A program made the translations under genes and the position numbers. This document shows positions 1 through 32,000 of a stretch of DNA of 32,000 nucleotides, piece by piece. The stretch comes from Acidovorax sp. FHTAMBA (GTDB taxonomy: Bacteria; Pseudomonadota; Gammaproteobacteria; Burkholderiales; Burkholderiaceae_C), in assembly GCF_038958875.1 (NCBI RefSeq), contig NZ_CP152407.1, positions 985,640 through 1,017,639 of the forward strand, given 5' to 3'. The notes beneath the pieces are model-generated. The model had not been told where the DNA came from, searched no databases, and was given only the letters and a program-made list of their open reading frames with translations. Position 1 is the first letter of the stretch. Every line of letters starts with the position of its first letter.

Positions 1-1
1 C

Positions 2-79
2 GACGGCCGGGTGCCGCATGCCATGCTGCTGGAAATCCTGACCGATCAGGCCTACGGCACCATGATCCGTAGTCATTGA
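2..79 (+). CDS. 3' end of an unidentified gene (partial, 5' end outside window)
   Basis: Frame open from the window edge (DGRVPHAMLLEILTDQAYGTMIRSH) to TGA at 77-79. Too short to assign a family. Confidence 0.35.
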   Translation, partial: DGRVPHAMLLEILTDQAYGTMIRSH

Positions 80-108
80 TGAACACCCCCCTGAGTCGCT
101 GCGCGCCT

Positions 109-148
109 TCCCCCCTCTCTTGCATTGCTGCGCAACGCGGAGGGGGGA
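109..148. other. GC-rich stem-loop (9-bp stem tcccccctc / gagggggga, 22-nt loop) 30 nt downstream of the preceding stop
   Basis: Positions 109-117 are the exact reverse complement of 140-148. No T-tract follows, so terminator function is unproven. Confidence 0.3.
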
Positions 149-283
149 CACCGCCAGCGCCCTCACAGCGGAATACTGGCGGCCCTTGTGCGGCGGTCGC
201 TGGCTTGGGTCGCGCGCAATGCAAGCGCTGTGCCTGTTGCATGGGCCGCATCAATGCGACTCATTAGACGCAGAGGATGAACC

Positions 284-979
284 ATGCGCCTGCTTTTGGT
301 CGAAGACGACATCATGGTGGCCAGCGGCATCAAGCTGGGGCTCACGGACGCTGGTTATGCCGTGGACTGGGTAGGCAGTGGCGAGCGCGCTGAAGAGGTG
401 CTGCGCGCGGAATCGTTCGACGCGGCAATCATCGACATCGGCCTGCCTGCCATGGACGGGCTCGAGCTGACCCGCCGCCTGCGCCGCCCCGACATGGTGA
501 GCCCGGCGATGCCGGTGCTGATCCTCACAGCGCGCGACGCGCTGCATGACCGCGTGCAGGGCCTGGACCTGGGGGCCGATGACTACATGGTGAAACCTTT
601 CGAGCTGCCCGAGTTGCTGGCGCGGTTGCGTGCCCTGCTGCGCCGCTCGCAGGCCGCCACCACGGCGGTGCTGAACTTCGGGCCGCTGGAGCTGGACACC
701 GCAGGCCGCCGTGCCAGCGTGCGCACCGCAGAGGGTGAACAGGTCATCGAACTGGGCCCCCGGGAGTGGACGGTGCTCGAATACCTGCTCATCAACGCGC
801 CCAAGCCTGCCAGCAAGGACAAGCTGCTGCAGGCGCTCACCGGCTGGGACAAGGAGATCACGCCCAACGCGGTCGAGGTGTATGTCTCGCGCCTGCGCGG
901 CAAGCTGGAGCCCCATGGCGTGGCGCTGCGGTCCATCCGAGGCTTTGGCTATCGGCTGGAACTGCAGGCCGCCGCCTGA
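284..979 (+). CDS. OmpR/PhoB-family two-component response regulator
   Basis: 231-aa ORF. Receiver domain (MRLLLVEDD..., IIDIGLPAMDG, MVKPF) and C-terminal winged-helix region (VEVYVSRLRGKL...IRGFGYRL). A purine-rich stretch gaggatg lies upstream of the ATG. Confidence 0.95.
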   Translation: MRLLLVEDDIMVASGIKLGLTDAGYAVDWVGSGERAEEVLRAESFDAAIIDIGLPAMDGLELTRRLRRPDMVSPAMPVLILTARDALHDRVQGLDLGADDYMVKPFELPELLARLRALLRRSQAATTAVLNFGPLELDTAGRRASVRTAEGEQVIELGPREWTVLEYLLINAPKPASKDKLLQALTGWDKEITPNAVEVYVSRLRGKLEPHGVALRSIRGFGYRLELQAAA

Positions 980-1069
980 ACCGGGCCCGGCAGGCTGCCC
1001 TCCATCCCGGTGACGCGCATGACGAAGCTGGACCGCACCACCCCCTTCCAGCGGCCTGGGTTGCGCGCG

Positions 1070-2518
1070 ATGACCTCCGATCTGCGCAACCGGTTGCTCC
1101 TGTTGCTGGTGCTGCCCCTGTTTGCCTTGGCGTTGGTGGGGGTGTGGCTGGACTACCGCTCGGCCGACGAGGCCGCCGGACGGCATGACCAGCGCCTGCT
1201 GCGCTTGCTCCCGGCGCTGGCCGATTCGGTGCTGGCGCCTTCGATCCGCGACAGCGAGCCCCCGCTGTTGTTGCTGGCACCGCCGGTCGAGGACTTCCTG
1301 CGCCAGAACGCCGGGTTTGCTGCGTACAGCGTGCGCGACACCTCGGGCCGCCTGCTGCTGGGCGATGCCTGGGTCAACAGCGCGGTACCGGGCACACACG
1401 AGCCGGAGTTCCACAGCGCTGAATACGGCGGCGTGACCTACCGCGTGGCGGTGCAGCGCGGGCGAACCGGGGCGGGGGAGCTGGTGGTGGCGCTGGCCGA
1501 CGGTTCCGACCCGCGCCAGCAATGGGCCCAGCAGCTGTTGCTGCGGGTGCTGTTGCCCAATCTGGTGCTGGTGGCCGCGGCGGCGCTGGCCATCCACTGG
1601 GCGGTGGGGCGTGCGTTCAAGCCGCTGGTGGACTTGGCCGAGGCGGTGGAGCACCGATCGCCGCGCGACCTGAGCCCCATCGACGAGGCCTCGTCCCCCG
1701 CCGAAGTGCGCCCGCTCGTGCATTCGCTCAACCGCCTGTTTGCGCTGGTCAATGCCCAGGCCGAGGCGCAGCGCCGTTTCGTGGCCGATGCGGCCCACCA
1801 GCTGCGCACGCCGCTGGCCGGCCTGCAGTCGCAGGTCGAGGCCTGGGCCATGATGGCCAAGGCGGCGGCGCCACCCCGGGTTGCGATCCAAAATTCTGAT
1901 AGAAAAGTGCCTCCAGCGCATGACAGTAAAGCGCAAGGCGCTATTGTTTTAGGAGTTGAACAGATTGAAAAGCTGCGCAACGCCACGCGTCGCACATCGC
2001 AGCTCGCGCACCAGTTGCTGGCACTGTCGCGCGCCGATGCGCGCAGCCTGGACGCGCAGGCCCCCCAGCGCGTAGACCTGAAAGACCTGTGCGAAACCCT
2101 GCTGGAAACGTTTCTCGACCCCGCCACGGGCAAGGGGCTGGACCTGGGCCTGGAAGTCGAGCCCGTGCACGTCACCGGCCACGGCTGGCTGCTGCGCGAA
2201 CTGCTCTCCAACCTGGTGGACAACGCCATCAAATACACCCCGCCAGGGGGCGTGGTCACCATACGCTGCGGCATGCGCCAACGCGCGGGTACGCCCCGTG
2301 TGTTTCTGGCGGTAGAGGACGACGGCCCCGGCGTGCCCGACGCCGAGCGTGGCCGGGTCATGCAACGCTTTTACCGGGTGCCCGGCACACTGGGCGAGGG
2401 CACAGGTCTGGGGCTCGCCATCGCCGACGAAATTGCGCGCGTGCACGGGGCATCCCTCAAGCTGGGGGCTGGCGCGCACGGCCGGGGGCTCTTGGTCACG
2501 GTGGTGTTTGCGCCGTAG
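1070..2518 (+). CDS. Two-component sensor histidine kinase (QseC/PmrB-like architecture)
   Basis: TM segment LLLLLVLPLFALALVGV, second TM, H-box AAHQLRTPLAGL, N-box LVDNAIKYTP, G1 EDDGPGVP, G2 GTGLGLAI. The start is uncertain: ATG 1070 is preferred because it precedes the TM helix, with alternatives GTG 1010 and ATG 1019. Confidence 0.9.
   Translation: MTSDLRNRLLLLLVLPLFALALVGVWLDYRSADEAAGRHDQRLLRLLPALADSVLAPSIRDSEPPLLLLAPPVEDFLRQNAGFAAYSVRDTSGRLLLGDAWVNSAVPGTHEPEFHSAEYGGVTYRVAVQRGRTGAGELVVALADGSDPRQQWAQQLLLRVLLPNLVLVAAAALAIHWAVGRAFKPLVDLAEAVEHRSPRDLSPIDEASSPAEVRPLVHSLNRLFALVNAQAEAQRRFVADAAHQLRTPLAGLQSQVEAWAMMAKAAAPPRVAIQNSDRKVPPAHDSKAQGAIVLGVEQIEKLRNATRRTSQLAHQLLALSRADARSLDAQAPQRVDLKDLCETLLETFLDPATGKGLDLGLEVEPVHVTGHGWLLRELLSNLVDNAIKYTPPGGVVTIRCGMRQRAGTPRVFLAVEDDGPGVPDAERGRVMQRFYRVPGTLGEGTGLGLAIADEIARVHGASLKLGAGAHGRGLLVTVVFAP
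1886..1953. repeat. AT-rich dyad repeat, copy A (inside the histidine kinase CDS, in frame)
   Basis: ...ccagcgcatgacagtaaagcgcaaggcgctattgtttt... shares the blocks gcgc / aagcgc / gctattgtttt with the copies at 6095, 13863 and 22855. It is a local G+C trough inside a G+C-rich gene. Confidence 0.6.
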
Positions 2519-2708
2519 GGTGCAGAGCGCAGCGGCTATGAGGCAATGCGGGCCGTGCCGGCGGTGCGAAAGCCCTTTGTGAACCCTGTGCGAGAATCAT
2601 TTCCACACATGATTTACGCCCTGCCGCAGACCGGCGCATGCCCTGTGGCGTGACGCTGGGCACAGGGCGCCACTGGCCGCATGGCCCCATCCCAGCCCCT
2701 GTTCCTGC

Positions 2709-3371
2709 ATGTCTGAACTTTTGCCCCTTCCAGAGCCAGCCAGTACCGACGATGTGGGTGAAACGCCCGCGGCACGCAAGCGGCCCAAGCCCGGCGAGCG
2801 GCGGGTGCAGATCCTGCAAGCGCTGGCGGCCATGCTGGAGCAGCCCGGGGCAGAGCGCATCACCACGGCCGCGCTGGCTGCACGCCTGTCGGTCAGCGAG
2901 GCGGCGCTGTACCGCCACTTTGCGAGCAAGGCGCAGATGTTCGAGGGGCTGATCGACTTCATCGAACAAACCGTGTTCACCCTGGTCCAGCAGATCACCG
3001 GCCGCGACGTGCCCGACCCGGACCAACCCGCCGAAGTCGGCAGGCGCCAGGCCGCACGCATCGTGGCGCTGCTGCTGCAGTTTGGCGAGCGCAACCCTGG
3101 CATGGTGCGGGTGATGGTGGGGGATGCGCTGGTGTTCGAGCACGAGCGCCTGCAGCAGCGCATGAACCAGTTTTTTGACCGCATCGAGTCCACCCTGCGC
3201 CAGTGTCTGCGGGCGGGGGCTGCGGGCTCTGCCACCCCCACGGTCGATGCCCAGGTGGCGGCCAGCGTGCTGGCGGCGTTTGCCGTGGGCCGCCTGCAGC
3301 GGTATGCGCGTTCGGGGTTCAAGCGCCTGCCCACTGAGCACCTGGACGCCAGCCTCGCGCTGATCCTGTAG
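2709..3371 (+). CDS. slmA: Nucleoid occlusion factor SlmA (TetR family)
   Basis: 220 aa. Long collinear matches to E. coli SlmA as remembered: ERITTAALAARLSVSEAALYRHFASKAQMFEGLIDFIEQ and LLLQFGERNPGMVRVMVGDALVFEHERLQQRMNQFFDRIESTLRQ. Confidence 0.9.
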   Translation: MSELLPLPEPASTDDVGETPAARKRPKPGERRVQILQALAAMLEQPGAERITTAALAARLSVSEAALYRHFASKAQMFEGLIDFIEQTVFTLVQQITGRDVPDPDQPAEVGRRQAARIVALLLQFGERNPGMVRVMVGDALVFEHERLQQRMNQFFDRIESTLRQCLRAGAAGSATPTVDAQVAASVLAAFAVGRLQRYARSGFKRLPTEHLDASLALIL

Positions 3372-3511
3372 CCAGGCGGCCGGGCAGGCCTGTCGCGGGC
3401 GGCTGCTGGCCGACCCTTTGGGGGGGTGGCGTGGCAACAACGGTGGATTTTGGGCGGGCTCCCTATTTTTCCCGGGGGTTTTGGCGGGGGGCGGAATTTG
3501 CTGCAAAATAG

Positions 3512-3525
3512 AACGAACGTTCGTT
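3512..3525. promoter_or_regulatory. Perfect 14-bp palindrome aacgaacgttcgtt in an AT-rich patch, candidate TetR operator
   Basis: Self-complementary 3512-3525, flanked by aaaatag / tttattt. It ends 13 nt upstream of the ATG (3539) of the TetR gene that heads the beta-oxidation operon. Confidence 0.45.
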
Positions 3526-3538
3526 TTTATTTGCCTGC

Positions 3539-4279
3539 ATGCCTTCCACCTCTTCCCCCAGCCCGGTTACCCGCATCCCGCGCGCTCGCAGCGGGACCGG
3601 CCGTGCCCTGCAAAAAGGCCAGCAAACCAAGGCCGCCATTGTCGAGGCCGCCTTGGGGCTGGCCACGCACATCGGGCTGGAGGGCTTGTCGATCGGGGCG
3701 CTGGCGGATGTCACGGGCATGAGCAAATCGGGCGTGTTTGCCCACTTTGGCTCGCGCGAAGAGCTGCAGATCTCCGTCATCCGCGAATACCACACGCGCT
3801 TCGAGCAGGAGGTGTTCTACCCCGCCATGTCCGCCCCGCGCGGCCTGGCGCGCTTGTCGGCCATGTTCGACAACTGGATGAAGCGCACCTCCATCGAAAT
3901 CGACTCGGGCTGCATCTACATCAGTGGTGCGGTCGAGTTTGATGACCGTACCGGCCCCGTGCGCGACGCACTGGCCAGCTCGGTACTGACCTGGCATGCC
4001 GCCATGCAGCGTGCCATAGAGCAGTGCAAAGGCCTGGGTGAGCTGCGTGCAGACACCAACGCCGAGCAGATGCTGTTCGAGATCCACGGCCTCATCCTGG
4101 CGCTGCACTATGAAGCACGGTTCCTGCAGACCCCCGGCTCCATGGGTCGCGCCGTGCAGGGCTTTCACAACATCCTGGCGCGTTACAGCGCCGGGGCGCA
4201 GGCTGCTGCCGCGCCGGCCGAACCGGCTGGCTCCCGGCGCCGCAAAGTTTCCACCCAAACCATCCCATCCAAGGAGTAA
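3539..4279 (+). CDS. TetR-family transcriptional regulator heading the beta-oxidation operon (FadP-like by context)
   Basis: 246 aa. N-terminal HTH (TKAAIVEAALGLATHIGLEGLSIGALADVTGMSKSGVFAHFGSREEL). The stop lies 4 nt before the ACAD start. Confidence 0.85.
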   Translation: MPSTSSPSPVTRIPRARSGTGRALQKGQQTKAAIVEAALGLATHIGLEGLSIGALADVTGMSKSGVFAHFGSREELQISVIREYHTRFEQEVFYPAMSAPRGLARLSAMFDNWMKRTSIEIDSGCIYISGAVEFDDRTGPVRDALASSVLTWHAAMQRAIEQCKGLGELRADTNAEQMLFEIHGLILALHYEARFLQTPGSMGRAVQGFHNILARYSAGAQAAAAPAEPAGSRRRKVSTQTIPSKE

Positions 4280-4283
4280 ACCC

Positions 4284-6080
4284 ATGCCTACCTATACGCC
4301 GCCCCTGCGCGACATGCAATTCGTCATGCACGAAGTGTTCAAGGTCAGTGATGAATTCAAGGCCTTGCCTGCCCATGCTGACGTGGATGTGGACACCATC
4401 AACGCGGTGATCGAGGAAGCCGGCAAGTTTGCTGCCGAAGTGGCCTTCCCGCTCAACATCAGCGGCGACACCGAAGGCTGCGTGCTCGACAAGGCGACCC
4501 ACGAAGTGAAGACCCCCACGGGCTTCAAGGATGCCTACGCCAAGTACGTCGAAGGCGGCTGGGCGGCACTGAGCTGCGACCCGGCCTACGGTGGCCAGGG
4601 TCTGCCCTTCGTGCTGAACCAGTGCCTGTACGAGATGATGAACTCGGCCAACCAGGCCTGGACCATGTACCCCGGCCTGAGCCACGGCGCCTACGAAGCC
4701 CTGCACGCCCACGGCACCGACGCACAGAAGGCGCTGTACCTGCCCAAGCTGACCAGCGGCGAGTGGACCGGCACCATGTGCCTGACCGAACCCCACTGCG
4801 GTACCGACCTGGGCCTGCTGCGCACCAAGGCCGAACCCCAGGCCGACGGCACCTACAAGCTCACCGGCAACAAGATCTTCATCAGCGCGGGTGAGCACGA
4901 CATGGCCGCCAACATCGTGCACCTGGTGCTGGCCCGCCTGCCCGATGCGCCCAAGGGCAGCAAGGGCATCAGCCTGTTTGTCGTGCCCAAGTTCAATGTC
5001 AAGGACGACGGCTCGCTGGGCGAGCGCAATCCGATCTTCTGTACCGGCCTGGAACACAAGATGGGCATCCACGGCAACGCCACGGCGCAGATCTCGCTGG
5101 ACGGCGCCATCGGCACCATGGTGGGCCAGCCCAACAAGGGCCTGGCCGCCATGTTCGTGATGATGAACGCCGCCCGCCTGGGCGTGGGCAACCAGTCGCT
5201 GGGCCTGACCGAAGTGGCCTACCAGAACGCGCTGGCCTACGCCAAGGACCGCATCCAGATGCGTTCGCTCAGCGGCACCAAGGCCAAGGACAAGGATGCC
5301 GACCCAATCATCGTGCACCCCGATGTGCGCAAGATGCTGCTCACTGCCAAGGCGTATGCCGAGGGTGGCCGCGCGCTGCAGATCTTCTGCACGCTGCTGC
5401 TGGACAAGGTGCACAGCCACCCCGATGAAAAGGTGCGCAAGGACTCCGAAGAACTCGTGGCCCTGCTCACGCCCATCGTCAAGGCGTTCATCACCGATAA
5501 CGGCCACATCAGCACCAACGCGTGCATGCAGGTCTTCGGCGGCCATGGCTTCATCAAGGAATGGGGCATGGAGCAGTACGTGCGGGACAACCGCATCAAC
5601 ATGATCTATGAAGGCACCAACACCATCCAGTCGCTGGACCTGCTGGGCCGCAAGGTGCTGGGCAACCAGGGCGCCACGCTCAAGAAGCTGGGCAAGCTGA
5701 TTGGCCAGCTGGTGGAAGAAGAGGGCGTGAACGAGAAGATGGCCGAGTTCATCAACCCCGTGGCCATGCTGGGCGACCAGATGACCAAGTTCACCACCGA
5801 GATCGGCTTCAAGGGCATGCAGAACCCCGATGAAGTGGGCGCAGCCGCCGTGGACTACCTGCGCGTGGCCGGCCACCTGGTGTTTGGCTACCTGTTTGCC
5901 CGCATGGCCCAGGTCGCCCTGCGCGAGATCGCCGCTGGCAACACCGACCCCTTCTACGGCGCCAAGCTGCAGACGGCCCGCTTCTACTTCGCCAAGCTGT
6001 TCCCCGAAACCGCCACGTTGATGCGCACGGCGCGTGCCGGCAGCAAGGTGCTGATGGACACCGATCTGGCACTGGCCTGA
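4284..6080 (+). CDS. Long-type acyl-CoA dehydrogenase (about 600 aa, FadE-like)
   Basis: Start at MPTYTPPLRDMQFVMHEV, with AAGGAG at 4271-4276. ACAD motifs (CLTEPHCGTDLG, GGHGFIKEWGMEQYVRDNRINMIYEGTN). The ORF-track extension back to 4038 overlaps the TetR gene and is Arg/Pro-rich. Confidence 0.93.
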   Translation: MPTYTPPLRDMQFVMHEVFKVSDEFKALPAHADVDVDTINAVIEEAGKFAAEVAFPLNISGDTEGCVLDKATHEVKTPTGFKDAYAKYVEGGWAALSCDPAYGGQGLPFVLNQCLYEMMNSANQAWTMYPGLSHGAYEALHAHGTDAQKALYLPKLTSGEWTGTMCLTEPHCGTDLGLLRTKAEPQADGTYKLTGNKIFISAGEHDMAANIVHLVLARLPDAPKGSKGISLFVVPKFNVKDDGSLGERNPIFCTGLEHKMGIHGNATAQISLDGAIGTMVGQPNKGLAAMFVMMNAARLGVGNQSLGLTEVAYQNALAYAKDRIQMRSLSGTKAKDKDADPIIVHPDVRKMLLTAKAYAEGGRALQIFCTLLLDKVHSHPDEKVRKDSEELVALLTPIVKAFITDNGHISTNACMQVFGGHGFIKEWGMEQYVRDNRINMIYEGTNTIQSLDLLGRKVLGNQGATLKKLGKLIGQLVEEEGVNEKMAEFINPVAMLGDQMTKFTTEIGFKGMQNPDEVGAAAVDYLRVAGHLVFGYLFARMAQVALREIAAGNTDPFYGAKLQTARFYFAKLFPETATLMRTARAGSKVLMDTDLALA

Positions 6081-6094
6081 TCAGTCATGGGTGC

Positions 6095-6158
6095 GGATTT
6101 CAAGTCATTTTGCCACGGAGCGCTTATGTATAAAGCGGTAGCAGCTATTGTTTTGGTA
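6095..6158. repeat. AT-rich dyad repeat, copy B (supplies the start codon and signal-peptide N-region of the DUF2147 gene)
   Basis: ggatttcaagtcattttgccacggagcgcttatgtataaagcggtagcagctattgttttggtag aligns nearly position for position with copy C at 13863-13926. Confidence 0.75.
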
Positions 6159-6563
6159 GCGAGTGCCTTGCCGGCCTGGGCGCAGATGTCGCCCGAAGGC
6201 CTGTGGCGCAACATCGACGACAAGACCGGTGAGGCCAAGGCCGAAATCCGCATCCGCGACATCGGCGGCGGCGTGCTGAACGGGGCGCTGGAAAAGCGCC
6301 TGACCAAAGACGCCAAGCCCGAGGATGTGTGCAATGAGTGCACGGACGACCGCAAGGGCAAGCCGCTGCTGGGGCTGGAGATCATCCGCGCCGCCAAGAA
6401 GGCCGAGGGCAAGGATGTGTGGGAAGGCGGCAAGATTCTCGACCCCGAGAACGGTCGCAACTACACCCTGCGCATGACCCCCATCGAGGGCGGCAAGAAG
6501 CTCGAAGTGCGGGGCTCTATCGGCCCCTTCGGTCGCACGCAGACCTGGATCCGCGTCCAGTAA
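6126..6563 (+). CDS. DUF2147-domain secreted protein
   Basis: Signal peptide MYKAVAAIVLVASALPAWAQ followed by SPEGLWRNIDDKTGEAKAEIRI...GGKILDPENGRNYTLRMTP...LEVRG, which is typical of DUF2147. ATG 6126 is chosen over ATG 6087. Confidence 0.8.
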   Translation: MYKAVAAIVLVASALPAWAQMSPEGLWRNIDDKTGEAKAEIRIRDIGGGVLNGALEKRLTKDAKPEDVCNECTDDRKGKPLLGLEIIRAAKKAEGKDVWEGGKILDPENGRNYTLRMTPIEGGKKLEVRGSIGPFGRTQTWIRVQ

Positions 6564-6587
6564 GCGCTGCTCATCTTTCACAAAACC

Positions 6588-6662
6588 CCGTTCGCCCTGA
6601 GCTTGTCGAAGGGCCTGGATGCAACCCCCTCGCCACGGCTTCGACAAGCTCAGCCCGAACGG
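6588..6662. repeat. Inverted pair of REP-type repeats (ccgttcgSSctgagcttgtcgaagSc family) forming a hairpin
   Basis: 6588-6612 ccgttcgccctgagcttgtcgaagg and 6637-6662 ggcttcgacaagctcagcccgaacgg are near reverse complements with a roughly 24-nt loop. The same unit recurs at 11014, 13945, 29541, 29602, 29669, 31444 and 31471. Confidence 0.85.
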
Positions 6663-6680
6663 ATTGAACCTCATCAAAAC

Positions 6681-9083
6681 ATGTCCCGATTTCAAGTGAA
6701 AAAAGTCGCCGTGCTCGGCGCAGGCGTGATGGGCGCGCAGATTGCCGCCCACCTCGTCAACGTGAAGGTGCCCGTGGTGCTGTTCGACCTGCCTGCCAAG
6801 GAAGGCCCGAAAAACGGCATCGTCACCAAGGCCGTTGAAGGCCTGAAGAAGCTCAAGCCTTCGCCCCTGGGCGTGGCCGATGATGCGGCGCTGATCCAAC
6901 AGGCCAACTACGAAGAGCACATGCACCTGCTCAAGGAATGCGACCTCGTGATCGAGGCCATTGCCGAGCGCATGGACTGGAAGCTCGATCTGTACACCAA
7001 GATCGCTCCCCACGTGGCCAAGCACGCCATCCTGGCGTCCAACACCTCGGGCCTGTCGATCACCAAATTGAGTGAAGTGCTGCCCGAGAGCATCAAGCCG
7101 CGCTTTTGCGGCATCCACTTCTTCAACCCCCCGCGCTACATGACGCTGGTGGAGCTGATCAACACGCCCACCACCCAGCCCGAAGTGCTGGACCAGCTGG
7201 AAGCCTTTGTGACCAGCGGCCTGGGCAAGGGCGTGGTGCGCGCGCACGACACGCCCAACTTCGTGGCCAACCGCGTGGGCATTGCCGGCATGCTGTCCAC
7301 GATGAAAGAGGTCGAGAACTTTGGCCTGACCTTCGACGTGGTGGACGACCTCACGGGCAAGAAGCTCGGCCGTGCATCCAGCGGCACCTTCCGCACTGCC
7401 GACGTGGTGGGCCTGGACACCATGGCCCACGTCATCAAGACGCTGCAGGACAACCTGAGTATTGAGACGGACCCGTTCTACGAAAGCTTTGGCACGCCCG
7501 CCGTGCTGAAAAAGCTGCTGGAGCTGGGCAACCTGGGCCAGAAGACCAAGGCAGGCTTCTTCAAGAAGGTCGGCCGTGATGTGATGCGCTTCGAGCTGGA
7601 AAGCGAAGAGTACGTGCCCGCCGGCCAGAAGGCCGACGAGGTGTATGCCCGCATGCTCAAGAAGCCCGCTGCCGAGCGCCTGCGCCTGCTGCGCAACGCC
7701 GAAGGCGCGCCCGGCCAGTTCCTCTGGGCCATCCTGCGCAACAGTTTTCACTATGCAGCCGTGCACCTGGGCACCATTGCCGACAACGCCCGCGACGTGG
7801 ACCAGGCCATGCGCTGGGGCTTTGGCATGAAGCAGGGCCCCTTCGAGCTGTGGCAGGAAGCGGGCTGGCTCGACGTGGCGAAAATGATTCAGGAAGACAT
7901 CGACGCGGGCAAGGCGCTCTCCAAGGCGCCGCTGCCCGAATGGGTGTTCAAAGGCCCCGTGGCCGACGCCGGTGGCGTGCACACCGCACAAGGTTCCTGG
8001 AGTGCATCGCAGAACAAGTTTGTGCCACGCCGCCAGTTGCCGGTGTACGAGCGCCAGATCTTTCCCGAGGCCTTGCTGGGCGAGTCCAACCTGCCCGACT
8101 GGCGCACCGCAGGCACGACCATCGCCGAGTCCAAGGCGCTGCGCACCTGGACGTTGGATGGCCAGGTGCTGATCGCCAGCATCAAGAACAAGATGCACGC
8201 CATCAGCCCCGAGGTGATGGAAGCCCTGATGGAAGGCTTGGAGCTGGCCGAGGCCGAATACCAGGGCATGGTTATCTGGTCCGGTGACGCCCCCTTCAGC
8301 GTGGGTGCCGACCTGGAAGCCACCATGCCTGCCTTCATGGTCGGCGGTGCCGATGCGGTGGAAAGCATCGAGCAGGAGCTGCAAAACCTGATGATGCGCA
8401 TCCGCTACGCGCAGGTGCCTGTCGTCGCAGCCATCCATGGCATGGCGCTGGGCGGTGGTTGCGAGCTGGCCGTGTACTCGGCCAAGCGCGTGGCGCACAT
8501 GGAAAGCTACATCGGCCTGGTCGAAGTGGGCGTGGGCCTGGTGCCCGGCGCCGGCGGCCTGACCTACATCGCCCGCCGCGCGGCCGAGAACATGGCGGCT
8601 TCGACGGGCAAGGACATCCTTCCGTTCCTGACCGAAGGCTTCACCGCCGCGGCCATGGCCAAGGTGGGCACCAGCGCGCTGGAGTCGCGCAAGCTGGGTT
8701 ACCTGCTGGACAGCGACGTGATCGTGCCCCACAAGGACGAGCTGCTGTTCGTCGCCATCAACGAAGCCAAGTCCATGGCCGCGAGCGGCTGGCGTGCACC
8801 GCACAAGCGCCTGTTCCCCGTGGCGGGCCGCAGCGGCCTGGCCACCATCAAGGCCCAGCTCGTGAACATGCGCGACGGCGGCTTCATCAGCGCCTACGAC
8901 TTCAAGATCGGCGCCATGATCGCCGAGGTGGTCTGCGGTGGCGATGTGGATGCGGGCGCCCTGGTGAGCGAGGAATACCTGCTCACGCTGGAGCGCAAGG
9001 TGTTCTGCCACCTGATCGCCCAGCCCAAGACGCACGAGCGCATTCTCGGAATGCTCTCCACGGGTAAGCCTGTCCGCAATTGA
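6681..9083 (+). CDS. Bifunctional 3-hydroxyacyl-CoA dehydrogenase (N-terminal) / enoyl-CoA hydratase (C-terminal), 800 aa
   Basis: Start MSRFQVKKVAVLGAGVMGAQIAAHL (Rossmann GxGxxG). C-terminal crotonase motif VVAAIHGMALGGGCELAVYS. The upstream ORF extension to 6603 is translated REP sequence. Confidence 0.93.
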   Translation: MSRFQVKKVAVLGAGVMGAQIAAHLVNVKVPVVLFDLPAKEGPKNGIVTKAVEGLKKLKPSPLGVADDAALIQQANYEEHMHLLKECDLVIEAIAERMDWKLDLYTKIAPHVAKHAILASNTSGLSITKLSEVLPESIKPRFCGIHFFNPPRYMTLVELINTPTTQPEVLDQLEAFVTSGLGKGVVRAHDTPNFVANRVGIAGMLSTMKEVENFGLTFDVVDDLTGKKLGRASSGTFRTADVVGLDTMAHVIKTLQDNLSIETDPFYESFGTPAVLKKLLELGNLGQKTKAGFFKKVGRDVMRFELESEEYVPAGQKADEVYARMLKKPAAERLRLLRNAEGAPGQFLWAILRNSFHYAAVHLGTIADNARDVDQAMRWGFGMKQGPFELWQEAGWLDVAKMIQEDIDAGKALSKAPLPEWVFKGPVADAGGVHTAQGSWSASQNKFVPRRQLPVYERQIFPEALLGESNLPDWRTAGTTIAESKALRTWTLDGQVLIASIKNKMHAISPEVMEALMEGLELAEAEYQGMVIWSGDAPFSVGADLEATMPAFMVGGADAVESIEQELQNLMMRIRYAQVPVVAAIHGMALGGGCELAVYSAKRVAHMESYIGLVEVGVGLVPGAGGLTYIARRAAENMAASTGKDILPFLTEGFTAAAMAKVGTSALESRKLGYLLDSDVIVPHKDELLFVAINEAKSMAASGWRAPHKRLFPVAGRSGLATIKAQLVNMRDGGFISAYDFKIGAMIAEVVCGGDVDAGALVSEEYLLTLERKVFCHLIAQPKTHERILGMLSTGKPVRN

Positions 9084-9094
9084 CCGGTATCACC

Positions 9095-9604
9095 ATGACG
9101 GGCCAAGCCCCCAACAAACTCCAGCGCTCGCTGATGCGTCTGGACGAAGCCCCCGCCTTCATGCGCGGCTTTGTGCAGAACATCATCCTGCGCCGGGCTG
9201 TGCCCTTCACCGGTACGGCCGGGGTGAAGTTCGTGTCGCTCACGCCCGAGCGGGTCGAGGTGCACCTCGCCAACGAGCACCGCGTGCAGAACCACATCGG
9301 TGGTGTGCATGCCTCGGCCATGAACCTGCTGGCCGAAACAGCCACCGGCATGGTGGTGGGCATGAACGTGCGCGACGACTGCATCCCGCTGGCCAAGGAG
9401 CTCTCCATGGCGTTCAAGAAGCGCGCCACGGGCGGCCTCAAGGCCGTGGCCACGCTCACAGCCGAGCAGCGCGCTGCCATGCAGGCCAGCGACAAGGGCG
9501 AGGTTCAGGTGAAGGTCACCGTGACCGACGAAGCCGGTGTGGAGCCGGTCGAATGTGTATTTACGTGGGCCTGGGTTCCTTCCAGCCGCCCCCCCAAGAA
9601 TTGA
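9095..9604 (+). CDS. Hotdog-fold protein (DUF4442 / PaaI-like thioesterase)
   Basis: 169 aa. FTGTAGVKFVSLTPERVEVHLANEHRVQNHIGGVHASAMNLLAETATG resembles PaaI/DUF4442 hotdog proteins. ATG 9095 is preferred over TTG 9080. Confidence 0.75.
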   Translation: MTGQAPNKLQRSLMRLDEAPAFMRGFVQNIILRRAVPFTGTAGVKFVSLTPERVEVHLANEHRVQNHIGGVHASAMNLLAETATGMVVGMNVRDDCIPLAKELSMAFKKRATGGLKAVATLTAEQRAAMQASDKGEVQVKVTVTDEAGVEPVECVFTWAWVPSSRPPKN

Positions 9605-9619
9605 AGGAGTGTCAACACC

Positions 9620-10819
9620 ATGGCTCAAAAACAAGTCCAGGACGCCTACATCGTCGCCGCCACGCGCACGCCCATCGGGCGCTCGGGCCGCGGCTATTTC
9701 AAGAACATCCGCCCCGACGACCTGCTGGTCGCCGCCATCAAAAGCGCCATGCTGCAGGTGCCCACGCTGGACCCCAAAGCGATTGAAGACGCCATCATCG
9801 GCTGCTCGTTCCCCGAGGGTGAGCAGGGCATGAACATGGCCCGCATCGCCGTGGGCCTGGCGTTCAACCACCCCGTGGGCGGCGTGACCGTGAACCGCTT
9901 TTGCGCATCGGGCATCACCGCGCTGCAGATGGCCGCCGACCGCATCCGCGTGGGCGAGGCCGACGTGCTGATCGCTGGTGGCGCCGAGTCCATGAGTCTG
10001 GTGCCCATGGGTGGCAACAAGCCGTCGTTCAACCCCGAGGTGTTCGCCCGCGATGAAGACGTGGGCATTGCCTACGGCATGGGCCTCACGGCCGAGAAGG
10101 TGGCCCAGCAGTGGAAGGTGAGCCGCGAGGCGCAGGATGCCTTCGCCCTCGAATCCCACCTGCGTGCCATCAAGGCACAAAAGGCGGGTGAGTTCACCGA
10201 CGAAATCACACCTTTCGAAATCGTGGAGCGGTCGCCCAACCTCGCTACCGGCGAAGTGGTGGAAAAGCGCCGCACCGTGAGCCTGGACGAAGGCCCGCGC
10301 CCCGACACGTCCCTGGAAGGCCTGGCCAAGCTCAAGCCCGTGTTTGCGGCACGCGGCAGCGTCACGGCGGGCAACAGCTCGCAGACCAGCGACGGCGCGG
10401 GTGCACTGATCGTGGCCAGCGAAAAGGCCGTGAAGCAGTTTGGACTGACGCCCCTGGCGCGTTTTGTGAGCTATGCAGCGCGCGGCGTGCCGCCAGAGAT
10501 CATGGGCATTGGGCCTATCGAGGCGATTCCTGCGGCCCTGCGTTATGCGGGCTTGAAGAGCGATGACATTGGCTGGTACGAGCTGAACGAAGCGTTTGCG
10601 GCGCAGTCGCTGGCCGTCATCAACACGCTGGGGCTGAACCCGGCGAATGTGAACCCGATGGGTGGTGCGATTGCGCTGGGGCACCCTCTGGGGGCTACGG
10701 GTGCGATTCGGGCGGCGACGGTGGTGCATGCGCTGCGCCGCCACAAGCTGAAGTACGGCATGGTCACGATGTGTGTAGGTACCGGACAAGGCGCCGCAGG
10801 CATCATCGAAGCGCTGTAA
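9620..10819 (+). CDS. Acetyl-CoA C-acyltransferase (3-ketoacyl-CoA thiolase)
   Basis: 399 aa. Thiolase motifs [11 protein letters not shown] (active-site Cys), [17 protein letters not shown] and MCVGTGQGAAG. Confidence 0.95.
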   Translation: MAQKQVQDAYIVAATRTPIGRSGRGYFKNIRPDDLLVAAIKSAMLQVPTLDPKAIEDAIIGCSFPEGEQGMNMARIAVGLAFNHPVGGVTVNRFCASGITALQMAADRIRVGEADVLIAGGAESMSLVPMGGNKPSFNPEVFARDEDVGIAYGMGLTAEKVAQQWKVSREAQDAFALESHLRAIKAQKAGEFTDEITPFEIVERSPNLATGEVVEKRRTVSLDEGPRPDTSLEGLAKLKPVFAARGSVTAGNSSQTSDGAGALIVASEKAVKQFGLTPLARFVSYAARGVPPEIMGIGPIEAIPAALRYAGLKSDDIGWYELNEAFAAQSLAVINTLGLNPANVNPMGGAIALGHPLGATGAIRAATVVHALRRHKLKYGMVTMCVGTGQGAAGIIEAL

Positions 10820-10852
10820 CTGGCTACTGCGCGGGTCATCTGCGTCGTTGGG

Positions 10853-10905
10853 CGGTGCTCGGAATCCTCACGTACAGGAAGTACGTTCCGGTTCCTGTGC
10901 TCCGT
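10853..10905. repeat. Imperfect long hairpin downstream of the thiolase gene
   Basis: Core acgtac (10870-10875) / gtacgt (10881-10886) with loop aggaa. The flanks gcggtgctcggaatcctc and ttccggttcctgtgctccgtccgcc pair imperfectly. It begins 34 nt after the stop codon. Confidence 0.4.
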
Positions 10906-11013
10906 CCGCCTAGCAGCTGATCCCGCTCGCTACGCCCTGGAGGGTGGGGTGTGAAGGCAGGGAGCCGGGTCAGGGGGATGGGTGAGGAGGGCAGGTGCTT
11001 TCCACCTCCCCAC

Positions 11014-11039
11014 CCGTTCGGGCTGAGCTTGTCGAAGCC
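11014..11039. repeat. Single REP-type repeat unit
   Basis: ccgttcgggctgagcttgtcgaagcc, the consensus form of the family. Confidence 0.85.
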
Positions 11040-11108
11040 GGGGCCCAGCCTCAGCGATCGTTTTCTTTTCAAGCCGGCGAAGATCGGTTTCGAACCAAGG
11101 AGACAGAC

Positions 11109-11999
11109 ATGAACAAGCAAACCTTGCAGGTCAACGGGGCGGTGTCTTTGGCGCTGCGTGTCTACGAACCCGAGGGCGCACCGCGCGCCAGCGTTGTCAT
11201 CGGCGGCGCGATGGGGGTGCGGCAGTCGTATTACGGGGCCTTTGCGCTGTGGATGGCGCAGCAGGGGTTTCGGGTCACCACGTTCGACTACCGGGGGCAT
11301 GGCGATTCGCTGCAGGGCGCGATGCGCGATGTGAAGGCGGATCTGTTTGATTGGGCGCAGGACTACGAGGCGGTGATTTCTGCCGCCAAGGCCGCGCTCC
11401 CGTCGCAGCCGCTGTATTTGCTGGGCCACAGCCTGGGCGCGCAGTTGCCGGGTTTGCTGAAAAAGCCCGAGCAGGTGGCGGGCCTGCTCAGCGTGGCCGC
11501 AGGCAGCGGCTACTGGCGTGACAACGCGCCGCAGCTCAAGCGCATCGTTCCGTACTTCTGGTGGGTGCTGGTGCCGCTGGCCACGCGGCTGTGCGGGTAC
11601 TTTCCGGGGCGCACGCTCAAGAAGGTGGGCGACCTGCCTGCGGGGGTGATCCTGCAGTGGCGGCGCTGGTGTCTGGACCCCGCTTACAGCGTCGGTGCCG
11701 AGGGGCCTGCGGTGGCGCAGAGCTACGGTGCGGTGCGGTTCCCGGTGCTGGCGCTGTCGATGGCCGACGACGAGCTGATGACCTTGCGCGGCACACACAA
11801 CCTCGTGAACCTGTACGCCAACACCGAGCGCCGCGTGGAGAGCATCACCCCGGCTGACCTGCAGGTGCGGCGCATCGGCCATTTCGGGTTCTTTCGCGAC
11901 CAGTTCCGTCAGAGCCTGTGGCCGCGTGCGGCGGCTGCGCTGGCCGCCCTGGGCGGGGGCGGAATGCCCCGCGGTGAAGTCTCCGGTACGACGGCCTGA
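11109..11999 (+). CDS. Alpha/beta-fold hydrolase
   Basis: 296 aa. AAGGAG at 11097-11102. Nucleophile elbow GHSLGAQ. RVTTFDYRGHGDS is typical of the fold. The ORF extension to 10995 is REP-derived. Confidence 0.8.
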   Translation: MNKQTLQVNGAVSLALRVYEPEGAPRASVVIGGAMGVRQSYYGAFALWMAQQGFRVTTFDYRGHGDSLQGAMRDVKADLFDWAQDYEAVISAAKAALPSQPLYLLGHSLGAQLPGLLKKPEQVAGLLSVAAGSGYWRDNAPQLKRIVPYFWWVLVPLATRLCGYFPGRTLKKVGDLPAGVILQWRRWCLDPAYSVGAEGPAVAQSYGAVRFPVLALSMADDELMTLRGTHNLVNLYANTERRVESITPADLQVRRIGHFGFFRDQFRQSLWPRAAAALAALGGGGMPRGEVSGTTA

Positions 12000-12026
12000 G
12001 CGGTCGTTTCGCGGCACACTTGCAGC

Positions 12027-12887
12027 ATGACTTCCTCTGCATCCACTTCTTCGTCTTCATCTCTGCATCCGCTGGACGAGGCGCTGCAACTGACGGCTTC
12101 GTCCATCGCGACCGGCCAGTACGAAGGGCACACCCACCCCAGCTACTGGAACATGGTCGGCCCGTTTGGCGGCATCACCGCCGCCACGTTGCTGCAGGCC
12201 GTTCTGAAGCACCCCGACCGGCTCGGCGACCCGCTGTCGCTCACCGTCAACTACGCGGGCGCTTTGACGGCGGGTGCGTTCACCGTGCAGGCCACACCGG
12301 TGCGCACCAACCGATCCACCCAGCACTGGACACTGTCCATCCTGCAGGCCGGCGCCGATGGCGCGCAGGTGGTTGCCACCACGGCCACTGCGGTCACGGC
12401 CGTGCGCCGTGAGACCTGGAGCGTGGGCGACGTACCCATGCCGAAGGTGCCCGCCGCGGAAGAGCAACAGCCCCTTGTCGCCCCATCGGGTGCGGTGGAG
12501 TGGGTCAACCGCTACGAGATGCGCCCCGTGGCCGGCCTGATTCCCCGCACCTGGGACGATAGCGGCGACCACAGCCTGACGCAGCTCTGGATGCGCGACA
12601 CACCACCGCGCCCGCTCGACTTTGCTGCGCTGACGGCACTGGCCGATGTGTTCTTCCCCCGCGTGTGGCTGCGGCGCGCGCGCCATGTGCCAGCGGGCAC
12701 GGTGTCGATCACGGTGTACTTTCACGCCACGGCGGAGCAGTTGCGGGCCACGGGCACCGGTTTCCTGCTCGGGCAGGCGCGCGGGCAGGAGTTCCGCAAT
12801 GGTTTCTTCGACCAGACCGCGCAGCTGTGGAACGAGGCGGGCACCATGCTCGCCACCAGCCACCAGATCGTGTACTACAAGGAATAG
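12027..12887 (+). CDS. Acyl-CoA thioesterase (TesB-like double hotdog / thioesterase-like superfamily)
   Basis: 286 aa. HPSYWNMVGPFGGITAATLLQAV and a C-terminal region GFFDQTAQLWNEAGTMLATSHQIVYYKE resemble thioesterase II-type proteins. Confidence 0.7.
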   Translation: MTSSASTSSSSSLHPLDEALQLTASSIATGQYEGHTHPSYWNMVGPFGGITAATLLQAVLKHPDRLGDPLSLTVNYAGALTAGAFTVQATPVRTNRSTQHWTLSILQAGADGAQVVATTATAVTAVRRETWSVGDVPMPKVPAAEEQQPLVAPSGAVEWVNRYEMRPVAGLIPRTWDDSGDHSLTQLWMRDTPPRPLDFAALTALADVFFPRVWLRRARHVPAGTVSITVYFHATAEQLRATGTGFLLGQARGQEFRNGFFDQTAQLWNEAGTMLATSHQIVYYKE

Positions 12888-12991
12888 CCAGCCTCAGCGC
12901 GGCAGGCCGGAGCCTGGCGTTGCTGCGCGTCTTCTTCCTGCATTTATCCGTCCATCCATCCCCAGACCCCAAACACCAAACACTCACCACC

Positions 12992-13768
12992 ATGACAGAA
13001 GCCACCCAAGATATCCTCGTTCACTCCGAAGCAGGCGTGACCACCATCACCTTCAACCGTGTGGACAAGAAGAACTCCATCACGCGCGACATGTATGCCG
13101 CCATGGCGGAAGCACTCGATGCCGCCAAGGCCGATGCCAGCGTGCGTGTGGTCGTATTCCAGGGCGACGTGGCCATCTTCAGCGCAGGCAATGACATTGG
13201 CGACTTTTTGCAGCAGCCGCCCGCCACGCAGGACTCGCCTGTGTTCCGCTTCCTGCGAGGCATCGCCGCCTTCCCCAAGCCCGTGATTGCGTCTGTCTGC
13301 GGCCCGGCCGTGGGTATTGGCACGACGATGCTGTTCCACTGCGACCTCGTTTACGCGGGCGACAACGCGGCGTTCTCCATGCCGTTCGTCAATCTGGGCC
13401 TGTGCCCCGAGGCCGCATCGAGCCTGCTGGTGCCGCAGATGCTGGGGTATCACCGCGCTGCGGAAGCCTTGCTGTTGGGCGAGCCTTTCATGGCCGAGGC
13501 TGCGTTGGAAGTCGGCCTGGTGAACCGCGTGGTGCCACCCACCGAGTGCAATGGCGTCGCACAGGCGCAGGCCAAGAAGCTGGCGGCCAAGCCGTTGTCG
13601 TCGCTCATCGAGACCAAGCGGTTGATGAAGGGTGGACAGATGGCGAAGGTGTTGGAGGTGATGGCACAAGAGGGCGAGAGCTTTGGGCGCATGTTGCGCG
13701 AGCCTGCGGCGCGGGAGGCGTTTTCGGCGTTTATGGAAAAGAGAAAGCCTGATTTCAGCAAGAGCTGA
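12992..13768 (+). CDS. Enoyl-CoA hydratase/isomerase family protein
   Basis: 258 aa from MTEATQDILVHSEAGVTTITFNRVDKKNSIT. Crotonase motif KPVIASVCGPAVGIGTTMLFHCDLVYA. The ORF extension to 12665 overlaps the thioesterase gene. Confidence 0.92.
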   Translation: MTEATQDILVHSEAGVTTITFNRVDKKNSITRDMYAAMAEALDAAKADASVRVVVFQGDVAIFSAGNDIGDFLQQPPATQDSPVFRFLRGIAAFPKPVIASVCGPAVGIGTTMLFHCDLVYAGDNAAFSMPFVNLGLCPEAASSLLVPQMLGYHRAAEALLLGEPFMAEAALEVGLVNRVVPPTECNGVAQAQAKKLAAKPLSSLIETKRLMKGGQMAKVLEVMAQEGESFGRMLREPAAREAFSAFMEKRKPDFSKS

Positions 13769-13792
13769 AATCAGGACGCCGCGTGAGCGGCG
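13748..13792 (+). terminator. Two tandem perfect hairpins at the end of the beta-oxidation operon (no U-tract)
   Basis: cctgatttcagc (13748-13759) / gctgaaatcagg (13764-13775) form a 12-bp stem with loop aaga, and the stem encloses the TGA stop at 13766-13768. This is followed by cgccgc-gtga-gcggcg at 13777-13792. Confidence 0.35.
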
Positions 13793-13862
13793 AGGACCGC
13801 GCAGCGGGCCGGAGATCTTTCGCTAAAAGCGCCGGCCGGATTCCGGAGCTCTCTGGGTCCTC

Positions 13863-13926
13863 GGATTTTGGTCAATTTGGCTGCTGGCGCTTATCTAGCA
13901 AGCGCTAGCAGCTATTGTTTTTGTAG
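13863..13926. repeat. AT-rich dyad repeat, copy C (intergenic)
   Basis: ggattttggtcaatttggctgctggcgcttatctagcaagcgctagcagctattgtttttgtag. Internal dyad gctgctGgcgctt-atctagc-aagcgcTagcagc. Confidence 0.8.
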
Positions 13927-13944
13927 TTTTGAGTCTTTTCTCAA

Positions 13945-13970
13945 CCGTTCGGGCTGAGCTTGTCGAAGCC
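13945..13970. repeat. Single REP-type repeat unit
   Basis: ccgttcgggctgagcttgtcgaagcc, identical to the unit at 11014-11039. Confidence 0.85.
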
Positions 13971-14008
13971 TTGGCGTGTTGATTTGAAAAGCATGCATGT
14001 GTTCAGGG

Positions 14009-14694
14009 CGGAGGCCGGGTTGTCGCCCGGCATGCGAGTAACTTTCTTTTGCGTCGCCAAAAGAAAGTCACCAAAGAAAAGGCGACCCCCAGTCTGCGAC
14101 CCCTTCGCGGTGCGAAGGGGCGACCTGCGCCGGGGCAGTTGCGGGGTGCGCCGTGGAACTCGCTTTGCGCTGGCGCGCGCCGCTCGGACAACCACGGCGA
14201 GTCAGATTACGAGGCATGCGCGCTCCGACGCGCATGCTCACCCCGCAACCGCCCCGCCGCAGGCGCAGCCAGCAGGGGGTTGGACAGCCGAACATCCAGC
14301 AGCCGAACATCCACACGGGCCATCGCTGCGCTCGGCCCCGCCTCGCGGGCGCAAGCGCCTCGCGCTGCGCAGGGCGGGGCCGAGCGCAGCGATGGCCCGA
14401 ATGGATGTCCGATCCCGGTGGGTTCCCTTCTGTATGCGTCTGGGGCGCGCAGGGCGTGGGGTGGCGCGTGTGCCGAAGGACACACGCGCTTCGTGAACTG
14501 ACTCACCGCAGTTGTTCGAGCGGAGCGCCGCAGGCGCGCAGCGAGTTCTGCGGTGCACCCCGTGACCGAGCACCCCAGGTTGCCCCGCAGCGCAGCGAAG
14601 GGGTCGCAGACAGCAGGGTCGCCCTTTCTTTGGTGACTTTCTTTTGGCGACGCGAAAGAAAGTTACTCGCCTGCCGGGCGACTCCCGGCCTCCG
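14009..14694. repeat. 686-bp imperfect palindrome (two head-to-head copies of a roughly 340-bp structured element)
   Basis: The outer ~100 nt of each arm are reverse complements with few mismatches (cggaggccggg...gtaactttcttt.gcgtcgccaaaagaaagtcaccaaagaaa.ggcgaccc). Homology continues inward. The centre is a perfect 26-bp inverted repeat, 14317-14342 / 14373-14398, around a 30-nt spacer. All overlapping ORFs are Arg/Ala/Pro-rich and judged non-coding. Confidence 0.9.
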
Positions 14695-14859
14695 TCCTTC
14701 GCATGGGCACGCGATCTGCTTCCAAATGAAAAGCAAATCAGGCAGTGAATACCGGCGTTTCACCTCAAAAAGCACCCGTAGCAATCGCGATCAGACAAGC
14801 TATCTATTTTTGCAAAGCACTTGCTTGCTAAAAATAAACAGTTTTGCTATCGTGCCTGC

Positions 14860-15609
14860 ATGGATTCACCCGTGCCGCGCACCAGCGCCATCGCCCCCGC
14901 TCCCAAGAAACCCCCGGCCCGCCCTCGCAGCAAGGCCGTAGCGCCCGTCAGCGCCAACTCGGCAACCACAACACAATCCCCCATTGAAGAACCCACCCGA
15001 CGCCCCCGCGGCCGCCCGCGCAAAACCGCCGAAGAACTCGACGACGGCAACCGCCGCCGCAAGCTCATGGACGGCGCGGCCAAGCTCTTCCGCACCCAGG
15101 GCTTTGCCGCCACCAGCACGCGCGACATTGCTGCGGCGGCAGGCATGCACAGTGGCTCGCCCTTCTACCATTTCGAAAGCAAAAGCGCGCTGCTCTACGC
15201 CGTGATGAGCGAGGGCATGACCATGGCCGCGCACAGCCAGCAGCAGGCACTGGATGCGCTGCCCGCCACGGCCACACTGCGCGAGCAGTTGCACACGCTC
15301 ATCCGCCACCACTTCGAAATCCTGCTCGGCCCCCGCAGCAGCTTCATCCCGGTGATGCTGTACGAGTGGCGCTCGCTCACGCCCGCGCAGCGCAAGGGCA
15401 TTGCCCGCATCAAGGACAGCTACGAGGCCACCTGGATGCCCGTGCTGGAAGCGCTGGCACAGCAGGGCGCGCTGCAGGCCGAGCCCGGTGTGGCGCGGCT
15501 GTTCATCTTTGGGGCGCTCAACTGGGCGGTGCAATGGTTCTCGCCCAAAAAGGGCAAGTCGCTCGACGCGCTCACCGACGAGGCACTCGCCTTGTTCATC
15601 CGTTCATAA
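14860..15609 (+). CDS. TetR/AcrR-family transcriptional regulator heading the carboxylase cluster (AtuR/LiuQ-like by position)
   Basis: 249 aa from MDSPVPRT. Low-complexity basic N-terminus, then HTH RRRKLMDGAAKLFRTQGFAATSTRDIAAAAGMHSGSPFYHFESKSALL. Confidence 0.85.
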   Translation: MDSPVPRTSAIAPAPKKPPARPRSKAVAPVSANSATTTQSPIEEPTRRPRGRPRKTAEELDDGNRRRKLMDGAAKLFRTQGFAATSTRDIAAAAGMHSGSPFYHFESKSALLYAVMSEGMTMAAHSQQQALDALPATATLREQLHTLIRHHFEILLGPRSSFIPVMLYEWRSLTPAQRKGIARIKDSYEATWMPVLEALAQQGALQAEPGVARLFIFGALNWAVQWFSPKKGKSLDALTDEALALFIRS

Positions 15610-15633
15610 CAAGCCCATCAAGGCAGAGTCACC

Positions 15634-16563
15634 ATGGCCCCCACCGCGCGCAACGCCTACCAGTCTGTGTTTGCTCCGGGCCTGTTCCAGGGCCAGGTGG
15701 TGGTGGTCACAGGCGGCGGCTCGGGCATTGGCCGGTGCACGGCACACGAACTGGCACACCTGGGAGCGCATGTGGTGCTGGTCGGGCGCAAGGCTGAAAA
15801 GTTGCTGGCCGTGGCCGAAGAGATCACTGCCGATGGCGGCAGCGTGTCGTGCCAGGTGTGCGACATCCGATCCGAAGAAGGCGTGGTGGCGCTGGTGCAG
15901 CAGATCCTTGCTGCGCAGGGCCGCATCGATGCGCTGGTCAACAACGCGGGCGGGCAGTTCATGTCGCCGCTCGAATCCATCAGCGCCAAGGGCTGGGAGG
16001 CCGTGCTGCACACCAACCTCACCGGCGGCTTTTTGATGGCGCGAGAGTGCTACCGGCAGTGGATGGCGCAGCACGGCGGCTCCATCGTCAACATCGTGGC
16101 CGACATGTGGGGCTCCATGCCGGGCATGGGGCACAGCGGCGCGGCGCGCGCGGGCATGGTCAGCTTCACCGAAACCGCTGCGCTGGAATGGGCGCATAGC
16201 GGTGTGCGCGTGAACGCCGTGGCGCCGGGTTACATCGCCTCCAGCGGCATGGACAACTACCCGCCCGAGGCGGGCGACATGCTGCGTGCCATGCCGCGCA
16301 CGGTGCCGCTCGGGCGCTTTGGCAACGAGGCCGAGGTGTCGGCGGCCATCACCTTTTTGCTCAGCCCGGCAGCCAGCTTCATCAGCGGCACCACGTTGCG
16401 GGTTGACGGCGCGCGGCCCCAGGTGCGCATGGGTTGGCCGCAGCGCCCGCCCGGTGCCACCGCTGCTGCACACCCGGCCGTGCGGCCATTTGGCGGCTTT
16501 CACCGCGCGCAGGTGCCGCAGGTGTTTGCCCCTTCCCATACCCCCAAGACCGAGGCCGCATGA
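15634..16563 (+). CDS. Short-chain dehydrogenase/reductase, PECR/DECR-like (enoyl- or dienoyl-CoA reductase type; AtuB position)
   Basis: 309 aa. VVVVTGGGSGIGR Rossmann motif, NNAGGQF, and GHSGAARAGMVSFTETAALEWA, which resembles the peroxisomal trans-2-enoyl-CoA reductase signature. The stop overlaps the next start (ATGA). Confidence 0.88.
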   Translation: MAPTARNAYQSVFAPGLFQGQVVVVTGGGSGIGRCTAHELAHLGAHVVLVGRKAEKLLAVAEEITADGGSVSCQVCDIRSEEGVVALVQQILAAQGRIDALVNNAGGQFMSPLESISAKGWEAVLHTNLTGGFLMARECYRQWMAQHGGSIVNIVADMWGSMPGMGHSGAARAGMVSFTETAALEWAHSGVRVNAVAPGYIASSGMDNYPPEAGDMLRAMPRTVPLGRFGNEAEVSAAITFLLSPAASFISGTTLRVDGARPQVRMGWPQRPPGATAAAHPAVRPFGGFHRAQVPQVFAPSHTPKTEAA

Positions 16564-18173
16564 CCGCCGTCTTCACTTCCCGATTCAACCCAGGCAGTGC
16601 CGAATCCACCCAGCGCCGCGCAGCGCTGCAAGCCCGCCTTCGTGCTCTGCGCGCGCTGGAAGAGCGTGCCGCCGCCGCCTCGGCCCGGTCGCTGCCCCAG
16701 TTTGAAAAACGCGGCCAGCTGCTGCCGCGCCAGCGTGTGGCGCTGCTGCTGGATGCGGGTGCGCCCTGGCTGCCGCTGTGCACGCTGGCGGGCTACCTGC
16801 AGGATGTGAAAGACCCCGAGAAGTCCGTGCCCGGTGGCGGCATGGTTGCGGGCATCGGCTTTGTCAGCGGCGTGCGCTGCATGGTGGTGGCCAGCGATTC
16901 AGGCATCGAAGCCGGCGCCATCCAGCCCATGGGCCTGGAAAAGATCTTGCGCGTGCAGGAAATCGCGCTGCAAAACCGCTTGCCGTTCATCCACCTGGTG
17001 GAGAGCGCGGGTGCCAACCTCATGCGCTACCGGGTGGAGGGCTTCGTGCACGGCGGCACGCTGTTCCGCAACCTCGCGCGGCTGTCGGCGGCGGGCATTC
17101 CGGTCGTCACCGTGCAGCACGGCTCGGGCACCGCAGGCGGCGCCTACATGCCCGGCTTGTCGGATGTGGTCATCATGGTGCAGGGCCGCTCGCGCGCCTT
17201 TTTGGCCGGGCCGCCGCTGCTCATGGCTGCGACGGGTGAGATTGCGACGGAAGAAGAACTGGGCGGGGCCGAGATGCACGCCGCCGTCTCGGGCCTGGGT
17301 GAATACCTGGCGCAGGACGACCGTGAGGCGATCGGCTTGGCGCGCGATGTGGTGGCGCAGCTGGGGTGGAACATGCCCCGGCGACCCAGCGCACCTGGGC
17401 CCACCTTGCCCGCAGACGATCTCCTGTCCCTGATGTCTGCCGACCTGCGCCAGCCTGTGGACATGCGCGAGGTGATCGCGCGGCTGGTGGATGGGTCTGA
17501 GCTGCTCGAGTTCAAAGCCCGCTACGGCATGGCCACGCTCTGCGCGCAGGGCCGCATCGGCGGCCATGCCGTGGGCTTCATCAGCAACAACGGCCCTATC
17601 GACGTGGCGGGCGCCAACAAGGCCACGCACTTCATCCAGTGGATGTGCCAGCTGGGCCACCCCATCATCTACCTGCAGAACACCACGGGCTACATGGTGG
17701 GCAAGGACAGCGAGCAGGGCGGCATGATCAAGCACGGCAGCAAGATGATCCAGGCCGTGACCAACGCCACCGTGCCGCAGATCACCATCCAGTGCGGCGC
17801 CAGCTTTGGTGCGGGCAACTACGGCATGTGCGGGCGGGGCTATGCGCCGCGCTTCCTGTTCAGCTGGCCCGGTGCCAAGACAGCGGTGATGGGCGGCGAG
17901 CAGGCTGCGCGCACCATGCAGATCGTGACCGAGGCGGCGCTGGCGCGCAAAGGCATCACGCCCGACCCGGCCGAATCGCAGGCCCAATTCGACAAGATCG
18001 TCGCCATGTTCGAGGCCCAGGCCGATGCGTTCTACACCAGCGGCCTGCTGCTGGACGACGGCGTGATTGACCCGCGCGACACGCGCGCCGTGCTGGCGTT
18101 TTGCCTGGATACCTGTGCCGAGGCGCAGGCGCGCACGCTGCGGCCCCTGAGCTTTGGCGTGGCGCGGATGTAA
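16560..18173 (+). CDS. Acyl-CoA carboxylase carboxyltransferase (beta) subunit, MccB/AtuC type
   Basis: 537 aa from MTAVFTSRFNP. GGMVAGIGFVSGVRCMVVASDSGIEAGAI...LPFIHLVESAGANL and GASFGAGNYGMCGRGY are typical of methylcrotonyl/geranyl-CoA carboxylase beta subunits. ATGA overlap with the SDR gene. Confidence 0.92.
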   Translation: MTAVFTSRFNPGSAESTQRRAALQARLRALRALEERAAAASARSLPQFEKRGQLLPRQRVALLLDAGAPWLPLCTLAGYLQDVKDPEKSVPGGGMVAGIGFVSGVRCMVVASDSGIEAGAIQPMGLEKILRVQEIALQNRLPFIHLVESAGANLMRYRVEGFVHGGTLFRNLARLSAAGIPVVTVQHGSGTAGGAYMPGLSDVVIMVQGRSRAFLAGPPLLMAATGEIATEEELGGAEMHAAVSGLGEYLAQDDREAIGLARDVVAQLGWNMPRRPSAPGPTLPADDLLSLMSADLRQPVDMREVIARLVDGSELLEFKARYGMATLCAQGRIGGHAVGFISNNGPIDVAGANKATHFIQWMCQLGHPIIYLQNTTGYMVGKDSEQGGMIKHGSKMIQAVTNATVPQITIQCGASFGAGNYGMCGRGYAPRFLFSWPGAKTAVMGGEQAARTMQIVTEAALARKGITPDPAESQAQFDKIVAMFEAQADAFYTSGLLLDDGVIDPRDTRAVLAFCLDTCAEAQARTLRPLSFGVARM

Positions 18174-18196
18174 GCGCTTCGCACGCAATCTCCCCG

Positions 18197-19326
18197 ATGG
18201 CCGAGCCTCTCAAATACCTGCTGAATGACACCGTGCCCCCGCGCATCGCGGCCATGGTGCGCCGTGCGTGGCGCAAGTTCGACACCACCGCGTTTCTGCA
18301 GCAAGTACAGCCCGGCTACGAATCGCTGGAGCTGATGGCGCGCGGCCAGCGCATTGCGCACGCCCTGCAGGCCCACCTGCCGCAAGACGTGCCGCGTGCG
18401 CTGGGCGTGCTGGTCGATTCGATGGACCCGTCGATGGGCATCGATGCCGCCGGTGAGCCCGATGCGGGTGACCGCCCCTACAGCGCCTTCCTGTACCTGC
18501 CCCACAGCATCTACATCGGCACACATGGCCTGCCGCATTTCGAGGCGGCCATGGCCGCGCAGCACGCACTCACCCAGCGCTTCACGGCCGAGTTCAGCAT
18601 CCGCCCCTACCTGCTGCACCACCAGGGCGCCACGCTCGCGCGGCTGCGTGACTGGGCGCAGGACGACAACGCCCATGTGCGCCGCCTGGTGAGCGAAGGC
18701 ACGCGGCCCCGCCTGCCCTGGGCGCCGCGTTTGCCTGCATTCCAGAACAACCCGCAGCTGGCCCTGCCGTTGCTCGATGCGCTCAAGGACGACCCATCGT
18801 CTTACGTGCGCCGCTCCGTGGCCAACCACCTGGGCGACATCGCCAAGGACCACCCCGAGCTGGCCGTGGGCCCGCGCGCACCTGGCTGCAGGGCGCGCCC
18901 GCCCCGCGCGAGGCTCTGGTGCGCCACGGCCTGCGTTTTCTCATCAAACGCAGCGACGCTGGCGCGCTCGATGCCTTGGGCGTGGGTCACGCCGTGGCGC
19001 TGGACGTGCGGGCCGCGCGCGTGCTGCCCGCCCGCGCACGCATCGGCGACAAGGTGCGCATCGAGGTCGAACTGCACAACCCCACGCCGCAGCCGCAGCG
19101 CGTGCTGGCCGACCTGAAGGTGCACTACGTCAAGGCCCACGGCGGCGCGGCGCCCAAGGTGTTCAAGCTGCAGACGCTGGACATACCGCCCGGCGCCACC
19201 GTAGCGGTGGGCAAGACGCTGTCGCTGCAGCAGATGACCACACGCACCCACTACCCCGGCGCGCACCAGGTGGAGCTGGTGCTCAACGGGCGGCCACAGC
19301 CGCTGGGGCAGTTTCAGCTTTCGTGA
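18197..19326 (+). pseudogene. DNA alkylation repair (AlkD-like HEAT-repeat) protein gene, interrupted by a frameshift near 18862-18882
   Basis: The N-terminal part MAEPLKYLLNDT...SYVRRSVANHLGDIAKDHPELA is in the 18101 frame. The family continuation (TWLQGAPAPREALVRHGLRFLIKRSDAGALDALGV...GAHQVELVLNGRPQPLGQFQLS) is in the 18919 frame. This is consistent with a 1-nt deletion or a sequencing error in the run gtgggcccgcgcgcacc. Confidence 0.7.
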
Positions 19327-19379
19327 TCGAAGTTTGCAGGCACACAAACGTACAAACGCAACAGCAGGAGACAAGCACC

Positions 19380-20576
19380 ATGCAGTTCACGCACGAGCAC
19401 CGCGAGATCCAGAAGACCCTCAAGCGCTTTATCGACGAAGAGATCAACCCCCATGTGGACGAGTGGGAGGCGGCCGAGATCTTCCCCGCGCACGAGGTCT
19501 TCAAGAAGATGGGCAACCTGGGACTGCTGGGCCTGTGCAAGCCCGAGGAATATGGCGGGCAGGGACTTGACTATTCGTACAGCCTGGCCATGGCCGAAGC
19601 GCTGGGCCACGTCTACTGCGGCGGCGTGCCCATGGCCATTGGCGTGCAGACCGACATGTGCACCCCGGCGCTGGCGCGCTACGGCAGCGAAGAACTCAAG
19701 CGCAACTTTCTCGCCCCCGCCATTGCGGGCGACATGGTGGGCTGCATTGGTGTGAGCGAGCCTGCGGCGGGCAGCGATGTGTCGGGCATCAAAAGCGTGG
19801 CGCGCAAGGACGGCGACGACTATGTGATCACCGGCCAGAAGATGTGGATCACCAACAGCCTGCAGGCGGACTGGATGTGCATGCTGGTCAACACGGGCGA
19901 AGGCCAGAGCGGAGCGGGCGGCAATCCTCACAAAAACAAGAGCCTGGTGATGGTGCCCATGCGCGACGGGCCCGGCGGCAAGCTCACCAAGGGCATCGAG
20001 GTGGCGCAAAAGATCCGCAAGATCGGCATGCACAGCAGCGACACCGGCCTGATCTACTTTGACGAGGTGCGCGTTCCGCAGCGCTACCGCATCGGTGCCG
20101 AGGGGCAGGGCTTCATCTACCAGATGCAGCAGTTCCAGGAAGAGCGCCTGTGGTGCGCCGCCAGCACGCTCGAATCGCTGACCAACTGCATCCAGTGGAC
20201 CATCGACTACGCGCAGGAGCGCAAGCTGTTTGGCGCCACGCTGGCCGACCAGCAGTGGGTGCAGTTCAAGCTGGCCGAACTCAAGACCGAGGTCGAAGCG
20301 CTGCGTGCACTCACCTACCGCGCCTGCGACCTGTACGTGAACGGGCAGGACGTGCTGGAGCTGGCCAGCATGGCCAAGCTCAAGGCTGGCCGCCTGAACC
20401 GCGAGGTGCCCGACACCTGCCTGCAGTTCTGGGGCGGCATGGGCTTCACGCTGGAGAACAAGGTCTCGCGCATGTACCGCGACGGGCGGCTGGCGTCGAT
20501 TGGTGGGGGTGCCGATGAAGTCATGCTCGGCATCCTGTCCAAGCTCATGGGCATCGCCAAGCGGCCCGTGCACTGA
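19380..20576 (+). CDS. Acyl-CoA dehydrogenase (AtuD/citronellyl-CoA dehydrogenase-like)
   Basis: 398 aa from MQFTHEHREIQKTLKRFIDEEINPHVDEWEAAEIFP. AGGAG at 19366-19370. ACAD motifs (GVSEPAAGSDVSG, FWGGMGFTLENKVSRMYRDGRLASIGGGADEVM). Confidence 0.92.
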   Translation: MQFTHEHREIQKTLKRFIDEEINPHVDEWEAAEIFPAHEVFKKMGNLGLLGLCKPEEYGGQGLDYSYSLAMAEALGHVYCGGVPMAIGVQTDMCTPALARYGSEELKRNFLAPAIAGDMVGCIGVSEPAAGSDVSGIKSVARKDGDDYVITGQKMWITNSLQADWMCMLVNTGEGQSGAGGNPHKNKSLVMVPMRDGPGGKLTKGIEVAQKIRKIGMHSSDTGLIYFDEVRVPQRYRIGAEGQGFIYQMQQFQEERLWCAASTLESLTNCIQWTIDYAQERKLFGATLADQQWVQFKLAELKTEVEALRALTYRACDLYVNGQDVLELASMAKLKAGRLNREVPDTCLQFWGGMGFTLENKVSRMYRDGRLASIGGGADEVMLGILSKLMGIAKRPVH

Positions 20577-20577
20577 C

Positions 20578-21387
20578 ATGGCTGAATTGCTGTTGATCGA
20601 CCGCGCGCCACTGGCCAGCGGCTGTGTGGAAACCTGGACGCTCAACGACCCGGCCAGCCGCAATGCGCTGTCCGAGGCGATGGTGGGCGGTTTGATAGCC
20701 GCGTGTGAGCGGGCTGCAACCGATGCCGACCTGCGCGGCGTGGTGCTGCGCGGCGCGGGTGGTCACTTTTGCGCGGGGGGCAGCCTGGGCGGCTTTGCCA
20801 AGACCATTGGCCAGCCCCTGGCCGCCGGCGAAGCCGACCCGCTGGTTCCACTGAACCGCCGCTTTGGCGCGTTGCTGCAGGCCCTGTGCGCGCTGCCGCA
20901 GTGGCTCATCGTGGCGGTGGGGGGGGCGGCCATGGGTGGCGGCTTTGGTCTGGTGTGCTGCGCCGACCATGTGCTGGCCCACACCAGCGCGCAGTTCGCC
21001 ACGCCCGAGGTCACGCTGGGCATCGTGCCTGCGCAGATCGCGCCCTTTGTGGTGCGGCGCCTTGGCCCGTCTGCTGCGCGGCGGTGTTTGCTGACCGGCG
21101 AGCGCTGGGATGCCGCTGCCGCCCAGCGCTTGGGTCTGGTCGATGACCTGGTGGAGGGCGACATGAATGCCGCTGTGCAGGCAGCCATTTCACGCCACGC
21201 TGCCGCAGCGCCGCAGGCCGTGGCCGCTACCAAACGTTTTTTGCTGGCCCAAGCCGAAACGCCGTTGCCCGCGCTGCTGGACGAAGCGGCAATTGCTTTT
21301 TCGCAAGCGCTGCGTGGGCCCGAGGCGCCGCAAGGGCTGGCGGCGTTTGCTGCGCGCAAGGCGCCGCCCTGGAGTGCGAAGCCATGA
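20578..21387 (+). CDS. Enoyl-CoA hydratase family protein (AtuE/LiuC position: glutaconyl-CoA-type hydratase)
   Basis: 269 aa from MAELLLIDRAP. Crotonase motif LIVAVGGAAMGGGFGLVCCADHVLA. It starts 1 nt after the preceding stop. Confidence 0.9.
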   Translation: MAELLLIDRAPLASGCVETWTLNDPASRNALSEAMVGGLIAACERAATDADLRGVVLRGAGGHFCAGGSLGGFAKTIGQPLAAGEADPLVPLNRRFGALLQALCALPQWLIVAVGGAAMGGGFGLVCCADHVLAHTSAQFATPEVTLGIVPAQIAPFVVRRLGPSAARRCLLTGERWDAAAAQRLGLVDDLVEGDMNAAVQAAISRHAAAAPQAVAATKRFLLAQAETPLPALLDEAAIAFSQALRGPEAPQGLAAFAARKAPPWSAKP

Positions 21388-21500
21388 AAAAAATCCTCAT
21401 CGCCAATCGCGGCGTTCATGCCGCAGGCATGGCGAAGCAAATTGCCCGCGCACGCGAAGCGTGCAGGCGGGCGATGGAGCCGCGAGGGCACAGCCTATGA
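21384..21500 (+). other. 38-codon mini-ORF created by a partial duplication of the alpha-subunit 5' end
   Basis: Translation MKKILIANRGVHAAGMAKQIARAREACRRAMEPRGHSL. Its ATG overlaps the hydratase stop (ATGA at 21384-21387) and its TGA overlaps the alpha-subunit ATG (ATGA at 21497-21500). Its first 31 nt equal 21497-21527 apart from one mismatch. Confidence 0.3.
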
Positions 21501-23437
21501 AAAAGATCCTCATCGCCAATCGCGGCGAAATCGCCCGCCGGGTGATCCACACCGCCCACCGCATGGGCATCGAAACCGTCGCCGTCTATTCCGACCCCGA
21601 TGCCAACGCTCTGCACGTACGCGAAGCCACTCAGGCCGTGGCCTTGGGCGGTGCTGCCAGTGCTGACACCTATCTGCGCACCGACAAGCTGCTGGCCGCC
21701 GCCCGAGCCACCGGCGCCGATGCCGTGCACCCCGGCTATGGCTTCCTCAGCGAGAACGCTGACTTTGCCCAGGCAGTGGTCGATGCGGGCCTGACCTGGA
21801 TCGGCCCGCCGCCCGACGCCATCCGCGCGCTGGGCAGCAAGGCTGGGGCCAAGGCGTTGGCCCAGTCGCAGGACGTGCCCTGCCTGCCCGGCTATGCGGG
21901 CGACGACCAGAGCGACGAGCGCTTTGCCGCCGAGGCTGCGCGCATCGGCACGCCCCTCATGGTCAAGGCCGTGGCGGGTGGGGGAGGGCGTGGTATGCGC
22001 CTGGTCACCGACCTGGCGCAGTTGCCCGCTGCACTGGCCAGCGCACGTTCGGAGGCGCTGGCGGGTTTTGGCTGTAGCGACCTGCTCATCGAACGCGCAC
22101 TGCTGCAGCCGCGCCATGTGGAGGTGCAGATCTTTGCCGACGCTCACGGCGCGTGCATCCACCTGGGCGAGCGCGATTGCTCGGTACAGCGCCGCCACCA
22201 GAAGATCATCGAAGAGTCCCCCAGCCCCGCCGTGGACGCCGCGCTGCGCGAGCGCATGGGCACCTGCGCCGTGGCGCTGGCACAGGCCGCTGGCTATGTG
22301 GGTGCGGGCACGGTGGAATTCCTTCTGGATGGGGCTGAGTTCTTCTTGATGGAGATGAACACCCGCCTGCAAGTGGAGCACCCGGTGACCGAAGCGCTCA
22401 CGGGGCTGGACCTGGTGGAATGGCAAATCCGCGTGGCGCGGGGTGGGCCGCTGCCGCTCACGCAAGATCAGGTGCATCTGCAAGGCCACGCCATCGAAGT
22501 GCGCCTGTGTGCTGAAGACGCGCACTTCCGCCCCCACACCGGCCGTGTGCTGCAGTTCAGCGCGCCGCCCGCCACCGCGTTCGAACGGGCCGCGCCGGGC
22601 GCGCTGCGCTTTGACCATGCGCTGGAGGAGGGCGCCGAGGTCACGCCTCACTACGACGCCATGCTGGGCAAGCTCATCGTGCATGCCCCCACACGGGCGG
22701 AGGCCATTGCCGCGCTGGTGCGTGCGCTGCACAGCACCCGCGTGCTGGGCCTGCCCACCAACCGTGCGTTTCTGGCGGCGTGTCTGCAGCACCCCGTGTT
22801 TGCCAGTGGACAAGCGCTGGTGCCGTTCCTGGCGGAGCACGCTGCTGGTCTGCAGGATTTGCTATTAAATGAAGAGCTGTCAGCGCTTATTCCGCCTGCG
22901 CTAGAGGCCATTTTTGCTTCAAATCCGGCATCGAATCTGCCTTGTTCCATGACCCGACCTCTGCGCCTGCGCCACCAGGGCGAGGTGCACGCCGTCGCTA
23001 TGCGCGAGCTCAGCGGAGGGCGGCTGCAGGTTGAGCACGCCGGGGTTGAGCCCTCCAGCTTCACGCTGCAACTGCCCCAGCGTGGCGTGCATTACGTTGC
23101 GGTGGGGCCATTGCGCTGGCACTGGCAAACCGGCAGCGTGGACGGCTGGGTGGACGACGCATCGTGGGAGCCCGCTGCACGCACCGGCGCCGCCGGTGGC
23201 GCTACCGAGCTGCGCGCACCCTTCAACGGCAAGGTGGTCGCGCTGCCCGTGGCCACAGGCCAGGTGCTCGCGGCGGGCGACACGGTGGTGGTCATCGAAT
23301 CCATGAAGCTCGAACACAGCCTGGCCTGCCGCGCCGCCGCCACCGTGGCCGAACTGCTGGTGGCGCCCGGTCAGCAGGTGTCGCCCGGCCAGGTGCTGGC
23401 CCGCTTTGCACCCGCCACGCAAGGAGCGCCCGCATGA
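21497..23437 (+). CDS. Acyl-CoA carboxylase alpha subunit (biotin carboxylase + biotin carboxyl carrier domain), MccA/AtuF type
   Basis: 646 aa. MKKILIANRGEIARRVIHTAHRMGIETVAVYSDPD, ATP-grasp PLMVKAVAGGGGRGMR, EMNTRLQVEHPVTE, and a C-terminal biotinylation region VVIESMKLEH. Confidence 0.93.
   Translation: MKKILIANRGEIARRVIHTAHRMGIETVAVYSDPDANALHVREATQAVALGGAASADTYLRTDKLLAAARATGADAVHPGYGFLSENADFAQAVVDAGLTWIGPPPDAIRALGSKAGAKALAQSQDVPCLPGYAGDDQSDERFAAEAARIGTPLMVKAVAGGGGRGMRLVTDLAQLPAALASARSEALAGFGCSDLLIERALLQPRHVEVQIFADAHGACIHLGERDCSVQRRHQKIIEESPSPAVDAALRERMGTCAVALAQAAGYVGAGTVEFLLDGAEFFLMEMNTRLQVEHPVTEALTGLDLVEWQIRVARGGPLPLTQDQVHLQGHAIEVRLCAEDAHFRPHTGRVLQFSAPPATAFERAAPGALRFDHALEEGAEVTPHYDAMLGKLIVHAPTRAEAIAALVRALHSTRVLGLPTNRAFLAACLQHPVFASGQALVPFLAEHAAGLQDLLLNEELSALIPPALEAIFASNPASNLPCSMTRPLRLRHQGEVHAVAMRELSGGRLQVEHAGVEPSSFTLQLPQRGVHYVAVGPLRWHWQTGSVDGWVDDASWEPAARTGAAGGATELRAPFNGKVVALPVATGQVLAAGDTVVVIESMKLEHSLACRAAATVAELLVAPGQQVSPGQVLARFAPATQGAPA
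22855..22926. repeat. AT-rich dyad repeat, copy D (72 bp, inside the alpha-subunit CDS, in frame)
   Basis: ggatttgctattaaatgaagagctgtcagcgcttattccgcctgcgctagaggccatttttgcttcaaatcc. Perfect 7-bp terminal inverted repeats ggatttg / caaatcc. Exactly 24 codons. Confidence 0.8.
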
Positions 23438-24606
23438 CAGCCACATCCGACGCGACCCCTGTGAGCAACGAAGACCGCACTGCCCTCACCGACACCGTCA
23501 CCCGCTTTGCCCGCACCGAGATCGCGCCGCATGTGGGCGCGTGGGATGCCGCCGGTGAATTCCCTCGCAGCCTGTACCGCCGCGCGGCCGACCTGGGCCT
23601 GCTGGGCCTGGGCTACCCAGAGCAGTACGGCGGCACGCCCGCCAGCTACGCGCTGCGCCTGCCGCTGTGGCGCGCGCTCAGCCGCCACGGCGCCAGCGGC
23701 GGCGTGCTGGCCAGCCTGCTGTCGCACAACATTGGGCTGCCGCCCGTGCTGGCGCATGGCAGCGATGCGGTGCGGGCCGAGGTCATTCCGTCCGTGTTGG
23801 CAGGCGAGCAGATTGCCGCACTGGCGATTACTGAGCCCGGGGGCGGGTCCGACGTAGCCCAGCTCAAAACCACAGCGCGGCGCGAGGGCGATGAGTACAT
23901 CGTCAACGGCGAAAAGGTGTTCATCACCTCCGGCATGCGCGCGGACTGGATCACGGTGGCTGTGCGCACTGGTGAGCCAGGCAGCAAGGGCAGCGGCGGC
24001 ATATCCATGTTGCTTGTTCCCGGCTCCAGTTCAGGCCTGTCGCGCAGCAAGCTCGACAAGATGGGCTGGCTCTGCTCCGACACCGCCCACCTGCGTTTTG
24101 ACAACGTGCGCGTGCCCGTCCGCTACCTGCTGGGCGAAGAGGGCGCGGGCTTTCGCATCATCATGGCCAACTTCAATGGCGAGCGCTTTGGCCTCGCCGC
24201 GTCGGCCCTGGGCTTTGCCGAGGCCTGCTACGACGAGGCCTTGGCCTGGGCCCGCCAGCGCAAGACCTTTGGCGCCCTGCTGGTGGAGCACCAGGTCATA
24301 CGCCACAAGCTGGTGGACATGCAGATGCGCATCCAGTCCACCGCCGCGTGGTGCGAGTCCGTGGCCGCGCAGGCCGATGCGGGCCGCACCGGCCCCGAGT
24401 GGGTAGCGCAGGTGTGCCTGCTCAAGAACCACGCCACCCAAACCATGCAGTTCTGTGCCGACCAAGCCGTGCAGATCCTGGGCGGCATGGGCTTCATGCG
24501 CGGCACCGTCAGCGAGCGTATCTACCGCGAGGTCAAGGTCATGATGATCGGCGGCGGCGCAGAAGAAATCATGAAAGACCTGGCTGCCAAGCAGCTCGGC
24601 ATTTGA
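23434..24606 (+). CDS. Acyl-CoA dehydrogenase (second ACAD of the cluster)
   Basis: 390 aa from MTATSDATPVSNEDRTAL. AAGGAG at 23421-23426. ATGA overlap with the alpha-subunit stop. ACAD motifs (AITEPGGGSDVAQ, ILGGMGFMRGTVSERIYREVKVMMIGGGAEEIM). Confidence 0.92.
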   Translation: MTATSDATPVSNEDRTALTDTVTRFARTEIAPHVGAWDAAGEFPRSLYRRAADLGLLGLGYPEQYGGTPASYALRLPLWRALSRHGASGGVLASLLSHNIGLPPVLAHGSDAVRAEVIPSVLAGEQIAALAITEPGGGSDVAQLKTTARREGDEYIVNGEKVFITSGMRADWITVAVRTGEPGSKGSGGISMLLVPGSSSGLSRSKLDKMGWLCSDTAHLRFDNVRVPVRYLLGEEGAGFRIIMANFNGERFGLAASALGFAEACYDEALAWARQRKTFGALLVEHQVIRHKLVDMQMRIQSTAAWCESVAAQADAGRTGPEWVAQVCLLKNHATQTMQFCADQAVQILGGMGFMRGTVSERIYREVKVMMIGGGAEEIMKDLAAKQLGI

Positions 24607-24624
24607 AGCAAGGAGACAGGCACC

Positions 24625-25530
24625 ATGCACAGCACCGACCACGGCAACAAAGCCATCATCACCTGCGCCATCACCGGCGTGCTGACGGACCCCGGCCAGC
24701 ACCACGTGCCCGTCACGCCCGAGCAACTGGCAAAAGAGGCCCGTCGCGCCTGCGACGCAGGCGCCGCCGTGGTCCACGTGCACTTTCGCAACCAGGAGCC
24801 CGGCAAGGGCCACCTTCCCAGCTGGGATCCGCAGGTGGCGCGCGACTGCGTGTTGGCCATGCGCGAGGCCTGCCCCGGCCTGATCATCAACCAGACCACC
24901 GGCGTGGTCGGCCCCCACTACCAGGGCCCGCTCGATTGCCTGCGCGCCACCCGCCCCGAGATGGCTGCGTGCAACGCCGGCTCGCTCAACTACCTGAAGG
25001 TGCGCAGCAACGGCACCTGGGCCTGGCCGCCCATGCTGTTCGACAACCAGCCCGCCAAGGTCAAGGACTTCATTGAAGTGATGCTGGAGACCGGCACGTT
25101 GCCCGAGTTCGAATGCTTCGACGTGGGCATCGTGCGCTGCGTGGAGATGTATGTGCAGACCGGCATGTACACCGAGCGCCTGCCCGAATACAACTTCGTG
25201 ATGGGCGTCGAGTCCGGCATGCCTGCGGACCCGGACCTGCTGCCCATTCTGCTCAAGCTCAAGATCAAGGACGCGCCATGGCAAGCCACCGTCATCGGCC
25301 GCAGCGAGATCTGGCCCGTGCACCAGCGCGTGGCCGAGCTGGGCGGGCATTTGCGCACGGGGCTGGAAGATACGTTCTATCTGCCGGATGGGACCAAGGC
25401 GGATTCGAACGGGCCGTTGATCGATAAGCTGGCGCAGTACGCGCGCAACGCGGGGCGGGAGGTGGCTTCGCCGCAGGAGGCGCGGGGGATGTTGGGGTTG
25501 AAGGAGTCAGCGGCTACCGCAGTCCTCTGA
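24625..25530 (+). CDS. BKACE-family enzyme (3-keto-5-aminohexanoate cleavage enzyme-like, DUF849)
   Basis: 301 aa. KAIITCAITGVLTDPGQHHVPVTPEQLAKEARRACDAGAAVVHVHFRN and LRTGLEDTFYLPDG are characteristic of the family. Confidence 0.85.
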   Translation: MHSTDHGNKAIITCAITGVLTDPGQHHVPVTPEQLAKEARRACDAGAAVVHVHFRNQEPGKGHLPSWDPQVARDCVLAMREACPGLIINQTTGVVGPHYQGPLDCLRATRPEMAACNAGSLNYLKVRSNGTWAWPPMLFDNQPAKVKDFIEVMLETGTLPEFECFDVGIVRCVEMYVQTGMYTERLPEYNFVMGVESGMPADPDLLPILLKLKIKDAPWQATVIGRSEIWPVHQRVAELGGHLRTGLEDTFYLPDGTKADSNGPLIDKLAQYARNAGREVASPQEARGMLGLKESAATAVL

Positions 25531-25567
25531 TCCCCTCCGCGTGGAAGTGGTCAGCTCTTTCTGCATC

Positions 25568-25640
25568 GGATCCTTGCAAATTGATCGCTTAGTATTCGGG
25601 CTGTATGCGCTATGGGCAAGCGCTGATAGCTATAAAAGGA
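25568..25640. repeat. AT-rich dyad repeat, copy E (intergenic, at the left edge of the low-G+C islet)
   Basis: ggatccttgcaaattgatcgcttagtattcgggctgtatgcgctatgggcaagcgctgatagctataaaagg. The dyad gcgct-atgggca-agcgc and the flanks resemble the other copies, though more loosely. Confidence 0.55.
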
Positions 25641-25661
25641 GGAGTGAATTCCCCGCAGGGG

Positions 25662-25702
25662 TTGATCGCACGGATTGAAGAAAATATACTTGTACGTATA
25701 AG
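25662..25702 (+). promoter_or_regulatory. Candidate sigma70 promoter(s) and quasi-palindromic operator for vapBC
   Basis: TTGATC (25662-25667), 17 nt, TATACT (25685-25690). Alternatively TTGAAG (25675-25680), 16 nt, TATAAG (25697-25702). The quasi-palindrome tatacttgtacgtata at 25685-25700 overlaps both. AAGGAG at 25712-25717 precedes the vapB ATG. Confidence 0.45.
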
Positions 25703-25723
25703 TGTTTGGCAAAGGAGTTCGTC

Positions 25724-25951
25724 ATGTCCCAAATCACTCTTTACCTGGACGATGCAACCCAAGCCCTGGTTGATCAGGCTGCACAGGCCAACGGTGTGTC
25801 TAAAAGCCGGTGGGTCGCGGACATCATCCGCAAGTACGCATCCCACGAGTGGCCGCAAGATTGCTTGAACCTTGCGGGCCGCTTTGCTGACTTCCCTTTG
25901 CGAGAACAGGGCTCTGACCAACCTGCGGATGTACCAAGGGTGGGCTTTTGA
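25724..25951 (+). CDS. vapB: Type II antitoxin, VapB-like (ribbon-helix-helix type)
   Basis: 75 aa. MSQITLYLDDATQALVDQAAQANGVSKSRWVADIIRKY has an RHH-like N-terminus. It lies immediately upstream of, and overlaps, a PIN toxin gene. Strong RBS. Confidence 0.8.
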   Translation: MSQITLYLDDATQALVDQAAQANGVSKSRWVADIIRKYASHEWPQDCLNLAGRFADFPLREQGSDQPADVPRVGF

Positions 25952-25953
25952 GC

Positions 25954-26358
25954 ATGTTGGTTCTCGATAGCAACACCATCAGCTACTACTTCCGTGGCGA
26001 CCCTTTGGTGGTACCGCGCATGCAGGCGCTGAAGCCTGTGGAGGTTGGCGTGCCCGCCATCGTTGAATATGAACTGCGGTATGGACTAATGCGCTTGCCG
26101 CCAGAGGCTGCAGCGCCACGGTTTGCCGCATTGGCCCAGCTGCTACAGCCCGTGCAGGTGCTTCCTTTTGACAGCGAATGCGCCGCGCATGCTGCACGGA
26201 TTCGAGCTGAACTCGAGTCGGTGGGAACGCCCATTGGTCCGCACGACACTCTGATCGCTGCAACGGCATTACGCCATCAGGCCACATTGGTGACGCGCAA
26301 TGTGCGGGAGTTTTCGCGGGTGCCGGGGTTGCAGTGGGTGGATTGGCATGCCCGTTAG
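25954..26358 (+). CDS. vapC: Type II toxin, PIN-domain ribonuclease VapC
   Basis: MLVLDSNTISYYF (first acidic residue), VPAIVEYELRYG, PIGPHDTLIAATALRHQATLVTRNVREF (PIN D...T.N motif). The start is ATG 25954, or TTG 25948 overlapping the vapB stop. Confidence 0.88.
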   Translation: MLVLDSNTISYYFRGDPLVVPRMQALKPVEVGVPAIVEYELRYGLMRLPPEAAAPRFAALAQLLQPVQVLPFDSECAAHAARIRAELESVGTPIGPHDTLIAATALRHQATLVTRNVREFSRVPGLQWVDWHAR

Positions 26359-27323
26359 AGATTTTTCTTCTGAGCAAGCTAGGCATGAGCTACGGGAGCT
26401 TGTTGGCTATGAAGACTGGCTTCTCCACTCTGTTTACAAGCTGACTGAGGATGAGCTCTTTCCCGAATGGCCAGATGCCGTTGTGTACGACGCAGACACT
26501 AAATCTTCAATAGTCAGGAATTTTGGCCGGGGGAATGTAGTGCTGTTTGATTGGCGCCCAGGCTTCCTCCAAGTCGCGCCACCGCTGGTCTTTGTTGCTT
26601 CTTTCAAATTGCTCGATATGTTGTTCGAGTGGGTTCTCAAGGGGAACGGCCAGCCCGCAGAGTTCCGCTTTAAGGGGAAGATCAAGCAACTAGCCTCGCC
26701 AGGCCTTGTATACCCATCCGTCCTGCATGCCCGGCCATGGTTGGTGGCCGCTCTAATACAAGTGTTCTGAGCCGCTGCGCGGAACCATCATTCACTCTCG
26801 CCACTTTGATTCGTCGAATGGGGGATTGCGGATCGCAAGCTCAAAGAATGAGGTAATTGGCGAGCGCATTGATCTCAGTGCGGAGGACCTGCGCACATAT
26901 GCGCAGCTCTCGGTGTCGGTGCTCAAGTATCTGCACGGTGATTGGCATTTGGATGCCCATCGCGAGAAATGCCTGCGTTGGCAAATCGACGCGCTTCAAA
27001 AATTGCACAGGTTGGAGCCGTTGGGGCAAGCGCAGCCTCGTCATATGTGCGTCCGGTGGAACACACGCGATCCCAACCTACGAATCGTTGATGTCCCTCG
27101 CTTACAAAGAGACATCTTGGAACGCAACCCTGGCCAAGATGTCACTTTCGACCTGAGGATCGTCATCACCGACGATGAGAGGAATTCCCCACGCGCCTAT
27201 CTCATCCCTTGTGAAGTCCTGCCGAGGTTGGACTCGCTCCTTGAAGAGCGATGGTCAGATTACATCAGTCCGATTCCCGACGAGACCGAAGTAGCTGCGT
27301 CAATTCAAAAAGTGGGACAGTAG
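26348..27323 (+). pseudogene. Orphan hypothetical gene, apparently one roughly 325-codon gene split by a frameshift at about 26757-26770
   Basis: ORF 26348-26770 (MPVRDFSSEQ...PWLVAALIQVF*). The next frame is open from 26757 (YKCSEPLRGTIIHSRHFDSSNGGLRIASSKNE...) to 27323, and its only start is a TTG at 26826 with no spaced RBS. Low G+C. The ATG overlaps the vapC 3' end by 11 nt, and GGGTGGA lies 5 nt upstream. Confidence 0.5.
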
Positions 27324-29476
27324 CGTTTTATTGCGGCACTGGTTTCACCTTCGACGTTGAATCCGGCACCGTACCTAGCCGCCAGTTCATCCGCTCGCTG
27401 CAAGAACGCTTCCAGGCCCGTCCCATAGATAAACTGCATCGCCCCCCCCGTCCACGCCGGAAACCCAATCCCAAAGATCGACCCAATGTTCGCGTCATGC
27501 ACGCTGGTCAGTACGCCCTCGGCCAGGCAGCGCGCGGTCTCGATCGCTTGGCGGTAGAGCAGACGGTCCTGAATCTCCTGCACGCTCCATTCCACACCGG
27601 GTTTTTCGAACAGCGTTTTCAACTCCGGCCACAGGTGCTTCTTGGCGCCTGCGGGGTAGTCATAAAAGCCGCCGCCACCTGCGCGGCCTGGGCGCTTCAG
27701 CTCCTTGACCATGTGCTCCACCAGCAGCTCGCCGGGTGTGGCGTTATAAGTCTTGCCTTCGGCCGCGTAGTCGGCGCGGGTCTGGTCCAGCACGTGCACG
27801 CTCAGGGTCAGCGCGGTTTCGTCCAGCACGGCCAGCGGGCCCACGGGCAGGCCGGCTTGCATGGCGGCGTTTTCAATCGCGGCGGCGGGGATGCCTTCGC
27901 CCAGCATGGCGGCGCCTTCCATCACAAAGGTGCCAAAGGTGCGGCTGGTGTAAAAGCCGCGTGAGTCGTTGACCACGATGGGCACCTTGCCCAGGGCCTG
28001 CACGTAGTCGAACGCGCGTGCCACGGTCTCGTCATCGGTCTGCTTGCCTCGGATGATCTCCACCAGCTTCATCTTGTCCACGGGGCTGAAGAAGTGGATG
28101 CCGACGAACTTCTTGGGCCGACTGCTGGCCGTGGCCAGGCCGCTGATGGGCAGGGTGGAGGTGTTGCTGGCAAAGAAGCCGCCGGGTGCCAATTGCGGCT
28201 CGGCCTCTTGCGTCACCTTGGCCTTGAGGTCGCGGCTTTCAAACACGGCTTCGATGATGAGATCGCAGCCCGCCAGGTCGGCCGCGCTGGCGGTGGGCGT
28301 GATGCGGGCCAGCAGCGCTTGCTGCGCCTCGGCCGTCATGCGGCCTTTATCCACGCGGGCCTGGGTGAGTTTGGCGCTGTAGGCCTTGCCGGCCTCGGCC
28401 TTCTCGGTGCTCACGTCCTTGAGCACCGTGGCGATGCCCCGGCTGGCCTGGGCCCAGGCGATGCCTGCACCCATCATGCCAGCGCCCAGGATGCCAACCT
28501 TCTGCGGCTTGTAGCGTGGGGCCGTGCCTGGACGTGACTTGCCGCTCTTGATCGCGTTCATGTCGAAGAAGAACGTGTTGATCATGTTGCGCGCCACGGG
28601 GCCGGTCATCAGGCGGGCGAGGTAGCGGCTTTCGATGCGCAGGGCGGTGTCATAGTCCACCATGGCGCCTTCGACCATGGCCGCCAGCGCAGCCTCGGGC
28701 GCGGGGTAGCGGCCGCGCGTGGTCTTCTTGAGCATGGCGGGCGCCACTGTCAGCGCGCCTGCAATCTTGGGGTTGGCGGGCGTGCCGCCAGGCATCTTGT
28801 AGTTCTTGTCGTCCCACGGCTGCACGGCGTGCGGGTGGGTGGCGATGTGGGCCAGGGCTGCTGGCAGCAGTTGCTCGTGGGTAGCCACCAGTTCGTGCAC
28901 CAGTTGCAGCTCCAGCGCCTCGGCGGGGTTGAAGAGCTTGCCTTCCAGGATGTAGGGCTGCGCGCCCATCAGGCCCAGCAGGCGCGTCATCTTGGTCACG
29001 CCGGTGGCACCGGGCATCAGGCCCAGCGTGACCTCAGGCAGGCCAAACTGGATCTTGGCGTCGGCCACGGCAATGCGGTAGTGGGCGACCAGCGCCACCT
29101 CCCATCCGCCGCCCAGCGCCGCGCCGTTGAGGCAGGCCACCACGGGGATACCCAGGGTTTCGAGCGTGCGGAAGTGCTTCTTCATGCGCTCGATTTCGCC
29201 AAACGCGTTGGGCGCATCGGCGGGCGTGAGGCGCATGGTGGCCTTGAGGTCGGCCCCGGCAAAGAAGCTGGTCTTGGCCGATGCGAGCACGATGCCCTTG
29301 AGCGCGGCGCCCAGGCGTTCGCGGTCGCCCAGCACCTGGGCGGTGACCTCGCCCAGCTCTTGCTGCCACTGGCGGCACATGGTGTTGACGGGGGAGTTGG
29401 TTTCGTCAAAGGTGATGACGGCGACCTGGCCTTCGGTGCCCTGGGCGGGGATGAGTTCGTAGCGGATGGTTTGCAT
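27305..29476 (-). CDS. Fatty-acid oxidation multifunctional protein: enoyl-CoA hydratase (N-terminal) / 3-hydroxyacyl-CoA dehydrogenase (C-terminal), FadB/FadJ type
   Basis: 723 aa. Crotonase motif VVACLNGAALGGGWEVALVAHYRIA, then Rossmann KVGILGAGMMGAGIAWA and a 3HCDH C-terminal region. Confidence 0.93.
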   Translation of the reverse strand: MQTIRYELIPAQGTEGQVAVITFDETNSPVNTMCRQWQQELGEVTAQVLGDRERLGAALKGIVLASAKTSFFAGADLKATMRLTPADAPNAFGEIERMKKHFRTLETLGIPVVACLNGAALGGGWEVALVAHYRIAVADAKIQFGLPEVTLGLMPGATGVTKMTRLLGLMGAQPYILEGKLFNPAEALELQLVHELVATHEQLLPAALAHIATHPHAVQPWDDKNYKMPGGTPANPKIAGALTVAPAMLKKTTRGRYPAPEAALAAMVEGAMVDYDTALRIESRYLARLMTGPVARNMINTFFFDMNAIKSGKSRPGTAPRYKPQKVGILGAGMMGAGIAWAQASRGIATVLKDVSTEKAEAGKAYSAKLTQARVDKGRMTAEAQQALLARITPTASAADLAGCDLIIEAVFESRDLKAKVTQEAEPQLAPGGFFASNTSTLPISGLATASSRPKKFVGIHFFSPVDKMKLVEIIRGKQTDDETVARAFDYVQALGKVPIVVNDSRGFYTSRTFGTFVMEGAAMLGEGIPAAAIENAAMQAGLPVGPLAVLDETALTLSVHVLDQTRADYAAEGKTYNATPGELLVEHMVKELKRPGRAGGGGFYDYPAGAKKHLWPELKTLFEKPGVEWSVQEIQDRLLYRQAIETARCLAEGVLTSVHDANIGSIFGIGFPAWTGGAMQFIYGTGLEAFLQRADELAARYGAGFNVEGETSAAIKRYCPTF

Positions 29477-29540
29477 GTGTTTGTCTCCTGATGCAGTGTT
29501 CTTGCGGCGATGTCAGGCGGCTCGACGAGCGATGTGCCCC

Positions 29541-29694
29541 GGCTTCGACAGGCTCAGCCCGAACGGATGGGGGAGGGGCGCGGCGTCAGCCTCTCCACTG
29601 TCCGTTCGGCCTGAGCTTGTCGAAGGCCTGCGCGCAGTGAGCCTGTCTGAAGGTTGTCTGAATGCCTTGGCTTCGACAAGCTCAGCCCGAACGG
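29541..29694. repeat. Three REP-type units in alternating orientation in the thiolase/FadB intercistronic spacer
   Basis: 29541-29566 ggcttcgacaggctcagcccgaacgg; 29602-29628 ccgttcggcctgagcttgtcgaaggcc; 29669-29694 ggcttcgacaagctcagcccgaacgg. Confidence 0.88.
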
Positions 29695-29735
29695 GTTTTG
29701 GGGATGGGCAAGGTGCACGGGGGGCGGAAGTGGGG

Positions 29736-30941
<1,206 letters not shown>

Positions 30942-31086
30942 GAATGGTCTCCGGTGGTTTCTCTAAACTTCAAGCAGTGCGGCGGTAAAGCAGCTGGGCT
31001 GGCTCACGCCACTACAAGGTGCTTTCTGACGCGGGTGCAGTGGTTTTTGCACTATCTTTCGACGGTTGTTATCTACATTTCTGGCT

Positions 31087-31389
31087 ATGGAACGAAATAC
31101 ATCCCCTGCATTGCAGCGCATCGCTCGCAGCGCCATCGAATACGACGACACGCGCGAAGGGTTTGCGCTGGAGCACCATGTCGTGCTGGCTGCATCCAGT
31201 GCGCTGGCGGTGGCGGCCTTCATGGCGCCCAGCCCCAGCTCAGCGGCCATTCGCGGCATTGGCGCAGGCTTGCTGCTGATGCGTGCGCTGAGTGGCAGCC
31301 AGGGTGTGCGCTCCTGGCTGAATGTCACCGACCGCCGCCCCGGTGCGCCGCTCAGCCCCGAAGAGGCCCGCGCCGCCTGGTATCTGTAG
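31087..31389 (+). CDS. Hypothetical small protein (possible membrane protein)
   Basis: 100 aa from MERNTSPALQRIARS, with hydrophobic stretches VVLAASSALAVAAFMAP and GIGAGLLLMRAL. No family recognised. The competing overlapping ORFs have worse composition. Confidence 0.4.
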   Translation: MERNTSPALQRIARSAIEYDDTREGFALEHHVVLAASSALAVAAFMAPSPSSAAIRGIGAGLLLMRALSGSQGVRSWLNVTDRRPGAPLSPEEARAAWYL

Positions 31390-31443
31390 GGAAATTCGGC
31401 GCCCGCGGATACCCATTCGCCTTCTAGCCGAAGAAGCCGATCA

Positions 31444-31496
31444 CGCTGAGCTTGTCGAAGCGCCGCGCGGGGCTTCGACAAGCTCAGCCTGAACGG
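31444..31496. repeat. Tight REP-type inverted pair between convergent genes (bidirectional terminator-like hairpin)
   Basis: gctgagcttgtcgaagc / gcttcgacaagctcagc form a 17-bp perfect stem around the loop gccgcgcgg. It lies between the stop at 31389 (+) and the stop at 31572 (-). Confidence 0.8.
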
Positions 31497-31571
31497 TAGG
31501 GGATGGCCGAACGCGAGGTCGAGGGCGCCAAGCTTAGTGCAGGGCTTGTTCACGTTGTCTTGCGCGTTGTG

Positions 31572-32000
31572 CTACTTGCCCAGGCCCATGGCCCGCGCAA
31601 TCACTTCTTTCATGATTTCGTTGGTGCCGCCATAAATGCGCTGCACGCGTGCGTCGGCATAGGCGCGGGTGATGGGGTATTCCCACATGTAGCCATAGCC
31701 GCCAAACAGCTGCACACATTCGTCCATCACCTTGCACTGCAGGTCGGTCGTCCAGTACTTGGCCATGCTGGCGGTTTCGGTGTCGAGCTGATCGCGCACG
31801 ATCAGCTCACAGCATTTGTCCACGAACACGCGGGCCACCTGCACCTGCGTTTGCAGCTCGGCCAGGGTGTGGCGGGTGTTTTGAAATGACGCCACGCTCT
31901 GGCCAAAGACCTTGCGCTGCTTGACGTAGTCCAGCGTCCAGTCAATGGCGGCCTGGGCGGCGGCCACGGCGGTGATGGCGATCTGGAGGCGCTCCCAGGG
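31572..32000 (-). CDS. Acyl-CoA dehydrogenase, C-terminal part (5' end outside window)
   Basis: Open to the window edge. ...AIDWTLDYVKQRKVFGQSVASFQNTRHTLAEL...QLFGGYGYMWEYPITRAYADARVQRIYGGTNEIMKEVIARAMGL is a typical ACAD C-terminal domain. Confidence 0.9.
   Translation of the reverse strand, partial: PWERLQIAITAVAAAQAAIDWTLDYVKQRKVFGQSVASFQNTRHTLAELQTQVQVARVFVDKCCELIVRDQLDTETASMAKYWTTDLQCKVMDECVQLFGGYGYMWEYPITRAYADARVQRIYGGTNEIMKEVIARAMGLGK

Follow-up and report, generated by a model that had tools for sequence, protein, structure and literature searches.

The 32,000-nt stretch of Acidovorax DNA analysed here (the window) carries, in a noncoding gap between two acyl-CoA operons, bordered by an enoyl-CoA hydratase gene and a TetR gene, an imperfect palindrome that the initial annotation had placed at 14009-14694. 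The palindrome is real, and inverted symmetry together with homology to other copies puts its edges about 18 nt further out on each side, at approximately 13991-14712; both termini match a conserved Acidovorax-type end, GCRTGCCTGTGTTSAGGGCGGAGGCCGGG. The outer arms had been described as complementary, and an inverted repeat of 67 nt (14022-14088 / 14616-14682) indeed shows 96% complementarity. When the left half was aligned globally with the reverse complement of the right half, identity was highest at the tips (90-97% at 14017-14095) and in the centre (87% at 14309-14348), as had been proposed, with 58-78% over most of the middle and a minimum of 50% at 14269-14308. The centre is a perfect inverted repeat of 26 bp (14317-14342 / 14373-14398) around a 30-nt spacer, and the local hairpin reported at 14041-14068 is present, with a mirror copy at 14633-14666. 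All descriptive points of the initial annotation hold.

No plausible protein is encoded there, in agreement with that first reading: the long ORFs that cross the region (up to 178 aa) belong to no Pfam family in any of the six frames. The suspicion that such sequences are mis-annotated as proteins is borne out by an orthologous locus (L127), where a 232-aa ORF without Pfam match was called across the palindrome. Rfam 15 at gathering score gave no match in the window or in seven other loci; at permissive E-values only generic hairpin-type miRNA matches appeared in the window, and none for the unit of L038. Phage records contained no match to the element, and no promoter-like site was found inside the window copy. 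The upstream operon is closed before the element by a terminator-like hairpin, which belongs to another repeat. Full-text literature searches returned no description of the element, the nearest paper being a study of BoxC triplexes; the family is absent from the databases and papers searched.

The element is a doublet of two structured units, each of about 0.33 kb, related by inverted symmetry and enclosing no cargo (the 'empty' form). Profile matches to the outer module lie at 14003-14090 (+) and 14611-14694 (-), and the same search detected no further copy in the window. Inverted modules thus stand at both ends of a short, transposase-free element, as in MITEs and mobile insertion cassettes. 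The arrangement had been called head-to-head; the units are in fact tail to tail, with the conserved modules outermost.

In the left unit (13991-14283), which was delimited with the module profile, the pyrimidine-rich strand that is inferred to fold is the minus strand, read from the centre outward, a call that rests on an excess of G·U over A·C pairs. Given by increasing coordinates and all on the minus strand, its parts begin with the GC-rich P0/P1 hairpins (14014-14037), namely gccggg/cccggc (14014-14019 / 14026-14031) and tcgc/gcga (14023-14026 / 14034-14037). They are followed by helix P2 (14038-14071, extension gtaac/gtcac), with the pyrimidine arm tttctttt (14043-14050), the loop (14052-14057) and the purine arm aaaagaaa (14059-14066). 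Beyond it, within 14073-14085, lies a third tract, aaagaaaa (14073-14080), a mirror repeat of the purine arm, and then ggcga (14081-14085), which pairs with tcgcc of the P2 loop (14054-14058) in the putative pseudoknot helix. P3 is a long branched hairpin (cccc...gggg, 14086-14279) with internal pairing 14124-14151 / 14236-14263. It holds an apical domain (14150-14198) where the helix gccgtgg/ccacggc encloses AACTCG (14157-14162), a variable hairpin and CTCGGACAA (14183-14191).

The tails and centre (14284-14420) occupy the position where relatives carry cargo. They comprise a tandem 14-nt repeat with a 15-nt period, CAGCCGAACATCCA (14285-14313), and the central hairpin (14304-14347 / 14368-14411) around the perfect core given above. 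One tail motif, GGGCCATCGCTGCGCTCGGCC, is common to the window copy, its orthologs and a Variovorax copy.

The right unit (14421-14712) has the plus strand as its pyrimidine-rich folding strand. Its apical domain (14504-14555) consists of the helix caccgcag/ctgcggtg around ttgttcgag, a variable hairpin and cgagtt. The candidate pseudoknot/triplex module (14619-14666) reads S1a tcgcc (14619-14623), Hoogsteen tract ctttcttt (14624-14631), extension gtgac (14633-14637), Watson-Crick pyrimidine arm tttctttt (14638-14645), ggcga (14646-14650), purine arm gaaagaaa (14654-14661) and extension gttac (14662-14666). The P1/P0 hairpins follow (14667-14689), with tcgc/gcga at 14667-14670 / 14678-14681 and gccggg/cccggc at 14674-14679 / 14684-14689. 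The sole difference between left and right modules can be read on the plus strand as a C·G-U triple with a G·U wobble; on the complementary strand it makes two violations.

Covariation among copies shows that each unit is built to fold by itself, mainly on the pyrimidine-rich strand read from the doublet centre outward. The predicted fold comprises the branched long hairpin P3, whose apex carries the conserved AACTCG...CTCARACAR, an H-type pseudoknot, a U/T-rich third tract and one or two terminal GC hairpins. In the pseudoknot, a 5-nt strand would pair with the loop of a 14-bp AT-rich helix (P2). The U/T-rich tract lies between the two pseudoknot strands and mirrors this helix, so that it could occupy the major groove and form U·A-U and C+·G-C triples.

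In an alignment of 40 diverse copies, 98.1% of the pair cells of P2 and the pseudoknot are standard pairs and 11 of the 18 pairs have changed on both sides; none of 500 shuffles was as good, and slid controls were 44-70% paired. The pseudoknot helix is 100% paired, with three of its four pairs compensated (variants TGGCC:GGCCA, TCGTC:GACGA and TGCCC:GGGCA). Nine distinct variants of the AT-rich tract were found, and in every one the Watson-Crick partner matches and the third tract is mirrored. The third tract is a mirror in 17 of 21 haplotypes, a direct repeat being also satisfied in only 5, and its match in the parallel register is 0.991 versus 0.900 for the best antiparallel alternative. This covariation of both helices and of the parallel mirror tract is that of a pseudoknot of the H type bearing a triple helix in its major groove, and from it alone we infer triplex formation. 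Outside the pseudoknot, the P1 stem co-varies across the family (TTGCC/GGCAA, TAGCC/GGCTA, GTGCGCC/GGCGCAC, TCGCCC/GGGCGA, TCGCC/GGCGA). Of 155 units from the beta and gamma lineages, 119 have the apical motif, and the helix that encloses it also co-varies (GCCGTGG/CCACGGC, GCCGCAG/CTGCGGC, GCTGCGG/CCGCAGC, TTGCAC/GTGCAA).

The folding strand was assigned from wobble pairs. One pair of the extension shows 76 cases in which an A·C mismatch of the purine-rich strand becomes G·U on the other strand, against a single G·T; this excess of G·U over A·C designates the pyrimidine-rich strand. GNA triloops on this strand hint at DNA rather than RNA, d(GCGAAGC) mini-hairpins being the known DNA background to the hint. 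In Gallionellaceae, a hairpin and a U-rich tract precede each unit on the folding strand. The RNA minimum free energy of the right unit is -151.8 kcal/mol for the plus strand and -142.9 for the minus strand. Single-sequence folding gave Z-scores of about -2.4 to -2.6 on both strands and did not discriminate, and RNAalifold on the raw MAFFT alignment was uninformative because of gap placement.

A profile of the outer module of the window copy showed that the same module, of about 95 nt, is present across Beta- and Gammaproteobacteria; the arms are a dispersed Burkholderiales repeat, as had been suggested, that extends to other members of both groups. A scan with the module pattern matched stretches of genomes and of metagenomes, at least 120 of each. 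Among the matches listed in the profile search there were 103 doublets (53 + 50) of 388-807 bp, always plus-then-minus with the modules outermost, and 69 assessable solitary units (41 + 28). Units measure about 0.2-0.33 kb (200-330 nt). Copy number is low, with 2-9 module matches per replicon of about 2 Mb in Ralstonia megaplasmids. On the megaplasmid of Ralstonia GMI1000, the element lies at about 303.0-303.5 kb. The initial annotation would have been refuted by arms that are usually solitary and by a pairing that relatives do not conserve; on the contrary, the tail-to-tail doublet seen in the window is the usual form of the family and is retained in relatives. A true BoxC-like motif occurs separately in the centre of a Variovorax copy (L001).

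A recent simple duplication, which had already seemed doubtful, does not account for the doublets: arm-to-arm identity is 0.70-0.87 in 47 of them (median 0.79), none near 100%. In 31 of 41, the arms are heterotypic in the AT-rich tract, each arm remaining internally consistent. The arms of the window copy are about 79% alike, yet each keeps its own fold. What is conserved is therefore not a whole interval folding on itself, as had been stated; the arms drift apart, each with its own compensated fold. Since the arms are divergent and their heterotypic tracts are internally consistent, selection appears to act on the units and not on the palindrome. That the arms represent two ancient, differentiated end types was considered and rejected, same-type arms being the closer pair in 69 of 136 comparisons, the chance level; by a rough estimate, the excess of heterotypic doublets is not significant either.

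Through homologues of two flanking genes, we located the orthologous loci. The doublet lies at the same locus in five other Acidovorax genomes (L126-L130) and is lacking in L131, where the intergenic gap is 262 bp; it is thus retained in 6 of 7 Acidovorax loci, window copy included. In one ortholog (L130), the inverted symmetry has spread into flanking REP-like arrays. Between orthologs, the element is 0.85-0.91 identical, compared to 0.68-0.87 for third codon positions of the flanking genes. The element is thus apparently under purifying selection at one locus across species, which fits a host function as well as a selfish element.

An accidental inverted duplication, or two random repeat neighbours whose sole effect would be a cruciform or hairpin, is very improbable in this light. 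The region is able to fold as one long hairpin and the symmetry of L130 does reach beyond the element, but such an origin is contradicted by the dominance of doublets in many genera, by arms that are old, divergent and independently compensated, and by conservation of the doublet at one locus across species.

Conservation also invites the view that the units are a host-selected structured RNA. Transcripts leaving the centre or crossing from a neighbour gene would have a triple-helix pseudoknot at their end, as a stabiliser, terminator or insulator, and the doublet would serve both directions of transcription. We consider this unlikely, even though the element is conserved above synonymous sites and kept in most Acidovorax loci, pyrimidine-motif triplexes are possible in RNA (PMC4666352), the G·U wobbles favour one strand and the Gallionellaceae units have their hairpin and U-rich tract. 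Units also sit downstream of genes, only 2 of 31 solitary units lying between divergent genes. Solitary units nevertheless show no orientation bias relative to neighbouring genes, including the upstream gene, no promoter-like site was detected and the upstream operon already ends at a terminator-like hairpin. In addition, a read-through transcript would pair the arms as a duplex of about 300 bp instead of forming local folds, outward-facing terminators would halt cargo transcripts ahead of the unit, and no Rfam family matches. Low-GC cargo and the copying of whole doublets would be left unexplained.

That cargo is found in 14 long doublets, which enclose between their tails DNA with a GC content 7-16 points below that of the flanks. 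An ORF of at least 80 aa is present in 13 of them, the exception being L241 (867 bp). Three cargo ORFs match PADLOC defence models (PDC-S33, 3e-104; PDC-S05, 6e-18; a TIR-like effector, 7e-6). Pfam domains above cut-off are a DUF6035/CoiA-like nuclease and a DUF900 hydrolase; a HEPN match at E = 0.006 is below its Pfam cut-off. The cargo proteins are diverse and none is transposase-like by Pfam and PADLOC. The arms of the cargo-bearing L074 resemble those of the empty L006 in one pairing (0.85/0.85) and those of the empty L089 in the other (0.91/0.84), alternative pairings giving 0.70-0.74.

Such a layout recalls site-specific recombination, and the doublet might be a docking platform comparable to integron attC sites or Acinetobacter pdif modules, in which either the tails or the AT-rich palindrome, with its 11-bp arms and 6-nt spacer, would be recombinase sites and cassettes would be captured or released at the centre. 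Tyrosine-recombinase core sites have the 11-6-11 geometry displayed by P2, and attC sites function as folded single strands, as the units may do. Cargo always lies between two tails; like that of integron cassettes, it is small, of foreign origin and often defence-like. Within one lineage, the same arms may be filled or empty (L074 versus L006 and L089). Even so, we give this proposal slightly less credence than a structured RNA. The doublet lacks the attC core motifs RYYYAAC / GTTRRRY, genes for an integrase or Xer-like enzyme do not recur nearby, and the sites are inverted and not direct, so simple recombination would invert the segment instead of excising it. Moreover, a double-stranded recombinase site leaves the mirror third tract, the pseudoknot helix and the apical domain unexplained.

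Copies within single genomes bear on mobility. Two copies on one Polaromonas contig (L016 and L058) share 86% identity along the full doublet when compared in the same orientation, and 76% with one flipped. Doublets are thus copied as whole units, and orthologous sites either have or lack them. As for MITEs, one genome may contain several copies at unrelated sites, and orthologous sites may be filled or empty (Polaromonas, Ralstonia, L131). A 9-bp repeat, TGAAAAGCA, flanks the window copy (13985-13993 and 14727-14735); as a target-site duplication it was rejected, orthologs differing there, and the two Polaromonas copies gave no consistent duplication. In windows of about 8 kb around 114 loci, no transposase or recombinase recurred within 3 kb of the modules and no autonomous parent or insertion sequence with matching ends was found, the only recurrent neighbours being abundant ABC ATPase genes.

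At about even odds (probability roughly 0.5), we favour the reading that the doublet is a non-autonomous element similar to a MITE or mobile insertion cassette, empty here, whose ends of about 0.3 kb act as folded single strands for an outside enzyme. These ends would be strand-specific folds of ssDNA or RNA, and the putative recognising enzyme would be encoded elsewhere. With the units inverted, either strand of the element would have exactly one unit in the functional sense, at its 3' side. The mobile-cassette reading is weakened by the failure to find a target-site duplication, a linked transposase or recombinase, or a parent, and by the low copy number. It is weakened as well by the lack of orientation bias of solitary units, by the lack of a promoter-like site in the window copy, and by the apparent purifying selection at one locus. 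More tentatively, and with the odds against it, the family could be a new class of structured nucleic acid, large (about 0.3 kb) and the first among bacterial repeat families whose triple-helix pseudoknot has the support of covariation. Its units would serve as single-stranded, strand-specific modules for recognition and would move or capture anti-phage cassettes by a novel enzyme and mechanism, different both from classical transposition, with its target duplications, and from the recombination of integrons.

The triple-helix and pseudoknot logic, the second conserved domain and the cargo-carrying relatives all go beyond the initial annotation. The family accounts for a recurrent annotation error in GC-rich proteobacterial genomes, namely Arg/Pro-rich 'hypothetical proteins' that are spurious. 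With its nine co-varying tract variants, the triple-helix/pseudoknot motif is a well-supported natural addition to the few known in bacteria, and the family suggests that small anti-phage defence genes of Beta- and Gammaproteobacteria have a vehicle or docking site that had gone unnoticed. A module of no more than about 60 nt, and the existence of empty as well as filled copies in genera that can be cultivated (Acidovorax, Polaromonas, Variovorax, Ralstonia), make structure and mobility directly testable.

Several known systems share part of this design. With integron cassettes and attC sites, the family shares small, foreign, often defence-related cargo beside structured repeats possibly folded as single strands. 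The repeats here are inverted around a single cassette, in contrast to direct repeats in an array, and always so, with no integrase nearby; their GTNAC...GTNAC sequence misfits the attC cores. Like the MITEs and mobile insertion cassettes with which it was compared (Correia/NEMIS, ERIC, MIC231, integron mobilisation units), the element is non-coding, intergenic and bounded by inverted repeats, shows presence/absence polymorphism and occasional passenger genes, and has no transposase of its own. It differs in that its 'terminal repeats', about 0.3 kb each, are the entire element and are conserved for their internal structure and not at the tips alone, and in its low copy number without detected target-site duplication or parent insertion sequence.

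In REPINs and BIMEs, too, what replicates is a structured repeat paired in inverted orientation, and it is believed to function as a single strand in folded form. REPs are 20-40 nt long, with a GTAG head and a high copy number, and are linked to RAYT transposases, which mobilise REPINs/BIMEs; the present units are 200-330 nt long, without GTAG head, at low copy number, and no RAYT-like neighbour was found.

The repeats named PIT, BoxC or TMECO in E. coli and other bacteria (Hoyne et al. 2000; Holder et al. 2015, PMC4666352) are likewise dispersed and intergenic, with a pyrimidine tract, a loop, a purine tract, a short loop and a mirrored purine tract, of class II on one strand and of the pyrimidine-motif class on the other. 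BoxC is solitary, G/C-rich (CCCTCNCCC...GGGNGAGGG...GGGNGAGGG) and about 40 bp by pattern, whereas the present tract is rich in A/T and has G·C at one or two positions. The module here, TTTCTTTT / AAAAGAAA / AAAGAAAA, does not fit the BoxC pattern CCCTCNCCC-N3-6-GGGNGAGGG-N3-GGGNGAGGG; it lies inside a pseudoknot and a 0.3-kb unit with a second conserved domain, occurs in doublets and displays three-way covariation. Only the general Y-R-mirror-R architecture is common to the two, and Holder et al. 2015 (PMC4666352) do not mention this motif or these taxa.

The last comparison is with H-type pseudoknots containing U·A-U triples, as in telomerase RNA, SAM-II/SAM-V riboswitches and ENE-type triple helices. 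Unlike these structures, the element is multicopy and paired, at repeat ends and downstream of genes, without Rfam match, and known from sequence alone. Its pyrimidine-rich strand follows the same order, with S1a, a U-rich strand parallel to the S2 purine strand, S2a, S1b and S2b, and a C opposite the G·C pair.

The palindrome is flanked by genes for an enoyl-CoA hydratase (12992-13768) and a TetR-family protein (14860-15609); homologues of the latter place the host in the genus Acidovorax. The initial annotation, which placed it at 14009-14694, described nearly complementary outer arms, less similar middles and a perfect centre, and this description held: 14022-14088 and 14616-14682 pair at 96% over 67 nt, and the left half, aligned to the reverse-complemented right half, showed identities of 90-97% near the tips, 58-78% over most of the middle and 87% at the centre, with a minimum of 50% at 14269-14308. 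The perfect 26-bp central inverted repeat with its 30-nt spacer and the AT-rich local hairpins of both arms were likewise recovered. Since inverted symmetry and homology to other copies extend about 18 nt further out on each side, the element is placed at 13991-14712. A profile of the conserved ~95-nt outer part of each arm (the module) detected a single such doublet, two units joined tail to tail, in the 32-kb window. No promoter-like site was found inside this copy.

Other repeats occur in the window. GGCTGCTGGCGCTTATCTAGCAAGCGCTAGCAGCTATTGTTTTTGT, a hairpin followed by a T-run, is found at 1929-1957, 6104-6159 and 13871-13926; the only one of the three copies scanned, at 13878-13914, has a terminator-like score and is probably where the enoyl-CoA hydratase operon stops, a short way ahead of the doublet. 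A second dispersed repeat, CCGTTCGGGCTGAGCTTGTCGAAGCC, looks REP-like, with nine copies in both orientations (6585, 6632, 11011, 13942, 29536, 29599, 29664, 31434 and 31466), two of them back to back at 31437-31496. Finally, a 31-nt direct repeat (21384-21414 and 21497-21527, 97% identity, 113 nt apart) duplicates the start ATGAAAAA(A/G)ATCCTCATCGCCAATCGCGGCG, which codes for MKKILIANRG, a biotin-carboxylase-like start. Because the first copy loses similarity downstream of the repeat, it may be the leftover of a duplicated 5′ end.

The palindrome belongs to a large family whose usual form is the doublet. A pattern based on the arm's conserved portion matched at least 120 stretches in species-representative genomes and at least 120 further stretches in metagenomes. 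Genera among the matches listed include Acidovorax, Variovorax, Polaromonas, Simplicispira, Xylophilus, Gallionella, Thiobacillus, Dechloromonas, Undibacterium, Silvimonas, Vogesella, Methylobacter, Rheinheimera and Alishewanella; the module is also present in Ralstonia megaplasmids, a Variovorax chromid and one Aeromonas record. When copies among the matches listed were classified with the module profile, the genome and metagenome sets contained, respectively, 53 and 50 doublets (six of the 53 being the orthologous Acidovorax locus), 41 and 28 solitary units whose inward flank was 1.5 kb or longer, and 45 and 49 units too near a locus edge for assessment. Every doublet among these matches is oriented plus-then-minus, which puts the conserved modules at the outer ends and brings the variable tails together at the centre; short doublets measure 388-807 bp. 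A solitary unit consists of a module and its own long hairpin, and solitary units showed no orientation bias relative to genes. Copy number is low: module matches in the 2.5-Mb Variovorax chromid are its two arms only, and the ~2-Mb Ralstonia megaplasmids have 2-9 each. Rare non-standard arrangements were seen at three loci (L022 7397-7834, L086 2827-3070, L100 4033-4233); non-standard pairs were a tandem direct pair in Alishewanella, 369 bp apart, and two back-to-back cases with adjacent modules. Two viral-collection (IMG/VR) contigs, L003 and L004, also carry the module, in one case well within a 43-kb contig. The module had no match in the GenBank phage collection, nor were matches obtained in Rfam or Pfam, and the literature searched contained no description of this element.

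Arm-to-arm identity in 47 short doublets is 70-87% (median 79%), and none is a young duplication; the conserved feature is each unit's own fold, not pairing between arms. Alignment of 148 non-redundant modules gave the order of parts on the purine-rich strand, from outside inwards: P1, a GC hairpin whose stem covaries; P2, an AT-rich helix with a covarying extension (GTTAC/GTAAC, GATAC/GTATC, CCTAC/GTAGG, CTGAC/GTCAG); and a loop, TCGCC, which covaries with a downstream GGCGA (variants TGGCC:GGCCA, TCGTC:GACGA and TGCCC:GGGCA), a third purine tract sitting between the two. In 40 diverse copies, 98.1% of the cells of P2 and the loop-to-downstream helix are standard pairs, with both-side changes in 11 of 18 pairs; none of 500 shuffles matched the observed pairing and slid controls were only 44-70% paired. 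A second conserved domain (AACTCG, a variable hairpin, CTCARACAR) lies ~45-65 nt inward of the module in 119 of 155 units, here at 14150-14198 in the left unit and, as a mirror copy, at 14504-14555 in the right. Its enclosing helix covaries as well (GCCGTGG/CCACGGC, GCCGCAG/CTGCGGC, GCTGCGG/CCGCAGC, TTGCAC/GTGCAA), and in compact Ralstonia units the motif forms the apex of a long hairpin.

Covariation also links three tracts, as in the pyrimidine arm/purine arm/third tract combinations TTTCTTTT/AAAAGAAA/AAAGAAAA, TTTTCTTT/AAAGAAAA/AAAAGAAA, TTTTTCTT/AAGAAAAA/AAAAAGAA, TTTCTCTT/AAGAGAAA/AAAGAGAA and TTTCTTTC/GAAAGAAA/AAAGAAAG; shorter and longer versions exist. The third tract mirrors the purine arm in 17 of 21 haplotypes, five self-mirror haplotypes being the only ones that a direct repeat also fits, and it matches at 99.1% in the parallel register versus 90% in the best antiparallel alternative. 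A homopurine mirror repeat is the signature of an intrastrand triplex. There is good support for viewing the palindrome as a conserved doublet whose units fold by themselves, each showing pseudoknot and triplex-type covariation.

Wobble pairs indicate which strand folds. At one extension pair, 136 copies show 76 A·C or C·A mismatches and one G·T on the purine-rich strand, and these 76 are G·U pairs on the pyrimidine-rich strand, where the diverse set has 16 G·U versus 5 A·C. The right arm of the window copy agrees: read on the plus strand, it departs from the pattern once, through a C·G-U triple that includes a wobble, and read on the minus strand that position breaks the pattern twice. Each unit thus folds on the strand that leads away from the centre, which is the minus strand on the left and the plus strand on the right. 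The mini-hairpins of the folding strand have GNA triloops, a form known from extra-stable DNA hairpins, which tilts the choice between RNA and single-stranded DNA slightly toward DNA.

A Polaromonas contig has two doublets whose end-to-end identity is 86% in the same orientation and 76% with one flipped, so the copied entity is the doublet, not the single unit. Some doublets carry cargo. Among the matches listed, the genome set has six long doublets and the metagenome set eight, with lengths of 867-3821 bp; in all 14 the DNA between the tails is 7-16 GC points below the flanks, and 13 have at least one ORF of at least 80 aa, the 867-bp L241 having none. Hits to PADLOC defence models came from three cargo proteins, of which one is a RelA/SpoT protein (candidate PDC-S33, 3e-104), one is PLD-like (PDC-S05, 6e-18) and one resembles a TIR-like effector (7e-6). 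Other cargo Pfam domains are of nuclease or hydrolase type (DUF6035/CoiA-like nuclease, DUF900 hydrolase), and a HEPN protein falls under the Pfam cut-off (E = 0.006). In Gallionellaceae, arms of cargo-bearing and empty doublets are related: cargo-bearing L074 scores 0.85/0.85 with empty L006 in one arm pairing and 0.91/0.84 with empty L089 in the other, versus 0.70-0.74 in the alternative pairings. Each Gallionellaceae tail ends in a hairpin and an outward-facing U-rich tract, which resembles a terminator serving the cargo gene. Five apparently solitary units (L049, L136, L078, L197, L040) have inner-side DNA 10-27 GC points under the outer side, and L040 and L078 have a degenerate partner arm 1.3-2.3 kb off; the five are probably ends of larger cargo islands.

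We consider it about an even chance that the doublet is a mobile element that carries cassettes and is non-autonomous; its long ends would be recognised as folded single strands, and the window copy would be its empty form. Because the units are inverted, each strand has one functional-sense unit, on its 3′ side. No target-site duplication was found at the window copy, its orthologs or the Polaromonas copies, and no transposase or recombinase recurred in the 3 kb around modules at 114 loci. An accidental palindrome is effectively excluded. As an alternative to the mobile element, the doublet could be a recombination docking site, or an RNA element selected by the host. The latter is kept plausible by retention of the element under constraint at the Acidovorax locus, where five other genomes (TetR 85-94% identical to that of the window) carry the doublet in the same intergenic position; a sixth (TetR 79%) has a 262-bp gap only. 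The element is 85-91% identical between orthologs, versus 68-87% for third codon positions of the flanking genes and 76-85% for the 140 nt upstream of tetR, and thus evolves more slowly than weakly constrained sites in its vicinity, which could reflect purifying selection or gene conversion. In one ortholog (L130, Acidovorax OZ260105, 2472-4000), the entire 1.5-kb intergenic gap is one palindrome, ordered terminator-like repeat, REP-like array, doublet, REP-like array, terminator-like repeat. Its CCGTTCGGGCTGAGCTTGTCGAAGCC arrays flank the doublet in mirror orientation, suggesting that inverted symmetry can spread outward from it.

The mobile-element candidate has a mirror-repeat design comparable to that of the BoxC/PIT/TMECO intrastrand-triplex repeats described in E. 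coli and other bacteria, but those are G/C-rich (PMC4666352). In Variovorax paradoxus CP063167 (L001, ~1775-1895), the doublet centre holds a G/C-rich BoxC/TMECO-type motif, ccctctccctctgggagagggttagggtgaggg, and its mirror copy, so two different triplex-type repeats are nested in one element. The parts of our unit follow each other on the pyrimidine-rich strand as S1a (UCGCC), U-rich tract, P2 5′ strand, S1b (GGCGA, within the P2 loop) and P2 3′ purine strand, an order that predicts an H-type pseudoknot whose first loop and second-helix purine strand run in parallel. One or two nucleotides can cross the deep groove, and the short linker after the third tract appears compatible with such a crossing. 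Telomerase RNA and the SAM-II/V riboswitches share this layout, which in them yields major-groove triples of the U·A-U and C+·G-C types (PMC6061858).
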